A DNA stretch of 64,000 bases from Ktedonobacteria bacterium (GTDB lineage Bacteria; Chloroflexota; Ktedonobacteria; Ktedonobacterales; JACDGC01): positions 12,707 through 76,706 of the forward strand of contig DAIDGU010000087.1 of NCBI GenBank assembly GCA_027459785.1. The letters are read 5' to 3'. Shown piece after piece: positions 1 through 64,000 of this stretch. The position numbers and the translations under genes were made by a program. The notes below the pieces were generated by a model, which searched no databases, was not told the origin of the DNA, and saw nothing but the letters and a program-made list of their open reading frames with translations. Each line of letters begins with the position of its first letter. Position 1 is the first letter of the stretch.

Positions 1-653
1 TTTCGATGTTGCTGGCCTCGCAGGATGAAGATGCCAGCGAGATGACCGACCAGCAGGTGCGCGACGAAACGATGACTTTTTTCGCCGCCGGCCACGAAAC
101 GACCTCCAACGCGCTCGCCTGGACCTTTTACCTGCTCTCCGAGCATCCCGCTAAGGCGGAGCTGCTGCGCGATGAGTTGGACCGTGTGCTGGGCGGACGC
201 GCCCCCACGATGGACGACCTAGCGCACCTGCCCTATACGGATATGGTGATCAAGGAGGCGATGCGCCTCTTTCCGCCCGCCTGGACCATTGGCCGCATGG
301 CATCGCAGGATTTCACCATCGGCAACTATCATCTGCCCAAGGGGCAGGTGGTGCTGATGCCGCAATGGGTGATGCATCGCAACCCGGAGATCTGGGGCGC
401 AGACGCGCTGGCCTTCAGGCCGGAACGCTTCGATCCGCAGCACGCGCAAGAGGTGCCGCAGTTCGCCTACTACCCCTTCGGCGGGGGTCCGCGCATGTGC
501 ATCGGCATGCCCTTCGCCCAGATGGAGGCGCGCTTGCTGCTGGCGACCATCGCCCAGCACTTCCGCCCGCGCCTGGTCCCCGGCTTCCCTGTGGTGCCGC
601 AGCCCAATATCACCCTGCGCCCGAAATATGGCTTGCAGATGACGCTGCACTAG
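1..653 (+). CDS. Cytochrome P450, C-terminal part (gene begins upstream of window)
   Basis: ORF 6..653; ExxR 'EAMR', 'FRPERF', heme-Cys loop 'FGGGPRMCIGMPFA' (FxxGxRxCxG). Confidence 0.9.
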   Translation, partial: SMLLASQDEDASEMTDQQVRDETMTFFAAGHETTSNALAWTFYLLSEHPAKAELLRDELDRVLGGRAPTMDDLAHLPYTDMVIKEAMRLFPPAWTIGRMASQDFTIGNYHLPKGQVVLMPQWVMHRNPEIWGADALAFRPERFDPQHAQEVPQFAYYPFGGGPRMCIGMPFAQMEARLLLATIAQHFRPRLVPGFPVVPQPNITLRPKYGLQMTLH

Positions 654-746
654 CCCGGCGCGGCCCTGGCGGCAACGCCCCGCCCCTGCTATCATGAAGG
701 CGACCTGATTTTTAGGCACGTTTTCATGCGAGAAAGGGGCGGTTTT

Positions 747-1322
747 ATGGCAACCTTGACGGCGGTGCTGGACGCGAACGTGCTGTTTCCGGCATCGCTG
801 CGCGACACGCTCTTGCGCGCCACCGAACGGGATATCTTTCGTTTGCAATGGACCCCTGAAATCCTAGAAGAGGTGCGCCGTAACCTCGTCAAAACAGGGA
901 AATCGACCAAAGCGCAGGCACAACGGTTACTAGATACTTTCGCCGCTTTCTTTCCACACGCTTTTATCGTCGAAGCGTATCAGTCGCTCATCCCTACTAT
1001 GCAGAATGATGCCAAAGATCGTCATGTCCTCGCTGCCGCAGTTGCTTGCGGCGCACAGGTGATTGTGACCCAAAATCTACGTGATTTTCAGTCAGTTGCT
1101 CTTGCACCTTATGGCATCGTCGCGGAAACGCCGGATGCCTTTCTCGTTCGGTTATATCACCTCGACACAGCAGCGATGGTGGCGATCATCACGGCGCAAG
1201 CGGAAGATCTGCACAATCCACCACTGACAGCATCAGACGTGTTGGATGTGCTACAGCACCATGCCCCAGCATTCACCAATTTGATGCGCCCGCACGTAGT
1301 CGCAAAAAAGAATGACAGATAA
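747..1322 (+). CDS. PIN-domain protein (VapC-like toxin candidate)
   Basis: Within ORF 726..1322; 'VLDANVLFPASLRD' N-terminal acidic PIN motif, 'DRHVLAAAVACGAQVIVTQNLRDF' C-terminal PIN motif; ATG 747 preceded by AAAGGGG. Confidence 0.7.
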   Translation: MATLTAVLDANVLFPASLRDTLLRATERDIFRLQWTPEILEEVRRNLVKTGKSTKAQAQRLLDTFAAFFPHAFIVEAYQSLIPTMQNDAKDRHVLAAAVACGAQVIVTQNLRDFQSVALAPYGIVAETPDAFLVRLYHLDTAAMVAIITAQAEDLHNPPLTASDVLDVLQHHAPAFTNLMRPHVVAKKNDR

Positions 1323-1324
1323 CG

Positions 1325-1765
1325 TCAATCGTATGCGCCGGCTTCCTGGCTCAGACGGGCGATCGCGCGGATGCCTTGGCGCATGCGCGCGTGCATCTCG
1401 CGCTGATAGTCCAGCACGTCGCGCAGTCGCAGACGGCGATGGGTGCCGACCAGCGTGAAAGGCAGGCCGCCGTTTTCCAACAGCTTAATCAGATAGGGCC
1501 GCGAGACGTTAAGGATGTCGGCGGCCTCTTGAGTTGTCAACTCTTCGCCGAGTGGCATGACGACGATGCTTTCACCTTGCGCCAGATGCTCGACGGCGGA
1601 CAACAATGCTTGACGCGCGGCCTCCGGCAGTTCGATTACGGTGCCATCGGCAGCCGTCAGGTGCAGCGATGGTTCAGCCTGAAGGGCGACGCGCACCTGC
1701 TTGATCGCCTCGTGGTCGCGTTCCTGCAACGTGATCGTCGCCTCCGGTGCGAATGGTTTGATCAT
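1325..1765 (-). CDS. Excisionase-family helix-turn-helix protein (antitoxin-like partner of the PIN protein)
   Basis: Within ORF 1325..1882; 'LTTQEAADILNVSRPYLIKLLENGGLPFTLVGTHRRLRLRDVLDY' HTH; ATG at 1765 preceded by GAGGAGGTGC; longer ORF start has no RBS. Confidence 0.7.
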   Translation of the reverse strand: MIKPFAPEATITLQERDHEAIKQVRVALQAEPSLHLTAADGTVIELPEAARQALLSAVEHLAQGESIVVMPLGEELTTQEAADILNVSRPYLIKLLENGGLPFTLVGTHRRLRLRDVLDYQREMHARMRQGIRAIARLSQEAGAYD

Positions 1766-1862
1766 GCTGCACCTCCTCTTAGCGAGGAGTATACCACATA
1801 AACGCAATAATCGCAACAAGCAGCAGCTTTTACCCAAGAAAACGGTTCCGGTACAAAACCTC

Positions 1863-1891
1863 TTGACAAGACGCACTCTCATCCGTATACT
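1863..1891 (+). promoter_or_regulatory. Candidate sigma-70 promoter for the LacI-family gene
   Basis: TTGACA (1863-1868), 17 nt spacer, TATACT (1886-1891), about 60 nt upstream of ATG 1950. Confidence 0.5.
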
Positions 1892-1907
1892 TTCTCGTAA
1901 CCGGTAC

Positions 1908-1921
1908 CGAAAACGGTTTCG
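1908..1921. promoter_or_regulatory. Candidate LacI-family operator (imperfect palindrome CGAAAACGGTTTCG)
   Basis: 12/14 self-complementary, CG-centred, just downstream of the -10; related half copy GAAAACGGTTCCGGTAC at 1838-1854 upstream of the -35. Confidence 0.4.
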
Positions 1922-1949
1922 ACACCGGTCTCAGAGATGAGGATCAGCT

Positions 1950-3023
1950 ATGGCCGACAGAATGACGATCAAAGATATTGCCGACAAAGCGGGGGTTTCC
2001 AAAGCCACCGTGTCGCGCGTGCTCAACCACAAGCCGGATGTCGATCCGGAGACGCGCGAGCGGGTATTGCGCATCGTGGAAGAAGAAGGCTTCGTCCCCA
2101 GCCCAGCAGCAACCGGCTTAGCCGGACGTAGCCGCCTCTTGGGCGTGCTGGTGCCTTCGCTCACCTGGCCGCTTATCCCGCAGATCATGCGCGGCATCGC
2201 CGAGGTGGTGGAGCAGACCAATTACGAATTGGTGCTATATAGTATCTCCCATGCACAAGACCGCGTGGCAGTGCTCGATCGGATTCTGGCGACCAAGCTG
2301 ACCTCTGGTTTATTAGCGATCTTCCCCGGCCCGGCGGCGCAACTCGTCGCCACCATCAATGCGCAAGGCTTTCCCGTTGTGATGATCGACGATCAGGAAC
2401 AGCCGACCAGCGCGCCCTGGGTCGGTGCCGACAACCGCACGGGGGCATACCTGGCGACGCGCCACCTGCTCGACCTCGGCCATCGCGGCATCGGCATCAT
2501 TCGCGGTCCCCAACACTATCTCTGCGCGCAGGAACGCTATGAGGGCTATTGTCGCGCCTTGCAAGAGGCGGGCATCACGCCTGACCCGGCTTTCACGTGG
2601 ATGGGGAATTTTGAGGTATCCAGCGGGCGCGCATGTGGCGATCAGATCCTCGCGCAAGCGGAACGCCCGACCGCCGTCTTCGCCACCAACGACCAGATGG
2701 CCTATGGGCTGCTGGCACTGTTGCAAGAACGCGGCGTCCAAGTACCGGAAGACCTCGCCATCGTCGGTTTCGACGACATCCCGCCGCTCTTTCACACGCG
2801 CGTGGCCCTGACGACCGTGCGCCAGCCCTTCTATGAGATGGGCCAGCACGGGATGCAGGCATTGATCGAACTGGTCGAAGCGCCACGTTCGGCCCCTGCC
2901 ACCTCGTTCGCCACAGCCACCACGCCGCGCGTCCCCGCACGCCCAGCGCGGCGCATCCAACTCGCCACCAGCCTGAGCGTCCGCGAGTCCTGCGGCGCCC
3001 AGGTCGCTCAACCCGTTCGCTAA
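1950..3023 (+). CDS. LacI-family transcriptional regulator (CebR-like by context)
   Basis: 'MTIKDIADKAGVSKATVSRVLN' HTH followed by a periplasmic-binding-fold body; GAGGAT 6 nt upstream of ATG. Confidence 0.9.
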   Translation: MADRMTIKDIADKAGVSKATVSRVLNHKPDVDPETRERVLRIVEEEGFVPSPAATGLAGRSRLLGVLVPSLTWPLIPQIMRGIAEVVEQTNYELVLYSISHAQDRVAVLDRILATKLTSGLLAIFPGPAAQLVATINAQGFPVVMIDDQEQPTSAPWVGADNRTGAYLATRHLLDLGHRGIGIIRGPQHYLCAQERYEGYCRALQEAGITPDPAFTWMGNFEVSSGRACGDQILAQAERPTAVFATNDQMAYGLLALLQERGVQVPEDLAIVGFDDIPPLFHTRVALTTVRQPFYEMGQHGMQALIELVEAPRSAPATSFATATTPRVPARPARRIQLATSLSVRESCGAQVAQPVR

Positions 3024-3263
3024 CTGTTCGCCGCTCATGCGGCCAGGTTCACCCCACCTTGATTACACGCATCCAGGTGGCGGGAGCGCGCGTCCCTAAA
3101 GGGGGTGAGGCTCATCTAAGGGTCCAGTCCGCGCCAGCGGACGCCACGTATTAAACGTTATGTCATATACGTGTTGCCAGGCTTCACGGCAGCGGTCTTT
3201 TTCAGACGTCGTCATCCGGCGGAACACTGTTCGTCCGTCGCATCTTCTCGCAGGAGGCTTATC

Positions 3264-4607
3264 GTGCAGCACCTCGCTCGTCGTTCCCTCGTGCCTATGC
3301 TTGCTACCCTGATGGTCAGCACCACGCTCATCCTCGCGGCGTGTGGTAGCAGCAGTAATGCCAGCACACAGAGCGGGCCGGTCAATCTCGTCTTCTGGGG
3401 CTTCAACCAGCAGATCGCGGAACAAGCCGCACTTTTCAACTCGACGCATCCGAACATCCATGTGACGGGCTTGCAGCAGCCTACTGGTGCCAACCAATAC
3501 TATCCGAAGGTGCTGTCGGCCATCAAGGCGGGCAACGCGCCGGATGTCGCCCTGATCGAATATCAGTATGTGCCAACCTTTGTCGCCAATAGCGCCCTGG
3601 TCGATCTGACGCAGTATGGCGCGAACGACGTGAAGAGCCAGTTCGACCCCGCCGCCTGGAACGAAGAGGTCGAGGGGAATGCCGTCTATGGTTATCCGCA
3701 AGATACCGGACCGATGGCGCTCTTCTATAACGCGGCGATCTTCAAGAAGGCCGGCATCACCAGCCCACCCGCGACCTGGGCGGATTTCGCCACCGACGCC
3801 GCCAAGATTCACGCCCTGGGCAAGAACTATTACATCACCGCCTTCGGCGCACAAAATACCGGCTGGTTCCAGGCGATGTTCTGGCAAGCCGGCGCGATCT
3901 GGTTCTCCATCGATAGTGCCAAGCAGGCATGGAAGGTGAACATCAATAGCGCCGCCGCTAAGCAGGTCGCCAGCTATTGGGATAACCTGATCAGCAAAGG
4001 TTTGGTTGATACCAGCGCCTCGGATGCTGACTTCCAACCCGGTTGGGGCAATGGCATGGATCATGGCACCATCGCCAGTTGGGTTTCTGCCGTGTGGGGC
4101 CAGGGCGTGATCAAAGGCGACGCCAAAGACACAAGCGGCAAGTGGGCCGTAGCGGCCATGCCACAATATACGGCTGGTGCGAATGCCTCCGCCTTCTGGG
4201 GTGGTTCGAGCATCTCGGTCATCGCCGGCACCAAGCACGCCAAAGAGGCGGAAGAATTCGTGCGCTGGTATCTCACCGACCCCGGCAGACTGAAGATCGG
4301 TGTTAATGAGATCGGCTAGTATCCCGCGAACCTCACGGCCCGCCAGACCGCCGCCACGACGCCCGACCCATACTTCGCCGGCACCACCTCTGGTGGTCAG
4401 GTGGTCGATCAGATCTTCACCAGCGTCACCGTCAATCCCGCCTGGACCTTCCCGCCGGATCTGACAACGGTGGTGCAGGATCAGGGTGACGATTTCAACG
4501 CCGCTGTGACGAACCACACCTCCATCTCGGATGCGCTGGATAAATTGCAGCAGCAGGTCGTCTCCGACCTCCAATCGCAGAACATCTCGGTGGAGCAAGG
4601 GAGCTAG
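3264..4607 (+). pseudogene. Sugar ABC transporter substrate-binding lipoprotein interrupted by an in-frame TAG at 4317-4319
   Basis: GTG 3264 with AGGAGG 7 nt upstream; signal peptide plus lipobox 'LILAACGSS'. ORFs 3171..4319 and 4401..4607 share one frame, and the stretch between them also reads as SBP sequence ('YPANLTARQ...'). Confidence 0.75.
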
Positions 4608-4621
4608 CCCCGTTGGGAACA

Positions 4622-4770
4622 GCGGGCGGTTGAAACCGCGCCTAAGCGCCTAGCGGCGACGCTGTAGGGGCGTACCCTTGTGGTCGCCCTGCCGACGCGG
4701 ACTGAAGCTAGTCCACGCAGGTGGACTTCGTGGCGGAACGCCCTTAGGTGCGATTTCAATCGCCCGCCCC
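4622..4770. repeat. MITE-like intergenic element (family F3) between SBP and permease genes
   Basis: About 23-bp inverted termini GGGCGGTTGAAACCGCGCCTAAG / CTTAGGTGCGATTTCAATCGCCC; internal hairpins GGGGCGTACCCTTGTGGTCGCCC and AGTCCACGCAGGTGGACTT; related copies at 11527, 61640, 62641. Confidence 0.75.
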
Positions 4771-4889
4771 ACCCCCAGCGATTACTCGTTTCTTTCGGCA
4801 ACTTTTTGCCATCGCCCGCATCCCTGATGCGCTTGCTCCGGCACGTACAATGGAAGCCAGCACGATCACAATCGAATGGAGGATCATTC

Positions 4890-5876
4890 ATGGCCAGCAA
4901 GACCGATCTTGTTGTTGATGCCGCCCAGACGCCACCCGCCCGTGCGCGCCGCGCCACGCTCGGTGGTCGCATGTCCGGCTTGCCCCGCTGGCTGCGCTTC
5001 CAGTGGGCCACCCCGTACCTGTTCCTGGCACCCTTTCTCATCCTGTTCGTCGTGTTCTTTTTCTTGCCCTTCGCCTACGACATCTCGCAAAGCTTTTATA
5101 AAGAGGTACGCAGTGGGCTGGGCCTGTCCGCGCCCAAGGTTGTCTGGAACGGGCTGAATAATTATACGCAAGTGCTACAAGATCCCGCTTTCCGCGATGC
5201 CATCAAGCGTGTTTTGATCTACGGGATCGTGCAGATTCCGCTCATGATGGGCGTCGCGCTCATCATCGCCTTGCTGATGGATTCGGCCACGATACGCTTT
5301 CGCAACTTCTTCCGCGTGACCGCCTTCATCCCTTACGCCGTGCCGACGGTGGTGGCGGCGATCATGTGGGGCTTTTTCTACACGCCGAATATCAGCCCGA
5401 TCACGGCTCTTTTCGTCAATGCGCACGTCCCACCGCCGGACTTCCTGGGGCCGCAAACGGTGTTGTGGTCCATCGCCAACATCTCCACCTGGGAATTCAC
5501 CGGCTTTAACATGATCATCTTCTACTCGGCCCTGCAAGCGATCCCGCAGGAGATCTATGAGGCGGGGCGCGTGGACGGCCTCTCGGAGATCGGCATCGCG
5601 CGCTTCCTGAAGGTGCCGATGATCCTGCCGGCGTTGGTGATGGGCCTGCTCTTCTCGCTGATCGGCACGATCCAGCTTTTCAACGAGCCGGAGATCCTCA
5701 CGCGCATGTCGGGGGCGATCAGTTCCACCTACACGCCCAACATCGACGCCTATAACGTCGCCTTCGTGAAGACGAATTATTACTACGGTGGCGCGATTGT
5801 GGCGATCCTGGGTATTTTAACCTTCGTCTTCTCGTTCGGTTTCTTGCGGTTGACGCGCCGCCAGTCAGGAGTGTAA
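4890..5876 (+). CDS. Carbohydrate ABC transporter permease (MalF/CebF-like)
   Basis: Within ORF 4680..5876; ATG 4890 after GGAGGA; multi-TM protein with EAA-type loop 'ALQAIPQEIYEAGRVDGLSEIGIARFLKVP'; upstream part of the ORF runs through the repeat. Confidence 0.9.
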   Translation: MASKTDLVVDAAQTPPARARRATLGGRMSGLPRWLRFQWATPYLFLAPFLILFVVFFFLPFAYDISQSFYKEVRSGLGLSAPKVVWNGLNNYTQVLQDPAFRDAIKRVLIYGIVQIPLMMGVALIIALLMDSATIRFRNFFRVTAFIPYAVPTVVAAIMWGFFYTPNISPITALFVNAHVPPPDFLGPQTVLWSIANISTWEFTGFNMIIFYSALQAIPQEIYEAGRVDGLSEIGIARFLKVPMILPALVMGLLFSLIGTIQLFNEPEILTRMSGAISSTYTPNIDAYNVAFVKTNYYYGGAIVAILGILTFVFSFGFLRLTRRQSGV

Positions 5877-5879
5877 CCC

Positions 5880-6797
5880 GTGGCAACCATTCTCACCGAC
5901 GCGCCAGAAGCGCCCGTGGAGCGTCAGCCTAATCATGCGGAACGCTACGTGGGCGCGCGACGTTTCTCCTTCGGCAGCCTGCTGGCGCTGATCTTCCTGA
6001 GCGTGCTGGCGATCTACTTCTTGATGCCGCTCTACTGGCTGGTCATCGCCTCGACCAAGGATAACAGCGACCTGTTCGGCACTTTTGGCCTGTGGTTCGG
6101 CCAATTCAACCTCTTCGCTAACCTGAGCCAACTTTTCACCTTTGAAAATGGCATCTTCATCCGCTGGATAGAGAATACCGCGCTCTACGCTGGCGTGGGT
6201 GGTGCGGCCAGCACGCTGATCTCCGTGATGGCGGGCTATGCGATGGCGAAGTTCAAGTTCTTTGGACAGAATCTGATCTTCGCGCTGGTGCTGGGCGCGG
6301 TGTTGGTGCCGATTACGACCCTCGCGCTGCCGATTTATTTGCTGGAAAGCAAAATGGGCATCACCAGCACCTATTGGGCCTTGTTGTTGCCCTCGCTGCT
6401 GAACCCGCTGGGCGTCTACCTGGCGCGCATCTACATCGCCGCCTCGGTGCCAGACGAACTCATCGCCGCCGCGCGCATCGACGGTGCCAGTGAGTGGCGC
6501 ATCTTCCAATCCGTCGTGTTGCCGGTGATGGTCCCCGGCATGGTCACGATCTTCCTCTTCCAGTTCGTGGCCATCTGGAACAACTTTTTCCTCGCGCTGG
6601 TTGTGCTGAACGATCCCAACCTGTTCCCGTTGAACCTGGGCCTGGCGACCTGGAACTTCGATCCGGCATCGCACCAGTTGCTCTATAACCTGATCGTCAC
6701 CGGCTCGCTCGTCTCGGTGCTGCCGCTGATCGTGCTGTTCCTGTTCTTGCAACGGTTCTGGCGCAGTGGCCTGACCTTTGGAGGCCTGACGGGCTAG
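5880..6797 (+). CDS. Carbohydrate ABC transporter permease (MalG/CebG-like)
   Basis: GTG start 3 nt after the previous stop; EAA loop 'AAARIDGASEWRIFQSVVLPV'; six hydrophobic segments. Confidence 0.9.
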   Translation: MATILTDAPEAPVERQPNHAERYVGARRFSFGSLLALIFLSVLAIYFLMPLYWLVIASTKDNSDLFGTFGLWFGQFNLFANLSQLFTFENGIFIRWIENTALYAGVGGAASTLISVMAGYAMAKFKFFGQNLIFALVLGAVLVPITTLALPIYLLESKMGITSTYWALLLPSLLNPLGVYLARIYIAASVPDELIAAARIDGASEWRIFQSVVLPVMVPGMVTIFLFQFVAIWNNFFLALVVLNDPNLFPLNLGLATWNFDPASHQLLYNLIVTGSLVSVLPLIVLFLFLQRFWRSGLTFGGLTG

Positions 6798-6800
6798 CGG

Positions 6801-6950
6801 CCCCACCCCCCGGCCCCCTCCCCATCGGAGATGGAGAGGGGGTGATCGTTCGGGTAGTGATCAGCCCTGATCAGCCCTGATCAACGCGATCAGCCTATAC
6901 TGTCTGGTCTCCCCTCTCCATCCGCAGATGGGGAGGGGCCGGGGGTGGGG
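6801..6950. repeat. Inverted pair of F1 hairpin modules (C-rich copy 6801-6843, G-rich copy 6911-6950) flanking short GATCAGCC repeats
   Basis: CCCCACCCCCCGGCCCCCTCCCCATCGGAGATGGAGAGGGGG versus its near reverse complement CCCCTCTCCATCCGCAGATGGGGAGGGGCCGGGGGTGGGG; begins 4 nt after the permease stop. Confidence 0.8.
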
Positions 6951-7059
6951 CGATCCCCTTATCACACCAACCCAGCGGAGCAATGATGCCTGCCGGGCAG
7001 GCGACACTTTGCCTTGAAGCGGCGTGCCAGCCCTTCTACCATATCTCGGAGGATCAGTT

Positions 7060-8451
7060 ATGACCGCCCTACAGCCCGCGCTCGATATCACTCTGGCCGC
7101 GCCCTTCCCACCGGACTTCCTGTGGGGGACGGCGACGGCTGCCTATCAGATCGAAGGGGCGACGCGCGAAGACGGTCGGCTGCCCTCGATCTGGGATCAG
7201 TTCGCCGCCACGCCGGGCAAAGTCTTTGATGGCCACACCGGCGATGTCGCCGTCGATCACTATCACCGCATGCCGGCAGATGTGGCGCTGATGGCGCAAC
7301 TGGGCGTGAATTCCTACCGCTTCTCCATCGCCTGGCCGCGCGTCATCCCCACTGGCACCGGCGCGGTCAACGCCGCCGGCCTCGATTTTTATGATCGCCT
7401 GGTAGATACGTTGCTTGCCAATGGCATCGCGCCGCTGGCGACGCTCTATCACTGGGATCTGCCCCTGGCGCTGCACGAGCGCGGCGGCTGGCTGAACCGC
7501 GACACGGCGTATGCGTATGCCGATTACGCGGAGACTGTGGGGCGGCGGCTGGGCGACCGCGTGGGCTGGTGGCTGACGCACAATGAGCCGTGGTGCGCGG
7601 CCTACCTGGGCTATGGCAGCGGGCTGCACGCGCCGGGGCTGACGGATATGCCCAGCGCCTTCGTCGCGGGCCACCACCTGTTGCTGGCGCATGGGCTGGC
7701 GCTGCCGCGCCTGCGGGCGCTGACGCAGCCCGGCACCCAGCTTGGCATCTCACTCAACCTCAACCCCGTCTACACTGCCGACGACCTGCCGGAGACGCAG
7801 CGCATCGCGGAGGAAGTCGAGATCTTCAACAATCGCTGGTTCCTCGATCCGATCTTTCGTGGCACGTACCCCGACGGCCTCTTTGCGCAATTCAACGCGC
7901 CGCCGCCGCCCGTGCAAGACGGTGATATGACCCTCATCGCCGCGCCTATCGACTTCCTGGGTGTCAATTATTATTCCCGCTCGATGGTGCCGATCCACAT
8001 GGGGACGAATCCCGTTGGCAACGGCTCGGCCACGGTCATCTCGTCCGAACACCAGACAGATTACACCGACATGGGCTGGGAGATCTACCCACCGGGCCTC
8101 TACGATCTGCTGCATACGCTGCACCGCGACTATCATCCCGCCGCCGTGGTCATCACGGAAAACGGCGCGGCTTTCACCGACGTGCTGGACGGCGATGGCC
8201 AGGTACATGATCCGCGCCGGGTAGACTATGTGCGCCAGCACATCCAGGCGATGGCGCGTGTGATCGCCGATGCCATGCCCCTCAAAGGCTACTTCCTCTG
8301 GTCGCTGATGGATAACTTCGAGTGGGCGGAAGGCTATAACAAGCGCTTCGGCATCGTCTATGTCGATTTCGCCACCCAGGAGCGTATCATCAAAACCAGC
8401 GGCCAATGGTATGCGCGCTTCATCGCCAGCCAGCGCGGCACGGCGGAGTAA
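7060..8451 (+). CDS. GH1 beta-glucosidase
   Basis: Within ORF 7024..8451; 'FLWGTATAAYQIEGA', acid/base 'THNEPW', nucleophile 'VITENGAAF'; ATG 7060 after GGAGGA. Confidence 0.93.
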   Translation: MTALQPALDITLAAPFPPDFLWGTATAAYQIEGATREDGRLPSIWDQFAATPGKVFDGHTGDVAVDHYHRMPADVALMAQLGVNSYRFSIAWPRVIPTGTGAVNAAGLDFYDRLVDTLLANGIAPLATLYHWDLPLALHERGGWLNRDTAYAYADYAETVGRRLGDRVGWWLTHNEPWCAAYLGYGSGLHAPGLTDMPSAFVAGHHLLLAHGLALPRLRALTQPGTQLGISLNLNPVYTADDLPETQRIAEEVEIFNNRWFLDPIFRGTYPDGLFAQFNAPPPPVQDGDMTLIAAPIDFLGVNYYSRSMVPIHMGTNPVGNGSATVISSEHQTDYTDMGWEIYPPGLYDLLHTLHRDYHPAAVVITENGAAFTDVLDGDGQVHDPRRVDYVRQHIQAMARVIADAMPLKGYFLWSLMDNFEWAEGYNKRFGIVYVDFATQERIIKTSGQWYARFIASQRGTAE

Positions 8452-8689
8452 AAGTGAGGAGGATGAGGTTTCAGAAGAGCAGAGACGAAATGGACATCGC
8501 CGCTGCATGGCAGCAGCGCCCCCGCTCGTCTTTTCCCCAGGAGTTATGCTGCTTGGATTGTCTCAGCTTGCACCTTCGCATTCTATATGACCGAGGTCAA
8601 CAACGCGAACGTGCTGCACGTGATCGATACCAACCACCTGCCCTGAGGCGGCTTCCCACCATGAGCATTCCTCCCTGTATCTATGCTTT

Positions 8690-8779
8690 ATACGCTTTGT
8701 GGGCGATCCGTATGGATACCGGAGGACAGACATTCCTGCCTGTCCGGTCCCACTGACCACCGTCTTTCCCCGCAAGGGG
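8690..8779 (+). repeat. About 100-bp F2 element containing the GGACAGAC..GTCTGTCC-type hairpin
   Basis: Near-identical copies at 61464-61564 (+) and 28926-29040 (reverse complement). Confidence 0.75.
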
Positions 8780-8802
8780 TATTATAGTATATTAGGAGAG
8801 GA

Positions 8803-9684
8803 ATGCTTTTTTTGTGGGGTACGAAAGGCTGGTGGGCGGCGATGGATTTGGGCAAGGGCGCGGTGGTAGTGACGGGCGCGGCGACGGGCATCGGAGCGGC
8901 GTGCGCGCTGCACCTGGACGGCCTGGGTTACGCCGTTTTCGCCGGCGTGCGGCGGGCGGAGGATGGCGCGCGGCTGCGCGCACGCGCCTCGGCACGCCTG
9001 ACGCCGGTGGTGCTGGATGTGACGGATGCGGCGAGCATCGCTTCAGCGACAGATATGATCACGCGTGAGGTAGGCGACGCCGGCGTGCAAGGGCTGGTGA
9101 ATAACGCGGGCATCGCCGTGGCGGGGCCGCTGGAGTTTTTGCCCATCGCCGAACTGCGCCGCCAGCTCGAAGTGAACGTTATCGGCCAGCTCGCCGTCAC
9201 CCAGGCGCTGCTGCCGCTCATCCGGCGCGGCCACGGGCGCATCGTGAACATCGGCTCCATCAGCGGCAAAATCGCGGGGCCGCTGGTCGGCGCGTATGCT
9301 GCCTCGAAATTCGCATTGGAGGCGCTGACGGACAGCTTGCGCCGCGAACTGCGTCCGTGGGGCATCCCCGTTGCCATCATCGAGCCGGGCGTGACGGCCA
9401 CGCCGATCTGGCAGAAGTCGCTCGCTGCCGGCGACGACCTCGCCGCCGACCTCCCGCCGCAAGCCATGAAGCTCTATGGCGCGGCCATCCAGGGCGCGCG
9501 GCGCGGGGCGCAGCACAACGCCAAGGGCGGCGGCACGCCGCCAGCGGTGGTGGCCCGCGCCGTCACCCACGCGCTCACCGCCCGTCGCCCACGCCTGCGC
9601 TACCCGACTGGGCGCGACGCGCGCCTCGGCGCGCTCATCGCCTGGCTCGTGCCAGCCCGCATGCAAGATCGGCTGCTGGGCTAA
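8803..9684 (+). CDS. Short-chain dehydrogenase/reductase (SDR)
   Basis: 'VVVTGAATGIGAACA' (TGxxxGxG), 'NNAGI', 'YAASKFALEAL' (YxxxK); AGGAGAGG before ATG 8803; alternative start ATG 8842. Confidence 0.88.
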   Translation: MLFLWGTKGWWAAMDLGKGAVVVTGAATGIGAACALHLDGLGYAVFAGVRRAEDGARLRARASARLTPVVLDVTDAASIASATDMITREVGDAGVQGLVNNAGIAVAGPLEFLPIAELRRQLEVNVIGQLAVTQALLPLIRRGHGRIVNIGSISGKIAGPLVGAYAASKFALEALTDSLRRELRPWGIPVAIIEPGVTATPIWQKSLAAGDDLAADLPPQAMKLYGAAIQGARRGAQHNAKGGGTPPAVVARAVTHALTARRPRLRYPTGRDARLGALIAWLVPARMQDRLLG

Positions 9685-9724
9685 GGCTGATCGGCAGCCA
9701 GGAGCATTGATACCCACTTCTGTA

Positions 9725-9905
9725 AAGACTGTGGATATTGGGACCGGACAGACAAGAATGTCTGTCCTCCGGGGGAGCGTTGTGACAGACAGGAATGGCG
9801 GTCCTCCGGAGGAGCGTAATGACCGACAGGAATGGCGGTCCTCCGGATCTATACGGATCACCCGACAGGAGCAATGACACACACAGCGGACAGGAATGTC
9901 CGCCC
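9725..9905. repeat. Degenerate tandem array (about 37-nt period, 4-5 units) of the F2 hairpin core
   Basis: Units GACAGACAAGAATGTCTGTCCTCCGG / GACAGACAGGAATGGCGGTCCTCCGG / GACCGACAGGAATGGCGGTCCTCCGG / GGACAGGAATGTCCGCC. Confidence 0.8.
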
Positions 9906-9978
9906 CACGAGAAGATGCCGCGACACGCACAACCTCCCCGGATGAACCAACATCCGGGGAGGTTGTGACGGTCGTTGT

Positions 9979-10518
9979 TTACTGCGTCGGTGGCATGGGC
10001 GGTAGCGGGGGCATGTTCGCCATGACGGTTGCCTTGGCCTTCGCCTGCCGCGCCGTCAGGCGGCGCTGGAGGAAGTAGCCCAGGCCCAGCAGCAACAAGC
10101 TGACGACCGCGGCTCCGCCGCCCGTCGCATACTCGTCTGTCGCCTGCTTCTGCGGATTTGTGTAGTAGCCGTTGGCATACAGCGTCGGATTCTCGTCGCT
10201 CGCGTCATAGAGCTTGAACGCCAGCACGTGCGTCGTGCCTTGGTCCACCCACAGGTTGACTTTACCATCTTTGTAGGCCGAATCCGGCACCGCCGGTGTG
10301 AAATCGTTTTTGTTGAACGTGTATGATGTATTCGGCTGCTCGTTCAAGACGATCTCCGAATGGTCATACGATCCATTCGTCGTGTATACCCGGAAGTGCT
10401 GGAGCGTGCCATCCACCTCGACGGGCTTCGCCGGGTGCGCGGTGGCGACGAAGTAGCCGGCTACGATCAAGCCGATGACGCCCAGGATGTATAAAACCAA
10501 GACGTTGCGCCGTTGCAT
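9979..10518 (-). CDS. Hypothetical membrane protein (N- and C-terminal TM helices, extracytoplasmic middle)
   Basis: Within ORF 9979..10668; ATG 10518 after GGAGAG; 'VLVLYILGVIGLIVAGYFV' and 'AAVVSLLLLGLGYFL' hydrophobic helices; no recognisable family. Confidence 0.6.
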   Translation of the reverse strand: MQRRNVLVLYILGVIGLIVAGYFVATAHPAKPVEVDGTLQHFRVYTTNGSYDHSEIVLNEQPNTSYTFNKNDFTPAVPDSAYKDGKVNLWVDQGTTHVLAFKLYDASDENPTLYANGYYTNPQKQATDEYATGGGAAVVSLLLLGLGYFLQRRLTARQAKAKATVMANMPPLPPMPPTQ

Positions 10519-10849
10519 AAAAAATCTCTCCTTCGTATGGTATCGCGTGCGTGTTGTAGCTCTAGCTCTCTCTATCGGCACTATGAGCGCAACGCGCACC
10601 CCGACTATAGCAACCGAATGTACAGATGTCAATGGGGAAGGGCGGGCGAGAGCAAGAAGGAAGTGCATTTGCTACCACCATAGCGAGTTTTGGTGAAATG
10701 TTTCACACTTGCGCCGCCCCGTTCTTGTGGTATGGGGGCAGTTGGCGTTACACTGATCTCGGCTGCCGGTGTATTGCTTTGCGCATAAACCCGCTTGCTG
10801 AGCGGCGTGAGCAGCGGAGCGCCAGATGCCGCAGCGGAGGATAAGCAAC

Positions 10850-11521
10850 ATGAATGGCTTGAATTTCGGCGATAACACCCCCACGCGGCGGTTGCCGGTG
10901 TATCTGCTGCTGGATACGTCCGGCTCGATGGCCGGCGCACCCATCGTCGCCGTCAATAACGGCGTGGGGCTGCTTTATCGTGAATTGATGAACAACCCTA
11001 ACGCGCTGGAAACGGTGTGGATCTCGGTCATCACCTTTGCGCAGGACGCGAAGCGCACGCCGCTGACCGACCTCAGCACGTTCACGCCGCCGGTGCTGAC
11101 CGCTGGCGGGCCGACGGCGCTGGGCGCGGCCTTGCGCGAACTGGGACGCGCGCTGGATAGCGATGTCATCGCCAATTCGCCAGATCGCAAGGGCGACTAT
11201 AAGCCGCTGGCCTTCCTGCTGACGGATGGCGCGCCGACCGACGAGTGGCGTAGCGCCGCCCAGGAGCTGAAGCAACGCGCCAAAGCGCCGCTTGGTACTT
11301 TTGTGGCGCTGGGCTGCGGCGACGAGGTGAAGGTGGACGTGCTGAAGGAGATCACCGATCAGGTGCTGCTGATGCGCGACGTGCAGGCGGACTCGCTGCA
11401 AGAGTTCTTCCGCTGGGTCTCGGCCTCGGTCAAACAGGCGAGCATCGCCGCGCCGCGCCTGGGCAGTGGTGAATCGCTGACGGCCATGCCACCGCCGCCG
11501 CCCTCCATCGAAGTGCTGTAG
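10850..11521 (+). CDS. TerY-like von Willebrand factor A (vWA) protein
   Basis: Within ORF 10826..11521; ATG 10850 after GCGGAGG; MIDAS 'LLLDTSGSM' (DxSxS), 'GGPTALGAAL', 'AFLLTDGAPTD'. Confidence 0.85.
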   Translation: MNGLNFGDNTPTRRLPVYLLLDTSGSMAGAPIVAVNNGVGLLYRELMNNPNALETVWISVITFAQDAKRTPLTDLSTFTPPVLTAGGPTALGAALRELGRALDSDVIANSPDRKGDYKPLAFLLTDGAPTDEWRSAAQELKQRAKAPLGTFVALGCGDEVKVDVLKEITDQVLLMRDVQADSLQEFFRWVSASVKQASIAAPRLGSGESLTAMPPPPPSIEVL

Positions 11522-11526
11522 CCGTA

Positions 11527-11660
11527 GGGAGCGATTGAAACCGTGACGTGGGCGGAGGATGGCGGGCGGGTGGCGATGGGGACGGCGGGCGGTTGAAACC
11601 GCGCCTAAGAGCCTACGGCTACGAAGTCCACCTGCGTGGACTGGAGTTGGGCGTACCCGA
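11527..11660. repeat. F3 repeat copy between the vWA gene and the vWA-like/PP2C gene
   Basis: GCGATTGAAACCG ... GGGCGGTTGAAACCGCGCCTAAGAGCCTACGGCTACGAAGTCCACCTGCGTGGACT. Confidence 0.75.
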
Positions 11661-11774
11661 TCTGTTCGTCACGGTGCATTCATCGCTCGCCAATAATGTT
11701 TGCCATCTTGGCACGATCTGCGCTACCATACTGGGGAGCGCAGGGGAGCCTATTGCGTGCAGGGGAGATCGCCG

Positions 11775-13286
11775 ATGCCCATGCCTGACCCGCCGCGCGG
11801 GGCGGATCGCCGCTCCGCCCTGATCTTCGCGCTGGATGTCACGGGCGGGGATGATGTCGTTTATCGGGTGGCCGTCTACTTGCAGGATCTCGCGCGCAAG
11901 CTGGCGGATGCCCCCGGTTTGCTGCGCCGGACGCGCATCGATCTGGTGATCTTCGACGCGCAGGATGCCACGGTGGTCGCGCTGGAGCAGTTGTTGGCCG
12001 TCGCGCAGCGCATGGCCGCCGCGCCGAACCCGACGGGTGCCGCCTTCGCGCCGCTCTACCGGCAGATCAAACAGTTGCCCTATGAGAACGGCGGCTTCCA
12101 CACATTCATCCTGCTGACACGCACGCCCGCCGCCGGTTGGCAGTCGGATGTCGCGCCGCTGCACGCGCTGGTCGCTTCCGTCACGGCGCTCTGCTGCGGA
12201 CCAGACCCCGCGCCGGAGGTGGCCCACGCGCTCAGCAAGGAACCCGGTGGCACGCGGATCGTCGATCCGCTGGCGACCCTGCGCAAGCAATTCGATTCGA
12301 TTGGAGCCTGGCTTATGGGCAACTTCGCTGATTCTCCCGCGCCGCCACCGGAGCCACCAGCACAGCCCCCCGCGTCCGTGCCGGACGGCCCACCGCCGGC
12401 GGAAGAACGCCCCGCCGTGGTCGCCCCGCCCACCGGCGCGAAATGGCGCGTCATCGAGCCGACTGACCGCAGCGATGCGGTGGACCACCTCGCGGCGCAG
12501 CAGATGGCTGGCGTCGCGGGCTGGCAGATGATCGGGGCCAGCCGGCGCGGCAAGCTCCATGCGCACGAAGGCTCGTACCGCGAGGACGCCTTCGCGCTGG
12601 GGATGCACCATGGCTGGCACCTGATCGCCGTCGCCGACGGCGCGGGATCGTGCCGGCTTTCGCGCGTGGGGGCGCGCGTCGCTTGCGCCGGAGCCATCGA
12701 CGGTCTGAAGGCCGGCCTGAACCGCTTCTGGAATGGCGCGAAGGACGACCTGGGCGCGACGATGCTGCGCCAGGTGATCCGTGCCGGCATCGAAGAGGCG
12801 CACGCCGCCGTCTATACCGAAGCGGGCAAGCGCGACATCCCTGTGCGCGAACTATCGTCCACGCTGCTGCTGCTGGCCCTCGGCCCCGTGCCGTCGCCGC
12901 AGCCCTGGCTGGCGGTGGGGCAGATCGGCGATGGCATGGTGTTGGCGGTGGGGCCAGACGACGACCTGCGCGTGTTGGGCGCGGCGGAAAAGGGCTTCTA
13001 TGCTGGCGAAACCGTCTTTCTGCCCGGCCTGGCCGTCAGCGAGTGGGAGGCCCACACCTGGGCGCTGCCGGCGGACCCCCTGCCAGAGATGGTGCTGGTG
13101 ATGTCGGACGGCGTGGCCGACGATCTGGTGCCGCTGCGCCAGCAAGCGCCGACGCTGATCGGCGGGCTGCGCGAGGTGATCGTGCGGCCCCAGCCGGACC
13201 AGGATCTGCTGACGATCCTGGGCTACGAAAAACGCGATTCTGCTGATGATCGAACGCTGGCGGTCGTGTATCGCCGCGAGAAGTAG
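11775..13286 (+). CDS. Fusion protein: N-terminal vWA-like domain with degenerate MIDAS plus C-terminal PP2C-type Ser/Thr phosphatase
   Basis: Within ORF 11700..13286; ATG 11775 after AGGGGAG; N-terminus 'LIFALDVTGGDD' (DxTxG, not DxSxS); C-terminus 'LIAVADGAGS', 'GQIGDGMVLAV', 'LVMSDGVADDL', 'DDRTLAVVY'. Confidence 0.8.
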   Translation: MPMPDPPRGADRRSALIFALDVTGGDDVVYRVAVYLQDLARKLADAPGLLRRTRIDLVIFDAQDATVVALEQLLAVAQRMAAAPNPTGAAFAPLYRQIKQLPYENGGFHTFILLTRTPAAGWQSDVAPLHALVASVTALCCGPDPAPEVAHALSKEPGGTRIVDPLATLRKQFDSIGAWLMGNFADSPAPPPEPPAQPPASVPDGPPPAEERPAVVAPPTGAKWRVIEPTDRSDAVDHLAAQQMAGVAGWQMIGASRRGKLHAHEGSYREDAFALGMHHGWHLIAVADGAGSCRLSRVGARVACAGAIDGLKAGLNRFWNGAKDDLGATMLRQVIRAGIEEAHAAVYTEAGKRDIPVRELSSTLLLLALGPVPSPQPWLAVGQIGDGMVLAVGPDDDLRVLGAAEKGFYAGETVFLPGLAVSEWEAHTWALPADPLPEMVLVMSDGVADDLVPLRQQAPTLIGGLREVIVRPQPDQDLLTILGYEKRDSADDRTLAVVYRREK

Positions 13287-13287
13287 G

Positions 13288-14790
13288 ATGAAGATGGGCA
13301 ATCGACCTCCACGTGGCCACGATCCGCGCACGCCGGCAGCGCCAGGCAACACGACAGCCACGGCGCAGATGATGCCGGTAGTGACGAGTGATCGGCGCAC
13401 CATCGCCTGTGCGACCGAACCGTTCAGCTACGGCTCCGAAGGGCGGCTCTACTTCACCGCCGATCATCAGTATGTCGTCAAGCTGTATAATCGCCCGGAA
13501 GCCTGGCGCGAGGCCAGTTTGCACACGATCATCCGCAAGCGCGCCGCGGTGATGGGCCACCATGTGGAGTATTGGTCGCGCTATTTCTGCTGGCCGGAAG
13601 CCCTGGTGATGCGCCCGTCGCTGGGGATGTATATGCCGCGCGCCCGGCCTGGGCTGCGCCCGCTGGCGCAGTTCCTTTCGCCGCGCTTCCGCAAGCGCCT
13701 GGCTGCCGAAGTCGGTCCCGGCGTGCTTGGCTCCTGGATCGGCCATGTGGGCATCATGATCAAGCTGGCGCGCACGGTGAACCGGCTGCATAATAACGGC
13801 CTCTGCCACTCCGATCTCTCGACGAATAACCTGCTGGTGAACCCCGCGACGGGCGACGCGACGCTGATCGACTGCGACGGCCTGGTGGAGACGGGATCGA
13901 ACATCCTGCTGCCGACGGTGCTGGGGACGCCGGATTACATGGCCCCCGAACTGGTCATCGGCATGATGGCGCGCGGCGTGGAGCCGCCGCAGCCGACGGT
14001 AGCGACCGACCGCCATGCGCTGGCCGTCCTCATCTATCAGAGCTTGCTCTTTCATCATCCCTTGCGCGGCAGCAAGTTCCACTCGCCCGACCCCGACGAA
14101 GACGAACGCCTGATGCTGGGCAAAGGCGCGCTGTATATCGAGCATCCCACCGATCACTCCAACCGGCCCAAGACGCCCTTCATGCGCGCCAGCATCCTGG
14201 GCAAGCAGATGCAAGATCTCTTCGCCCGCGCCTTCATCGAGGGCGTGCGCCACCCGGAACAGCGCCCGCTGGCGGCGGAATGGGAGGGCGCGCTGGTGCG
14301 CCTCTATGACCAGACGCTGCCCTGCTCGAATCCGGCTTGCGAGGCGAAATCTTTCGTCTACGTGGAGGGCGGCAGCACGCGCTGCCCCTGGTGCCATACA
14401 GAAGCCAAGGGGCCGCGCCAGATCCCGATCCTCAGCTTTTGCAAGCCCGACGGGCGCATCAACTCCACGACGTATCCGGTCGATTTCCGGCTGGTCGGCT
14501 GGCCCAAGCGCACGCTGCACACCTGGCACGTGGAACTGGGCAAGCTGCCCGGCCCCGGCGTGGAAGCCGCGCCGCTCGCCGCCTTCCAGTGGGAGCCAGA
14601 CCCGCGCGCCCGCGCCCGCGAGGTGTGGTCGCTGGTCAACCTCGCCATCCCCCAGATGGCCGACGCCACCGGTGCCACCCCCGTCCCCGTTCCCGTGGGC
14701 CGCGCCGTGGAACTGCGCCCCGGCACGCGCCTGGTCTTCGGCGGCGGCGACCGCGCCCGCGTGGTGGAAGTGCATATGCAAGGGATCTAG
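13288..14790 (+). CDS. Atypical protein kinase-like protein with C-terminal CxxC..CxxC zinc ribbon and beta-rich tail
   Basis: Within ORF 13246..14790; 'YVVKLY' (Lys), 'LCHSDLSTNNLLV' (HxDxxxxN), 'LIDCDGL', 'GTPDYMAPE'; 'CSNPACEAKSFVYVEGGSTRCPWCH'; start abuts previous stop (13286). Confidence 0.75.
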   Translation: MKMGNRPPRGHDPRTPAAPGNTTATAQMMPVVTSDRRTIACATEPFSYGSEGRLYFTADHQYVVKLYNRPEAWREASLHTIIRKRAAVMGHHVEYWSRYFCWPEALVMRPSLGMYMPRARPGLRPLAQFLSPRFRKRLAAEVGPGVLGSWIGHVGIMIKLARTVNRLHNNGLCHSDLSTNNLLVNPATGDATLIDCDGLVETGSNILLPTVLGTPDYMAPELVIGMMARGVEPPQPTVATDRHALAVLIYQSLLFHHPLRGSKFHSPDPDEDERLMLGKGALYIEHPTDHSNRPKTPFMRASILGKQMQDLFARAFIEGVRHPEQRPLAAEWEGALVRLYDQTLPCSNPACEAKSFVYVEGGSTRCPWCHTEAKGPRQIPILSFCKPDGRINSTTYPVDFRLVGWPKRTLHTWHVELGKLPGPGVEAAPLAAFQWEPDPRARAREVWSLVNLAIPQMADATGATPVPVPVGRAVELRPGTRLVFGGGDRARVVEVHMQGI

Positions 14791-14944
14791 CAGGTTGACG
14801 ACAATGCGCTGGGGACGGCGGATGGTTGGCGCTGCGCTGGCATCTGCCCCTATCGACCGAGAAGCCTCCCAGTACTACCGTTTTGCGCGGCTCGCTATCT
14901 TGCCAGCCAACGGGCCAATAGTACCATGCTACCAGGGGCTAGAT

Positions 14945-14973
14945 TTGACGCCGTTCATGGCATACGCTAGACT
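14945..14973 (+). promoter_or_regulatory. Candidate sigma-70 promoter for the membrane Ser/Thr kinase gene
   Basis: TTGACG, 17 nt spacer, TAGACT; followed by palindrome ATGCGCTGGCAGCGCAT in the leader. Confidence 0.4.
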
Positions 14974-15053
14974 GTGCCAGGAGAGATGTTTGGGGCATCA
15001 CCCAGCGAACATGCGCTGGCAGCGCATCCGTCGCGCGAGGAGGTAACGGCACA

Positions 15054-16607
15054 GTGGCGCAGCCTGGTCTCATCGCCGGAATCTACCTGGCGCAACGCTA
15101 TCGCGTCGAATATTTGATCGCGACGGGCGGCTATGCGAGCGTGTATCGTGTCACCGATATGCAGGTGACGGCGTCGCGCGCCCTGAAAGAAGTGATCGAT
15201 CAGGATGCCGGCATCCGCGAGCAGTTCGCACTGGAAGCTCAGTTGCTGATGCGCTCGCGCCACCCGAACATCCCGCGCGGCTACGATCATTTCGAGGAGA
15301 ACGAGCGCGCCTATCTGGTGATGGATTATGTCGAGGGCCACGACCTGGAACAGATGCTGGCGACCTCGCTGGCGCAGCGCAACCGGCCCATCGATGAGGC
15401 GCAGGCGTTGCGCTGGCTGCTGCCGATCTGCGATGCCCTGCACGAGATGCATACGCAGCCCGTCCCCATCATCCACCGCGACATCAAGCCGGCGAATATC
15501 AAGCTGACGGCGCTGGGCGTGCCGATCCTCATCGACTTCGGCCTGGCGAAGTTGGGCCTGCCCGGTCCGACCAACCAGGCGGCGCAGGGCGTCACCCCTG
15601 GCTATGCCCCGCCCGAACAATATCTGGCACAGGGCAAAACGGACCCCCGCACGGACATCTATGGCATGGGCGCGACGCTCTATACCCTGCTGACGGGCCG
15701 CGAGCCGCCCGAAGCGCCGAACCGGCTGCTGACGAAGTCCGGCCACACCGGCGAACCCCTGGTTCCCGCGCGCATCCTGAACCCGGCCATCAGCGCCGGC
15801 ACGGCGAATATCATCGACCGCGCGATGTCCATCGGCACGACTCAGCGCCACCAGAGCGCGCGTGAATTGCAGGCCGACCTGGCCGCCGCGCTCCATCGCC
15901 TGGAATATGGCCGCGCCCCTAGCACCGGCGGCGCGCAGACGGGGCCGCTGGCCAAAGTCGTCCCCGCCGGCGGCCCGACGGGACCACTCCTGGCGCGCGG
16001 ACCCAGCGATTCGGATGGCGCGACGATGCGCCGCACGGCCATGCGTGTGCCGGTGGCCGCGCCGAACGTCTCCCTGCCGCCCCACGCCCCGCAAGGCTCT
16101 GTCGCGCCGACGCGCGTGCTGCCGCCTGCGCCGGTCGCCACCCCCGTCGCCACCACCCAGGTGCTACGCCAGCCGATCTGGTTCAACCTCGGCGGGCCGC
16201 TGGTGCAGCGTATGGGCAAAATAGGCCTGGTGCTGGCCGCCGTCGAACTCTATTGGGGGCTGCTGTGCGCCGCCGCGCTGGGCGGGGCCGTCGGCACGCG
16301 CGGCTTCACGCATCCCCCCTCGCTGCTGGTGCTGGGCGCGGGTGCGGCCTGGCTCGGCATCGTCATCTGGCTCACTGCGCTGGTGGTGCGCGCCGTGGAT
16401 CGCCCGATCACGCGGCGCGGCAAGCTCCCCGCGCACCGCCGCTGGATGCAGGGCATCAGCCTGGGCGTGCTGTGGCTGGCGATGAATGCCGTCGCCCTCT
16501 TCGCGCTGAGCAATGTCTCGCCGGTGGCGGGCCTCTTCGGCCTGGGCTTCCTCGGCCTCGCCAGCATCCTGACGGGCCTGCTCACCGTGGCGAACGTCTT
16601 GGCCTAA
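15054..16607 (+). CDS. Hanks-type Ser/Thr protein kinase with Pro-rich linker and C-terminal multi-TM region
   Basis: GTG 15054 after GAGGAGG; 'GGYASVYRV', 'ALKEV', 'HRDIKPANIKL', 'DFGLAK', 'GYAPPEQ'; about four hydrophobic helices in the last 170 aa. Confidence 0.9.
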   Translation: MAQPGLIAGIYLAQRYRVEYLIATGGYASVYRVTDMQVTASRALKEVIDQDAGIREQFALEAQLLMRSRHPNIPRGYDHFEENERAYLVMDYVEGHDLEQMLATSLAQRNRPIDEAQALRWLLPICDALHEMHTQPVPIIHRDIKPANIKLTALGVPILIDFGLAKLGLPGPTNQAAQGVTPGYAPPEQYLAQGKTDPRTDIYGMGATLYTLLTGREPPEAPNRLLTKSGHTGEPLVPARILNPAISAGTANIIDRAMSIGTTQRHQSARELQADLAAALHRLEYGRAPSTGGAQTGPLAKVVPAGGPTGPLLARGPSDSDGATMRRTAMRVPVAAPNVSLPPHAPQGSVAPTRVLPPAPVATPVATTQVLRQPIWFNLGGPLVQRMGKIGLVLAAVELYWGLLCAAALGGAVGTRGFTHPPSLLVLGAGAAWLGIVIWLTALVVRAVDRPITRRGKLPAHRRWMQGISLGVLWLAMNAVALFALSNVSPVAGLFGLGFLGLASILTGLLTVANVLA

Positions 16608-16639
16608 CGCGGATTATCGCTCCTCTGCACACCACCCGC

Positions 16640-18260
16640 TGACTTCTGCTATACTACCGCATAGAGATGGAGCGTTCTCATGGAGGAAGTACTAAGTACT
16701 TGAAATAGTATCCAAACATGTGCTAAGACTTGATGACCATTCTCCGTTGCTTTTCCAGTCGGTTGTACGGCCTGCGGAACTATCGAAAAACCTTGAAGGA
16801 GGCGTTGGCACAAGGTGGAAACAACGATCAAGGCCCACAAGATATGCTTGAACCCAATGCCTGAGCAGGAAGCTTATCTGCGCCGTGCTGCTGGCACGCG
16901 CCGCTTCGTCTACAACTGGGGCTTGGATCAATGGAAACAACACTACGCCGAGTACCAGGCAGGCCAGCGCGCCAGACCGCCAACCGCCTATGATCTCAAA
17001 CAGCAGTTCAATGCCATCCGTGAGCAGGAGTTTCCTTGGACGCATGACGTGACCAAATGTGTCATCGAAGGCGCTTTCGATGACCTGGGCAAAGCTTTCT
17101 CTAATTTTTTTGCTGGACGAGCCAAGTACCCCAACTTCAAGAAGAGGAACAAGAGTCATGAATCCTTCTATATAGCCAATGACAAATTCTCCGTGGGCGA
17201 TCAGTGGGTCACGGTGCCTGTGTTAGGCGATTTCGTGCTCAAAGAGCGCGAATCCAATGGAACACAAACCGAGAAAATCAGGAATCGTAGGAAGTACCAG
17301 CGCAAGCTGGGCAAGGTGAACCTGGCGGAGAAGTTGCGTTTTGTAGTGTCCGATTGTAGCAAGAAGGCGGGTAAGCGCCGGCAGGAACGCAAGAAGGTCT
17401 CCTCTCCCTCGGTCAAGATTGTGGTCGCAACCATCGGGAAGTCGGGGGGATACTGGTACATCAGTATTCAGGTTGCTATCCCACGAGTCCCTGTGGTCAA
17501 CACTCAACCGGCGTTAGGCATGGATGTGGGGATCAAAGAATCAGCCATCGTCAGTGATGGGAGGCGGTTTGAGAACCAAAAACCGTTGAGCAAATACCTA
17601 ACGAAGCTGAAGCGCCTCAACCGCGACCTGAGCCGCAAACAATATGACCCCGACACCAAACAAGGCAGCAAGAACCGGGAAGAAATCAAGCTCAAGCTGG
17701 CTCGCCTGCATGGGCAGATTGCTCACATCCGTGAGGATACCCACCACAAGCTCACCACCGCGATAGCGCGCACGTGCAGTGTGGTGGGCATCGAAGACCT
17801 GCATGTAAAGGGGCTGGTCAAGAACCGCAAGCTGGCCAGGGCAATGGCGGATGCCGGGCTGGGGCAGGTATTGCGCTTCTTGGAGACCAAGATGCAGGCA
17901 GCGGGCGGAGTAGCCGTCTTGGTGGATCGCTTCTTTCCATCGACCAAGACCTGCTCGCAGTGTGGGCATGTCAAGAAGCGCATGCCCTTGAAGTACCGCA
18001 CGTTCATTTGTATGAAGTGTGGGGTGATGATCGACCGCGATTTAAATGCAGCGATCAATCTGGAACGTGAGGCACGGCGTATCGTACGAGACGTGCTGCA
18101 CCTTCCCGTCCCGGACAGTGGCTCAGGCCGGACGTAAAACTGCCTGTGGAGACCTGGTGAGACCGAAACCGAGAGCTGATCACGAAGGCGCGGTGCGATG
18201 GCAAGGGTCGGTGAAGCAGGAACAACGAAATTTGCCTGCATGCTGTAAACATGTGGGTAT
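16640..18260 (+). mobile_element. Standalone tnpB element (IS200/IS605-superfamily, IS1341-like; no tnpA); boundaries approximate
   Basis: Visibly lower-GC block inserted between kinase stop (16607) and Roadblock start (18284); carries only tnpB; AGTACT-containing near-palindrome at about 16686-16702 near the left end. Confidence 0.6.
16815..18137 (+). CDS. tnpB: TnpB (RNA-guided RuvC-like endonuclease, IS605 OrfB family)
   Basis: 'GMDVGIKESAIV' (RuvC-I D), 'VVGIEDLHVKGL' (RuvC-II E), Zn finger 'CSQCGH..17..CMKCG', 'DRDLNAAINL' (RuvC-III D); GAAGGAGG upstream of GTG. Confidence 0.9.
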   Translation: METTIKAHKICLNPMPEQEAYLRRAAGTRRFVYNWGLDQWKQHYAEYQAGQRARPPTAYDLKQQFNAIREQEFPWTHDVTKCVIEGAFDDLGKAFSNFFAGRAKYPNFKKRNKSHESFYIANDKFSVGDQWVTVPVLGDFVLKERESNGTQTEKIRNRRKYQRKLGKVNLAEKLRFVVSDCSKKAGKRRQERKKVSSPSVKIVVATIGKSGGYWYISIQVAIPRVPVVNTQPALGMDVGIKESAIVSDGRRFENQKPLSKYLTKLKRLNRDLSRKQYDPDTKQGSKNREEIKLKLARLHGQIAHIREDTHHKLTTAIARTCSVVGIEDLHVKGLVKNRKLARAMADAGLGQVLRFLETKMQAAGGVAVLVDRFFPSTKTCSQCGHVKKRMPLKYRTFICMKCGVMIDRDLNAAINLEREARRIVRDVLHLPVPDSGSGRT

Positions 18261-18283
18261 CAAGATCGGAGCAGAATCCGGTG

Positions 18284-18799
18284 ATGGCGGGAGACGTAGT
18301 GGGCAACGCGCCGCAACTGGACGTGATTCGCGCCCGCGTGGCCGCCTTCGCGGCGGAGGCGCAGGCGCGGCAGGTGGTGTTGCTGGAAATGAGTGGTCAC
18401 GTGCTGGCGGCGGCGGGTGCGGCGTGGCAAGACGATGTGGCGCTGGGCGCGCTGCTGGCTGGCCTCTTCGGCTCCGCGCGGGCGCTCGCTGCTATCTTCG
18501 GCGAAGCCGATTTTCGCGCCTTCTTCCAGCAAGGCAACGCAGTGAGCATCTATACGTTGCTTATCAGCGACCGCTGGCTGCTCGTCACCGTCTTTGACCG
18601 GCAGAGCCAGGTGGGCATGGTGCGCATGCTGGCGACCCAGGCGGCAACGGCGTTGGGCGACGACCTCGCGCGGCTGGCGACAGCGGATGTCACGGCGGTG
18701 CGGGCGACGATCCACAGCCAGGCATTTCGCGCCAGCTTCGACGACACCCTGGAGCGGCTATTTCAGGATGAACCCCAGACGGCGAATGAGGAGCGGTGA
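18284..18799 (+). CDS. Roadblock/LC7-domain protein (MglB-like)
   Basis: Within ORF 18251..18799; 'VVLLEMSGHVLAAAG...ALGALLAGLFGSARALA...LLVTVFD' typical Roadblock pattern; immediately upstream of the MglA-like gene. Confidence 0.75.
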   Translation: MAGDVVGNAPQLDVIRARVAAFAAEAQARQVVLLEMSGHVLAAAGAAWQDDVALGALLAGLFGSARALAAIFGEADFRAFFQQGNAVSIYTLLISDRWLLVTVFDRQSQVGMVRMLATQAATALGDDLARLATADVTAVRATIHSQAFRASFDDTLERLFQDEPQTANEER

Positions 18800-18803
18800 T
18801 CGT

Positions 18804-19379
18804 ATGGCGCTCATCAATACGGCGGGCCGCGAGATCCAATGCAAGCTGGTCTATTATGGCATCGGCCAGAGCGGCAAAACCAGCAACGTGCAATATGTCT
18901 ATCAGCACTCGCCGGAAGAGTCGCGCGGGCAGTTTTTGTCCGTCGCCACCGAGCAAGAGATGACGCTCTTCTTCGACTTCCTGCCGCTGGATTTCGGCAT
19001 GGTGCATGGCTTCCACGTTCGCTTCCACCTCTACACCGTGCCGGGGCAGATCCGCTATGAACGCACTCGCCAGGCCGTGCTTGAAGGTGCGGACGGCGTG
19101 GTCTTCGTCGCGGATTCGCGGCGCGATCGTCTCGAAGAAAACTATGGTGGCTTGATCGAATTGGAAGCGAATATGCATGCACAGGGCAAAGATATGGCTG
19201 AGTTCCCGCTCGTTTTGCAATGGAACAAGCGCGACCTGCCCGACGCGCTCGCCACGCCGGTGCTGGAACGCTACCTGAATCGGCGCGGGCTGCCCAGCTT
19301 CGAGGCGGCGGCCATCCAGGGTGTGGGCGTTTTCCCGACCTTGCGCGCAATCTGTCGGCTGATCATGGCACGATTGTAG
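18804..19379 (+). CDS. MglA-family small Ras-like GTPase
   Basis: Within ORF 18594..19379; P-loop 'GIGQSGKTS', MglA-type G3 'YTVPGQ', G4 'WNKRD'; GAGGAG before ATG 18804. Confidence 0.88.
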   Translation: MALINTAGREIQCKLVYYGIGQSGKTSNVQYVYQHSPEESRGQFLSVATEQEMTLFFDFLPLDFGMVHGFHVRFHLYTVPGQIRYERTRQAVLEGADGVVFVADSRRDRLEENYGGLIELEANMHAQGKDMAEFPLVLQWNKRDLPDALATPVLERYLNRRGLPSFEAAAIQGVGVFPTLRAICRLIMARL

Positions 19380-19385
19380 GATTGT

Positions 19386-20246
19386 ATGATCGAGGGTTTG
19401 TTGCAGGAGATCCCGCTGGCGGAAGTGATCCAGTTGATCGCCATCAACGCGGCGACGGGGGATCTGGAACTGGTGCCGCTCTTTCCGGCGCACCAGCCGC
19501 GCGACCGCATGCCCGTCGGTCATCTCTATTTCCGCGAAGGCCATCCCCACGCGGCGTTTTTAGGCGATCGCGCCCGCGAGCCGGCGGTGGAAAATATGTT
19601 TCTATGGGAGGCGGGGGTGTTCGCCTTCGCGCCGCGCGCCGCCCATGACCTGCCGCCCGCCAACCTGAGCATGGAGTCGCACACGCTGATCCTCCAGGGC
19701 ATCACGCGGCAAGATCGCTGGCACCGCGCCTGTGAACTCGTGCCAACCGTGCATACCGTCTTGCAGCGCGCCACGCCGGCGCTGCCCGCGCTGCCGCCCC
19801 CAGGCCACACGACGGAAGCGCAGATCCTGGCGCAGTGCGACGGCCAGGCGTCGCTGGCGGCGCTTGCCACGCGGGTCGGGATCGGGCGGTTGCGCGCCCG
19901 CGAGGATGCGGCGAAGCTGCTGCGCGCGGGTTTCGTCGCGCCGGTGCCACCCAGCGCCGGTGAACGGCTGGTGCGCCTGGTGGTGGCGTCGGCCTATCCC
20001 TCGCTGGGCGTGGCGGCGGAACTGTTTTGCGATGACGCGCTGCGCGCCGCTGGCATGCCGCCGGAGTTCCTGGCGCGCGTGACCACGCTGTCGGTCGCCG
20101 CCGTGGCCCAGGTGGTCGCGGCCATCGAAACCGGTGTGGCGGCGGTGCTGGGACCGCAGCGGGCGAGCGATCTGGCCGAACGTTTGCGGCTGGACCTGGG
20201 CATCAGTGGCTATGTGTCCAACGGGAGGGACGTGCAGCATGTCTGA
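19386..20246 (+). CDS. DUF4388 (PATAN-type) domain protein
   Basis: 'GLLQEIPLAEVIQLIAINAATGDLEL' matches the DUF4388 N-terminal signature as I remember it; 6 nt after the GTPase stop. Confidence 0.65.
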   Translation: MIEGLLQEIPLAEVIQLIAINAATGDLELVPLFPAHQPRDRMPVGHLYFREGHPHAAFLGDRAREPAVENMFLWEAGVFAFAPRAAHDLPPANLSMESHTLILQGITRQDRWHRACELVPTVHTVLQRATPALPALPPPGHTTEAQILAQCDGQASLAALATRVGIGRLRAREDAAKLLRAGFVAPVPPSAGERLVRLVVASAYPSLGVAAELFCDDALRAAGMPPEFLARVTTLSVAAVAQVVAAIETGVAAVLGPQRASDLAERLRLDLGISGYVSNGRDVQHV

Positions 20247-21090
20247 GGCGGAGGCCGATCTGACGGCGGGGCATTACCTGCCCTCCGGTGAATTTGTGAT
20301 GCGCGCGGACGTGCGCGCCTATGAGCCGGGGGCGAACGGGCGGCTGGGGCCGGGCAATCTGCTGCGCTACTGCGAGTTGGTGGCAAATGTCGCGTCCGCC
20401 GCCGCCGGCTTCAGTCCGGCATGGTATGCGGCGCGGAGCGAGGGTTGGGTGATCTTCCGCCAGACCATTGAATTGAATGCGCCGGTCGGCATCGGCCAAC
20501 CGTTGGACCTGATGACGTGGGTCCACAACTTCTCGCGGGTGGCTTCGCTGCGCTGCTATCGCGTGACCAACGCCACGACGGGGGCCGTCGTCGCCCGCAC
20601 AGCCACCACCTGGGCCTATGTAGACCGCCAGCGCCAGATGCCGCGCCGCATTCCGCCAGAGGTGCAAGCGCGCATTCCGCTGGTAAACCGCGAGCCGCTG
20701 CCGCCGCGCCCGCAATGGGAGGCATGGGAAAGCCACGCCGCGCCCGATCTGCCCCCGACGCAGGTGGAATGGTGGGCGCGTGGCTACGAGGCCGATTCGC
20801 TCAAGCATGTCAACAACTGCGTCTATGCCGACTGGCTCAGTGAAGCGGCGCGGCTGGCCTTCGCCCAGTGGGCCGCGCGTGATCCGCGCTTCCAGTCCCC
20901 GCCCCTCATCCGCCGCCTGACCCTCAATTACCAGCGGTCGGCGCTGCCAGGCGATGGCGTCTCGATCTCCACCACACCGGAACGCATCGGGCGGCGCGGC
21001 ATCGTCCTCAACCATACCATCACCGCGCGCGACGACCCGGCCATGGCCATCATGACGGCGACGGCCTGGTATCTTTTTGCGCAGCCATGA
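20239..21090 (+). CDS. Tandem hotdog-fold thioesterase (acyl-ACP thioesterase-like)
   Basis: Within ORF 20134..21090; two hotdog-like halves ('GWVIFRQTIELNAPV...', 'NNCVYADWLSEAA...'); ATG 20239 overlaps previous stop (ATGTCTGA), GGGAGGGA upstream. Confidence 0.65.
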   Translation: MSEAEADLTAGHYLPSGEFVMRADVRAYEPGANGRLGPGNLLRYCELVANVASAAAGFSPAWYAARSEGWVIFRQTIELNAPVGIGQPLDLMTWVHNFSRVASLRCYRVTNATTGAVVARTATTWAYVDRQRQMPRRIPPEVQARIPLVNREPLPPRPQWEAWESHAAPDLPPTQVEWWARGYEADSLKHVNNCVYADWLSEAARLAFAQWAARDPRFQSPPLIRRLTLNYQRSALPGDGVSISTTPERIGRRGIVLNHTITARDDPAMAIMTATAWYLFAQP

Positions 21091-21130
21091 AGCTTGCTGG
21101 TTAATGGAATATCAGCGCGCCACCGCGCTT

Positions 21131-23428
21131 TTACCGTTGCGCCGGCAACTTCCCCGTCGCTTCCCCTTCTGCAATGGGGAGGGAGGTGGCGGGCGGGGTT
21201 ATGTGCGCCAGTGGTGACGGCCACCAGTTGGCGCGGCCCAGCAGCGCCACCACAGAGGGGACGAGCAGCGTGCGCACCAGGAATGTATCCAGCAGGACGC
21301 CGATGCCGATGCTGATGCCGAGTTGATGGATTTGATCCGAGTTGCCCGCCAGCCCGGCGATCAAGAACGTGGCGGCGAGGATCAGGCCGGCGGAGGTGAC
21401 GGTGGTGCCGGTGGCGTTGAGCGCCACGGCGACGGCCTCGCGCAGCGGGCGATGGTGCGCTTCCTCGCGGATGCGGCTCATCACCAGAATGTTATAGTCC
21501 TCGCCCAGCGCCATCAGGAAGATGAACATCAGGAACGGCAGCACGAAGTTCAGCCCGCCAGTGTTGCCGAGGATCTGGAAGATCAGCACTGCCAGGCCGA
21601 GCGAGGTGGCGAAGGAGAGCGCCACGCTGGCGACGAGGTAGAGCGGCGCGACCAGGCTGCGCATCACGATGGCCAACAGCAGCGCGATCAGCACCAGCAC
21701 AATCGGCACGATATGCGTCAGATCGCTATCCGAGGCGTGGCTCACGTCGTAGGAAGAGGCGGCGCGGCCCAGCACGCCGCTGTCCGTCGCCCCGACCTGC
21801 TGGGCGATGTTCGTCACCGCCGCGCGGATCGCCGGCACCGCGTTCAACGCCGCCGTGCTGGTGGGATCGCCCGCCGCGAGCGTGGTGTAATATTGTACCG
21901 TGCGCCCGTCGGCGCTGATAAACTGCGCCTCCGCGCGATAGAGCCGATATGCCTGGGCCGGCACGGGGCTGCCCGCCGGCGGGGTGGGCGCGAGGTTCTG
22001 CGGCGGACCGAGGTAGCCGTAGAGCTTGGCGAGCTGTGCGGGCGGGATGGCCGTGCCGTTGAGGTTCAACGCGCCATTCACCGACGTGAAAACGCTGTTG
22101 GCACTCAATTGCTGTTCCGCCTGTTGCACCGTCGTCAAATGGCCCCAGACGGAAGCGGGGAAGGTCAGCACGATGGTCGTAGGGTTGGCCACAGCGGCGG
22201 GGAAGTGCGCATTCAACGCAGCACTGCCAGCGGCGGATGCGCTGCCGGCGGGGCCGGTGGTCGTGCCAGCGAAGCCGGCGGGAGCGTATTGCAGCGCGAA
22301 GAGCGCCACCCCACTGAATAGCACCAAGCCGCTGACCAGCGTGATCACGGGATGGGCCACGACCTGCGCCGAGAGTTTGCTCCACGCGCCGGCCCGCACC
22401 TCGCCCGCTTTGATCGGCACCGGCCAGAAGGTCGCACGCCCGGCGACGGCCAACAGCGCCGGCAACAGCGTCAGCGCCGCCAGCAACATCAGCGCGATGC
22501 CGATGGCCAGCCCCGGCCCCAGCCCTTTATAGATACCGAACGTCGCCAGCACCAGGCTCAGCAGCGCGCCGATGACCGTGCCGGCGGAGAACGTGATCGA
22601 TTCGCCGACGCGCGCCACCGCGCGCACCACCGCCTCTTGCGGTTCATAGCCGCGCTGCATCTCCTCGCGCATGCGCAGGGTCAGGAAGAGGCCGTAGTCC
22701 GTTCCCGCGCCCAGCACCAGCACCGTCAGGATGATCTGCGTCACCGACGACACCTGCAAGCCTGCCGTCGAGGCTTCGGCGATGATCGGTCCGGCGAGCG
22801 CCAGCGCCAGCCCGGCGGGGATGAGCGTCAGCAGCGGCGCGAGGATCGCGCGATACACGATGAAGAGCATCACCAGGATCGCCAGGTAGGAGAATACCTG
22901 CGTCAGACGTTGCGCTTGCTTGGTGGCCTGTTGGTTATCAACATTGGTGGCGACGGCCCCGGTGATAGCGACGCTTAGCCCCGGCGGCAGCGCCTGCGCC
23001 GCGACCGCGCCCCGGATGTCGCCGACGACCGTGCTGGCAACGGGATTGTTGGCGAGGATGTCCAGCGCGATCTGCGCTTTGTGCGCCTGGCCGTCCTTCG
23101 AATCACCCTGATCAGCGACGCCGGTGACGTGAGGCACGCCCTTGATCGCCGCTTCTGTCGCAAGGATCGCCGTCTCATCCGCCGTCGTCAACGGACCGCT
23201 GGCGCGCACGGCGATGAGCGTGGCGGACGATTTGCCCGCCGGTAGCAATGGCGCGGCCAGGTTCTGCGCATGGATGCTGGGCGCGGAATCGGGCAGGAAC
23301 GCGCTGGTATCGCTGTTTGCGACGCTGCCCAGCGAGGGCAAGAGCTTGACACACGCGACCGTGACGACCACCCACAGGATGATCATAGGATACCGGAACC
23401 GCACGGCGAAACGACCGAGCGCCATCAT
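21131..23428 (-). CDS. MMPL-family (RND superfamily) membrane transporter
   Basis: Within ORF 21131..23467; two 6-TM bundles with large loops, 'GTDYGLFL' and 'GEDYNILVMSRIREE' MMPL motifs; ATG 23428 after GGAGGAG. Confidence 0.9.
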   Translation of the reverse strand: MMALGRFAVRFRYPMIILWVVVTVACVKLLPSLGSVANSDTSAFLPDSAPSIHAQNLAAPLLPAGKSSATLIAVRASGPLTTADETAILATEAAIKGVPHVTGVADQGDSKDGQAHKAQIALDILANNPVASTVVGDIRGAVAAQALPPGLSVAITGAVATNVDNQQATKQAQRLTQVFSYLAILVMLFIVYRAILAPLLTLIPAGLALALAGPIIAEASTAGLQVSSVTQIILTVLVLGAGTDYGLFLTLRMREEMQRGYEPQEAVVRAVARVGESITFSAGTVIGALLSLVLATFGIYKGLGPGLAIGIALMLLAALTLLPALLAVAGRATFWPVPIKAGEVRAGAWSKLSAQVVAHPVITLVSGLVLFSGVALFALQYAPAGFAGTTTGPAGSASAAGSAALNAHFPAAVANPTTIVLTFPASVWGHLTTVQQAEQQLSANSVFTSVNGALNLNGTAIPPAQLAKLYGYLGPPQNLAPTPPAGSPVPAQAYRLYRAEAQFISADGRTVQYYTTLAAGDPTSTAALNAVPAIRAAVTNIAQQVGATDSGVLGRAASSYDVSHASDSDLTHIVPIVLVLIALLLAIVMRSLVAPLYLVASVALSFATSLGLAVLIFQILGNTGGLNFVLPFLMFIFLMALGEDYNILVMSRIREEAHHRPLREAVAVALNATGTTVTSAGLILAATFLIAGLAGNSDQIHQLGISIGIGVLLDTFLVRTLLVPSVVALLGRANWWPSPLAHITPPATSLPIAEGEATGKLPAQR

Positions 23429-23626
23429 GCTTGTATCTCCTCCGCGCCAGCCGAGCGTTGCCAACAACTAGCGAGCGCACTTGTTATGAATCACTGTATC
23501 TCATAATACGGCATGCGGCAAGCGTTGTACATCCGGCGTGAGGGCAAAAACCTTTGCCCGAAAGGGTAAAGATTATGTGCTTGCAGAGGTCACTGTGCGA
23601 AAAATCCGCCAGCGGTCCTTGTTATT

Positions 23627-25102
23627 TTATGGGATGGGCGCGGTAGCAATCTGCTTGCCGCCCTGCACATTCGACGTAAAAGCCCACAAGCTGCCACCAC
23701 CTTGCGTGTAAACCATGATGCTTTCCATCGGCGCGGGCAATGGTCCCAGATCTGCCCAACGTGTCGCATTGGGAGCCAGGCGATAGATATCGATCTGGGT
23801 GGCAACTGCTTGTGCGTACAGCGTGCCATCGTTGCCGACAGCGATGGGATCAACCCCGCCGCCTTGGTCCAATGTGAGCGGCCACTCGACCCAGGATTTC
23901 CCCATTGTGTCACTGCAAATGAAAGCAAGAGTGGTCTGTGAGCTATAGGCCAGGGTCGTGCCACAGAAGCGCCACTGCCCCTGCTGGCCGATGGGGGTGA
24001 GATCGGTGATCGCGGTTGGTGCGGCGAAATGCTGCCACTGTTGTCCCCCATCTTGCGTTACCCAGACATGGTACGTAGGAGGTGTCGTGGTACTGGTGGT
24101 CGTGACGGCAATGGCCCCATTCGCGGGATTGAGTTGGAAGTCAGCGATAGGCTCAGTGATGCTGCGATCAATGGCCTGCCAGGTATGCATGTGGTCGCGG
24201 CTCACGACGAGATGATTGGCGTTAATTGCGTAGAAACTCCCCTGCCAGGACGCGAAGTGGCCGTAGAAATGATGATAGGTTGGATCGCCTAACCCATGTG
24301 GTGTCCATGATCCACCGCCATTGAAGGAGATCAAGTTACCAACGATAACGACGTTGGGATCATCATCATCCACAACGATATTGTCACATTCTCCTGTCAG
24401 ACCAGCAGGATCGGTTGTGCTCGCCCAATGTGCGCCGCGATCATACGTAACGATCACACGCGATGTTTGCCCAGGAACCAATCCCAGGCTGTTGCAGGCA
24501 TAGGCAATAGCAGGATCGCTGGGTGCGACTCCAAAGCTGGGGGTATTCGCATCCCAGGTAGCAAAATTTGTTGGTAGAGTATAAACCTGCCAGGTGGGAT
24601 GCGGCCCTGTGAGCGGCAGACCTGAGAGGGTGATGATCCGGATCGGGATTGCAATAGGCGTGGCAGTGGGCGTCGTAACAGGCGTCGGCGCATCGGTGGC
24701 CGTAACCGCAACGTTGGTCGGCATGCCGCTGGAGATCGTGGTGCTAGGATGCCTGCCACCGGCACGGGGCAGCCGAGGGACGACAAGCAGCAGCGCCACC
24801 AACAGGGCGAGGGTTATCCCCGCGCCCAACCAGACTTCGCGCGCTGGGAGGGAGCGGCGCGGCTGGCGCGCGTGTTCGCGGAGGACGCTGTGCCACAGCG
24901 CATCCACCATGTCTGGCGGGCGGGGTTGGCGCAAGGCACGGCCAAGCAAGTCATCCTCCGCCATGCGGGCGCGACAGGCGGGGCAGTTCATGGCATGCGC
25001 GCGCAGGCGCGCGGCCTCGGCGGCAGGCAGCATGTCGTCGCGCAGGGCGGCCAGTTGTTCCGGCGTGACGGATAGCGAGCAGGCGTGCTGTCTGGTCGTC
25101 AT
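23627..25102 (-). CDS. Anti-sigma factor (zf-HC2) with TM helix and extracytoplasmic BNR/Asp-box repeat domain
   Basis: 'HAMNCPACRARM' zf-HC2; TM 'LGAGITLALLVALLLVV'; Asp-box-like 'YDRGAHW', 'NGGGSW', 'QDGGQQW', 'SDTMGKSW'; ATGA overlap with the sigma gene. Confidence 0.8.
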   Translation of the reverse strand: MTTRQHACSLSVTPEQLAALRDDMLPAAEAARLRAHAMNCPACRARMAEDDLLGRALRQPRPPDMVDALWHSVLREHARQPRRSLPAREVWLGAGITLALLVALLLVVPRLPRAGGRHPSTTISSGMPTNVAVTATDAPTPVTTPTATPIAIPIRIITLSGLPLTGPHPTWQVYTLPTNFATWDANTPSFGVAPSDPAIAYACNSLGLVPGQTSRVIVTYDRGAHWASTTDPAGLTGECDNIVVDDDDPNVVIVGNLISFNGGGSWTPHGLGDPTYHHFYGHFASWQGSFYAINANHLVVSRDHMHTWQAIDRSITEPIADFQLNPANGAIAVTTTSTTTPPTYHVWVTQDGGQQWQHFAAPTAITDLTPIGQQGQWRFCGTTLAYSSQTTLAFICSDTMGKSWVEWPLTLDQGGGVDPIAVGNDGTLYAQAVATQIDIYRLAPNATRWADLGPLPAPMESIMVYTQGGGSLWAFTSNVQGGKQIATAPIP

Positions 25103-25731
25103 GCCGATTCCTCCTGGCGCAGATATGCCGCGCGAAACTGCTCGCGGGCGCGAAAAAGAGCCGTTTTGGCGGCGATGGGTGACAGCCCGACCACCTGGCC
25201 GACCTCAGCGCAACTCAGGCCGTAGACCTCGCGCAAGATCAACAGCGCACGGGCGCGCGGCGGCAGCACGCGCAACGCCTGGCGGACGTGGTCGTCCTCC
25301 ACCAGCCGCTGCGCGGGATCGCTGCGGCCCGGATCGGTCAGGTCATCCAGCACGAGGGGCGTGCCGATGGGTGATGCCTGGCGGCGCAGCGCGTTCAGCG
25401 CCAGATTCGTCGCCACGCGAAAGAGCCATGCGCCCGGCTGGGGATACGCGCTGATCTGCGCGAAGTGTTGCCAGGCGCGCAGAAACGTCTCCTGGCTGAG
25501 ATCGAATGCTGTCTGCTGATCGCCCGTCATGCGCCACAGATAGCTGGTGATGCGCGACGCATAGGTGGTAAAGAACTCCTCGAAGCGTGCTTGCGTGGCA
25601 TCGCTGGCCTGTGCGCTTGCGCGCGGCGTAGCCTGGGTGGGATCTGACGGGTCACGTGATATCGTTGCCAGCAAACGTGCCAATACGTCGCGAGGCAAAG
25701 GGCGATTGGGGGCAAGTGTCCACCATATCAT
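25099..25731 (-). CDS. ECF-type RNA polymerase sigma-70 factor
   Basis: Within ORF 25099..25785; region 2 'DLSQETFLRAWQHF', region 4 'LILREVYGLSCAEVGQVVGLSPIAAKTALFRAR'; ATG 25731 after GGAGGAG. Confidence 0.88.
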   Translation of the reverse strand: MIWWTLAPNRPLPRDVLARLLATISRDPSDPTQATPRASAQASDATQARFEEFFTTYASRITSYLWRMTGDQQTAFDLSQETFLRAWQHFAQISAYPQPGAWLFRVATNLALNALRRQASPIGTPLVLDDLTDPGRSDPAQRLVEDDHVRQALRVLPPRARALLILREVYGLSCAEVGQVVGLSPIAAKTALFRAREQFRAAYLRQEESA

Positions 25732-25915
25732 TGACTGCTCCTCCGGTGTCACTGGGAATAATGATACAGAAAACCTGCGTCGCAATCAATACCTATGAGC
25801 CATAGCGAAGGTTACATGTTCCTACGCTGATTGGTGGGCATCACCCATGTTTGATGACTGTGATACGATGGGCATAATCCCATAGCGACAGAAACGATAG
25901 ACGGAGGATTTTCTT

Positions 25916-27163
25916 ATGCAGACGGCCATCACCGGCGCGACCTTGATCGACGGGACGGGGCGCGATCCCATCAGCAATGCCACGGTGATCATTGAGGACG
26001 GGCGCATCCAGAGCGTGGCGGCGCAGGGCGCGGTCCCCGCTGGCGCGCAGGTCATCGATGGCACGGGGCTGACGCTCATGCCGGGCATGATCGACACCCA
26101 CGTCCACATGCTCTCGAATAGCGAACCCATGCTGCACCGGCTGGTGACCCCCTTCTCCCTGCACCTCCTGCGCGGCATCCCCAATGCGGCGGCGACGCTG
26201 GACGGCGGCGTGACAACGGTGCGCGACGCGGGCGGCACGCCCGCCGGCTTCAAACTGGCCATCGAGCAGAAGATTTTCCCCGGCCCGCGCATGCAAGTGG
26301 CCGTCACGATCCTCTCGCAAACTGGTGGCCACGGCGACTCCATGATGCCCTGTGGCGCGTGCCTGGCGGTGCCTTCGCCGGATGTGCCGGCGAGCGTGGT
26401 GGACGGCGTGGAACCGATGCGCCAGCGCGTCCGCGAGATCCTACGCGCAGGGGCGGACTGGATCAAGGTCTGCGCGACGGGCGGCGTGCTGTCGGCCTCC
26501 GACTTGCCGACGGCGTCGCAATTCACCGAGGCGGAACTGGCGGCGGCTGTGGACGAGGGTCGCGCGCACGGTAATATCGAGGTGATGGCCCACGCGCAGG
26601 GGACCAACGGCATCAAGAACGCGCTGCGCTCTGGTGTAAAATCCATCGAGCACGGCATCTGGCTGGACGATGAGGCCATCGCGCTGATGATCAAGCACGA
26701 TGTCTATCTGGTGCCGACGCTGGTCGCGCCGATGCAGGTCATTCGCCGCGCCGAGGCCGCGCCCGGCACGATGCCCGAATATGGGGTGCGCAAAGCGCGC
26801 CAGGTCGTCGGCGATCACCAACAATCGTTCCGGCGCGCGGTGGCAGCCGGCGTGAAAGTGGCGATGGGAACCGATTCCGGCGTGGGGCCACACGGCCAGA
26901 ACGCTGAGGAGCTGGCGGTGATGGTGCAACACGGCATGACGCCCATGCAGGCCATCATCGCCACCACACGCAACGCCGCCACGCTGATGAAGCTCGACCA
27001 CGAGATCGGCACGCTGGAAGCCGGCAAACGCGCCGACCTCATCCTTGTCAACGGCGATCCCCTGGCGGATATCACCGTCTTGCAGCCGCACGCCAATATC
27101 GTTCTGGTGATGCAAGGCGGCGAGTTGGTGAAAAATCAGGTGCGTGAGCGCGTGACAGCGTAG
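25916..27163 (+). CDS. Amidohydrolase-family metallohydrolase
   Basis: 'LMPGMIDTHVHM' metal-binding HxH, 'AHAQG', 'IEHG', 'GTDSG' motifs; GGAGGA upstream. Confidence 0.88.
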   Translation: MQTAITGATLIDGTGRDPISNATVIIEDGRIQSVAAQGAVPAGAQVIDGTGLTLMPGMIDTHVHMLSNSEPMLHRLVTPFSLHLLRGIPNAAATLDGGVTTVRDAGGTPAGFKLAIEQKIFPGPRMQVAVTILSQTGGHGDSMMPCGACLAVPSPDVPASVVDGVEPMRQRVREILRAGADWIKVCATGGVLSASDLPTASQFTEAELAAAVDEGRAHGNIEVMAHAQGTNGIKNALRSGVKSIEHGIWLDDEAIALMIKHDVYLVPTLVAPMQVIRRAEAAPGTMPEYGVRKARQVVGDHQQSFRRAVAAGVKVAMGTDSGVGPHGQNAEELAVMVQHGMTPMQAIIATTRNAATLMKLDHEIGTLEAGKRADLILVNGDPLADITVLQPHANIVLVMQGGELVKNQVRERVTA

Positions 27164-27228
27164 CCCCACCCCCAGACCTCCCGTCGCTTCACGGGAACCC
27201 TGCTCCCCATCTGCGGATGGAGAGGGGT
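27164..27228. repeat. F1 hairpin element (partial) abutting the amidohydrolase stop codon
   Basis: CCCCACCCCC...CTCCCCATCTGCGGATGGAGAGGGGTG starting 1 nt after TAG 27161-27163. Confidence 0.7.
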
Positions 27229-27260
27229 GTTCAGGAAGAGAGCCGCGTGCCGGCTTGCAT

Positions 27261-27557
27261 CTAGCGAAACGCGAGCGACGTGAGCGCGGGCATGGTGGTC
27301 AGATGCAGCGCGCCACGCGGCGGGGCTGGTTGGGGCTGCTGGATGAGGAGGATGCCCAGTACTGCCGCGACGATCAATACGATGATGACTGCCATGATCA
27401 GGGCGCCACGCCAGAAGGGCTGCGCCTGTGGCTCCGCGTGGGACTGGGCCAGGCGCTGGCCGCCGACCAGGACGATCCCACGTTCCACGCGCACGATAGG
27501 ATTCGGCTGAGTGTCATGCCCCTGAGTCGTCAGGCTCTCGTTCAAGCCAGGCTGCAT
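27261..27557 (-). CDS. Hypothetical small membrane protein
   Basis: Within ORF 27261..27590; one strong TM 'ALIMAVIIVLIVAAVLGILLI'; ATG 27557 after AAAGGA; the overlapping + ORF looks less protein-like. Confidence 0.35.
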   Translation of the reverse strand: MQPGLNESLTTQGHDTQPNPIVRVERGIVLVGGQRLAQSHAEPQAQPFWRGALIMAVIIVLIVAAVLGILLIQQPQPAPPRGALHLTTMPALTSLAFR

Positions 27558-27703
27558 AGGCCCAAATGATCCTTTCGCAAATACATCCACTATAGCTAAC
27601 GAACGAAAGTGGCGATTTTGCCAGTCGATAGGCCAGTTGTCTCATGGGTGTGCTACACTACACGGAGTAAACTCGATTTCAGCCTTGGAGGTTAGCGGCG
27701 ATT

Positions 27704-28870
27704 ATGTCGAATCAGCGCCACACTGAGCGGCCAATGGCGTTCGCCACCCGCGCGATTCACGCCGGCCAGCCGGCGGACCCCACCACCGGCGCGACCATCT
27801 TCCCCATCTACCAGACCTCGACCTACACCCAGGCCGGTCTGGGCGAAAACAAGGGTTTTGAATATTCGCGGTCGGGCAACCCCACCCGTGCCGCGTTGGA
27901 AACGTGCCTGGCATCGTTGGAAGGCGCGCAGTTCGGCCTGGCTTTCGCCAGCGGCCTGGCGGCGGAAACATGCATCCTATCGGTGTTGCGCCCCGGCGAT
28001 CACATCGTGGCCGGCGATGACCTGTATGGCGGCACCTATCGCCTGTTCGAGCGCGTGGTGCGCCCGATGGGCGTCGAGATCACCTACGTTCCCGCGCGCG
28101 ACACGGCAGCCTATCAGCAGGCGCTGACCAGCCAGACGAAATATATCTGGGCCGAAACGCCGACCAATCCGCTGCTGACGCTGGTGGATATCGCCGCCGT
28201 CGCGGAAGCCGCGCACGCGGGCGGCGCGCAGCTCGTCGTCGATAACACCTTCGCCACGCCCTATTTTCAGCGCCCGCTGGAACTGGGCGCGGATGTCGTG
28301 ATCCATAGCACGACGAAGTACATCAACGGCCACAGCGATGTGGTGGGCGGCGCGCTGATGACCTCCAACGCCGAACTTTTCGAGGCCTACACGTTTTATC
28401 AGAACGCCGCCGGCGGTGTGCCGGGCGCGTTCGATGCCTGGCTGGTGTTGCGCGGCGTGAAGACGCTGGCCGTGCGCATGCGCCAGCATGCCGAAAATGC
28501 AATGGCCGTCGCGCAGTTCCTCAGCGAGCATCCCAAGGTGCGCGCGGTGTACTATCCCGGCCTGGCGAACCACCCCGACCACGCGCTGGCGACCAGGCAG
28601 ATGCATGGCTACGGTGGCATGGTCTCGTTCGATATGAAAGGCGGCCTGCCCGCCGTCAAGCGCGCCGTCAAACGGCTGCGCGTCTTCGCGCTGGCCGAAA
28701 GCCTGGGCGGCATCGAATCGCTCTGCTGCCATCCGGCGTCGATGACGCACGCCAGCATCCCCCAGGAGGTGCGCGAAGCGCGCGGCGTCACCGATTCGCT
28801 GCTGCGCCTGTCGGTCGGCATCGAAGATGCCCGCGACCTCATCGCCGACCTCAAGGATGCGCTGGATTAA
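27704..28870 (+). CDS. Cys/Met-metabolism PLP enzyme (cystathionine gamma-synthase/gamma-lyase family)
   Basis: 'FATRAIHAGQ', 'IFPIYQTSTY', PLP-Lys 'HSTTKYINGHSD', 'RLSVGIED'; GGAGG upstream. Confidence 0.9.
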   Translation: MSNQRHTERPMAFATRAIHAGQPADPTTGATIFPIYQTSTYTQAGLGENKGFEYSRSGNPTRAALETCLASLEGAQFGLAFASGLAAETCILSVLRPGDHIVAGDDLYGGTYRLFERVVRPMGVEITYVPARDTAAYQQALTSQTKYIWAETPTNPLLTLVDIAAVAEAAHAGGAQLVVDNTFATPYFQRPLELGADVVIHSTTKYINGHSDVVGGALMTSNAELFEAYTFYQNAAGGVPGAFDAWLVLRGVKTLAVRMRQHAENAMAVAQFLSEHPKVRAVYYPGLANHPDHALATRQMHGYGGMVSFDMKGGLPAVKRAVKRLRVFALAESLGGIESLCCHPASMTHASIPQEVREARGVTDSLLRLSVGIEDARDLIADLKDALD

Positions 28871-28925
28871 GCGGCTGCCCCACCCCTGATCGCGCCCCCT
28901 CAGCAACGGAGCGGAGCGGGTCATA

Positions 28926-29125
28926 CCCCTTTCAGGGAAAGATTGTGGTCAATGGGACCGGACAGACAGGAATGTCTGACCTCCGTGGTTATGGGGAATG
29001 GCTGTCCTCCGGTATCCATACCATCCACAAAGGCGTTGTGGACTGAGCGCGAGGAACTCGCCGATCCGCCCAACTGTCTGCGCTCCCCTCTCCATCTCCG
29101 ATGGGGAGGGGCCGGGGGTGGGGCC
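28926..29125. repeat. F2 element (reverse orientation, 28926-29040) followed by F1 G-rich hairpin (29084-29125)
   Basis: GGGACCGGACAGACAGGAATGTCTGACCTCCG core; CCCCTCTCCATCTCCGATGGGGAGGGGCCGGGGGTGGGG. Confidence 0.75.
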
Positions 29126-29126
29126 G

Positions 29127-30326
29127 TCACTCGGCGGCTTCATCCTGTGGCACCGGTGCTGGCACGCGCGCGGGTGCGGGCAGCAGCGCGGCGGCCGCCG
29201 CCAGCACGCGCGCGACGGTGATCGTCGCCATGCGGTCGTCGGGCGGGTGGCGTGGCGCGAACATGCCGGATTCGGTGCCGATGAAGAAACCGGCGGGCGG
29301 ATAAAGCGGCTGCGGCAGCAGGACACGCAGCCGACGCGGGTCGGCGGCGCGCGGCCCGAATTGCACCAGATCGCTGACGCCGTAGAGCGCGACGGTAGGG
29401 ATGCCCAGCGCGACGGCGAAATGCGTCAGCCCGCTATCGTTGCCGACATACAGATCCGCCTGGGTGATGGCGGCGATGCTCGCGCGCAACGTGAGTTGCC
29501 CAGCCAAGGTGCGCGCGTGGCCCCCCGTCGCCGCGACGATGGCATCAGCCAGCGGCACATCTGCCGCCGCGCCCAGCACCACCACCTGCGCGTCCCGCTC
29601 CGCGATCAGCCGCGCGGCGAGTTCGCCACAGTGCGCGATGGGCCAGCGTTTGCGCCCGCCGAACCCCGACGCGCCCGGATGTATGATCACGATGGGTCGC
29701 CGGCCACCAACCTCGATCCCCGCACCCACCAGCGCCGCACGCGCTGCCGTTTGTTCCGCCACACCCACCTGCCAGTGGGGGATGCGGTCGGCGGCGTCAC
29801 GCGGGGCGAGGCCCAGATCGGCCACGACATCCCAATAATGATCGACGGCATGTTTCTCCCGAAAAGCGGGATCAAAGGCCGCTCCCCAAAGCCAGAAGGC
29901 GAACGGCAGGCGCTGCCACACCTGGCGCGGGATGCCGGTGAGGATGCCGATGCAATTGCTGCCCGTCGAGAAGCTCACCAGCAGATCGAAGCGTCGGGCA
30001 TGCAAGGCGCTCAGCGTCGTATCGAACCGGGCGATGAAGTCCAGCGCGGGATCGGCGTTGTAGGCGATGACCTCGTCGAGGGCAGGGTTCGCCGCCACCA
30101 GCGGCGCGACATGCGCGTAAGCGATCGCGGTGATGTGGGCGTGCGGGAAGCGACGCCGCACGGCGGCGACGGCGGGCTGGGCGAAGAGCGTGTCGCCGAT
30201 GGGCATCGTCAGCCCCAGCAGGATGCGCGCCGGGTCAGGCCGCGCGCCGGGGATGATGCCCGCCGTCGCCGCGATGCTGCGCCCCAAGGCGGTCAGCGCG
30301 TGCCAGCGCGCAGGGCGCTCGATCAT
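29127..30326 (-). CDS. Glycosyltransferase family 9 (heptosyltransferase-like)
   Basis: 'PIGDTLFAQPAVAAVRRRFPHAHITAIA', 'LYVGNDSGLTHFAVALGIPTVALYG' GT9 signature. Confidence 0.85.
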   Translation of the reverse strand: MIERPARWHALTALGRSIAATAGIIPGARPDPARILLGLTMPIGDTLFAQPAVAAVRRRFPHAHITAIAYAHVAPLVAANPALDEVIAYNADPALDFIARFDTTLSALHARRFDLLVSFSTGSNCIGILTGIPRQVWQRLPFAFWLWGAAFDPAFREKHAVDHYWDVVADLGLAPRDAADRIPHWQVGVAEQTAARAALVGAGIEVGGRRPIVIIHPGASGFGGRKRWPIAHCGELAARLIAERDAQVVVLGAAADVPLADAIVAATGGHARTLAGQLTLRASIAAITQADLYVGNDSGLTHFAVALGIPTVALYGVSDLVQFGPRAADPRRLRVLLPQPLYPPAGFFIGTESGMFAPRHPPDDRMATITVARVLAAAAALLPAPARVPAPVPQDEAAE

Positions 30327-30383
30327 GCTCTGCCTCGAACAACCAGATTTTTAGCCACCAGGATAGCTGAGAAGGCTACACTT

Positions 30384-31907
30384 TCAGCGGGACTGTGTGC
30401 GTTTGCTGGGCCGGGGGGGCGAGGGCAGCGAGGCGCGAGGCGTCGTACCGTTCGCGCCGGCACCCGCCTGCAACGGCTGGCTCTTCTTTCCCTTCACGGC
30501 CAGGTCAATGTTGTCTTGCACCATGCTGATCGTCGATTGCGTGCGACCTTCTTCGCGGGCATGGGCGCGTTCAGCCAGGTAGACGCTGCCCAGGCCCAGC
30601 ACCACCACGGCCACTGCCATCGCCACCATCGCCCGGCCCAGGCCCAGCACGTCGGCGGCGGGACCAACGATCAGCACGATGGGGATCGCGGCGGCGTTGA
30701 TCAGCATCATCTGTAGCGCCAGCACGCGCCCCTTGATCCAATCTTCTGATAATTGCTGCATTGCCGTCTGCGCCGGCAAGTTGATCAAGTCCAGCGTCAG
30801 ACCGATGACGAAGATCAGCGCGACCATAATCAAGACATACGGCAGATAACTCGCGTAGTGCGCGGGATTGAAGCGATGGGCCACCCAATGGGTGGCGACC
30901 AGCAGCACCACGCCGCCGCCCAGGCCCACGATGCCGAGGGTTTCGGCCCAGGTGAGGCCGACGCGGTGAATGATACGCGGCATCAACACCGAACCGATGA
31001 TCAGGCCCAGCCCCGCCGGCACGAAAACGATGGCAGCCAGCGCGGGCGGTCGTTGCATGAATTGCGCGCTGAACAGCGGCGCGATCATCGAGATGACCGT
31101 GATGAGCGTGCCGCCCAGCGTAAGCTGCGCCACGGCGATGAACAGGCGCGGCGAACGCCGCACGTAGTCCCACGCCTCCACCACGCCGTGCCAGACGGTG
31201 GCGACACGCCGTTGCGAACGCTGCAAAGCCGCCCGGCTGGTGCTGACAAGCCGTTCGTGGGGGATCGACCACGTGAGCAGCGTGCAGATCAGGTACATCA
31301 CGCCGATGAAGATGAAGAGCCAGTGGAAGCTGGTGAGCGTCATCCCCATCGGCCCAATCGGCAACGTTACGGTCGGCACGCCGAGGATGATCAGCGGTCC
31401 CAACACGATGAAACCGATCGCTTGCGAGAGCGAAAAGGTGATGTTGAAGAGCGAGAGCGCCGGCACCAATTGGTCTTCCTCTACCAAGAGCGGGATGGCC
31501 GCGCCTTCCGCCGGCCCAAAGAACTGGCCGATGATCGAGATGAGGAAGGTGAGAATGTAGATCGGGACGAAGGCTTTATTGTCCATCAGAAGCGAGACAA
31601 CGAAACCGAAGGATGCCACGGCACGCAGCGCGTTGCTGACCCACAACAGTGTGCGCTTATCCATACGGTCTACCAGCACGCCCGCCGGCACGCCGAAGAT
31701 CACCGCCGGCAAGCTAAAGGCGATGATGACGCCTCCGACCGCCGTGAAGGAATGGCTCTGTTGCGTGAGTAGCACCAATGAACCGTAATTGATCGAGTTC
31801 TGCACGGTCTGGGAGATCAACTGGGCGAGCCAGAGGCGCAAGAAGTAGCGGTTACGCAGCGTCGCGCGGAAGCCGCCGGATGGGGCGCGGGTGGTGGAAC
31901 GGGCCAT
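30384..31907 (-). CDS. MFS transporter
   Basis: About 12 hydrophobic segments; 'NRYFLRLWLAQLISQT', 'GVLVDRMDKR' MFS loop 2-3 motif. Confidence 0.88.
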   Translation of the reverse strand: MARSTTRAPSGGFRATLRNRYFLRLWLAQLISQTVQNSINYGSLVLLTQQSHSFTAVGGVIIAFSLPAVIFGVPAGVLVDRMDKRTLLWVSNALRAVASFGFVVSLLMDNKAFVPIYILTFLISIIGQFFGPAEGAAIPLLVEEDQLVPALSLFNITFSLSQAIGFIVLGPLIILGVPTVTLPIGPMGMTLTSFHWLFIFIGVMYLICTLLTWSIPHERLVSTSRAALQRSQRRVATVWHGVVEAWDYVRRSPRLFIAVAQLTLGGTLITVISMIAPLFSAQFMQRPPALAAIVFVPAGLGLIIGSVLMPRIIHRVGLTWAETLGIVGLGGGVVLLVATHWVAHRFNPAHYASYLPYVLIMVALIFVIGLTLDLINLPAQTAMQQLSEDWIKGRVLALQMMLINAAAIPIVLIVGPAADVLGLGRAMVAMAVAVVVLGLGSVYLAERAHAREEGRTQSTISMVQDNIDLAVKGKKSQPLQAGAGANGTTPRASLPSPPRPSKRTQSR

Positions 31908-31912
31908 AGGGG

Positions 31913-32143
31913 CTAGACCTCCCTCGCGTCGTCGGTTGGGAGCGCGGCGGGGCCATGCTCCAAGATTTTTTTGATGCGCCGTTCCGCTTCAGGGCGCGGC
32001 AACAACACTCGTCGCCCACAGCCGTCGCATTTCAGCCCCACATCGGCCCCCAACCGCACGATCTGCCAGTCCGTGCTGCCACAGGGATGTGGCTTGCGCA
32101 GACGGACATGATCGCCGACGGCCAGGACCATGATGGGCTTCAC
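31913..32143 (-). CDS. DUF951-family small protein
   Basis: 'VGDHVRLRKPHPCGSTDWQIVRLGADVGLKCDGCGRRVLLPR' matches the DUF951 pattern; tightly spaced in the nadD-MFS run. Confidence 0.75.
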   Translation of the reverse strand: MKPIMVLAVGDHVRLRKPHPCGSTDWQIVRLGADVGLKCDGCGRRVLLPRPEAERRIKKILEHGPAALPTDDAREV

Positions 32144-32154
32144 CGCGCGCCTCC

Positions 32155-32814
32155 TTATGCTACTGCTTGATAGAGTTGATGGACCTGAATATAGGCCGCG
32201 ACAGCATCCGGGACCAGATAGGTAATAGGCAAGTAAGATGCCACACGCTCACGAAGCAAGCTCGATGATATGCCGATCTGTGGCACATCCACACGCGCGA
32301 GCGCCGCCGCCAGCCCTGGCACCTGCGCCGTCACTTGCGCCAATGCCGCTGGGGCGAAGCTGAAGCCGGGCCGTTGCACGGCGGCGATCTGCGTGACCTG
32401 CGCCACGATGCCGGCTGGATTGTGCCAGCCTCCTATATCATACACCATGTCCCCGCCTAAGATCAGGATGAGTTGTGCCGCCGGGCCAAGTTCCGCCCGT
32501 AGCTGCGCCAGCGTGTCAACGGTATAGCTTGGGCCACCGCGTTCCAGTTCGATCAGCGAGAGGGCAAAGCGCGGATCGCCGGCGATGGCTTGCGCCACCA
32601 TCGCGCGCCGGTGGTGCGCTGGGGTGATCGGATGCCCTTGCTTGTGGGGCGGCACACCAGCGGGAATGAAGAGTACGCGATCCAGGTGCAATTGTACCGC
32701 CGCCTCTTGCGCGATGATCAGGTGGCCCAGGTGTGGCGGGTCGAACGTGCCACCGAAGATGCCCAGCCGCATGCCACTGGTCGTGGCATCCTGTGTAATA
32801 AAAGATTGAGTCAT
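32155..32814 (-). CDS. nadD: Nicotinate-nucleotide adenylyltransferase
   Basis: 'LGIFGGTFDPPHLGHL' (HxGH), 'ISSSLLRER'; alternative start at Met15 (32772). Confidence 0.9.
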   Translation of the reverse strand: MTQSFITQDATTSGMRLGIFGGTFDPPHLGHLIIAQEAAVQLHLDRVLFIPAGVPPHKQGHPITPAHHRRAMVAQAIAGDPRFALSLIELERGGPSYTVDTLAQLRAELGPAAQLILILGGDMVYDIGGWHNPAGIVAQVTQIAAVQRPGFSFAPAALAQVTAQVPGLAAALARVDVPQIGISSSLLRERVASYLPITYLVPDAVAAYIQVHQLYQAVA

Positions 32815-33014
32815 CTCAGCCCGCCTGGCACCTCATGGGGATCGCGTGCAGATAGTATAGCATATGGGATGACCACCCGATCAACCGCGTGCTACCAACA
32901 CTGCTTTTGCCGTGTGCTATACTAGATTGATCGCTGGCACACCGGGACAACGGCGTTCCCTCGTCGCCCACGCTGTGCCGACGGCACCGGAATACACATA
33001 GAGGCTGTTTCTTT

Positions 33015-34100
33015 ATGGCTTACCCTGTCACACTGATCCCTGGTGATGGGACCGGTCCTGAGATCACCGAAGCCACGCGCCGCGTGCTGGATGCGACGGG
33101 CGTGCGTTTCATCTGGCATGTACAAGAAGCCGGCTTGCTCGTTTTGGAACGCGAAGGCTCGATCCTGCCGCCGCGCGTACTGGACTCGATCCGCCAGACA
33201 GGCGTCGCCCTGAAAGGGCCGATCACCACGCCCATCGGGCGCGGCATGCGCAGCGCCAACGTCACCCTGCGCAAATCGCTCGATCTCTTCGCCAACATCC
33301 GCCCGGCGAAATCGTTCCCCGGCCTGCGCTCGCGCTATAGCAACATCGACCTGATCATCGTGCGCGAGAACACCGAAGACCTGTACGCCGGCATCGAATT
33401 TCAGCGCGGCTCGCCAGACATGGCCGAACTGGTAGATTGGCTGGACGCCCACACGCAGGTGCAACTGAGCCGCGACGCCGCCATTAGCATCAAGTACATC
33501 TCCTACGCCGCCTCGCGTCGCATCGTCAAGTTCGCCTTCGACTACGCGCTGGCCAACAAACGCCGCAAGGTGACGGCGGTCCACAAAGCCAACATCATGC
33601 GCTATTCCGACGGCTTGTTCCTCGCCGTGGCGCAGGAGGTGGCGCGCGAATACCCGCAGATCCAGTTCGAGGACCGCATCGTCGATAACATGTGCATGCA
33701 ACTGGTGCAGAAGCCGGAGCAGTATGACGTGCTGGTGCTGCCGAACCTCTACGGCGACATCCTTTCCGATCTTTCCGCCGGCCTGATCGGCGGGTTGGGC
33801 GTGGCCCCCGGCGCGAACATCGGCAACGAATACGCCGTCTTCGAGCCGGTGCATGGCAGCGCGCCCAAATATGCCGGCCAGAACAAGGTCAATCCGATGG
33901 CGATGATGTTTTCCGGCGCGCTGTTGCTGCGCCACCTGGGTGAGCGCCCGGCAGCCGAGCGGCTGGAAGCCGCGCTGGGGGCCGTTATCGCAGAGGGCAA
34001 ATACGTGACCTATGACCTCAAACCCACGCCGGATGATAAGTCCGCCGTCGGCACGTCGCAGGTCGCGGACGCCGTCATCGCCCGCCTGCGCCACGGGTAG
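33015..34100 (+). CDS. Isocitrate/isopropylmalate dehydrogenase-family enzyme (most like NAD-dependent isocitrate dehydrogenase)
   Basis: 'TLIPGDGTGPEI', 'SANVTLRK', 'VRENTEDLY', 'NLYGDILSDL', 'FEPVHGSAP'. Confidence 0.85.
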   Translation: MAYPVTLIPGDGTGPEITEATRRVLDATGVRFIWHVQEAGLLVLEREGSILPPRVLDSIRQTGVALKGPITTPIGRGMRSANVTLRKSLDLFANIRPAKSFPGLRSRYSNIDLIIVRENTEDLYAGIEFQRGSPDMAELVDWLDAHTQVQLSRDAAISIKYISYAASRRIVKFAFDYALANKRRKVTAVHKANIMRYSDGLFLAVAQEVAREYPQIQFEDRIVDNMCMQLVQKPEQYDVLVLPNLYGDILSDLSAGLIGGLGVAPGANIGNEYAVFEPVHGSAPKYAGQNKVNPMAMMFSGALLLRHLGERPAAERLEAALGAVIAEGKYVTYDLKPTPDDKSAVGTSQVADAVIARLRHG

Positions 34101-34310
34101 CCCCTCCCTCAAGGGCGAGTACAAGACTCGCCCCTACATCCCATCTGCGGATGGAGAGGGGTGAACAGGACACCGATCATTGCAGCGTGGGGCGGACATT
34201 CCCGTCCGCCATCCAGCGATCAGAGGCCGACCGCGTACATCTTGCCGATCACCACAACTGTCTGATCTCCCCTCTCCATCCGCAGATGGGGAGGGGCCGG
34301 GGGTGGGGCC
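34101..34310. repeat. Composite repeat: GGGCGAGTACAAGACTCGCCC hairpin plus an inverted pair of F1 modules flanking a GGCGGACATTCCCGTCCGCC hairpin
   Basis: CCCATCTGCGGATGGAGAGGGG (34141-34162) versus CCCCTCTCCATCCGCAGATGGGGAGGGGCCGGGGGTGGGG (34270-34308). Confidence 0.8.
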
Positions 34311-34314
34311 ACCA

Positions 34315-35061
34315 ATGACCTTACTGACGATCACCGATCTGACGCGCATGGCGCACGGCAATGTGTGCATCGCGGGCTATACGCCGGAGGGGCGCTGCTT
34401 GCGTCCGGTGTTCCACAAGGGCGGCATCGCGGAGGCGTGGCTGTTCGACGAACATGGGGCCATCGCCGTGCGCCCCTTTGCCACGCTTGCTGTCACCGTC
34501 GCCAAGCATGTCCCCGATCCGCCGCACACCGAGGACCACATCATCGATCCTGTCTACCATGTCGCGGGTCGCCTGAGCACGTCCCAGCAGCAAGCGCTGC
34601 TCACCGCCAGCGCCGATCCCACCGTCGCGGCGATCTTCGGCGCACCCATCCACGCCGACGCGGGCTGGTACATCCGGGCCGGCACAGGAACGCACTCGCT
34701 AGGGACGGTGCAGCCGCGCGCCATCGAGCAAGTGATCTATGCAGAACACCCGGATCGCTGGGAATATACGTTCGTCTTCACCGATCAGGCTGGTGCGCAG
34801 TACCGGCTGGGCGTGGTGGATCTCGCCCTGCGCGCCTCGTTCGATTACCTGCGCGCGGTGCAGGGCGTCGCGCCCGCTGAGGTGGCCCGGCGCGGCCATG
34901 CCGCCATCAGCGCGGGCCAGGTGTTCCTACGCATCGGCCTCTCGCGCGGCTGGGTCAAGCATCCCGACCGCTGCTACCTGCAAATCACCGGCGTCCACAC
35001 CTTCCCCGATTACCTGAAAGGCAAGTGCTTCGCCGATTTCAGTCGCGCCGCGCGTGGATGA
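34315..35061 (+). CDS. Conserved-looking hypothetical protein, function unknown
   Basis: Within ORF 34180..35061 (upstream part runs through the repeat); 'ITDLTRMAHGNVCIAGYTPEGRCLRPVF' N-terminal motif; globular composition. Confidence 0.55.
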   Translation: MTLLTITDLTRMAHGNVCIAGYTPEGRCLRPVFHKGGIAEAWLFDEHGAIAVRPFATLAVTVAKHVPDPPHTEDHIIDPVYHVAGRLSTSQQQALLTASADPTVAAIFGAPIHADAGWYIRAGTGTHSLGTVQPRAIEQVIYAEHPDRWEYTFVFTDQAGAQYRLGVVDLALRASFDYLRAVQGVAPAEVARRGHAAISAGQVFLRIGLSRGWVKHPDRCYLQITGVHTFPDYLKGKCFADFSRAARG

Positions 35062-35629
35062 CGACGTTGCCACCGATGGCGATGCGGTCGGCGATGTTGA
35101 AGACGCGGCTCAGGCGATGCACCTGCTCATCAAGCCGTTTGGTCTTGAATAGGTTGAAGGCCGCCGTGCCGCCCGGCGTCAGTAGCCGCGCGATCTGGCG
35201 CAGGAACGGCGTGGCTAGTGTGCCATGGACGATCTCGCCCGCGACATACATATCGATGCAGATGAGATCGAAGGTCTCGTCGCAGGTTGCCACCCACGTG
35301 AAAGCGTCGGCCTCGATCAGTTCGACGTTGCTGAGGTGCGCCAGGCCGAACTCCTCGCGCGCCAGCCGGGCGACGGCGGGATCGCGCTCGATGGCGACAA
35401 TGCGGATCGGGCCGCAGCGGTGAGTGAGCAGCGTAGCGATGGTGCCGCCGCCCGCGCCGAGGATCAGCGCCCGCCAGGGCAGCCGGCGGCGGGGGATGAA
35501 GGCGTCCCACACGTCGAAGGCGTGGTCTGCGGCGACAGCAATCGATTGCACGTAGCCGCCGACGACGAGCGCCTTGCGCCCGTCCCGGTCTTCCACGCGT
35601 GGCGGCGGGGGCGCGGTGATCTCAGGCAC
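35039..35629 (-). CDS. Class I SAM-dependent methyltransferase / spermidine-synthase-like protein
   Basis: 'ALILGAGGGTIA' (motif I), 'IVAIERDP', 'FDLICIDMY'; 8-nt overlap with upstream gene. Confidence 0.75.
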   Translation of the reverse strand: MPEITAPPPPRVEDRDGRKALVVGGYVQSIAVAADHAFDVWDAFIPRRRLPWRALILGAGGGTIATLLTHRCGPIRIVAIERDPAVARLAREEFGLAHLSNVELIEADAFTWVATCDETFDLICIDMYVAGEIVHGTLATPFLRQIARLLTPGGTAAFNLFKTKRLDEQVHRLSRVFNIADRIAIGGNVVIHARRD

Positions 35630-36860
35630 GGGCCAACCTCAAGCCGAGCAAATGCGCCATCGCGTGCAAAGCGGCCTGGGCGGTCGTGCGCTCCGCGCCG
35701 GTATACGTCCCTGCCAGGATGCCTGCCGCCACGCGCTCCAGTTCCGCCAGGGCGCGCGGGGTGTCCAGGTCGTCTTCCAGCGCGGCGATGAAGGTTGCTG
35801 CCGGCGCGAAACGCTCACGGATCGACCACAGCGCGTAGGCCGGCGTCGCCGCCTGCTCCGCCCCCAAACGCGCGGCTTCTTGCAGGCGCAGGGTTCGCGC
35901 CTGGGCCTGCTGCATGTCGGCCTCGAAATATTCCCACGCTTCCCGATAGTGATGGGTGGCGAGCAGCAGCCGCACCGCGTCTGCGTCATAATGTTTCAGC
36001 AATTGGCCCACGATGGTCAAGTTGCCCTTGGACTTGCTCATCTTCTCGCCATCCAGCGCCACCATGCTGACGTGCATCCATTCGCGCACGTAGGGGCGCA
36101 CGCCGGTCGCGTTCTCGGATTGCACGATCTCGCTGCTGTGGTGCGGGAAGATCAGATCTGTGCCGCCGCCGTGGATGTCGATAGTGGGGCCGAGATAGCG
36201 CGTCGCCATCGCCGTACATTCGATGTGCCAGCCGGGCCGTCCCGGCCCCCACGGGCTGGCCCACGCCGGCTCGTCCGGTTGCGCCTGCGCCCGCCAGAGC
36301 AAGAAGTCCAGCGGGTCACGCTTGCGCGGGTCATTGGGATCATTGCCGTGTTCGTTCGCCTCAGCCAAGAGTTGCGCATAGGTGTCGAAGCCGGCGGCCT
36401 TCGCCAGATCTCCATAGGTCGGATCGCTCTGCGCGGCGAAATAGATCCAGCCGTCGCTGATATAGGCATTGCCTTTATCCAGCAAGGTTTGGATGATAGC
36501 GAACATCGTCTGTAACTCTTCCGAGGCGCGCACATAATGGTCCGGCATGGCGACATTGATCGCCGCCATCTCGCGCAAAAAGCGGTCCGTTTCGCGCTGC
36601 GCCAGTTCGTTCCAGTGGATGCCCAGTTCCTCAGCTTTAGCGAAGAGCGGATCGTCGATGTCGGTGACGTTCTGCGTATAGGTCACGGCCAGGCTCTGAG
36701 CGCGCAGGAAGCGGACGAGGGTGTCGAAGGTAGCAAAGACGAAGGCATGCCCCAGGTGCGCGGTATCATAGGGCGTAACGCCACAGACATACAGGCGCAC
36801 ATGACCATCCGGCGCGGTGAACTCTGCCACGCGCTGCGTCATCGTGTTGAAAAGGCGCAT
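35622..36860 (-). CDS. Class-I cysteine ligase of MshC type (CysRS paralogue lacking the C-terminal anticodon-binding extension)
   Basis: '[14 protein letters not shown]' (HIGH), '[14 protein letters not shown]', 'GRPGWHIEC', '[11 protein letters not shown]', 'KMSKSKGN'; 412 aa, ends soon after the post-KMSKS helical domain. Confidence 0.7.
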
Positions 36861-36866
36861 CGACTT

Positions 36867-37670
36867 TCAGTTCGCTCCTTTGCGAGATTCGTCCGCTGCC
36901 AGCGGGGGCAGGCCGAAGAGGGTGGCGGCATTGGCGCTGGTGGCGGCGGCGAGGTCGGCGAGGGCCATGCCGCGCAGTTCGGCGACGCGGGCGGCGTTCT
37001 TGGCGACATTCGCCGGTTCGTTGCGGTCGCGCCGATGTGGGTGCGGCGTCAGGTAAGGGCAATCCGTCTCCACCAGAATGCGATCCAGCGGCGCCCAGGC
37101 GGCGACATCGGCCAGCGCGGTGTTCGCGGGGTACGTCACCGGGCCGGCGAACGAGAGATACATCCCCAGCGCCAGGCCGTCCTCCGCCATCTGGCGGTCG
37201 CCGATGAAACAGTGCCACACACCGCGCACCGTGCCGTAAGGCCGCAAGACCTCCATGATGGCCGCGTGGGCCTCGCGGTTATGCACGACGATGGGCAGGT
37301 CCAGTTCGCGTGCCAGCGCCACCTGCGCGGCGAAGGCACGGCGCTGATCCTCCGCCGGCGCGAAGTTGCGATAAAAATCCAGGCCGATCTCGCCGAGCGC
37401 AACGATCCCGTCGCGCCCGCACAGCGCGCGGATCGCCGCCAGCGTGGCATCCGTGAAGCCGGTGGTATCGTGTGGATGCACGCCGGCACAGGCATAGATT
37501 TCGCCCGGATGGTCGGCGGCAAGCTGAATGGCTAGCTCGCTGGTGGCAACATCCACGCCGGGGCAGATCAGCCGCGCCACACCGGCCTCCCGCGCGCGTT
37601 GCAGCACAGCGGCACGGTCGCGGTCGAACTGGCGCATCTGCACATGCGCGTGGGTATCCGTGAGTGACAC
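36867..37670 (-). CDS. TatD-family metal-dependent hydrolase
   Basis: Within ORF 36867..37799; 'LTDTHAHV', 'GEIGLDF', 'VVHNREA', 'ETDCPYL'; GTG 37670 after GAGGAAAG (longer starts possible). Confidence 0.85.
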   Translation of the reverse strand: MSLTDTHAHVQMRQFDRDRAAVLQRAREAGVARLICPGVDVATSELAIQLAADHPGEIYACAGVHPHDTTGFTDATLAAIRALCGRDGIVALGEIGLDFYRNFAPAEDQRRAFAAQVALARELDLPIVVHNREAHAAIMEVLRPYGTVRGVWHCFIGDRQMAEDGLALGMYLSFAGPVTYPANTALADVAAWAPLDRILVETDCPYLTPHPHRRDRNEPANVAKNAARVAELRGMALADLAAATSANAATLFGLPPLAADESRKGAN

Positions 37671-37832
37671 AATAACGCTACTTTCCTCATGGCTGACAGT
37701 TGAGATCACCTTGATATTTTGTAGCATAGCACAAAGTCGGGGGGCAAGACGAACGCGATCAGTACAACTCTTTCCTACCGGGCTATCAAAACCCCCCAAT
37801 CCTATAAACCCTGATTTATATATCCACCCCTC

Positions 37833-37862
37833 TTGACAAACGCCTTGTCCATCTGTTATATA
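37833..37862 (+). promoter_or_regulatory. Candidate sigma-70 promoter for the ArsR-HTH/MIPS ORF, embedded in TTATATA repeats
   Basis: TTGACA (37833-37838), 17-18 nt spacer, TTATAT/TATATA; TTATATAT at 37816 and 37872, palindromic TTATATAA at 37856. Confidence 0.5.
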
Positions 37863-37945
37863 AATAGCAGCTTATATATCGCGGCCTCGTCTCCCGCACC
37901 CTAGCCATAGATGGTGGGTTGGGGGCGGGCGCAGGAGCGGATGTG

Positions 37946-39496
37946 ATGGCGAGCGAGTGGCAGGCGTACCCAGACCTCAAGCAGCACTTGAGCGCGCTCA
38001 ACGATCCTTTTCGTTTGAGCTTGCTGCGCCTGCTGGCGGAACGGCACGAGCTGACCGTCGGCGAGTTGGTGACGGCGCTAGGCCGCAGCCAACCGCTCGT
38101 CTCGTTTCATCTGAAGTTCCTCCGCGAAGCCGGCCTGGTACATCAGCGCCGGCAAGGCCGCCAGGTCTTTTACGCGCTGGATGCCGCGCAGTTCGCGCGG
38201 TTGCAACGCCTGCTGGAAAGCGTGGTGCTGCCGGAGGGGCTGCGGCGGCGCGTCAGTCAGGTCCGCGCGCGGGGCGCGGACGAAGCCGGGGAACGGCATG
38301 TGTGCCAGTACTGCGCCCACGTTCCCCCCTATAACGAGGAAGAAAGAACACAGATGGGTAAGAAGGTGCGCGCCGCGATCATCGGCGTGGGTAACTGTGC
38401 GTCGTCGCTGGTGCAAGGCATTGAGTATTATCGCAACGCCAGCGATACGGATTTCATCCCCGGCCTCATGCATGCGAACCTGGGTGGCTATCATGTCAGT
38501 GATATCGAGTTCAGCGCCGCCTTCGACATCGACACCACCAAGGTCGGCAAAGATCTCAGCGAGGCCATCTGGGCGGGCCAGAACAACACCATCAAGTTCG
38601 CCGATGTGCCGACCCTGAACGTCCCCGTACATCGCGGCATGACACACGACGGCCTGGGCAAATATCTCTCGCAGGTCATCACCAAAGCGCCTGGTTCGAC
38701 CAGCGACATCGTCAAAATCCTGCAAGACACCGGCACGGATGTCGTCATCAACTACCTGCCGGTGGGCAGCGAGACGGCGACGAAGTGGTATGTGGAGCAG
38801 ATCTTGCGCGCTGGCTGTGGCTTCGTCAACTGCATCCCCGTCTTCATCGGGCGCGAGCAGTATTGGCGCGAACGCTTCGAGGCGGAGAAGCTGCCGGTCG
38901 TCGGCGACGACATCAAGAGCCAGGTCGGCGCGACCATCGTCCACCGCACGCTGGCACGGCTGTTCCGCGAGCGCGGCGTGCGTCTGGAACGCACGATGCA
39001 GCTCAACGTCGGCGGCAACACCGACTTCCTGAACATGCTGGAGCGCGAGCGCCTCGAATCCAAAAAGATCTCCAAGACCAACTCCGTCACCAGCCAGCTC
39101 GACTACGATATCGGCAAAGACAACGTCCACATCGGCCCCAGCGACTACGTCGCCTGGCTCTCAGACCGCAAGTGGGCGTACATCCGCCTGGAAGGCCGCA
39201 CCTTCGGTGACGTGCCGCTGAACCTGGAACTGAAGCTGGAAGTGTGGGATTCGCCGAACAGCGCGGGCGTGGTCATCGATGCGGTGCGTTGCGCCAAGCT
39301 GGCGAAGGACAATGGCGTCGGCGGCGCGCTGCTGGGGCCGTCCTCTTACTTCATGAAGTCCCCGCCGGTGCAATACACCGATCCCCAGGCCCGCCAACTG
39401 GTGGAGCAGTTCATCCAACAGTACGGAGCCGCCGGCAGCAACGGCCAGGCCACGTCGGTAGACGCCGCCGCCCTGAGCGAAGTGCCAGCGGAGTAG
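37946..39496 (+). CDS. ino1: Single ORF fusing an ArsR/SmtB-type winged-HTH domain to myo-inositol-1-phosphate synthase
   Basis: Within ORF 37919..39496; '[44 protein letters not shown]'; then '[23 protein letters not shown]' onward is MIPS. No stop between the two parts; internal ATG 38355 has GAGGAAG upstream. Confidence 0.85.
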
Positions 39497-39543
39497 CCGG
39501 CCCCGCCCCCTGCCCCCTCCCCATCTGCGGATGGAGAGGGGGT
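39497..39543. repeat. F1 hairpin element (C-rich strand) abutting the MIPS stop codon
   Basis: CCGGCCCCGCCCCCTGCCCCCTCCCCATCTGCGGATGGAGAGGGGG starts 1 nt after TAG 39494-39496. Confidence 0.75.
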
Positions 39544-39597
39544 TTCCAATTGGCGCTTGGCAACATAATCGGGGGATGCCGCGTTCCAGGCCGTGCC

Positions 39598-40257
39598 TTA
39601 TGCGCCGATGAGAGCGCGCAGGCGCTGGATGGACTGGGCGGGCGTCTCGCGGTCGTTAAAGACGGCGGAGCCGGCGACCAGCACGTTCGCCCCCGCGCTG
39701 ACGGCCTGTGCCACGGTGCCTTCGTGGATGCCGCCATCCACCTCGATATCACGCGTCAGCCCGCGCGCATTCAACGCCTGGCGCAGTTGCGTCACTTTCG
39801 CCAGGCAATCGGGGATGAGCGCCTGACCGCCGAAGCCGGGATGCACGGTCATCACCAGGAACAGATCAGCATCAGTGAGATCGTCCATGATCGCCTGCAC
39901 CGGCGTGGCGGGGCTGATCGCCAGGCCGGCCTGCGCGCCATGCTGGCGGATGTAGCCCAGCAGTGGGCGCGGATCGGGCAACACTTCGCGGTGAACGATG
40001 ATGATGTTCGCCCCCGCGCGCAAGAAGTCATCCACATAGCGCGTGGGATCGGTGATCATCAGGTGGGCTTCGATGGGCAGTGTCGTGGCGCGGCGCACAG
40101 CCTCAACCCCCAGCGTGCCGATGCTGATGTTGGGGACGAAATGCCCATCCATCACGTCTACCTGAATGCGATCCGCGCCGGCAGCGGTGACAGCTTGCAC
40201 CTGCTCGCCCAGGCGCGTGAAATCGGCAGAAAGGATCGAGGGTACGATAAGTGCCAC
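39598..40257 (-). CDS. rpe: Ribulose-phosphate 3-epimerase
   Basis: 'IVPSILSADF', 'IQVDVMDGHFVPN', 'MTVHPGFGGQ', 'IEVDGGI'. Confidence 0.93.
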   Translation of the reverse strand: MALIVPSILSADFTRLGEQVQAVTAAGADRIQVDVMDGHFVPNISIGTLGVEAVRRATTLPIEAHLMITDPTRYVDDFLRAGANIIIVHREVLPDPRPLLGYIRQHGAQAGLAISPATPVQAIMDDLTDADLFLVMTVHPGFGGQALIPDCLAKVTQLRQALNARGLTRDIEVDGGIHEGTVAQAVSAGANVLVAGSAVFNDRETPAQSIQRLRALIGA

Positions 40258-40305
40258 GGTCAGACACTCCTTTTGAAAGTTGATCGCTAGCGAACACTAC
40301 TAGAT

Positions 40306-40432
40306 CGAACACGAAAGCCACGAAAGTGAACACGAAGATCACGAAAGAGCCATGAAAAAGTTATTTCTAAATTTTCGTAATCCTTCGTACTTCTTCTTAT
40401 TTTCGTGCGCGCTTTCGTGGCCTTCGTGTTCG
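40306..40432. repeat. Long heptad palindrome (family F4, CACGAAR repeats) between pgl and rpe
   Basis: Left arm CGAACACGAAAGCCACGAAAGTGAACACGAAGATCACGAAAG; right arm is its imperfect complement ...CTTTCGTGGCCTTCGTGTTCG; AT-rich centre. Confidence 0.8.
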
Positions 40433-40440
40433 AAAAACTC

Positions 40441-41223
40441 TCACATGTGCAGTTCGCCGGCGGAGGCCATGTCGAGCAGCCAGAGCAGTTGGCCCTGGGT
40501 GGGCTTGACGCGCTGCGAGGGCAACAGGTCTTGCGGGTTGGCGGGGATGTCTTCGAGCACCTTGGCTGTGATGCCGGCCTTGCCCGCGCTGGTGACGATG
40601 AAGGCGACCACCGCGCCGGCGTTCAGCACCGGCAGCGTGAGCGAGATGCGATCCACCAGCGGGTCCGGCCCGCTGTGGTGTTCCACGCCGACCACCAGGC
40701 GATCTTCGACATCGTCGACGGGGTTGCCAGGGAAGAGCGAGGCCACGTGACCATCCGGCCCCAGGCCCAGCAGGATGAAGTCCATGCGTGGCAGGGCCAA
40801 CAGCGTCGGATTGGTCACTGGCTCCAAGCCAAAGCTGCGCCGTAGTTCCTCCGCATAATGTTCGGCGGCCTGGTCACGCGGGTCTTCGCCGCGCATGCGA
40901 TGGACCTGCGCGGCGGGGATGGGAACCTTGCTCAGCAAATTATCGTTGGCCAGCTTGTAATTGCTGAGTGCGTTATCGGGCGGCACGCAGCGTTCGTCGC
41001 TGAACCAGATGTGGACCTGCCCCCACGCGATCTGAGCGAGATAGGCCGGCGTCGCCAGCAATTGATAGAGCGTGGTGGGCGACGAGCCGCCCGTGATCGT
41101 GACATCCGCCCGCCCGCGAGCCGCGACGGCCTCCTGGATCACCGTGACCATAAGGTCCGCCGCCGCCGTCGTCAACAGTTGCACATCAGGACTGATGCGG
41201 ACCGCGCCGCCCTCGCTCATCAT
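40441..41223 (-). CDS. pgl: 6-phosphogluconolactonase
   Basis: 'ITGGSSP', 'ILLGLGPDGHVASLFPG'; ATGA overlap with opcA stop. Confidence 0.9.
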   Translation of the reverse strand: MMSEGGAVRISPDVQLLTTAAADLMVTVIQEAVAARGRADVTITGGSSPTTLYQLLATPAYLAQIAWGQVHIWFSDERCVPPDNALSNYKLANDNLLSKVPIPAAQVHRMRGEDPRDQAAEHYAEELRRSFGLEPVTNPTLLALPRMDFILLGLGPDGHVASLFPGNPVDDVEDRLVVGVEHHSGPDPLVDRISLTLPVLNAGAVVAFIVTSAGKAGITAKVLEDIPANPQDLLPSQRVKPTQGQLLWLLDMASAGELHM

Positions 41224-42497
41224 CGCCGTTTGCCTCCCTTGCTAACCGGTGGCTTCACCAGCGGCTTCGCCGCCAGCAAGGCCGCCTCATACACCTGATC
41301 GTGGCCAAACACGCCCAATTGCGTATGCAACAGGCTGGTTTCGTTCGGGGCCGTCAGCGGCGAGCAGCGCGGCGGCATCGTCTCGCCTTCCGCCACGATG
41401 ACCGTCGTCGCATTTTTCAAATCGTCGTCGCGCCGCACCGTGAAAGTAGCCGACTGGCCACCGGCCACGCGCGCTTGAATGCCGACGCGCATCAGCGCGC
41501 CCACGCCCACGCAGGGATGCACCTCTGTTTGGCCCTGCGCGTTGACATCAACACAGATATCCTCGTCGCCATTGGTCAGCATCGGCCATTCCGCGCTAGA
41601 CATCGTCCACCAGTCATGCGTCTGCACGCCGAAGCGCGGCTCGATGGCGATCGTCACCGGCGCGCCCTGGTGCGTGCGCAGCCCGATCGTGCTCGCGCCC
41701 TGCGGCGTATGCATCGCCGTCAGCGACTGCCAGCGCAAACGGGAGGCGAACCAGCCGGCACAGAGATTCGCCTGCGCGGGGTTGGGATGCTCGCCCTGCG
41801 CCACGGCATATTCGATCTCGATGCGCTGCACGCCGTCCAGGTATGGGCGCAGGCGCGGCACGTCGAAGAACTGCGCCACCAGTTCGCGCCAGGGGCGCAG
41901 GCGGGTCCAGTTGAAATCGCTGAACGCGGTGCGGTTCGCCCCCTGCTGCGCCATCTCCGCCAGGCGGATGAACGCGGCATCGGGATCGGCGAAATCGGCG
42001 CTATCGACGATGACGCGGTCGCTGACATCGATCAGGTTTTGCACCAGATCGCCCTGCGGCATGCCGTCGGTCCACCAAACGAAGACGGGCAATTCCGTCA
42101 ACAGCAGGGGCAGCACGACGCCGGACAGGTGGCGAGCGGTTTCGCCGCGCGCATGGATCTTGATTTGCTCGGAGCAGGTCTGGCCCGCGCCGTGCTGCGG
42201 CACGTGGCAGTGCAGCGAGACTTCCGCGCGCAGGGGCGAGGTCGGCTCGTCGGGTTCGGCGATCAGGATGATGGAACGCGAGGGGTGTTGCCCCGTCAGC
42301 CCTTCCACCGCGCGCCCGACGCGCGCGCCCTGTTCCGCCCCGCGTGCATAGGCGACGAGCGTCATCACGCTGCTGCGCACGGCGACCTGCCCACCGTGGA
42401 TAATGCTCATATCACGTCCCAGTTGCGCCAGCGTCGCCTCAATCTGGCTCAGGGACACCTCATGCGCCTCTTCACGAGTGCTCGGCGCTTGTAACAC
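41220..42497 (-). CDS. opcA: Glucose-6-phosphate dehydrogenase assembly protein OpcA
   Basis: Within ORF 41220..42560; position between zwf and pgl, 'SSVMTLVAY' N-terminal OpcA-like segment; GTG 42497 after GGAGG overlaps zwf stop (TAGTG). Confidence 0.78.
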   Translation of the reverse strand: MLQAPSTREEAHEVSLSQIEATLAQLGRDMSIIHGGQVAVRSSVMTLVAYARGAEQGARVGRAVEGLTGQHPSRSIILIAEPDEPTSPLRAEVSLHCHVPQHGAGQTCSEQIKIHARGETARHLSGVVLPLLLTELPVFVWWTDGMPQGDLVQNLIDVSDRVIVDSADFADPDAAFIRLAEMAQQGANRTAFSDFNWTRLRPWRELVAQFFDVPRLRPYLDGVQRIEIEYAVAQGEHPNPAQANLCAGWFASRLRWQSLTAMHTPQGASTIGLRTHQGAPVTIAIEPRFGVQTHDWWTMSSAEWPMLTNGDEDICVDVNAQGQTEVHPCVGVGALMRVGIQARVAGGQSATFTVRRDDDLKNATTVIVAEGETMPPRCSPLTAPNETSLLHTQLGVFGHDQVYEAALLAAKPLVKPPVSKGGKRR

Positions 42498-44056
42498 TAT
42501 AACCGCCTCCAAGAACGCCCATCGCGTTCGATAAACTCTTCCGCGCGACGCGGCCCCCACGTCCCTGGATCATAAAGTTCCACGGGATTCGCGTCGGGTT
42601 CGGTCTGCCATCCAGCCTCGATGGCATCCACCAACTCCCAGGCCGCCTCGGTTTCATCACGCCGGGTGAACAGCGTGGAATCGCCGACCATGCAATCCAG
42701 CAACAGCCGCTCATACGCCTCCGGCGGCTCGCCGCCGAACGACGAACCGTAGAGAAATTCCATATTCATCGTGCGGATGTGCATCGCCTGGCCGGGCGCT
42801 TTGACGCCGAACTTCAGCGCGATGCCCTCATTGGGCTGGATGCGCATGGACAAAATATTTGGTTGTAACTCGTCAGCCCCCGTATTCCGAAACAGAGAAA
42901 ACGGCGGGCGCTTGAATTGGATGGCCACCTCGCTGATACGTTTCGGCAAGCGCTTGCCCGTGCGCAGGTAAAACGGCACGCCGGCCCAGCGCCAATTGTC
43001 GATGGCGATCTTCGCGGCGACGAACGTGTCGGTCGGCGAATTGGGTGCCACACCCTTCTCCTCCCGATAGCCGGGGACTTCCTGCGAGCCGATCCAGCCG
43101 GGGCCATACTGGCCGCGCACGGTGCATTCCGCCACCTCATCGATGCTCATCGGCATGATGGCGTGGAGGACTTTCACCTTTTCATCGCGCACCAGATTCG
43201 CGGCGAAGCCCGCCGGCGGCTCCATCGCCACCAGGGTCGTGAGCTGCAACATATGGTTTTGCACCATATCACGCAGCGTGCCGGCCTCTTCGTAATAGCC
43301 GCCGCGCCCCTCGACGCCGATGCTCTCGGCGACGGTGATCTGCACGTGGTCGATGTACTCGCGGGTCCAAATCGGCTCGAAGATGCCGTTGCCGAAGCGC
43401 AACACGAGGATGTTCTGCACGGTTTCCTTACCCAGATAATGATCGATGCGATAGATTTGATCTTCTTTGAACACTTGATTCAACTCAGCATTGAGTCGCA
43501 TCGCGGATTCGCGGTCGTGGCCGAACGGCTTCTCGACGATCAGCCGGCTGAAACTGGGGCCGGTCGTCGTGCGTTCCACCGCGCCCGCCGCGCCCAGGCG
43601 CTGCACGATATCATCATAGTAACGTGGCGGCGTCGCCAGGTAAAAGATACGGTTGCCGTTAGTGCCGCGCTCCTGATCCAGTTGGGTCAACTTCTCGGTC
43701 AACGTGCGATAGGCCGCGTCGTCGTCGAACTCCACCTGGCAATAGCTGATCCCCTTGGCGAACGTCTCCCACAGCGCCGGATCGTAGGGTTGGCGAGCGA
43801 ATTCCTTGACGCCGTCTTCAGCGTACTGGCGGAACTCCTCGTCGCTCCACGGGCGGCGGGCGACGCCGACGACGGTGAAGTTCGCCGGCAAGGGGGGCTG
43901 GTCAGCGGCGAGGCTATAGAGGGCGGGCAGCAGCTTGCGCTGGGTCAGGTCGCCGGTGGCCCCAAAGATCACCATGATGCATGGTGCCACCGTGCGCGTT
44001 TCCGACAGCCCCGCGCGCAAAGGATTATCCACTACGGATGGATTTTCAACCAGCAT
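42497..44056 (-). CDS. zwf: Glucose-6-phosphate 1-dehydrogenase
   Basis: Within ORF 42497..44131; 'IFGATGDLTQRKL', 'RIDHYLGKE' active-site motif; ATG 44056 after GGAGGG. Confidence 0.93.
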   Translation of the reverse strand: MLVENPSVVDNPLRAGLSETRTVAPCIMVIFGATGDLTQRKLLPALYSLAADQPPLPANFTVVGVARRPWSDEEFRQYAEDGVKEFARQPYDPALWETFAKGISYCQVEFDDDAAYRTLTEKLTQLDQERGTNGNRIFYLATPPRYYDDIVQRLGAAGAVERTTTGPSFSRLIVEKPFGHDRESAMRLNAELNQVFKEDQIYRIDHYLGKETVQNILVLRFGNGIFEPIWTREYIDHVQITVAESIGVEGRGGYYEEAGTLRDMVQNHMLQLTTLVAMEPPAGFAANLVRDEKVKVLHAIMPMSIDEVAECTVRGQYGPGWIGSQEVPGYREEKGVAPNSPTDTFVAAKIAIDNWRWAGVPFYLRTGKRLPKRISEVAIQFKRPPFSLFRNTGADELQPNILSMRIQPNEGIALKFGVKAPGQAMHIRTMNMEFLYGSSFGGEPPEAYERLLLDCMVGDSTLFTRRDETEAAWELVDAIEAGWQTEPDANPVELYDPGTWGPRRAEEFIERDGRSWRRL

Positions 44057-44183
44057 GACACCCTCCAACAATGTCGGGAGATTCCCTACATCCCCATCTT
44101 TGATCATACCACGATTCATGCCTACTGGCATAGGTCATCTGGCACATCCTGACCAGGACGTTTGGCGCAAGAAGGGGGCGACG

Positions 44184-44403
44184 GGACGGGAACACGGAGG
44201 ACACGGAACGTACCACGGAAGACACGGAAATAAGAAAAAAGGAGGCGGAACGCGAAATGACGCGAGATCGGCGCGAAATGACACGAGAGGTAAGCGAGCA
44301 TCCATTTCGTGCGATCTCGCAGATATTTCGTGGTATCTCGCGTTCCGTCTTCATCCTTTCCGTGTTCTCCGTGTCTATTTCCGTGCCTTCCGTGTTCCCG
44401 TCC
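44184..44403. repeat. Long heptad palindrome (F4; CACGGAA and CGCGAAATGAC repeats) between gnd and zwf
   Basis: Outer arms GGACGGGAACACGGAGGACACGGAA... / ...TTCCGTGCCTTCCGTGTTCCCGTCC are complementary; arms about 100 nt. Confidence 0.85.
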
Positions 44404-44409
44404 TCCTGC

Positions 44410-45330
44410 TTATTGCGCCGGTTTGCCGTCTTCGGTTTGCACCGCGTGGCCGCCGAATTGGTTGCGCAACGCCGCGATGACCTTGGCCGCGAACGATTCC
44501 GGCTGGCGTGAGTGGAAGCGTTCGAGCAGCGACAGCGTGATGACCGGCGCGGGAACGCTCTTGTCGATGGCCTCGGCCACCGTCCAGCGGCCCTCGCCCG
44601 AATCTTCGACGTAGCCGCGAATGTTGCTCAGATCCGAGCCGTCGGCCTTGAAGGCCAGTTCGGCCAGGTCCAGCAGCCAGGAGCGCACGACGCTGCCGTG
44701 CTGCCACACATGCGTGACATCCAGCAGATTCAGGTCATACTCAGACGCCTTGAGGATCTCGAAACCCTCGCCATAGGCTTGCAGCATGCCGTACTCTACG
44801 CCGTTATGCACCATCTTGACGAAATGCCCAGCACCGTGCGGGCCAAAGTAGCCGTAGCCGTCGGGCGGCGCGAGTGTCTTGAAGATCGGTTCCAGATGCT
44901 TGAAGATGTCTTGCTCGCCACCGATCATCAGCGAATAGCCTTCCTTCAGCCCCCACACGCCGCCGCTGGTGCCGCAGTCCATATAGTGAAAGCCCTTGGC
45001 CGTCAGGTCCACCGCGCGGCGCTTCGTGTCTTTGAACCACGAGTTGCCGCCGTCCACGATGATGTCGCCGGGCTTGAGCAGGGTGGTCAAGTGCGCCAGC
45101 GTCTCATCCACCACCTGGCCCGACGGCACCATAATCCACACGACCTTGGGCGAGTCGCTTAGCTTGCTCACCAGTTCTTCCATGCTATACGCCGGGATCG
45201 CGCCGTGCTGCGCCGCGAGATCCACCGGCCCCTTGCTGCGATTGCTGGCGATGACCTTATGCCCGCCCTGCACCAGCCGCGTGACCATGTTGCCGCCCAT
45301 GCGACCCAAGCCGTAAAATCCGATCTCCAC
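44410..45330 (-). CDS. gnd: 6-phosphogluconate dehydrogenase (decarboxylating), short about-300-aa form
   Basis: 'IGFYGLGRMGGNM' Rossmann motif, 'VDGGNS', 'GAGHFVKMVHNGVEYG'. Confidence 0.9.
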   Translation of the reverse strand: MEIGFYGLGRMGGNMVTRLVQGGHKVIASNRSKGPVDLAAQHGAIPAYSMEELVSKLSDSPKVVWIMVPSGQVVDETLAHLTTLLKPGDIIVDGGNSWFKDTKRRAVDLTAKGFHYMDCGTSGGVWGLKEGYSLMIGGEQDIFKHLEPIFKTLAPPDGYGYFGPHGAGHFVKMVHNGVEYGMLQAYGEGFEILKASEYDLNLLDVTHVWQHGSVVRSWLLDLAELAFKADGSDLSNIRGYVEDSGEGRWTVAEAIDKSVPAPVITLSLLERFHSRQPESFAAKVIAALRNQFGGHAVQTEDGKPAQ

Positions 45331-45370
45331 AGGTTGAATCTCCTCTTATCCTCTTATAAGGAAATGGTGC

Positions 45371-45476
45371 GGAACGCGAAATGACGCGATAGCTTCGCGA
45401 AATAACACGAGACATATTTAAAACTACAGCAATATCTCGCGCCTTTTCGCGGATTTTTCGTGTCATTTCGCGTTCC
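45371..45476. repeat. F4 palindrome between tal/pgi and gnd
   Basis: GGAACGCGAAATGACGCGA ... TCGTGTCATTTCGCGTTCC with AT-rich centre. Confidence 0.8.
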
Positions 45477-45495
45477 GTTCGTCTTTTTGTTCTCG

Positions 45496-48396
45496 TTACT
45501 CCGCCAGGTGGGCCAGACCGGCGCGGATGGCGCGGCCCAGCTCGATGCGCACAACCCGCCGCCCGCGACTTTGGAGCGCCTGGTAGTCGCCCAGAGCTTG
45601 CGCGGCAGTGAGATTGCCAAAGGTATAGGCTACGCCGGGGATACGCGCATCGAGTTGCGCCTCGCCGACGATCTGGATGACGATGCCGCCGGGTGGCCCG
45701 TCCAGGTGCAATTGCCCCGCCGCGTGCCGCGCGCCCGCCCCGTAGTCCAGCGTCGTCGCCACCTTGGCGTGGTCGCGCAGCCACAGGCGCAGCCGTTGCA
45801 GCAACGCATCGTGGTCCGGCGCGGGATCAAGGTACGCGATGAGGGCGAAGGCGTCGCCGGCCTGGGCCAGGTACGCCAGGGCTGCCTTGAACGAGCGGGC
45901 GTTGGAAGTGCCGGGCAAGGCCGCCGCGCTGCGTAGCGCGCTGGCGCTCGCGTCCGTGGCGCTGACCTTGATGGCGGTACCCACCAGAAGCGGCGTCAGC
46001 GGGGTCACGGTTGGTAGCACAGGGAAGCGCCCGTTGCGCTCGAAGTCGCTCAGAAGGTGCCGCGTCGCCTCAGTGACCGCCGGCAGATCGGGCGTGGTGC
46101 AGGGGTTGCTGCCCAGGATGTGAGCCGCGACCACCGTCGCCACTTGCCAGCGATAGACCTCGCCGGCCAGCGCGTAGCGCCGGGGGATGCGCAGGCGCAC
46201 CACCGGCTGCCCGGCGGCTTGCAAGGCAGCCAGCGCGGCATCCTGCGCGGCATCGAAGCCCTCGTCCGCGCGCAGATAGACGAAGAGCCGGTCGTCGCCA
46301 TAGACAGCCGGTGCGCCCAGCGGTTCATCCACCACGGGAATGATGCCCTGTCCCTGTTGGCCCGTGCTGTTGGCGACGAGCTGCGCGATCCACGGTGCGA
46401 AGGATGCGACCGAGGGCGACGCCACGATGGTCAGCTTGTCGCGCCCCGCTTGCGCCCCCGCGCCCAAGACGGCCCCCAGCACCAGGCCGGGATTGCGCTC
46501 CGCTGGCACGTCGGGGCCGCACGCCGTCATCTGCGCCAGCGCGGCGTCCAGCAGGGCATCCACATCGAGGCCCATGAGCGCGGCTGGCACCAGCCCGAAA
46601 TATGCCAGCGCGGCGTAACCGCCCACCATATCCGGCGGGTTACGAAAGACGCGCCGGAACGGGAATCGGCTCGCCTCCAGCGCGGAGCCGGGATCGGTGA
46701 TGGCGATGACGTTGCGCGCCGCCGCCTGGTCGCCCAAGGCGGTGCGCGCCGCGCCGAAAAAATAGTGGAAGAGCGTCAACGTCTCCAGCGTCGTGCCAGA
46801 CTTGGATGCCACGACGAAGAGCGTGCGGCGCAGATCAAGCAGTCGCTCCACCCGCAGCACCGTCGTGGGATCGGTTGTCGCCAGCACATGTAGGCGCGGG
46901 AAGCCAGGCTGCGCGCCGAAGGCCGCGCCGAGCGCCGCCGCGAATAGGCCGCTGCCGTTCATCCCCAGCAACACCATGTCGCTGTACCCCGCCGTGCGGA
47001 TCTCGTCGGCGAATTCGGCGAGATCGCGCACCTCGGAGGCCAGCACGCGCGGGAGGTCGAGCCAACCCAGCCGGTCGGCGGCACTGCCGCCGGTCGGGTC
47101 GCTCGGCCACAGGGTCGTGTCTTTGTCCCACAGACGCGCGCCGACATTGGCAGCCGCGAGGCTGCGCAATGCTGCATCGGCCACGTCCGCCAGCGGCGCG
47201 GGGATGACCTCATCCCCTGTGGGTGCGCCGCTGGCCTTAGTAGGGTGGTTTGTGCTCGCCATCTGTTGCTGCAACTCGCCGACCTTTTTGGCCGTTTCCT
47301 CCATCAACTGGTCATACGAGTCGGTGAAGCTCTTGACGCCCTCCACCAGCAGCGTCTGGGTCACGTCGTCGATGGCGATGCCAACGGCGGCGAGATCTGC
47401 CATCACCTGCTGCGCGCCCGCCTGATCCGCCGCCAGGGTCGGCGCGACCTTGCCGTGATCGCGGAAAGCGTCGACGGTGGCCGGCGGCATCGTATTCACC
47501 GTGTCGGGGCCGATCAGCTCCTCAACATAGATCACGTCGCGGTAGGCCGGATTCTTCGTGCTGGTGCTGGCCCACAGCGGGCGCTGCACATGCGCCCCCT
47601 TGGCGCGCAGGGCGGCGAAGTCGGGGCCACCGAAGATCGCCTGGAAGCGCTCATACGCGATCTTGGCGTTGGCGATGGCCGCTTTGCCCTGCAACGCCAA
47701 GATGCGCTGCTTCTCCGCTTCGCTGCCGGCCTGTTCGGCCAGCTTAGCCAGCCGCTTGTCCGTCTCCGTATCCACGCGGCTGACGAAGAAGCTGGCGACG
47801 GAGGCGATGCGATCCACCGGCTGGCCGGCGGCGGCGCGCTTCTTGAGCGCATTCACATACGCCTGCGCCACCAGTTCATAGACCGGCACGGCGAACATCA
47901 GCGTGATGTTGACGTTGATGCCCTCGCTCAACAATTGTTCCACGGCGGCCAATCCTTCGGAGGTCGCCGGCACCTTGATCATCAGGTTCGGGCGCTGCAC
48001 GCGGCCCCACAGGTAGCGCGCCTCGCTGAGCGTCGTCTGGTCGTCGTGCGCCGCGCCGGGCGAGACTTCCAGCGAGATGAAACCATCCGCGCCGTTGCTC
48101 TGGTCATAGATCGGGCGCAGAATGTCCGCCGCCATCTGGATGTCGCGGATCGAAAGTTCGTCGAAGATTTTCTTGGGATCGGTCACGCCCTGGCGCACCA
48201 GATCCTTCAGTTGGTCGTCATAGTCGGCGCTGCCGCCGATAGCTTTCTCGAAGATGGTAGGATTCGAGGTCGCCCCTCGGATCTCACCGGCGGCGATCAG
48301 CTTGCCGAAATCGCCCTTCTCCATAAAGCTGCGGCGGATGAAGTCGATCCAGGGACTCTGCCCCTGGGCGACCAATTCCGTCAATGGGTTGCTCAT
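45496..48396 (-). CDS. Bifunctional transaldolase / glucose-6-phosphate isomerase fusion
   Basis: N-terminus 'QSPWIDFIRR', 'GATSNPTIFEKA', 'IKVPAT' (transaldolase); C-terminal about 550 aa are PGI-like ('VVASKSGTTLET'); 966 aa. Confidence 0.88.
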   Translation of the reverse strand: MSNPLTELVAQGQSPWIDFIRRSFMEKGDFGKLIAAGEIRGATSNPTIFEKAIGGSADYDDQLKDLVRQGVTDPKKIFDELSIRDIQMAADILRPIYDQSNGADGFISLEVSPGAAHDDQTTLSEARYLWGRVQRPNLMIKVPATSEGLAAVEQLLSEGINVNITLMFAVPVYELVAQAYVNALKKRAAAGQPVDRIASVASFFVSRVDTETDKRLAKLAEQAGSEAEKQRILALQGKAAIANAKIAYERFQAIFGGPDFAALRAKGAHVQRPLWASTSTKNPAYRDVIYVEELIGPDTVNTMPPATVDAFRDHGKVAPTLAADQAGAQQVMADLAAVGIAIDDVTQTLLVEGVKSFTDSYDQLMEETAKKVGELQQQMASTNHPTKASGAPTGDEVIPAPLADVADAALRSLAAANVGARLWDKDTTLWPSDPTGGSAADRLGWLDLPRVLASEVRDLAEFADEIRTAGYSDMVLLGMNGSGLFAAALGAAFGAQPGFPRLHVLATTDPTTVLRVERLLDLRRTLFVVASKSGTTLETLTLFHYFFGAARTALGDQAAARNVIAITDPGSALEASRFPFRRVFRNPPDMVGGYAALAYFGLVPAALMGLDVDALLDAALAQMTACGPDVPAERNPGLVLGAVLGAGAQAGRDKLTIVASPSVASFAPWIAQLVANSTGQQGQGIIPVVDEPLGAPAVYGDDRLFVYLRADEGFDAAQDAALAALQAAGQPVVRLRIPRRYALAGEVYRWQVATVVAAHILGSNPCTTPDLPAVTEATRHLLSDFERNGRFPVLPTVTPLTPLLVGTAIKVSATDASASALRSAAALPGTSNARSFKAALAYLAQAGDAFALIAYLDPAPDHDALLQRLRLWLRDHAKVATTLDYGAGARHAAGQLHLDGPPGGIVIQIVGEAQLDARIPGVAYTFGNLTAAQALGDYQALQSRGRRVVRIELGRAIRAGLAHLAE

Positions 48397-48851
48397 GAAT
48401 TACAAAACTCCTCTTCCATCGCCTTGATCTTACCCAGACGGCGCACGTGGCGTTCCAGGCCGGAAAACTGCGCGGCCATATAGTCCGTCACCAGATCCTT
48501 CGCCAGCGCGGGGCCGATGACGCGCGCACCCAGCGCCAGCACGTTCATGTCGTCGTCTTCCACCCCTTGCCGCGCGGAGAACGAATCATGGCACAGCGCG
48601 CAGCGGATGCCGCGCACCTTGTTCGCCGCCGCGCTCGCCCCCACGCCGCTGCCGCAGATCAGCACGCCGCGCTGCGCCCGACCGGACTGCACCGCCTGCG
48701 CCACCGCCCGCGCGGAATCGGGATAATCATCGTTGGGATCGCTGCCATCGCCGCCGAGATCCACCACCTCGTGGCCCAGCGCCTGCAACTGCGCGATCAC
48801 CGTCGCCTTCAGCGGATACCCGGCGTGATCCACGCCCACCGCGACACGCAT
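48393..48851 (-). CDS. rpiB: Ribose-5-phosphate isomerase B
   Basis: Within ORF 48393..48878; 'MRVAVGVDHAGYPLK', 'GVLICGSGVGASAAANK'; ATG 48851 after AAGGAG; ATGA overlap with tal/pgi start. Confidence 0.9.
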   Translation of the reverse strand: MRVAVGVDHAGYPLKATVIAQLQALGHEVVDLGGDGSDPNDDYPDSARAVAQAVQSGRAQRGVLICGSGVGASAAANKVRGIRCALCHDSFSARQGVEDDDMNVLALGARVIGPALAKDLVTDYMAAQFSGLERHVRRLGKIKAMEEEFCNS

Positions 48852-48897
48852 GATCGATGCTCCTTTCGTATGAACCAATCGTCAAGAAAAGACGAGA

Positions 48898-49095
48898 ACA
48901 TGGTGGTCACGGAAAGCTACCCGGAAGCACCCGGAAAAGGCGAAACGCGAAATGCCACGAGATGTGCGCGAAATGACGCGATATAATCGCATGCTGATAT
49001 TGCGCGCCATCTTGCATTTCGCCTCTTTCAGCTTATTCCGCGTCATTCCGCGTTTATTTCGTGGCATCTCGCGTTCCGTATCTTTCGTGTTCGAC
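48898..49095. repeat. F4 palindrome between tkt and rpiB
   Basis: CGAAACGCGAAATGCCACGAGATG ... CATCTCGCGTTCCG arms plus CGCGAAATGACGCGAT core shared with 44184 and 45371 copies. Confidence 0.8.
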
Positions 49096-49099
49096 AACA

Positions 49100-51118
49100 T
49101 CACTTGCCCAGCAAGGCTTGCGCCTGGGTGACGACGTTTTCGGGCGTGAAACCGAATTTCTCGAACAGAACCTTCGCTGGGGCGGATGCGCCGTAATGGG
49201 TCAGGCCCAGCACAGCGCCGTTCAAGCCGACGTATTTGTACCACGTCATCGGCGCGGCAGCTTCCACCGCCAGGCGCTGCGTGATCTGCGGCGGCAATAC
49301 CTGATCGCGGTAACTCTGAGGCTGCTTGTCAAAAAACTCGGTGCAGGGCATGCTGACCACGCGCGCCCGCACGCCCTGGGCCGCGAGCTGCCCCTGCGCT
49401 TGCAGGCACAGCGGCACCTCCGAGCCGCTGGCGATGAGGATGACCTGCGGATCGCCGCCCTGCGCGTCGGCTAAAATGTAGCCGCCGCGTTCCAGGTCCG
49501 TCGCCGGCGCGTACTTGCTCTGGTCGATGATCGGCAGATTCTGGCGCGTCAACGAGAGCGCCGTGGGGCCGCTGGTGTTGGCGAGCGCCGCGCGCCAGGC
49601 GGCAGCCGTCTCGTTCGCGTCGGCAGGGCGGATCACCGTCAGGCCGGGGATGGCGCGCAGGGCGCTGAGTTGCGAGATCGGTTGGTGCGTCGGACCGTCT
49701 TCGCCCAGGCCGATGCTATCATGCGTGAAAACGTAGATCACGCGCACCCCCATCAGCGACGCCAGGCGAATCGCGGGGCGCATGTAATCCGAGAAGATCA
49801 GGAAGGTGCCGCCGTAGGGGATGATACCCTTGTGCAGCGCCATGCCGGTGAGGATCGCGCCCATGCCGTGTTCGCGCACGCCGAAGTTCATGTTGCGCCC
49901 CACGCGGTCCGTGCCGGAAAACAAGCCCTCGCCCTCGATCAGCGTCTCGTTCGAGGTCGCCAGGTCGGCGGAGCCGCCCATCAGCGCGGGCAGCTTGGGC
50001 GCGATGGCATTGATCACCTTGCCGGAGGCTACGCGGGTAGAAAGCTCGCCCTTGCTGTCGGCGGGCGTCCAGGTGGGGATGGTCGTGTCATAGCCCTGGG
50101 GCAGCGCGCCGCTCAGCATCTCGGTCCACTTGGCCGCGAGGTCGGGGAAGGCGGCGGCGTAGGCACTGAAACGCTGCTGCCAGTCTTGCTGGGCCTGCTG
50201 GCCCTTCTGCACGGCCTCGCGCATGTGGTTCAGCGCCTCTGGCGGCACGTGGAAGGGATCTTGCCATTGCCAGCCGAGGTTTTGCTTGGTCTTCGCCACG
50301 TTCTCCGCACCCAGCGGGCTGCCGTGGGACTTGTATGAGTCTTGCAGGGGGCTGGCGAAGCCGATGTGTGTGCGCGCGATGATCAGCGAGGGGCGCTCGC
50401 GCTCCTGACTGGCGTTATCCAGTGCGTCTTGCACCTGCTTGCGGTCCATGCCATCGACACGCTGCACGTACCATTCATACGCCTCGAAGCGCGTCCCCAC
50501 GTCGTCGCTCATCGCCACGTTCGTCGGCCCCGAAAGCATCACTTGATTGTCGTCATAGATCACGACGAGCTTATTCAGCCGCAGGTGGCCGGCGATGGCA
50601 CACGCCTCGTGCGTTACGCCTTCCATCATGTCGCCGTCGCTGGCGATGACATAGGTGTAGTGGTTGACGATCTCATGGTCCGGGCGGTTGAAGATCGCCG
50701 CCAGGTGCGCTTCCGCAATGGCCATGCCGACCGCCGTCGAGATGCCCTGGCCCAGTGGGCCGGTCGTCGTCTCCACGCCGGGCGTCACCCCATGCTCCGG
50801 GTGGCCGGGCGTCAAGGATTCCCACTGGCGAAAATGCTTGATGTCATCCAGCGAGAGGTCATAGCCGGTGAGATAGAGCAAGCTATAGAGCAACATCGAG
50901 GCATGGCCGGCGGATAGCACGAAGCGGTCGCGGTCCGGCCACTGGGGATCGCGCGGGTTGAACTTCAGGAAGTTGTGCCAGAGGACATAAGCGGCGGGGG
51001 CCAGCCCCAGCGGTGCGCCGGGATGCCCCGAATTCGCCTGCTGCACCGCGTCGATGCTCAGCGTGCGAATGGTGTTGACGCAGAGATCGTCAATCGAAAT
51101 CTGCTGCTCGATTGCCAC
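49100..51118 (-). CDS. tkt: Transketolase
   Basis: '[11 protein letters not shown]', '[13 protein letters not shown]', 'GDGDMMEGV', '[16 protein letters not shown]'. Confidence 0.95.
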
Positions 51119-51611
51119 GGGAAATTCTCCTTACGGGTGACGCAACGGGAGTTGCACATGAACACCTTCATCATACAACGCCCACGCCCCCCAGCGGCTC
51201 AGCAATAAAAAAAACAGCCCTGCGGATGATCTGGCAAGCAGACATGGCAGACGGGCAGCTCCGCCCGCCGTTCGTCGCGCTCAAGGCGTGCCACGTGTCC
51301 GGTTGCCTGGAAAACCAATCATCCCCTGCTCTGTATCCTATCGGATGCGCGCGTTACATTCCACAGCACTGTGTTTTGTTTGCTTGGCACACGGGGGCGA
51401 CGCCGCCCGACCGTCCCGCTGGAATGGTAGCACAGGGCGGGGGAACGGCGCAAATCAGGGCGCGCGGCACGCAGGAATACGCTGCCGGTGCGTGAGGCAA
51501 CCATCATCTCCACATGGCGAAGGTGCATTTTCCCGCGCGCTCGCGCTATAATCGCACACAGTAGAGGCGTCATGCCTGGTACAGAATCACACCGCAAAGG
51601 AAACCCTACCC

Positions 51612-52181
51612 ATGCTAGACTTCACGCCGGTGCGCGAGAAGCAGATGTCGATCTACGATTTGACCAAGGATCTGACGGCGCGCGATCTGCATCGCCTGAC
51701 GGATGAGATGCTGGACGAAGTGACCGCGATTATCACTGACGCGACGGACGCCGATGTCGTCTTCACGCCGGTCGATCCCCAGGCGAAAGACACCTTTGGC
51801 AAGGCGGAAGAAGCGGACCTCGCCTGGACGCTGGGGCATGTCGTGTTGCACGCGACGGCGTCATCCGAGGAGGGCGCAGCGCAGGCAGCGAGCTTCGCGC
51901 GCGGGCTCGTGCCGGAGGGCCGCTCGCGCTACGAGCCGGACTGGCGCACGGTGACGACCATCGCCGAGGTGCGCCAACGGCTGGCAGAAAGCCGCCGCAT
52001 GCGGCATGCCTTCCTGGATGCCTGGCCCGCCACACCCCACCTGGATGTCATCCAGGAGACGCAATATTTCGGGCCGCTCAACGCCAGCGCCCGCTTCGCC
52101 CTGGGCCTGATCCACGAAGACGCGCACCTGGACCAACTGCGCGAGATCATGCGCCAGGCACGGGCGGCGCGCGGCGCATAA
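51612..52181 (+). CDS. DinB-family (DinB_2-like) four-helix-bundle protein
   Basis: 'WTLGHVVLHATASSEE', 'LIHEDAHLDQLREI' His-containing helices typical of the DinB superfamily. Confidence 0.7.
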   Translation: MLDFTPVREKQMSIYDLTKDLTARDLHRLTDEMLDEVTAIITDATDADVVFTPVDPQAKDTFGKAEEADLAWTLGHVVLHATASSEEGAAQAASFARGLVPEGRSRYEPDWRTVTTIAEVRQRLAESRRMRHAFLDAWPATPHLDVIQETQYFGPLNASARFALGLIHEDAHLDQLREIMRQARAARGA

Positions 52182-52254
52182 GCCGCTGCTATCATGCAGC
52201 CAGCGGGCAGCAATGGGGGGAGGAAGCGGGCGGGCGGGAGCAAAACGGGGGGAC

Positions 52255-52297
52255 GATGAGGGCGGTTGAAACCAACATATCCCTCGGATCTTATACC
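52255..52297 (+). repeat. About 43-bp repeat module; inverted copy at 61563-61603
   Basis: GATGAGGGCGGTTGAAACCAACATATCCCTCGGATCTTATACC versus reverse complement GATGAGGGCATGAAACCAACATACCCCTCGGATCTTATCCC. Confidence 0.75.
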
Positions 52298-52321
52298 GTT
52301 CTTTACGGCTCGTACATGACG

Positions 52322-52588
52322 TCATGGGCCGTCGCTACCCCGCTTGCACGGGGAGCCGCAGATACGAAGGATGCGCGCCCCCGTGTGGATGACGTGTGTG
52401 CCACAGTTCACACCGACGAATTCCTGGATCCCCGGCATCATTGTGCCAAGCAGGTTGTTCGAGCTGATGACGAAGCGCAGCTGCTCGCCGAGGTGAAAGG
52501 CCAGTCCAATCGGGAGCAGTTCCATGTCGATCTCGACGACCTCACCCGGTGTAAGCTTCTCGATGCGGTCGAATGTGTGGGCAGGCAC
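52322..52588 (-). pseudogene. Remnant of a CocE/NonD-family hydrolase (C-terminal beta-sandwich fragment only)
   Basis: 'LTPGEVVEIDMELLPIGLAFHLGEQLRFVISSNN' resembles the CocE/NonD C-terminal domain; no N-terminal catalytic part in any frame nearby. Confidence 0.55.
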
Positions 52589-52680
52589 CCATCAGAGCCT
52601 TTGTACCGCAGGATCGTCGCACTGTGATCGGTTAATGAAGCGTCATGAGGACACGCGGAGGCTGCCGCGATACCGCTACC

Positions 52681-53766
52681 TTAGCGGACACGGGTTCCGG
52701 CGATCCAGACCCCCTGAATGGCACGCGTCGCGCGGATGTCTGCGGTGGGATCGCCCGTCACCAGCACCAGATCAGCCCGGCGACCAGGGATGATGGCCCC
52801 CCTGTCACTGAGATCCAGGAGATCGGCGCAACGGATGGTAGCACTTTGTAGGGCTTCTGTCGGGCTGAGGCCAGCAGAAACGAAGAGTTCGAGTTCCTCA
52901 TGCAACGCGGTACCGTGAGCGATACGAAAGGGGGAGTTGGGTGTCGAACTGGCATCCGTTCCTGCCAGCACGGGGACACCTGCATGGTGCAATGCTCTGA
53001 CGGATGCGAGGGCATGACCGAAATCGCTGCCAGGGCGATGGGTGGGCAAGGCAAGGGCCGCCACACTGCGCATCATCACCAATGTTGGCACAGAGATGAT
53101 GCCCTGCGCCTTGATCTGCGCGACAAGAGCATCATCCAGGGGCGCATCGATGGGCGCATGGGTGAGTACATCCACGCCCGCGTTCGTCGCCATCTGCACG
53201 GCAGGCACGGTGGTGACATGGGCGAACACCCGCTGGTGGTGGGCGTGGGCGGATGCGACCAGGGCCGCGATAGTCCCCGCATCGAGGGCCGCCGTACCCA
53301 TGATGTGCGGATCCTCGACGATGATCTTGATATAATCGGACCCTTCAGCGAGGCGTTCGGTGACAAACCGTTCGGCATCTGCAGGGCCAGAGACGATGCT
53401 GCTGAGGGGAAAGCCCATCCGTGTCGTCTGCATGCCACCCGCTGCGGAAGCCGGAATCCCTGCGCTGCGGAAATCCGGTAAATCAGGCAACCCATGCAAA
53501 TGTGCCAGCCGCTCCAGATGGCTCGCCATATCCAACATAGTGGTGACGCCCGTGTCGGCACCTTTGGCGAGATCGGCACGGTCTATAAGATGCACATGCG
53601 CATCGATCAAACCAGGCAACAGCGTGCCACCTTGACCATCAACCGTCGTTGTCGCCGTAGTGGCTGAAGCGATCAGCGCACCTTCTACCACGACCGTGCG
53701 TGGTTCGGATACCTGCTGGCCATCAAAGACACGGACATTGGTGATGGCAGTAGATGCTGCGGTCAT
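52681..53766 (-). CDS. Amidohydrolase-family metallohydrolase
   Basis: 'LLPGLIDAHVHL', 'AHVTT', 'LTHAP', 'AGTDAS' motifs. Confidence 0.85.
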   Translation of the reverse strand: MTAASTAITNVRVFDGQQVSEPRTVVVEGALIASATTATTTVDGQGGTLLPGLIDAHVHLIDRADLAKGADTGVTTMLDMASHLERLAHLHGLPDLPDFRSAGIPASAAGGMQTTRMGFPLSSIVSGPADAERFVTERLAEGSDYIKIIVEDPHIMGTAALDAGTIAALVASAHAHHQRVFAHVTTVPAVQMATNAGVDVLTHAPIDAPLDDALVAQIKAQGIISVPTLVMMRSVAALALPTHRPGSDFGHALASVRALHHAGVPVLAGTDASSTPNSPFRIAHGTALHEELELFVSAGLSPTEALQSATIRCADLLDLSDRGAIIPGRRADLVLVTGDPTADIRATRAIQGVWIAGTRVR

Positions 53767-53860
53767 AATTCCCCTTCGCTTTCTGCGCGTGTGGAAGTTT
53801 ATAAGGGTCCACCGCGATCACTCAGGAACGCCCTCGCCAGTGGGAGGAGAACGCTCCCGA

Positions 53861-54556
53861 TCACTCAGCTCGTCGCGGTTCTATGACCGCTTGCAAATGC
53901 TGGATGGTCTGTTGGATGTGCTGGCGCACGGCATTGGCCGCACGCGCGGGATCGTTGGCCTGGCAGGCGGCAAGAATTTCACGGTGCTCAGCGTCAAGAC
54001 GCCTGGCATCTTTGGGAACATCGGCAGCGGCATAAAGATGGTTATATGCCAGCGACGCATTGCGTAATTCTTCGATCATCGTGACCAGCCGCGCGCGCCT
54101 GCCGAGGCGATAGAGGCGCAGGTGAAACTGATGATTGCGTTCAACATAAAACGCCGCGTCATCCGTCGCATGCATTGCATCCAGAATGGCCGCCAGTGGC
54201 GGCGCGTCCTGTGGCTGAAAGCATTCAGCCGCCTTCTCGACCGCGAGCATTTCGAGCGCCGTGCGAATTTCGTAGTGCTCGATCAGATCCTGGACCGTGG
54301 GTAAGAAGACCGTGACGCCGCGATGGGTATCGATCTGGACCAAGCCATCCCGTTGCAGCAAGCCAAATGCCTCGCGCACGGGAGTCGTGCTTACCCCAAA
54401 GCGCTGCGCGATCTCGACCTGGGGCAACCGGCTTCCGGCGGGAATCTGCCCGGAAACAATCTCCTGTCGCAGGGCCTGCGCGATCTGTTCCGCTATCGTC
54501 TGCTTGGCCAGGGTGGTTGCCTGCCGATCTTTTCCTGATGGCGCGAGTGGATTCAT
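53861..54556 (-). CDS. GntR-family transcriptional regulator (FadR/FCD subfamily)
   Basis: Within ORF 53861..54583; 'IAQRFGVSTTPVREAFGLLQRDGLV' wHTH plus helical FCD-like C-terminus; ATG 54556 preferred over TTG 54583. Confidence 0.85.
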   Translation of the reverse strand: MNPLAPSGKDRQATTLAKQTIAEQIAQALRQEIVSGQIPAGSRLPQVEIAQRFGVSTTPVREAFGLLQRDGLVQIDTHRGVTVFLPTVQDLIEHYEIRTALEMLAVEKAAECFQPQDAPPLAAILDAMHATDDAAFYVERNHQFHLRLYRLGRRARLVTMIEELRNASLAYNHLYAAADVPKDARRLDAEHREILAACQANDPARAANAVRQHIQQTIQHLQAVIEPRRAE

Positions 54557-54576
54557 GCGAGTGTTCGCTCTCCCTC

Positions 54577-54606
54577 TTGACAAATGTCGAATGCATTATG
54601 CATAAT
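54577..54606 (+). promoter_or_regulatory. Candidate promoter for the catabolic operon, overlapped by palindrome ATGCATTATGCAT
   Basis: TTGACA (54577-54582), 18 nt spacer, CATAAT (54601-54606); 13-bp palindrome 54591-54603 in the divergent GntR/FAH spacer. Confidence 0.45.
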
Positions 54607-54717
54607 ATACACCAATCCACACCATCTTGTCCAGAGGGAAAACGCGGTTTGCGCTGACCAGCTTGCGTTTGATGGCCAGGTTCTTTGTGGGGAGTCGTCT
54701 CAGAGAGGAATATCGTT

Positions 54718-55623
54718 ATGCAACTGGTAAGTTACCGGTTCCCTGGTGGAAGCGATGAACGCTGGCGTGCCGGTGTGGAACACGGGGGCCACGTGGTCGA
54801 TGCCGCCTCCCTCTGGCAGGGAGAGGGGCGTGAAGTGACAGTCAAGCAGGTGCTTGCCGCTGGTTCTGCAACCATCGCAAGCATGTTTCAGCAGACCCGC
54901 ACGATCCTCGAAGCGGAGCCAGAGGCCGCAGGTGTCTTGCAGGTTGCAGCCATCGAACTGGGTCCGCCTGTTCCCGATCCGGACAAAATTATTTGCATCG
55001 GTCTGAACTATGCCAGCCATGCCAACGAAGCTGGACTCGACCTGACCGAAGTGCCTGTGTTTTTCACCAAGTTCCGCAACAGCCTGATCGGCCCCACTAG
55101 CCTTATCCGTTTGCCACGTGTCAGCCAGCAAATTGACTATGAAGGGGAACTGGCAGTCGTCATTGGCGCGCGCTGCAAAGAGGTCTCTGAGCAAGAGGCG
55201 CTGCGCGTGGTCGCGGGCTATTCCATCATGAACGATGTCAGCGCGCGCGATGTGCAATTGCGTACCAGCCAATGGACTGCGGGGAAGGCGCTCGATACCT
55301 TTGCCCCAATGGGACCAGGCATTGTCTTGGCTGCGGCACTGCCCAACCCGCAGACGCTCCTTTTGACGACACGGGTCAATGGCCAGATTGTTCAGCAGGC
55401 GAACACGGCGACAATGCTCTTTTCGGTGGCAACGATCATCGCGTATCTCAGCTCGCTCATGACGCTAGAGCCCGGCGATATCATCGCCACGGGAACACCG
55501 GCGGGAGTGGGTTTTAAGCACACGCCCCCCCTCTATCTGCGCGACGGGGATGTCGCTGAAGTGGAGATCGAGGGCATTGGCCACATCCGCAATCCTGTCG
55601 TCGGATACGCCGGCAAACCGTAA
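54718..55623 (+). CDS. Fumarylacetoacetate hydrolase (FAH)-family protein
   Basis: Within ORF 54685..55623; 'KIICIGLNYASH', 'DYEGELAVVIG', 'NDVSARD', 'PGDIIATGTPAGVG'. Confidence 0.9.
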   Translation: MQLVSYRFPGGSDERWRAGVEHGGHVVDAASLWQGEGREVTVKQVLAAGSATIASMFQQTRTILEAEPEAAGVLQVAAIELGPPVPDPDKIICIGLNYASHANEAGLDLTEVPVFFTKFRNSLIGPTSLIRLPRVSQQIDYEGELAVVIGARCKEVSEQEALRVVAGYSIMNDVSARDVQLRTSQWTAGKALDTFAPMGPGIVLAAALPNPQTLLLTTRVNGQIVQQANTATMLFSVATIIAYLSSLMTLEPGDIIATGTPAGVGFKHTPPLYLRDGDVAEVEIEGIGHIRNPVVGYAGKP

Positions 55624-55713
55624 AGCGCGCAGTACGCCTTTCCACAGGAAGCGCCAGGGGCAACCCACAGCACGGCATACCAGAACAGCGAACGATTTCA
55701 AAGGAGAGAGAGT

Positions 55714-56343
55714 ATGCTTTTTTCACGATGGAGGCGAAAGAGGATGACACACGAACCGAAGACCACAGCCTTTGCGCGGCCAGCACTTCACCATTTCAAT
55801 CTGAAGACGCTGCGGTTGCAAGAGATGATTGACTGGTACGCAACAGTCCTGGGGATGGAAACGCAGCATCAGTTTCCTGGCGGAGCCTGGCTGACCAATG
55901 ATGCCGCCAACCATCGCCTCGCGTTGTTGGTCTCACCTCTCTTGAGCGATGATCACGACAAGATTATGCATACGGGTTTTCATCATAGCGCCTTCGAGTA
56001 CGCCTCGCTGGACGATCTGCTCGATACCTACACACGCCTCAAGGCGCTCGGCATTGAGCCGCACGCCTGCCTCGACCATGGCATCACCTGCTCCATGTAT
56101 TATGCCGACCCTGATGGCAACAGTGTCGAACTGCAAGCGGACATGTTTGGCGACTGGCAAAAATCAGGCGAGTGGATCCGCACATCGCCGCTTTTCGCCG
56201 CCAATCCCATCGGGTCACCCTTTGATCCTGACCAAATGGTGGCCGCGCGCACGGCTGGCGCTTCCTGGCAAGAATTGCATCGGCGCGCTTACGAGGGCGA
56301 ATTCCTGCCCCCAACCGAACAAGATTTGCATTTCCCCGTGTAA
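55714..56343 (+). CDS. VOC-superfamily protein (glyoxalase / extradiol dioxygenase-like)
   Basis: 'LHHFNLKTLRLQEMIDWY', 'GFHHSAFEY', 'YYADPDGNSVELQ'; AAGGAGAG before ATG. Confidence 0.8.
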   Translation: MLFSRWRRKRMTHEPKTTAFARPALHHFNLKTLRLQEMIDWYATVLGMETQHQFPGGAWLTNDAANHRLALLVSPLLSDDHDKIMHTGFHHSAFEYASLDDLLDTYTRLKALGIEPHACLDHGITCSMYYADPDGNSVELQADMFGDWQKSGEWIRTSPLFAANPIGSPFDPDQMVAARTAGASWQELHRRAYEGEFLPPTEQDLHFPV

Positions 56344-56473
56344 GTGCGCACCGGATGATGCAAGCACCTAGTGGAAGGCTCCCCGCACTGGGGTGTGGCA
56401 GAACACCTTCCAGGACATCCTGAAAAGGCTATCCACACCCCTTCTCCGCATCTTCCTTGCACGTGGAGGCGCT

Positions 56474-56824
56474 ATGCGCATGTTCGTTCTGCTCTCTCGT
56501 TTTCAGCAACCGTTTGAAGCGATCCAGCGCTTGCTCGTGGAACATAGCGCCTGGGTGCAATCGCACTATGATTCAGGGCGCTTTCTCGTTTCCGGGCGTC
56601 AGGAACCCCCGGTCGGCGGTGTTATCGTCGCGCGCGCCGAGAGCGAGCAGGAATTGCGGGAGATCCTGGCGCTGGACCCGCTACAACAGATGGGGCTGGC
56701 GGCGTATGACATCATCGCCTTCGAGGCCGCTGATTTCCCCAAACGGAGCCAGGCATTTGCTCTCTTTGCTAGCAAGCCGTTGCAAAAACCCCCAGCCACA
56801 AAGAACCCGCAGACACGCGGATAG
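56474..56824 (+). CDS. YciI-like protein
   Basis: Within ORF 56393..56824; 'HSAWVQSHYDSGRFLVSGRQ', 'ESEQELREILALDP' YciI-like pattern; TGGAGG before ATG 56474. Confidence 0.65.
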   Translation: MRMFVLLSRFQQPFEAIQRLLVEHSAWVQSHYDSGRFLVSGRQEPPVGGVIVARAESEQELREILALDPLQQMGLAAYDIIAFEAADFPKRSQAFALFASKPLQKPPATKNPQTRG

Positions 56825-56862
56825 GTCACACGGCACATGCACCGCAGCGCAGTTTCTGGCAG

Positions 56863-57264
56863 GTGCAGCACTGGATTATAAGGAACCGAACGATGGTACA
56901 ATTCATCCTCCACGTCATCATTCGCGTGCTGCTCGCTGGCATCTTTGTATATGGTGGTTGGGGAGCTATGACCAAACCAGGCGGTCGCCCGCAAAAGGTC
57001 GCCGCTGCGCACATCCCGTTTGCAAAGCTGGCGGTGATCCTGAACGGCGGTCTGATGGTCGTTGCCGGTCTGCTCCTCGCCATCGGCTTCTTCCCCAGAG
57101 TGGCCGCCGCTGCACTGGTTGTCAGCATGATCCCAACGACCCTGGTGGGCCATCCATTTTGGCACGAAACATCAGGATCAGCACGTGATCAACAGGCGAT
57201 CCAGTTCCTCAAAAACCTTGGCTTGATTGGTGGTCTGCTGCTAGTCGCAGTAGCAACGGTGTAA
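56863..57264 (+). CDS. DoxX-family membrane protein
   Basis: 'RVLLAGIFVYGGWGAM', 'GLLLAIGFFPRVAAAAL', 'FLKNLGLIGGLLLV'; 4 TM segments. Confidence 0.8.
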   Translation: MQHWIIRNRTMVQFILHVIIRVLLAGIFVYGGWGAMTKPGGRPQKVAAAHIPFAKLAVILNGGLMVVAGLLLAIGFFPRVAAAALVVSMIPTTLVGHPFWHETSGSARDQQAIQFLKNLGLIGGLLLVAVATV

Positions 57265-57339
57265 CAACACGTTGCGCGTTAGTGGTGCCTTGCCACAATC
57301 CATCCCCCCTTTGAGCAGCATCCGGCAACGAGGTCGCTG

Positions 57340-58323
57340 ATGAACATTATCACCCTGGAAGAACACTTTCAGTTTCCAGAGATCCAGCGCGTGGTGGCCA
57401 AATATCTCCCTGACCAGCCTGCGTTTCACCAGGCCGCCTATGATCCCCCCCTCGCGCAGTTGGAAGATCTGGGGGAAGGACGCATCCAGCGGATGGATGC
57501 GATGGGCATTGACGTTCAGGTGCTCTCCAATACCTCTGCCCGTCTTCCCGCGCTGCCTGCCGCCGAAGCCGTGCCACTGGCCAGAGAGATGAATGACCGG
57601 CTGGCGGCGGCGATTGCCGTGCATCCCGACCGTTTCGCCGGATTTGCGGCGTTGCCGACCCCTGACCCCGAAGCCGCCGCAGACGAACTCGAACGCGCGG
57701 TTCGCACGCTGGGGCTGAAGGGCGCGCTCATTGCTGGCCGAACCAATGGCCGTTTTCTGGACGATCCGGCGTTTCGCCCCATTCTTGCCGCCGCAGAGGC
57801 GCTGAACGTTCCCCTCTACCTGCATCCGGCGGTGCCACCTCAAGCTGTGGTGGATGCCTGTTATGCGGATCTCGATCCGGCGATCAGCCTGAGCTTTGCG
57901 ACGGCTGGCTGGAGCTGGCACCTCGAAACCGGCATCCACGCGCTCCACATGATCCTGGCCGGGGTGTTTGATCGCTATCCTGGTTTACAACTCATTCTGG
58001 GCCACTGGGGCGAAATGATCCCGTTCTACCTGGCGCGCTTTGATGAAGCATTGCGTCCTGTCACGAAACACCTGCAACGACCCGTCGCAGACTACTTCTT
58101 GCAGCAGATGTATGTCACCCCCAGCGGGATGTTTACCCTGCCACCGTTCATCCTGACACATCAAATCATGGGGGCCGAGCGCATCATGTACTCGGTTGAT
58201 TATCCCTACATTCAAACGGAACACGCCAGGGCGTTCCTGGAGCAGGCACCCATCAGCCCAGCAGACCGAACGAAAATCGCGCATCAGAATGCCGAACTGG
58301 TGCTCAAACTGGCACCCAGGTGA
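57340..58323 (+). CDS. Amidohydrolase_2 (ACMSD-like decarboxylase/hydrolase) family protein
   Basis: 'IITLEEHF', 'HPAVPP', 'LILGHWGE', 'MYSVDYPY' motifs typical of this family. Confidence 0.8.
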   Translation: MNIITLEEHFQFPEIQRVVAKYLPDQPAFHQAAYDPPLAQLEDLGEGRIQRMDAMGIDVQVLSNTSARLPALPAAEAVPLAREMNDRLAAAIAVHPDRFAGFAALPTPDPEAAADELERAVRTLGLKGALIAGRTNGRFLDDPAFRPILAAAEALNVPLYLHPAVPPQAVVDACYADLDPAISLSFATAGWSWHLETGIHALHMILAGVFDRYPGLQLILGHWGEMIPFYLARFDEALRPVTKHLQRPVADYFLQQMYVTPSGMFTLPPFILTHQIMGAERIMYSVDYPYIQTEHARAFLEQAPISPADRTKIAHQNAELVLKLAPR

Positions 58324-58365
58324 TGGCAAGCACACCATCTTGCAACGAGGCAGGGGTGAAACATC

Positions 58366-59997
58366 ATGATTGATACGACCGCTGACTACGGCGACGCGAT
58401 TCCCCCGCAGACGCAGGTGCTCATCGCCGGCGGCGGCCCAGTTGGGCTGAGTGCCGCGGTCGAACTGGGGCGGCGCGGCGTCCACTGCCTGATCGTCGAG
58501 CCACGGCAAAGCGTTGACCGGCTGCGGCCACGGGCGAAAACCACGAATGCCCGCACGATGGAACACTTTCGCCGCTGGGGGCTGGCTGAACGTCTCCGCG
58601 CGGCGGCTCCCCTCAAGGTCGCGTGGTCGCAGGATATCGTCTATTGCACAACCCTGCTGGGTGAGGAAGTGATGCGTTTCACCGACTCCTTGGGGCTGTT
58701 TCCCCAACGTACCGACCTGGTGGCGGAAGCGGGGCAACAGATCCCCCAACCCCTGGTCGAGGAGGTGTTGCGCGAGGCAGTCGCTGATCTGGCGACATGT
58801 CAGTTCGCTCTGGGCTGGTCACTGCACACCCTGCAACAGCATGGCGACGCGGTTCTCGCCACCCTCGTCAATGCGCAGGGAGAGCAACGGACAGTTGCGG
58901 CGGCCTACGTCGTGGGTGGTGACGGGTCCCGTAGCGTCGTTCGCGCGATCAGCGGGATGCACTATGAAGGGACATCGGATGGGCGTCCAAACCTCGGCAT
59001 CGTCTTTCGCGCCCCTGGCTTGGCCGAGCGACAGCCCCACGGCCCCGCTGTCCAATATTGGGTGCTCAATCCCGCCTGTCCCGGACTCCTGGGCCGCATG
59101 GATCTCAGCGATCAGTGGTGGGCCATCGTCAATGGTGTGTCGCTCGATGAGGGCCAGGCGAACCCCGTGGCCCTCATACGGGGTCTCGTTGGGGCCGAGA
59201 TCGATGCCGAGGTACTGGGTACCGATCCCTGGACCGCGCGCATGTTGTTAGCGGATCACTACCGCAACGGGCGCATCTTTCTGGCGGGCGACGCCGCACA
59301 TCTGAATCCGCCCTGGGGAGGACATGGCTTTAACACGGGGATCGGTGATGCCGTGAATCTCGGCTGGAAGCTTGCGGCGGTGCTCCACGGCTGGGGGGGT
59401 GAACGTTTGCTCGCCAGCTATGAAGTCGAACGACGCCCTGTTGCCGAGCGCACCATCCGGGAGGCGGCGGCGAATATGCGTGTGCTGGCCCCCGAACTCA
59501 GCAGCGCCGATCTGCAAGTGGCCGGACCAATCGGCGCGCAGGCGCGACGTGCCGCTGCCGCGACCATCCGCGTCGCCAAAGACCGCGAGTTCCACAGTTT
59601 GGGTCTGGTGCTGGGCTACCAGTACGAGGACTCACCGGTGATCGTGGGGGATGGCACTCCTCCGATGCCCGAAGGGCAGGACTACGTGCCGACGGCGCGA
59701 CCGGGCGCGCGGCTACCGCACCGCTGGCTGCCCGATGGTACGTCGCTCTATGATCGCCTGGGGAACGGCTGGTCACTTCTGCGGCTCAGCGACGACGCCG
59801 ATGGGATTGCCTTCAGCTCTGCCGCTGCCGCGTGTGGGATGCCACTCACGGTCATCGAGCTGCACGACCCAACCCTCATTCCTACCTATGGTGCGCCTCT
59901 GCTGCTGGTACGGCCCGATCAGCATGTCGCCTGGCGTGGCACGACCGTGGGGCGACTCACGGCGGAAACCATTCTTGACCGTGTCCGTGGCGCATGA
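58366..59997 (+). CDS. FAD-dependent aromatic-ring monooxygenase (PheA/TfdB-like)
   Basis: 'VLIAGGGPVGLSAAVEL' (GxGxxG), 'GGDGSRSVVR' (DG motif), 'FLAGDAAHLNPPWGGHGFNTGIGDA'. Confidence 0.9.
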   Translation: MIDTTADYGDAIPPQTQVLIAGGGPVGLSAAVELGRRGVHCLIVEPRQSVDRLRPRAKTTNARTMEHFRRWGLAERLRAAAPLKVAWSQDIVYCTTLLGEEVMRFTDSLGLFPQRTDLVAEAGQQIPQPLVEEVLREAVADLATCQFALGWSLHTLQQHGDAVLATLVNAQGEQRTVAAAYVVGGDGSRSVVRAISGMHYEGTSDGRPNLGIVFRAPGLAERQPHGPAVQYWVLNPACPGLLGRMDLSDQWWAIVNGVSLDEGQANPVALIRGLVGAEIDAEVLGTDPWTARMLLADHYRNGRIFLAGDAAHLNPPWGGHGFNTGIGDAVNLGWKLAAVLHGWGGERLLASYEVERRPVAERTIREAAANMRVLAPELSSADLQVAGPIGAQARRAAAATIRVAKDREFHSLGLVLGYQYEDSPVIVGDGTPPMPEGQDYVPTARPGARLPHRWLPDGTSLYDRLGNGWSLLRLSDDADGIAFSSAAAACGMPLTVIELHDPTLIPTYGAPLLLVRPDQHVAWRGTTVGRLTAETILDRVRGA

Positions 59998-61040
59998 GCG
60001 CCACGATGCGCTTACGTTCCTCGCAAGGAACCATTCAGCTAGTGCAGACTGGAGCGACACCGATGAAACTACCCTGGCAACGGCGCAGCCAACCAATGAC
60101 GGAATCGCCGATGAAGACTGGTAACCCGACGATGACCGTCGGAACAAATGACACGAGCTTCACCCACACCGTCATAGGAGCAGGCGCGGCGCACGGCATG
60201 ACGCTGACCGGCAAAAGACGCCTGCTCGCAGGGCCACCTGCCACTAAAGATGTGCCCCTCATCATTGCCCTCCATGGGGGTACCTACTCATCGACGTACT
60301 TTGACATCCCCGGCTATTCCTTGCTGGACCGTGCCGCGGCGGCAGGCATTCCCATCATCGCGCTCGACCGCCCCGGCTATGTCGGGAGCACGCCGCTGGC
60401 CCCGGAGGATGCGACCATCTTGAAGAATGCCGCCGTCCTCGATCAGGCGATTGGCGAGCTATGGCAGGCTACTGGCACAGGGACAGCAGGCGTGGTGCTC
60501 ATCGGTCACTCGATTGGGGGGGCAATTGTGACCGCGATAGCGGCGAACCACCCCACGTGGCCCCTGCTGGGTATGGCCATCTCTGGATGTTTGCTGAAAG
60601 TCCCCACCGACTCACGCGAGCAGTGGCGCGCGTTGCCGAACATTCCGATGATTGACCTGCCCGTGGGCATGAAAGACCAGGTCATGTTCGGACCGGCAGG
60701 ATCCTATGATGACGGCATGCCCGCGCGCAGTCACCCGGCGAATACGCTGGTTCCTCGTGCCGAATTGATTGACATCACCACGACATGGATCGAACAGGTA
60801 CGCTCGGTCGCGGCCCAGGTGCGCGTGCCAGTCTATAGCCGCCAGGGGCAGTTTGATCACCTGTGGATCACTGACGCGCAGCAGGTGAGCGAGTTCGGTG
60901 CGGCATTTACCGCTTCGCCCTGGGTAGACGCCCAACTAACGCCGTTCGCCGGACACTGCATCGATTTCCACCGTCAGGGCGCGGGATTCCAACTGGGGCA
61001 GGTGGCCTTCGCCTTGCAGTGCGGTGTCAAAGCGACCTAG
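59994..61040 (+). CDS. Alpha/beta-hydrolase-fold protein
   Basis: 'LIIALHGG', nucleophile elbow 'IGHSIGG', C-terminal 'AGHCIDFH'; ATGA overlap with monooxygenase stop (later Met starts possible). Confidence 0.75.
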   Translation: MSATMRLRSSQGTIQLVQTGATPMKLPWQRRSQPMTESPMKTGNPTMTVGTNDTSFTHTVIGAGAAHGMTLTGKRRLLAGPPATKDVPLIIALHGGTYSSTYFDIPGYSLLDRAAAAGIPIIALDRPGYVGSTPLAPEDATILKNAAVLDQAIGELWQATGTGTAGVVLIGHSIGGAIVTAIAANHPTWPLLGMAISGCLLKVPTDSREQWRALPNIPMIDLPVGMKDQVMFGPAGSYDDGMPARSHPANTLVPRAELIDITTTWIEQVRSVAAQVRVPVYSRQGQFDHLWITDAQQVSEFGAAFTASPWVDAQLTPFAGHCIDFHRQGAGFQLGQVAFALQCGVKAT

Positions 61041-61463
61041 TGCGTCTTCCTCTACTGGCAGAGAACGACTCGCAAGAGCATCGCTCTCTGCTACGGGGTG
61101 AGGTGCCGTCATTAGCACCTTGCTGCCCGCCCGCAATGGTGAATCTGGATTCCCTCCCCACGGCTCGGAGCCAGGGGAATCCCTCACAAGAGAGCGGTTC
61201 CTGGCTCACTCAGGGAACGTGCCTGGGCCTCTAGCGGTTCCCTGTTCCCAGGCGACTGAGAGCCGCAGCTCGTCCGTTCCCTCCTGTCCAGCGGCACAGT
61301 ATCTTTTGCCGCTTGAAAACAAAGGCAATGGCGAGCACTGCTCAGGCTCATTGCCACTGGCTGCGTACCATACGGAATGGTACGTCGTCAACGCTTGGCA
61401 GCCGCTTTCGCAACCAAGCTTACTTCCCCCTTCCAGCTAGTGGGAAGCAAGCGCGGTTATGTA

Positions 61464-61603
61464 ATACGCTTTGCGGGTGATCCGTATAGATAACGGAGGA
61501 CAGACCTTCCTGTCTGTCCGGTCCCAACCGGTCCCAATAACCACCGTCTTTGCCCGCAAGGGGGGATAAGATCCGAGGGGTATGTTGGTTTCATGCCCTC
61601 ATC
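61464..61603. repeat. F2 element copy (61464-61564) followed by the inverted copy of the 52255 module (61563-61603)
   Basis: ATACGCTTTGCGGGTGATCCGTATAGATAACGGAGGACAGACCTTCCTGTCTGTCCGGTCCC...; see 8690 and 52255. Confidence 0.75.
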
Positions 61604-61639
61604 TTACTCGCTTCGTCTCCCCCTTGTCAGACACGCTCC

Positions 61640-61751
61640 TAGGGCTGTCGCCACAAAGTCCACCTGCGTGGACTTGAGTTAGTCCGCGACGGCGGATTTC
61701 GTCGCCGGAGGCGCTTAATCCCGCAAATTGGTTTCAATCCATACCGCCCGC
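61640..61751. repeat. F3 repeat copy
   Basis: AAGTCCACCTGCGTGGACTT hairpin (61656-61675), AGTCCGCGACGGCGGAT hairpin, ...GGTTTCAATCCATACCGCCCGC. Confidence 0.7.
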
Positions 61752-61808
61752 TGTCTGTGGCCGTAATGGCACGCACCCGCTCCTTGCATCAATCTTCCCC
61801 ATCGCCAT

Positions 61809-61907
61809 CTTCGCGTCCTTCGTGTCACATCCCCTATTCGTGTCCTTCGTGAAGATTTCGTGGCCTTCGTGTTCCCGTCTTTACCCCTCCCGTCCTTACC
61901 CCTCCCT
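61809..61907. repeat. F4-type heptad run (CTTCGTG, 5 copies; single arm only) plus tandem CCGTCTTTACCCCTCC, 2 copies
   Basis: CTTCGCGTCCTTCGTGTCAC...TTCGTGTCCTTCGTGAAGATTTCGTGGCCTTCGTGTTCCCGTC. Confidence 0.7.
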
Positions 61908-62200
61908 TTCTTGTACATCAATTTCGGGGATTTGCCCCCGAAAACCGGATTTCCAGCTAGCATTTTTGCCGTAAGTAGTGTATAATGGCTCCAAGAGTGA
62001 AGCCATTTCACTCGCCGCGTATACGGTGGCCTGGTCGAGGTTATTGTCTTCCCTCTGCTTGGGTAGCAGCTCTCATCAGTTATCCCCCCGTCGCGTTACA
62101 TCCCGCCTGTCCACCAGGCATTATCGAGGGCGTAGACCATCCAAGTTTCGGGAATGGCGATCCGCCGACAGAAAGGTTCACACACACCTTGGCTACTGAC

Positions 62201-62503
62201 ATGACCCTGCGTTGCCGCGACTGCGGCAATGACTTCCTCTTCACCGTGGGCGAGCAAGAATTCTTCGCCAGCCGCGGCCTCACCAACAACCCCTCCCGCT
62301 GCCCCGAATGCCGCGCCGCGCGCAAACAGCAGCAGTCCGGTGGCGGCTATGGTGATTCCCGCTCCCGCCGCGAATTCTTCAGCGCCGTCTGCTCCAACTG
62401 TGGCCGTGAGGCCCGCGTGCCGTTCCAGCCGCGCGGCGACCGCCCGGTGTATTGCAGCGAGTGCTTCCAGCAGATCAATGCCGGCGGTTCCCCCCGCTAC
62501 TAG
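62201..62503 (+). CDS. Small double zinc-ribbon protein (two CxxC-x17-CxxC units)
   Basis: Within ORF 61985..62503; 'CRDCGNDFLFTVGEQEFFASRGLTNNPSRCPECR' and 'CSNCGREARVPFQPRGDRPVYCSECF'; start at ATG 62201 chosen because the conserved unit begins there. Confidence 0.7.
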   Translation: MTLRCRDCGNDFLFTVGEQEFFASRGLTNNPSRCPECRAARKQQQSGGGYGDSRSRREFFSAVCSNCGREARVPFQPRGDRPVYCSECFQQINAGGSPRY

Positions 62504-62553
62504 CTTGATCGCGCCCTCCGGCGCATATTGCAAACGCCCAAGCACGCTGAAAG

Positions 62554-62590
62554 GTGGGCCGCCTCAAGGTTAGAGGCGGCCCACTTGCGT
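62554..62590 (+). terminator. Candidate terminator hairpin after the zinc-ribbon gene
   Basis: Perfect 12-bp stem GTGGGCCGCCTC/GAGGCGGCCCAC with 7-nt loop, followed by TTGCGTT (weak U tract). Confidence 0.5.
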
Positions 62591-62640
62591 TAGAGCAACG
62601 TGCAGGAAGATTGAGCAAGATCGAACAAGCTCGCCGAACT

Positions 62641-62742
62641 CCAGTCCGCGCAGGCGGACTTTGTAGCCGTCAGGCTCTTAGGCGCGGTTTCAACCGCCCG
62701 CTCGTCCCTCAATGTGTTTCAACCGCCCGCGCACCCGCCCGC
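62641..62742. repeat. F3 repeat copy (reverse orientation)
   Basis: AGTCCGCGCAGGCGGACTTTGTAGCCGTCAGGCTCTTAGGCGCGGTTTCAACCGCCCGC plus a second GTTTCAACCGCCCGC. Confidence 0.75.
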
Positions 62743-62783
62743 ATGCTCAATGGCAGTACGATTTGCGTTATTCACGTAGATAC

Positions 62784-62812
62784 AAAAAAAGCGGAGGCGC
62801 GCTTGCGCCTCC
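62784..62812 (-). terminator. Rho-independent terminator of rplU-rpmA
   Basis: On the minus strand GGAGGCGC-AAGC-GCGCCTCC (8-bp GC stem) followed by a T7 run, 29 nt after the rpmA stop. Confidence 0.8.
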
Positions 62813-62840
62813 ATGATCGTGCATCGCGTGGTTCGTTAGG

Positions 62841-63128
62841 CTAGGCTTGCACGGGAGCGGGTTCGATGGCATCGACGGCGGGATAGACGCTGACGCGCTT
62901 CTTATCCTTGGTCTGCCATTCGAACTTCACCTTGCCCTCGATCTTGGCGAACAGCGTGTGGTCGCGGCCCATGCCGACGTTCGTGCCGGGCATGATGCGC
63001 GTGCCGCGCTGGCGCACGATGATCGTGCCGGCGTTGATCACCTGGCCGTCATAACGCTTGACGCCAAGCATTTTGGGCTTCGAGTCGCGGCCATTGCGCG
63101 AACTACCTACACCTTTTTTATGTGCCAT
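62841..63128 (-). CDS. rpmA: 50S ribosomal protein L27
   Basis: '[24 protein letters not shown]...[10 protein letters not shown]'. Confidence 0.97.
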
Positions 63129-63143
63129 GAGCGGTTCTCTCCC

Positions 63144-63530
63144 TTATGCCGTCGTCTCTACGGTGGCTTCCTCATCGGGTTCAGCGACCGCCTTTGCCTC
63201 AGCCCTATAGCTGGTGCCGTTGACAACGACCTCATCGATCGTCAGATACGTGTAGTTTTGGCGGTGGCCGGTCTTACGGCGATAGCGCTTCTTGGACCGA
63301 TACTTGAAGACGATAATCTTCTTGCCACGCCCTTGCCGCGCGACGGTGGTCTTCACGACCGCGCCCGCGACCAGTGGCGCACCCACCAGCGTCTCGCTAT
63401 CGGTGGCGATCAGCAATACCTGATCGAGATCCACAGCGGTGCCGGGGACGAAGGGCAGCAATTCCACTTCGAGCGTATCGCCGGGATGCACGGTATATTG
63501 CTTGCCACCCGTTTGAATGACTGCAAACAT
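63144..63530 (-). CDS. rplU: 50S ribosomal protein L21 (with acidic C-terminal extension)
   Basis: Within ORF 63144..63542; 'MFAVIQTGGKQY', 'KIIVFKYRSKKRYRRKTGHRQ'. Confidence 0.95.
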   Translation of the reverse strand: MFAVIQTGGKQYTVHPGDTLEVELLPFVPGTAVDLDQVLLIATDSETLVGAPLVAGAVVKTTVARQGRGKKIIVFKYRSKKRYRRKTGHRQNYTYLTIDEVVVNGTSYRAEAKAVAEPDEEATVETTA

Positions 63531-63606
63531 TGTGTGATTCACTCCATGCGCGCCTGCCCAGCGGCTACCGCGCCATTCGTTCTGCTATCGGGAATAGTCG
63601 CCCCTC

Positions 63607-63635
63607 ATCATAGCATGCCCTTTGCGCGCTGTCAA
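63607..63635 (-). promoter_or_regulatory. Candidate sigma-70 promoter for rplU-rpmA
   Basis: Minus strand TTGACA (63635-63630), 17 nt spacer, TATGAT (63612-63607), about 77 nt upstream of the rplU ATG. Confidence 0.6.
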
Positions 63636-63912
63636 GCATGATGGGATTTTCGGGTCTAGCAAAAAGTTGTCTGGGAACAATCCCTTTGCCCAAGCCAGCG
63701 CGGTGTTAGCCACCTTCTTATCATCCCAAGGTCGCCTGACAACGCTTTCCTACACCACCCCCTAAGCAGGGTGAGCGAGATACACAGGATAGGCAGGGCG
63801 CGGGATAGCCAGAAGGGTCGCTACCGCAACGCAGCGGGAGGGCCAGAATGATATACTATTATATGCAACCGCCCGCGTCCGCACTGGCGGCCCTAGCAAC
63901 GAGGATTTCAAT

Positions 63913-64000
63913 CATGAGCAGCATCCAGATTCTACCAGCCGATGTCGCGGCGAAGATCGCGGCGGGCGAGGTCGTAGAGCGACCGGCTTCCATCGTGAAA
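63913..64000 (+). CDS. mutL: DNA mismatch repair protein MutL, N-terminal 29 codons (continues past window end)
   Basis: Hand translation 'MSSIQILPADVAAKIAAGEVVERPASIVK' is the canonical MutL N-terminus (IAAGEVVERP). Confidence 0.85.

Follow-up and report, generated by a model that had tools for sequence, protein, structure and literature searches.

Several described bacterial signalling systems resemble parts of the locus considered here. TerY-P (defined in PMC10542128; Anantharaman, Iyer & Aravind 2012) combines a vWA protein that carries a MIDAS motif, a PP2C phosphatase and a Ser/Thr kinase followed by a zinc ribbon. In E. coli K-12 the corresponding proteins YegL, PphC and YegI are encoded at a chromosomal locus (yegLKI) without a known role. 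A different group of systems is built around the small GTPase MglA, which in M. xanthus and Thermus thermophilus is encoded directly downstream of its Roadblock-type partner, MglB. In Group 1 of the MglA family (Wuichet & Sogaard-Andersen 2014), an intrinsic arginine finger beside the G2 threonine is conserved in all members (PMC4316618), and genes for PATAN proteins have been found near mglA and mglB (Makarova et al. 2006; Wuichet & Sogaard-Andersen 2014; PMC4316618). In M. xanthus, a gene encoding an STY kinase, masK (of the masABK operon), lies directly beside the mglBA operon (PMC3546991). In the actinobacterial conservons (CvnA-D), a kinase gene is followed by genes for a Roadblock protein and a member of the MglA family; here, the kinase is a histidine kinase with an LPxR tail (CvnA) and the GTPase belongs to Group 2, with the motifs GTPGQ and NxFD.

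Here, a 64,000-nucleotide stretch of Ktedonobacterales (Chloroflexota) DNA, referred to as the window, was analysed, and all coordinates are positions in this whole stretch. The region 10850-21090 contains nine genes, all on the + strand, and every stated domain was confirmed using Pfam, i.e., the gene positions and domain calls of the original prediction were borne out for all nine. The region is very probably a mosaic of independent units: a triad, a membrane kinase, a TnpB element and a small-GTPase cassette. In all likelihood, known module types lie side by side by chance, together with a single version of the MglAB-PATAN theme that is specific to this lineage. The four-gene cassette is the sole mildly new part of the region. 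The operon boundaries are drawn from spacing, synteny and weak promoter-like matches.

The triad (10850-14790) starts with a TerY/YegL-type vWA protein (10850-11521, + strand; Pfam VWA, E 4.7e-7), which has an intact MIDAS motif (DTSGS) as well as the TDG motif, and is 36% identical to E. coli YegL (E 1e-28). A gap of 253 nt, which is not tight, separates it from the second gene (11775-13286, + strand), which encodes a PP2C phosphatase (Pfam PP2C_2, E 5.8e-36; residues ~235-500) that is 27% identical to PphC and fused to a degenerate vWA domain (residues ~10-185). The latter gave no Pfam match even at E<=1, but in profile-profile comparisons with TerY-type vWA proteins the hhalign probability was 83-97%; DVTGG is found instead of DxSxS and LTR instead of TDG, such that the MIDAS is lost, in support of the earlier description of this domain as dead-looking. 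The start of the third gene (13288-14790, + strand; Pfam Pkinase), located 1 nt past the PP2C stop codon, is that of a YegI-like Ser/Thr kinase (ZnK) in which residues K65, H174, D176, N181, D195 and D197 are invariant in the homologue alignment. The cysteines of its zinc ribbon, CxxxxC...CxxC (C346/C351/C366/C369), are invariant in 32 homologues, and the 26% identity to E. coli YegI includes the CPWC motif. The AF2 model (pLDDT 90.4) displays a kinase domain (29-340), the ribbon (343-370) and a C-terminal beta domain (378-499).

With sequence homology detectable to all three E. coli proteins, the triad is of the TerY type, as had been proposed. ZnK homologues were found at 80 loci in Chloroflexota, Bacteroidota, Verrucomicrobiota, Planctomycetota, Pseudomonadota and other groups, and the gene order matches that of TerY-P/YegLKI in 68-72 of these: tblastn identified the PP2C gene directly upstream of ZnK at 72 loci and a vWA gene, in one to four copies, at 68. 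In two close relatives, L101 and L102 (ZnK identity 76% and 81%, respectively), the vWA-PP2C-ZnK arrangement is kept between unrelated flanks, and nucleotide homology to the window begins at 10860/10884, where the vWA gene starts, and ends at 14780-14791, at the kinase stop codon. As a self-contained cassette, the triad is passed from genome to genome. It differs from the known systems in that the phosphatase is extended N-terminally by the additional vWA domain, whose MIDAS is degenerate, in having a single vWA gene where the Bacteroidota and Acinetobacter triads have 2-4, and in that the C-terminus of ZnK is a soluble beta domain rather than the two-pass membrane region of YegI. The triad would act as a phospho-switch of the TerY-P/YegL-PphC-YegI type, in which kinase and phosphatase may determine whether the vWA partner, or they themselves, are phosphorylated, and which may respond to metal, ligand or phage-derived cues, as proposed for TerY-P.

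Downstream of the triad is a gene for a stand-alone, membrane-bound Hanks-type Ser/Thr kinase (15054-16607, + strand; Pfam Pkinase, E 8e-35), composed of a kinase domain, a Pro/Ala-rich linker and, as judged by eye, approximately four C-terminal hydrophobic helices. A promoter-like site (TTGACG-17-TAGACT; 14945-14973, + strand) precedes the gene and another (TGCACA-18-TATACT; 16626-16655, + strand) is found in the native spacer between the kinase and Roadblock genes; both are consensus matches only, and both are kept in the sister locus L005. The protein is presumably an ordinary membrane kinase that forms a separate unit with its own promoter-like site.

The spacer is interrupted by a TnpB-only element of the IS200/IS605 type (16678-18265, 1588 bp, + strand), just downstream of the second promoter-like site and in the same orientation as the neighbouring genes. 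Its tnpB gene (16815-18137, + strand; Pfam; NCBIfam guided_TnpB, 271 bits) encodes HTH, OrfB and zinc-ribbon domains (Pfam/NCBIfam), and the GC content of the element is 0.51-0.58 compared to ~0.65-0.73 in most flanking windows. No TnpA was found with the element, nor were terminal (inverted) repeats found at its ends. In the sister lineage, represented by L005 and L007, the site is empty and a 94-nt junction links the kinase stop to the Roadblock start; the insertion point is 19 nt before the Roadblock start codon. The search for relatives without tnpB therefore confirmed both that the gene is an insertion and that the two flanking genes would otherwise adjoin, but the limits of the element are those given above, not 16640-18260 as originally placed. 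The contig of a 98% identical strain (Logan contig L001) breaks inside the element.

The remaining genes (18284-21090) encode an MglB-like Roadblock protein, an MglA paralogue, a PATAN protein and a thioesterase, which together constitute a separately conserved Ktedonobacterales cassette; those matches to its MglA and PATAN proteins that carry a name are from this order. The arrangement persists at PATAN identities as low as 43% and in ~11 different flanking contexts, a small sample that, like the 23 PATAN clusters, defines the scope of these comparisons. All four genes occur with differing neighbours at L002, L003, L004, L006, L008, L097/98 and L099/100, except that at L099/100 tblastn gave no match to Roadblock and a gene of 171/177 residues without a Pfam match is called there. 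At L096 the MglA, PATAN and thioesterase genes are kept and the Roadblock gene is missing.

The Roadblock protein (18284-18799, + strand; Pfam Robl_LC7; NCBIfam MglB, E 7e-14) aligns with M. xanthus MglB (6izw_B) at 51 bits, and its gene ends 4 nt upstream of that for the MglA paralogue (18804-19379, + strand), an Arf/Ras-like GTPase identified using Pfam and by alignment to M. xanthus MglA (216 bits). As in the M. xanthus and T. thermophilus systems, the MglB-like gene is found directly upstream, the Group 1 motif TVPGQ is present and the catalytic Gln is kept (G1, GIGQSGKT; G3, TVPGQ within LYTVPGQ; G4, NKRD). The intrinsic arginine finger of Group 1 is, however, replaced by methionine (EQEMTLFFDF in the window compared to TDRTLFFDF in M. 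xanthus). In a motif survey of 120 homologues, M, Q and L predominated at the finger position in the clade with >=72% identity, while all listed members of the canonical clade (~64-70% identity) had R there; M, Q, L or A is found in most of the cassette paralogue clade, and the arginine is retained in the PATAN-linked MglA of L093 and L094. At L096, the MglA protein has lost the catalytic Gln as well as its MglB. These alignments show that, in most cassette MglA proteins, the arginine finger, which a GAP of the MglB type has to bring into position, has been lost. A canonical, Arg-bearing MglA (66% identity) exists separately in Ktedonobacterales (L009-11), as an MglB-MglA pair with no further cassette genes, which is another difference from the M. 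xanthus system. The host lineage is filamentous and is not known to glide.

The third cassette gene (19386-20246, + strand) encodes a PATAN (DUF4388) domain (PF14332, E 1.4e-10, above the gathering score) followed by a winged helix and a C-terminal helical bundle. The full-length family consists of only 23 clusters, the named ones from Ktedonobacterales; Pfam DUF4388 is found in 22/22 members and HTH_47 in 13/22. The AF2 model has a pLDDT of 91.5, and no PDB relative was found by sequence or fold; we know of no solved structure or mechanism for any PATAN domain. The gene directly follows mglA, as in the described mgl-linked cases, but those PATAN proteins carry a receiver domain in place of the winged helix and bundle, and in the present arrangement a dedicated thioesterase gene comes next downstream. 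This thioesterase (20239-21090, + strand) is a double-hotdog, acyl-ACP-thioesterase-like enzyme with both Pfam Acyl-ACP_TE domains, N and C (PF01643/PF20791), above the cut-off and an E value of 6e-12 to PDB 4gak. It shares the two hotdog domains and the D-x-x-x-H-V-N-N motif with bacterial and plant acyl-ACP thioesterases (PF01643; 4gak, FatA/FatB); D186, H190, N192 and N193 are invariant in 10 cassette orthologues, and acyl-ACP hydrolysis would be the putative activity. At E<=1e-30, just 16 representatives of this small family were found among 1.84 billion, and identity to the closest ones from outside the cassette is only 35-42%. No description of a thioesterase operon-linked to a GTPase module was found in the searched literature. 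The original statement that no enzyme explains the output of the region was too strong because the thioesterase itself is an enzyme, but the proposed translational coupling was borne out: the end of the PATAN gene and the beginning of the thioesterase gene share 8 nt.

A shared strand, the exclusive presence of regulatory domains and the short distances between genes would be consistent with a single signalling system, with the TerY-type triad providing input to the MglA module, the idea that had been raised for the entire 10 kb. This scenario is extremely improbable. The synteny survey that had been proposed as a test revealed no MglA, Roadblock, PATAN or thioesterase gene at any of the 80 ZnK loci (tblastn), where a Hanks kinase was found at only four, and outside the window the triad is absent from every cassette context (~9 distinct upstream contexts), i.e., the two sets of genes are not adjacent at any other locus examined. 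Furthermore, a synteny seam (14791-14903, not assigned to a strand) separates the triad from the kinase and cassette: nucleotide homology to the triad relatives L012, L101 and L102 stops at 14780-14791 and that to the closest cassette relatives, L005 and L007, starts at 14904, and in the closest relative the place of the triad is taken by a histidine kinase and a decayed TnpB. Taken as an independent unit, the triad could be an anti-phage defence system (TerY-P, Gao 2020) residing in a defence island. Such a role is supported in the literature and fits the patchy, cross-phylum spread of the cassette; at L101, PRiA4/DUF6930 and Schlafen-AlbA_2 ATPase genes come after the triad, with a DNA methyltransferase nearby. 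However, the window flanks contain no defence genes (an SDR and a GH1 gene are found upstream), ZnK combines the zinc ribbon with a beta domain where the tested TerY-P kinase is the version with a C-terminal OB-fold, and the E. coli counterpart is the chromosomal locus mentioned above. PADLOC, in a release not confirmed to hold TerY-P models, gave no TerY-P match for the vWA or PP2C protein and only generic kinase matches for ZnK; we therefore regard a defence role as possible but the less likely reading of this triad.

The extent of the cassette itself may also be viewed differently. The Hanks kinase could be a fifth gene that provides the input to MglB/MglA, analogous to MasK or, loosely, to a conservon, given the 94 nt between the two genes in the uninterrupted sister locus, where an 88% identical kinase orthologue is found with Roadblock directly downstream. 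Yet, of the cassette loci examined, only the window and L005/L007 display this adjacency, at ~86% nucleotide identity, which is too close to inform; the kinase is missing upstream of the cassette in L002, L003, L004, L008, L092, L096 and L097, the promoter-like sites before the kinase gene and in the spacer are conserved in L005, and Hanks kinases are very numerous in Ktedonobacteria. Membership of the kinase in the cassette is hence doubtful at best. The likeness to masABK-mglBA is one of gene position; sister-lineage adjacency and the masK precedent therefore still leave some room for a functional link between kinase and MglAB. The conservon analogy did not hold: the window kinase is of the Hanks type rather than a CvnA histidine kinase, CvnC is absent with the PATAN protein in its place, TVPGQ and NKRD are not the Group 2 motifs, and the kinase linkage is not conserved among cassette loci. 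At the other end, the thioesterase could be a conserved downstream passenger of an MglB-MglA-PATAN unit, which is an already described association. Its absence from the PATAN locus L092, PATAN-thioesterase gaps of 19-242 nt in L002, L004, L008 and L099, and the lack of a known mechanism that ties a hotdog thioesterase to MglA are in line with this explanation. Nevertheless, it appears unlikely because the thioesterase gene persists downstream of PATAN in 10 of 11 contexts despite the turnover of all other neighbours, stop and start codons overlap in at least four lineages (the window, L003, L006 and L096), and the thioesterase subfamily and the PATAN family are similarly narrow.

The favoured reading of the cassette is that of a lineage-specific operon encoding an MglB-like protein, an MglA paralogue, a PATAN-winged-helix protein and a thioesterase. 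The MglA paralogue may switch slowly or be locked in the GTP state, its MglB-like partner would chiefly offer a platform for binding or exchange, the PATAN protein may be an effector or adaptor, and the tightly coupled thioesterase could be the source of enzymatic output or else serve a lipid function under shared regulation. Tentatively, and with considerable doubt, a small-GTPase switch may gate or position the acyl-ACP thioesterase via the PATAN-winged-helix adaptor, with MglA as a slow or GTP-locked platform.

From the above discussion, the apparent ten-kb signalling "super-operon" is composed of three modules that were joined through genome shuffling and an IS insertion, which is why neither annotation nor further study should treat it as a single system. 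The cassette offers a natural series of MglA proteins that lose the arginine finger first, and then the catalytic Gln together with the GAP, while linkage to PATAN and thioesterase is kept, i.e., a tractable case of the rewiring of bacterial Ras-like switches into non-cycling scaffolds, which also bears on what PATAN domains do with MglA. If the thioesterase is indeed gated by the switch, cell polarity or hyphal-tip signalling could couple to local fatty-acid release, with the adjoining membrane Hanks kinase as an optional input in this species.

The segment between 10850 and 21090 holds nine genes, all on the plus strand, called from an ORF listing and inspection of start codons. A triad is composed of a vWA protein (10850-11521), a vWA-like/PP2C phosphatase (11775-13286) and a zinc-ribbon kinase (13288-14790), followed by a stand-alone membrane Ser/Thr (Hanks) kinase (15054-16607) and tnpB (16815-18137). 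The remaining genes define a four-gene cassette encoding a Roadblock protein (18284-18799), an MglA-like GTPase (18804-19379), a PATAN (DUF4388) protein (19386-20246) and an acyl-ACP thioesterase (20239-21090), with tight intergenic spacings of 4, 6 and -8 nt. Pfam confirmed the domains of all nine, in the phosphatase that of PP2C, and NCBIfam identified a guided TnpB and, for the Roadblock protein, MglB; the genes and domain annotation of the original prediction are accurate. A search of the entire window against Rfam gave zero matches.

Whether the triad and the MglA module form a single unit had been left open in the original prediction. An alignment of 32 homologues of the triad kinase yielded 80 loci in GTDB species genomes, distributed over Chloroflexota, Bacteroidota, Verrucomicrobiota, Planctomycetota, Bacillota, Acinetobacter and others. 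Searches with tblastn revealed a PP2C gene directly upstream of the kinase in 72 of the 80 (four of the eight loci lacking a match have <700 bp of upstream sequence), one to four vWA copies upstream in 68, and a Hanks kinase in 4; MglA, Roadblock, PATAN or thioesterase were found in none. Likewise, tblastn with all nine window proteins found no triad gene in the cassette loci. Because genes of the two groups are never adjacent in these loci, a single unit is not borne out: these data show that triad and cassette are modularly independent, and the ten-kb neighbourhood is not a system.

The nearest triad relatives within Ktedonobacterales are L102, L101 and L012 (kinase identity 81%, 76% and 75%, respectively). 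These loci keep the vWA-PP2C-kinase order in surroundings that are different again, and their nucleotide homology to the window extends from 10860 to 14780-14791, i.e., the kinase stop codon. L101, the nearest relative on a long contig, encodes PRiA4_ORF3/DUF6930 and Schlafen-AlbA_2/HATPase_c_4 proteins downstream of the triad (L101:11506-14535) and a DNA methyltransferase upstream (L101:2143-3399), surroundings that look like a defence island. The window triad, with SDR and GH1 genes upstream, does not have this appearance, and no such island is present in the window. Immediately upstream of the window triad the GC content drops to 0.54-0.56, the minus strand carries a 229-aa ORF with no Pfam match (9979-10850), and a strong promoter-like sequence (TTGACA-17-TATAGT, 11/12) is found at 10632-10604. 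The vWA-PP2C gap (11522-11774) is unusually long at 253 nt, compared with 33 nt in L101, with a weak promoter-like match inside it (11700-11729). Further afield (L028-L091, from Bacteroidota, Akkermansia, Acinetobacter and others), vWA paralogues, two to four in tandem, are located 5' of PP2C (e.g., L034:2221-11527 and L064:4432-11458), and most of the PP2C proteins carry an N-terminal extension of 150-330 aa with no recognisable similarity to that in the window.

By sequence, the window triad fits the published definition of TerY-P, in which a TerY-like vWA and a PP2C are joined by a Ser/Thr kinase bearing a C-terminal zinc ribbon (PMC10542128). Its proteins are homologous to E. coli K-12 YegL (vWA, 36% identity, E 1e-28), PphC (PP2C, 27%, E 1e-6) and YegI (kinase, 26%, E 1e-11, including the CPWC motif), the last of which has Ser/Thr kinase activity (bioRxiv 10.1101/819920). 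The DxSxS MIDAS motif of the vWA protein is intact, and the four cysteines of the kinase zinc ribbon are invariant across the 32 homologues. The AF2 model of the kinase is confident (pLDDT 90.4) and displays, besides the kinase domain and zinc ribbon, a C-terminal domain that is beta-rich; Foldseek returned kinase domains only, with no match for the C-terminal domain. The phosphatase N-terminus has no Pfam match even at E<=1, and jackhmmer run on the set of loci picked up L012 alone. Its relation to vWA is detectable only by hhalign (probability 83-97%) and by hmmsearch using a profile of TerY-type vWA sequences from related loci (E 0.004 for the window, 1e-9 for two relatives). Since its MIDAS residues are replaced (DVTGG for DxSxS, LTR for TDG), the reading of this domain as a dead vWA holds. 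The TerY-P module is a predicted phosphorylation switch with links to tellurite resistance and to systems of DNA processing or restriction; anti-phage activity was shown for OB-fold variants (PMC10542128). In PADLOC neither vWA nor PP2C matched TerY-P, the matches obtained being to generic kinases and Cas12/TnpB, and the triad is therefore not assigned to the tested defence system.

The cassette was followed by inspecting gene neighbourhoods of MglA homologues of graded identity. The order Robl-MglA-PatA_N-Acyl-ACP_TE is retained at MglA identities of 92% (L002), 89% (L008), 85% (L003) and 82% (L004), while both flanks differ entirely; the genes found 5' include an integrase island, an ArsR-type regulator, a CN-hydrolase and a patatin. 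In L002 an integrase-bearing block made up of small hypothetical genes lies 5' of Roadblock (L002:3130-8814), a further sign that the upstream flank of the cassette is an insertion hotspot. MglA-PATAN-thioesterase persists with unrelated flanks in PATAN relatives down to 43% identity (L096-L100), where the Roadblock position is occupied by a recognisable gene (L097/98), a gene without a Roadblock match (L099/100) or none (L096). The thioesterase is found 3' of PATAN in 10 of the 11 contexts of sufficient extent, the exception being L092. At loci of the canonical MglA paralogue (L009-11, 66% MglA identity), Roadblock-MglA stands alone and is followed by purH. Named homologues of MglA and PATAN belong to Ktedonobacterales, Chloroflexota, and a metagenome scan with the PATAN alignment returned four loci only. 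Downstream of the thioesterase, the window has a minus-strand MMPL transporter (21072-23467) and the sister lineage an NB-ARC/TPR protein (L006:3500-6010), which places the right boundary of the conserved block at ~21072.

The region between triad and cassette is resolved by the sister lineage L005/L007 (MglA identity 98%, nucleotide identity ~86%), which is collinear with the window over 14904-16657 and again from 18280 on. Before 14904 the place of the triad is taken by a histidine kinase and a TnpB fragment that is decayed and unrelated, so the synteny break falls within the 264 nt separating the triad kinase from the Hanks kinase. The Hanks kinase stop lies 94 nt from the Roadblock start in L005, which lacks the insertion, as anticipated in the original prediction. 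The element in the window comprises 1588 extra bases (16678-18265), ends 19 nt before the Roadblock ATG, and encodes a full TnpB (HTH, OrfB, zinc ribbon); GC over the tnpB stretch falls to 0.51-0.58. No TnpA, terminal repeats or second copy were found in the window, and megablast against plasmids gave no match. A minus-strand ORF within the element (16692-17159) gave no Pfam match and does not encode a TnpA. A Logan contig from a ~98% identical strain (L001) begins within tnpB; the element occupies the same site there, and a contig break inside it fits a repeated sequence. Three further lineages carry other TnpB genes or fragments no more than a few kb from the cassette (L005:5440-6129, L092:3929-4546, L099:5949-6383); these are 28-34% identical to that of the window or an HTH_OrfB_IS605 remnant, and TnpB elements seem abundant in these genomes.

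Promoter-like hexamers common to the window and L005 (14945-14973 and 16626-16655) offer weak evidence for what may be separate promoters of the Hanks kinase and the cassette. The element now cuts off the latter site from the cassette genes, and the insertion probably makes cassette expression reliant on read-through from the element. A kinase gene beside mglBA has a precedent in M. xanthus masK (PMC3546991). The Hanks kinase is absent from every cassette locus outside the window and the sister lineage, and its adjacency to the cassette spans a divergence too small to be informative.

The window MglA and M. xanthus MglA align over their full length (216 bits); P-loop, NKRD and the Group-1 motif TVPGQ, including the catalytic Gln, are all retained. 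Met, however, takes the place of the intrinsic arginine finger (M. xanthus TDRTLFFDF), an Arg that every Group-1 member shares and that MglB-stimulated hydrolysis requires (PMC4316618). Among the 120 best MglA homologues, this residue is mostly M, Q or L in the clade of at least 72% identity, and R among the matches listed for the canonical Ktedonobacterales clade (~64-70%). Locus by locus, it is Met in the window, L001, L002, L005-8 and L099/100, Gln in L003, L004, L092 and L097/98, and Arg is retained in L093 and L094. In L096 (7405-9705) it is Ala, the catalytic Gln is Trp (SVPGW), and there is no MglB gene, with no Roadblock gene in the 320 nt upstream of MglA, while PATAN and thioesterase are kept with an 8-nt overlap; this MglA looks like a pseudo-GTPase at the end of the series. 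Taken together, the substitutions indicate that selection on GTP hydrolysis is relaxed or altered in the paralogue linked to PATAN. The Roadblock protein is MglB-like (51 bits against M. xanthus MglB); a compensating, cassette-specific arginine was sought in it and none was convincing.

The confident model of the PATAN protein (pLDDT 91.5) has its PATAN domain at 1-128, followed by a winged helix at 143-186 and a helical bundle at 191-271, and HTH_47 was detected in 13 of 22 family members. Sequence search of the PDB was empty, and Foldseek gave nothing below E 0.2. The full-length family forms 23 clusters only, and the thioesterase subfamily is about as narrow, with only 16 representatives among 1.84 billion at E<=1e-30. 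Both hotdog domains of the thioesterase are present and the D-x-x-x-H-V-N-N motif is invariant. The Asn found in plant enzymes two residues before the His is missing, but was rejected as a mark of inactivation: the position varies freely across 150 homologues and the absence is therefore uninformative.

An association of PATAN with mglA/mglB has already been described (Makarova 2006, as cited in PMC4316618); neither the thioesterase linkage nor the loss of the arginine finger came up in the searchable literature, and what is new is confined to a lineage-specific variant of the MglAB-PATAN theme. The triad would be a self-contained, horizontally mobile vWA/PP2C/kinase phospho-switch. In the cassette, the paralogous MglA would be a switch that hydrolyses GTP slowly or is locked in the GTP state, the MglB-like protein would be less an efficient GAP for it than a platform or exchange factor, PATAN-wHTH would be an effector or adaptor, and the thioesterase would provide the output or a co-regulated lipid function.

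Follow-up and report, generated by a model that had tools for sequence, protein, structure and literature searches.

An ArsR-type regulator joined in frame to myo-inositol-1-phosphate synthase in a family of Ktedonobacterales

The window analysed here, a stretch of 64,000 nucleotides from a Ktedonobacteria bacterium, contains a gene in which an ArsR/SmtB-type winged helix is followed, without a stop codon, by a full myo-inositol-1-phosphate synthase (MIPS, Ino1). An earlier note, made from the letters of this DNA, had described such a fusion, and both domains do lie in one open frame (37946–39496); the two peptides that it quoted are found at residues 120–129 and 140–158. We consider it rather probable that this is an ino1-specific ArsR regulator that has been joined to the enzyme it controls, and that the gene gives two products, an autoregulating fusion of 516 residues and a free MIPS of 380 residues. 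According to this model, translation from the ATG at 37946 would give the 516-residue protein. Its ArsR domain would dimerise and bind boxes at its own promoter, so that the amount of enzyme would feed back on its own transcription. Ribosomes would also initiate at a retained Shine-Dalgarno (SD) sequence and the ATG at 38354, to produce the free 380-residue MIPS, which would uncouple the supply of enzyme from the dose of repressor.

The features of the locus are collected in Table 1. The forward strand carries a single stop-free frame of 516 codons plus stop. An alternative upstream start (TTG 37919) gives 525 residues; the ATG at 37946, from which the protein begins MASEW or MGSEW, is the one that is conserved among relatives, and the fused relatives have GGAGG-like motifs at the position that matches the AGGAG of the window.

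Table 1 Features of the fused arsR::ino1 locus (coordinates in the window unless given as residues)
Feature	Position	Strand	Basis
Box 1, AT-rich inverted repeat TATAAA-N5-ATTTATATATCC, candidate second operator	37803..37825	+	Upstream of -35; direct-repeat copy 37816-37824
-35 hexamer TTGACA	37833..37838	+	Read in sequence; conserved
Extended -10 TG-n-TATATA (37857-37862) overlapping box 2 TTATATAAAT (37856-37865)	37854..37865	+	18-nt spacer
Box 3 TTATATATC, candidate operator at or just past the transcription start	37872..37880	+	16 nt after box 2
SD AGGAG for the full-length product	37933..37937	+	8 nt before ATG 37946
Fused gene arsR::ino1	37946..39496	+	Open frame with both domain matches; homologue search
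ArsR/SmtB winged helix, residues ~10-95	37973..38230	+	Pfam, NCBIfam, SmtB 1r22, AlphaFold model
Recognition helix of the ArsR domain	residues 48-60	+	S48, Q49, P50, L51, S53, F54, H55, L56, L59, R60 invariant in 15 fused sequences
Linker, variable, probably disordered, residues 96-136	38231..38353	+	Length variation, pLDDT ~31, dN/dS
H-x-C-x-x-C-x-H (H118, C120, C123, H125) in the linker	38297..38320	+	Limited to the window's subclade
SD-like GAGGAAG, codons of Glu131-133	38336..38342	+	Read in sequence; Glu133 is the sole invariant linker residue
Internal ATG (Met137), ancestral ino1 start position	38354..38356	+	Alignment to unfused relatives
MIPS (Ino1) part, 380 aa, residues 137-516	38354..39493	+	1gr0 match, Pfam, NCBIfam, single copy, dN/dS

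The N-terminal domain is recognised by Pfam HTH_5 (residues 20–66, E 1.8e-13, 50.6 bits against a cut-off of 22) and by the NCBIfam model HTH_metalloreg NF033788 (residues 13–86, 80.4 bits against 55), and it matches SmtB (1r22) with an E-value of 1e-11. AlphaFold2 gives the order α1-α2-α3-αR-β1-β2-α5, with pLDDT 73–89 over residues 10–100. This winged-helix order of secondary structure, together with profile scores above their thresholds, places the domain in the ArsR/SmtB family. The C-terminal part contains Pfam Inos-1-P_synth (PF01658; residues 328–436, E 3e-37, 127.5 bits against a cut-off of 27), and matches M. tuberculosis Ino1 (1gr0) with an E-value of 1.7e-148 over residues 4–354, which includes the NAD-binding start. 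The N-terminal GVGNCASS, a form of the NAD-binding GxGxxAS motif, is invariant. PF01658, the full-length similarity to a solved MIPS and the NAD-binding motif together identify this part as MIPS. Its match to TIGR03450 (residues 141–490, 549 bits) is under the cut-off of 638. The AlphaFold2 run on the whole fusion used an alignment of 15 rows and is confident only for the ArsR part (mean pLDDT 45.5, with less than 50 in the MIPS part), and it is therefore silent on how the domains are arranged. Database records name the fused protein simply as MIPS, so that its regulatory half is unannotated.

An order-wide search of 151 genomes found one open ArsR and MIPS frame in all seven genomes of the family of soil Chloroflexi to which the window belongs (here f1; four genera). 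The architecture is the same in 11 further protein clusters, at 71–84% identity, and in three metagenome contigs, all of lineages already seen. In a tree of MIPS sequences the 18 fused rows make up one group, with support 98/99. The earlier note had allowed that the fusion might be unique to this copy, and had proposed looking for it in relatives; instead, the whole family is fused. Outside the family, the 150 top-ranked of 14,649 representative hits included no ArsR::MIPS; 20 of the 150, those that were long or offset, were scanned with Pfam, so that distant fusions might be missed. These 20 contained an intein, C-terminal GNAT domains and an N-terminal nucleotidyltransferase. A search with residues 1–136 likewise gave PF01658 partners only within the family.

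The linker between GRQ..Y and KVR is 27–78 residues long, with 11 distinct lengths in the 12 clusters, and in all 12 it is in frame and without a stop, whereas a common frame occurs, by chance, in only 8 of the 26 unfused arsR/ino1 pairs. The dN/dS ratio is 0.13–0.39 for ArsR, 0.21–0.62 for the linker (a noisy estimate, from about 30 synonymous sites) and 0.00–0.07 for MIPS. These comparisons indicate purifying selection on both domains and on the frame that joins them. The fusion is also the sole MIPS match in the genome (a 94%-complete draft in 88 contigs). With no second copy in the genome, and with purifying selection acting on it very strongly, the MIPS domain is almost certainly still the working enzyme, and on the same two grounds we infer that it converts glucose-6-phosphate to inositol-3-phosphate (EC 5.5.1.4).

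The likely origin of the fusion can be followed in related genomes. A separate homologous arsR lies just upstream of ino1, on the same strand, in all 5 loci of family f2 and in 21 of 22 loci of family f4, the two sister families, and in none of 16 loci of family f3; in other Chloroflexota families it does so in 9 of 18 loci, these 18 having been picked for long open frames from 150 listed rows. The free regulator is encoded by a separate gene of about 130–170 codons, with a Pro/Ala-rich tail and a gap of 30–215 nt to ino1. The free ArsR proteins of loci L009–L035 and L073–L089 are 34–51% identical to the fused domain and share with it the N-terminal SEW and the SQPL-S-HL recognition helix. They are probably orthologous as well as homologous to it. 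In one locus (L009) arsR and ino1 are in one frame, with a single TAA between them. The sister families have the promoter, the TTATATA box array and the position before ino1 as in the window, and the paired arrangement is still present in both of them and in other Chloroflexota. Comparison of these loci shows the ancestral state to have been an arsR-ino1 pair under one promoter, with TTATATA-like boxes in the -10/start region, and the fusion would therefore be such an operon condensed into a single gene for regulator and enzyme. The stop codon of arsR would have been lost in the ancestor of the window's family, and the tail of the regulator and a spacer of about 100 nt would have become the in-frame, fast-evolving linker. 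Long open frames before ino1 in f4, and in the 18 loci of other Chloroflexota, were considered as extra domains and rejected, being Arg/Pro-rich out-of-frame readings, in 9 of the 18 of an out-of-frame arsR.

The promoter is conserved along with the gene order. The sequence TTGAC followed by A, G or T is found upstream of arsR in all 33 loci compared, and the 18-nt spacer, extended -10 and box 2 have the same arrangement in five other fused loci. The spacing of 15–16 nt between boxes is conserved in families f1, f2 and f4, and the boxes overlap the -10. Relatives have CCATAAAT-N4-ATTTATGG at the position of box 1. The TTATATA repeats that the earlier note had placed at 37816–37879, and suggested as a target for the ArsR domain, are real, with copies at 37816–37824, 37856–37864 and 37872–37880. 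Across the 33 loci TTATATA, with at most one mismatch, occurs 184 times in 6.6 kb upstream of arsR and 82 times in 129.9 kb elsewhere, that is 27.9 against 0.63 per kb, or 44 times more densely. The ino1 genes of f3, which have no arsR, also have no box array, and the more distant unfused families have CATAAAG/CTTTATG repeats in place of the TTATATA boxes. The array is thus a candidate operator for the ArsR domain, through which the gene may regulate itself. The proposed promoter is missing from the output of an automated promoter scan, since the -10 rule of that scan requires a T at position 6.

It had also been suggested that an internal ATG with GAGGAAG upstream could give free MIPS. Both elements exist, but the in-frame ATG is at 38354 and not at 38355, which is out of frame. 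All ten fused junctions that could be read as DNA have a start codon where the unfused genes start, ATG in eight and GTG in two, and a purine-rich, SD-like stretch precedes it in every one. At the protein level all 12 fused clusters have M or V at this position, with the Val codon confirmed as GTG in two of six Val-bearing lineages; a metagenome scan aimed at the Val codons of clusters P0007, P0009–P0011 and P0013 gave only the three fused contigs mentioned above. In unfused relatives AGGAGG precedes the ino1 start by 9 nt, a spacing that genera g2 and g3 preserve exactly, with AGGGAG or AAGGAG. The internal SD of the window's clade is either weak or shifted in position: in the window GAGG(A) is 13–14 nt from the ATG, and in the relative L004 there is only GAGAAAGAAAG, with no GGAG at all. 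The M/V residue is next to the conserved GKK-KVR with which the enzyme fold starts, and its conservation could therefore be structural. It is plausible, from this pattern, that both the fusion and the free enzyme are produced from one gene.

Classical metal-sensing members of the ArsR/SmtB family have a Cys pair at α3N, or D-x-H-x10-H-x2-E in α5. The fused domain has neither: ELTVGEL replaces the ELCVGDL of SmtB, and the α5 segment is without His. These sites mark the metal-sensing members, and not the family as a whole. Most of the free regulators (22 of 26) have one Cys in the wing, within VYCSLD, and another in helix α5, 7 or 10 residues further on. This pair is absent from the other four, from all seven fused genomes and from all 12 fused clusters. 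Its loss in the fused forms is only suggestive as a sign that DNA binding is now switched by a ligand. The Cys-containing linker pointed out in the earlier note is present in the window, but it is confined to a subclade, and is not a general feature: H-x-C-x-x-C is carried by G000, G011, G019, G022, P0004, P0006, L091 and L092, with the final H of the longer motif replaced in P0006, and the other fused lineages do not have the motif.

Other explanations of the single frame have to be considered. The source genome is a draft in many contigs and no reads could be placed on the region (21 public sequencing runs were listed in a comparison of sampled words, all of them with 0.07 or less of the words and none recorded as RNA), and it could be argued that an error of sequencing or assembly hides a stop or a frameshift between two genes, as the earlier note had cautioned. 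However, the open junction recurs in material of several sources (seven assemblies, three metagenome contigs and 11 other clusters), and the linkers of these carriers differ in both sequence and length. On the sequences of these carriers the fusion is not an assembly error, and we attach practically no weight to this explanation. It is also very improbable, and already disfavoured, that the fusion is a neutral accident, the loss of a stop codon after which the ArsR part has been decaying and MIPS alone is of importance. An in-frame pair such as that in L009 needs a single substitution to become a fusion, and ArsR does evolve faster than MIPS; nevertheless the dN/dS of the ArsR part is still low, its recognition helix does not change between genera that share only 36–47% identity over the ArsR part, and the operator boxes and the frame are kept in all seven fused loci and genomes.

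Two further readings accept the fusion and concern what it does. One is that only the full-length protein is made, so that every MIPS subunit carries a DNA-binding domain, and the internal ATG or GTG and its purine-rich stretch are relics of the former ino1 start or are kept for the sake of the protein. The weak and distant SD-like core in the window's clade, the motif of L004, the neighbouring GKK-KVR and the good AGGAG at the upstream start all agree with this. We nevertheless regard it as unlikely, since a start codon has been retained at every DNA junction, and M or V in every cluster, amid a hypervariable linker, and two genera keep the SD at its unfused spacing; moreover, the enzyme supplies a major membrane lipid, and it would be strange for a cell to make as much repressor as enzyme for this. 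The other reading is that the protein is a trigger enzyme. The fusion does unite a DNA-binding domain with an intact enzyme of the pathway in a single polypeptide, in one frame in all seven genomes. The ligand state of MIPS (glucose-6-phosphate, NAD+ or product), or metal or redox chemistry at H-x-C-x-x-C-x-H, might then control DNA binding in place of the ancestral sensor site. The absence of the Cys pair from all fused forms, the new motif in the linker of the window's subclade, and the preservation of the frame through many linker indels point in this direction. Against this, four unfused regulators also have neither Cys, so that the loss is not tied to fusion, and the linker is long, variable and predicted to be disordered, which makes a tight allosteric coupling less likely for most lineages. 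It too seems to us an improbable reading, about as doubtful as that in which only the full-length protein is made. A fuller version of it is more doubtful still: the regulator would have lost its own Cys sensor after fusion, binding to TTATATA would respond to the ligand or the oligomeric state of the MIPS tetramer, or else, within the subclade of the window, to a new metal or redox site in the linker, and the internal start would adjust the proportions in which plain and DNA-binding subunits mix in a tetramer. The autoregulating fusion accompanied by free MIPS remains our preferred reading.

The inositol is most likely destined for phosphatidylinositol-type lipids. A PF03279 acyltransferase, of the family that includes PatA, follows ino1 in 8 of 11 downstream ORFs scanned. 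In an isolate of the Ktedonobacterales, phosphatidylinositol is among the major polar lipids (PMC12453558). Mycothiol, at which an MshC-like neighbour hinted, was rejected as the main context. All four Msh equivalog models scored below their cut-offs (MshA 380/462.5, MshB 194/224, MshC 377/485 and MshD 69/163 bits), as did the INO1 model (549 against 638), and the gene is therefore not assigned to mycothiol synthesis; the neighbouring TatD, MshC-like, rpe and pgl genes adjoin it in no relative's locus. The passages of PMC3406030 that mention mycothiol and Ktedonobacter are unrelated to each other.

The literature search found no description of an ArsR::MIPS fusion, in line with the earlier note, whose author knew of no described transcription-factor::MIPS fusion. 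Nor did it find a link between an ArsR regulator and ino1, the candidate papers being judged irrelevant by their titles and the openings of their abstracts. Corynebacterium and Mycobacterium control ino1 through IpsA, a separate regulator of the LacI type, and M. tuberculosis Ino1 (1gr0) is a stand-alone MIPS without a DNA-binding extension. Enzyme/repressor fusions as such are well known: PutA combines a ribbon-helix-helix domain with proline dehydrogenase and P5C dehydrogenase, BirA a winged helix with biotin ligase, and NadR is likewise both enzyme and repressor. Archaeal RbkR is a winged helix joined to riboflavin kinase (PMC5397151). The fusion described here is an addition to this class. 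Like these four proteins it has an N-terminal DNA-binding domain and a pathway enzyme, with its own promoter as the expected target. It differs from them in that the enzyme is MIPS and the DNA-binding domain is of the ArsR/SmtB type, in that the unfused ancestral pair is extant in sister families, and in its retained internal start for free enzyme. Ligand-controlled DNA binding, the hallmark of PutA, BirA and RbkR, is for the present fusion only a possible property. BzdR is a helix-turn-helix joined to a shikimate-kinase-like domain (PMC3602430), and is thus also a regulator made from a DNA-binding domain and an enzyme fold; there the enzyme-like domain is a sensor, while the MIPS here is almost certainly still a working enzyme. 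The only other related ArsR fusions of 283–903 residues found with residues 1–136 (P0273–P0286) also have the winged helix N-terminal to an enzyme, but the partner is a SAM-dependent methyltransferase or a low-molecular-weight (ArsC-like) phosphatase, in no case PF01658, and the pathways presumably differ.

The conserved gene order and operator point to a previously undescribed ArsR-type regulator of inositol synthesis, which would be found across the Chloroflexota, a phylum in which MIPS is nearly universal (352 of 401 genomes sampled). The related genomes also provide a natural before-and-after series, from the free pair through an in-frame pair with one stop to fusions with linkers of 27–78 residues, in which one can follow how such a fusion comes about and what it alters. 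With its retained internal start, the locus is a candidate for one gene with two products of different function.

As the earlier note had claimed, the ArsR domain and myo-inositol-1-phosphate synthase (MIPS, or Ino1) share one stop-free frame, and both of the peptides that it cited are found in the fusion protein. In profile searches Pfam HTH_5 is matched by residues 20–66 (E 1.8e-13) and Inos-1-P_synth by residues 328–436 (E 3e-37). The ArsR/SmtB metalloregulator model of NCBIfam is matched over residues 13–86 (80.4 bits, cut-off 55), and the whole TIGR03450 model (inositol-3-phosphate synthase) over residues 141–490, where the score of 549 bits falls short of the equivalog cut-off (638). Residues 4–354 of M. 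tuberculosis Ino1 (PDB 1gr0) align with the enzyme part (E 1.7e-148), and the N-terminal part can be aligned with SmtB, BigR, HlyU and further solved ArsR proteins. AlphaFold2 generates a confident ArsR fold at residues 10–100 (pLDDT 73–89), followed by a linker of low confidence (around 31); with so shallow an alignment, the remainder of the model cannot be used. TTG 37919 was considered as start codon and judged unlikely compared with ATG 37946, because the sequence M-[AG]-S-E-W is kept in relatives and AGGAG lies 8 nt upstream of 37946.

Positions of the fused gene, its putative control elements and its neighbours in the window
Feature	Position	Strand	Remark
MshC-like/CysRS-like gene	35622-36860	-	412 aa, without anticodon-binding end; two genes 5' of the fusion
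TTATATA-like boxes	37816-37824, 37856-37864, 37872-37880	+	first belongs to an inverted repeat
-35 TTGACA	37833-37838	+	
TG-n-TATATA	37854-37862	+	
arsR::ino1 fused frame, ATG to stop	37946..39496	+	open, 516 aa; stop 39494-39496
H-x-C-x-x-C-x-H in linker	38297-38320	+	window's subclade
GAGGAAG (SD-like)	38336-38342	+	read in window sequence
rpe, pgl, opcA, zwf, gnd and transaldolase/phosphoglucose-isomerase fusion	39598-48396	-	oxidative pentose-phosphate run

No public sequencing run containing the stretch was found, the maximum being 0.07 of the sampled words. A protein search recovered 11 more clusters with the same architecture, from several sources (473–548 aa, 71–84% identical), and ranked them above separate MIPS proteins of about 390 aa, which number in the thousands and some of which are Ktedonobacterales by source name. 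Among 151 genomes of the order, ArsR and MIPS lie in one open frame in all seven genomes (four genera) of the window's family, f1, though in one of these (G015) the search matched the MIPS part alone and the in-frame ArsR part was read from the locus. Further fused copies are present on three metagenome contigs. The window's copy is not unique. We consider this comparative evidence decisive that the fusion is a real gene rather than an artefact. In the window's genome (4.84 Mb, 94% complete) it is the sole MIPS match. The MIPS tallies, 133/151 in the order and 352/401 in the phylum, include seven genomes flagged as unpublished, on which no other claim depends. A few relatives (G043:C2 and G351) have two MIPS matches in one genome and most others have one; in a few more there are at least two matches, which resemble contig-end fragments.

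The segment from GRQ..Y to KVR varies from 27 to 78 residues, with 11 distinct lengths among the 12 clusters, and contains no stop or frame change in any of them. Pairwise dN/dS (six pairs) is 0.00–0.07 for MIPS, 0.13–0.39 for the ArsR domain, and 0.21–0.62 for the linker, this last value being noisy with about 30 synonymous sites. Across genera the ArsR parts share just 36–47% identity, and all the same no variation is seen among 15 fused sequences in the recognition helix (S48, Q49, P50, L51, S53, F54, H55, L56, L59 and R60).

The arrangement in sister families indicates where the fusion may have come from. In 5/5 loci of family f2 and 21 of the 22 loci of f4 (L022 lacks it), ino1 is directly preceded by a separate arsR homologue in the same orientation; in f3 none was found within 2 kb of ino1 in 16 loci. 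The free regulators have approximately 130–170 residues with a Pro/Ala-rich tail, and are separated from ino1 by 30–215 nt; only 8/26 pairs share a frame. At locus L009 (genome G005) arsR and ino1 share a frame that just one TAA interrupts, 30 nt upstream of the TTG start of ino1. As its sequence stands, this locus is a single substitution short of the fused state. In other Chloroflexota families arsR lies upstream of ino1, out of frame, in 9 of 18 loci, which were chosen for long upstream open frames and are thus a biased choice. The ArsR-type gene of this pair looks like a phylum-wide and seemingly undescribed ino1 regulator of the Chloroflexota.

Maximum-likelihood analysis of the MIPS part (55 rows) places all 18 fused rows in one group with support 98/99, adjoining unfused f4 sequences. 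The tree lacks six loci (two of f4, four of f2) because the start-motif pattern missed them. It fits one fusion event, in which the arsR stop would have been lost and the tail and spacer translated through; we infer this order of events. That the fusion goes back to an arsR-ino1 operon is well documented.

The internal ATG pointed out earlier does exist, as Met137, at 38354–38356 rather than 38355. In unfused ino1 genes the start codon is ATG, GTG or TTG, with AGGAGG at 9-nt spacing before it. At the ancestral start, all ten fused junctions readable as DNA have ATG (8) or GTG (2), and the residue there is M in six of the 12 fused clusters and V in the other six; the codon was read in two of the six Val-bearing lineages, as GTG. 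A purine-rich stretch precedes this position. In two genera of the window's family it keeps the ancestral spacing, as AGGGAG or AAGGAG; in the window's clade it reads GAGGA(AG) and lies at 10–13 nt; at locus L004 there is no GGAG upstream of the internal start. Within the linker only Glu133, four codons ahead of Met137, is invariant. We interpret the internal site as a retained, putatively functional start of translation whose strength is probably lower in the window's clade.

Before arsR, whether fused or free, TTGAC[AGT] is present in 33/33 loci and is followed by an A/T-rich −10. TTATATA-like boxes, 15–16 nt from one to the next, overlap this −10 and continue beyond it. The repeats reported at this site in the window are indeed there. 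With up to one mismatch, there are 184 boxes in 6.6 kb upstream of arsR (27.9 per kb), against 82 in 129.9 kb elsewhere in the same loci (0.63 per kb). The array is absent from the arsR-ino1 gap of unfused loci and from the region upstream of ino1 in f3, the family without arsR; families further removed carry CATAAAG/CTTTATG repeats in its place. Such a layout is as expected for the promoter of an autoregulated arsR-ino1 operon, with the boxes as candidate binding sites. A generic promoter scan did not report the proposed promoter because its −10 rule demands T at position 6, and the generic scan gave no terminator downstream of the fused gene.

From the sequence and the SmtB alignment, the classical metal sites of ArsR/SmtB are absent from the fusion. 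In 22 of the 26 free orthologues (L009–L035) a Cys in the wing (VYCSLD) is accompanied, 7 or 10 residues further on, by another in helix α5; the other four lack both, as do all fused forms. This paired presence and absence suggests that the two belong to a single thiol or metal site. In the window's subclade the linker has H-x-C-x-x-C-x-H instead. The differences between free and fused forms suggest, weakly because some free regulators have lost the pair too, a change of sensor after the domains were joined.

The genes around ino1 give clues to the use of inositol. Eight of 11 ORFs scanned behind ino1 in relatives (L008–L011, L017, L020, L023 and L024) encode a PF03279 acyltransferase in the same orientation as ino1. 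The mycobacterial PIM acyltransferase PatA belongs to this family (lipid A acyltransferase/PatA-like). The window itself has no such gene after ino1, the next being rpe on the opposite strand. Phosphatidylinositol is among the major polar lipids of Dictyobacter halimunensis (PMC12453558). The MshC-like neighbour hints at a mycothiol context: its scores are 377 bits for MshC (cut-off 485) and 354 for cysS (cut-off 340), and full-length MshA-like (380 against 462.5) and MshB-like (194 against 224) proteins occur elsewhere in the genome. This context was rejected as the main one, every Msh model being below its cut-off and the neighbourhood not conserved; a mycothiol-like thiol pathway in the genome is possible and not established. 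The oxidative pentose-phosphate enzymes, among them a transaldolase/phosphoglucose-isomerase fusion of 966 aa (NF007080, 1118 bits), share with MIPS the glucose-6-phosphate pool; their adjacency to ino1 is not conserved in relatives.

No ArsR::MIPS protein outside the window's family was found among the best 150 of 14,649 representatives (20 scanned with Pfam) or in a search with the ArsR part, and no paper on such a fusion was found. The other ArsR-enzyme fusions that the search brought up have methyltransferases and a low-molecular-weight phosphatase as partners. Among the representatives, MIPS itself occurs with a LAGLIDADG intein inside it (P0135), with C-terminal GNAT acetyltransferases (P0132/P0145) and with an N-terminal nucleotidyltransferase (P0248).

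PutA, BirA, NadR and RbkR (PMC5397151) are bifunctional enzyme/repressors. The fusion has the structure of this class, in which one chain combines a DNA-binding domain with an intact enzyme of the pathway. Its mode of action may be likened to theirs. BzdR (PMC3602430) is a further case of a DNA-binding domain joined to an enzyme fold. We regard the gene as a real, conserved regulator::enzyme fusion of a known class, so far undescribed, which is likely to be autoregulated and to give dual products.
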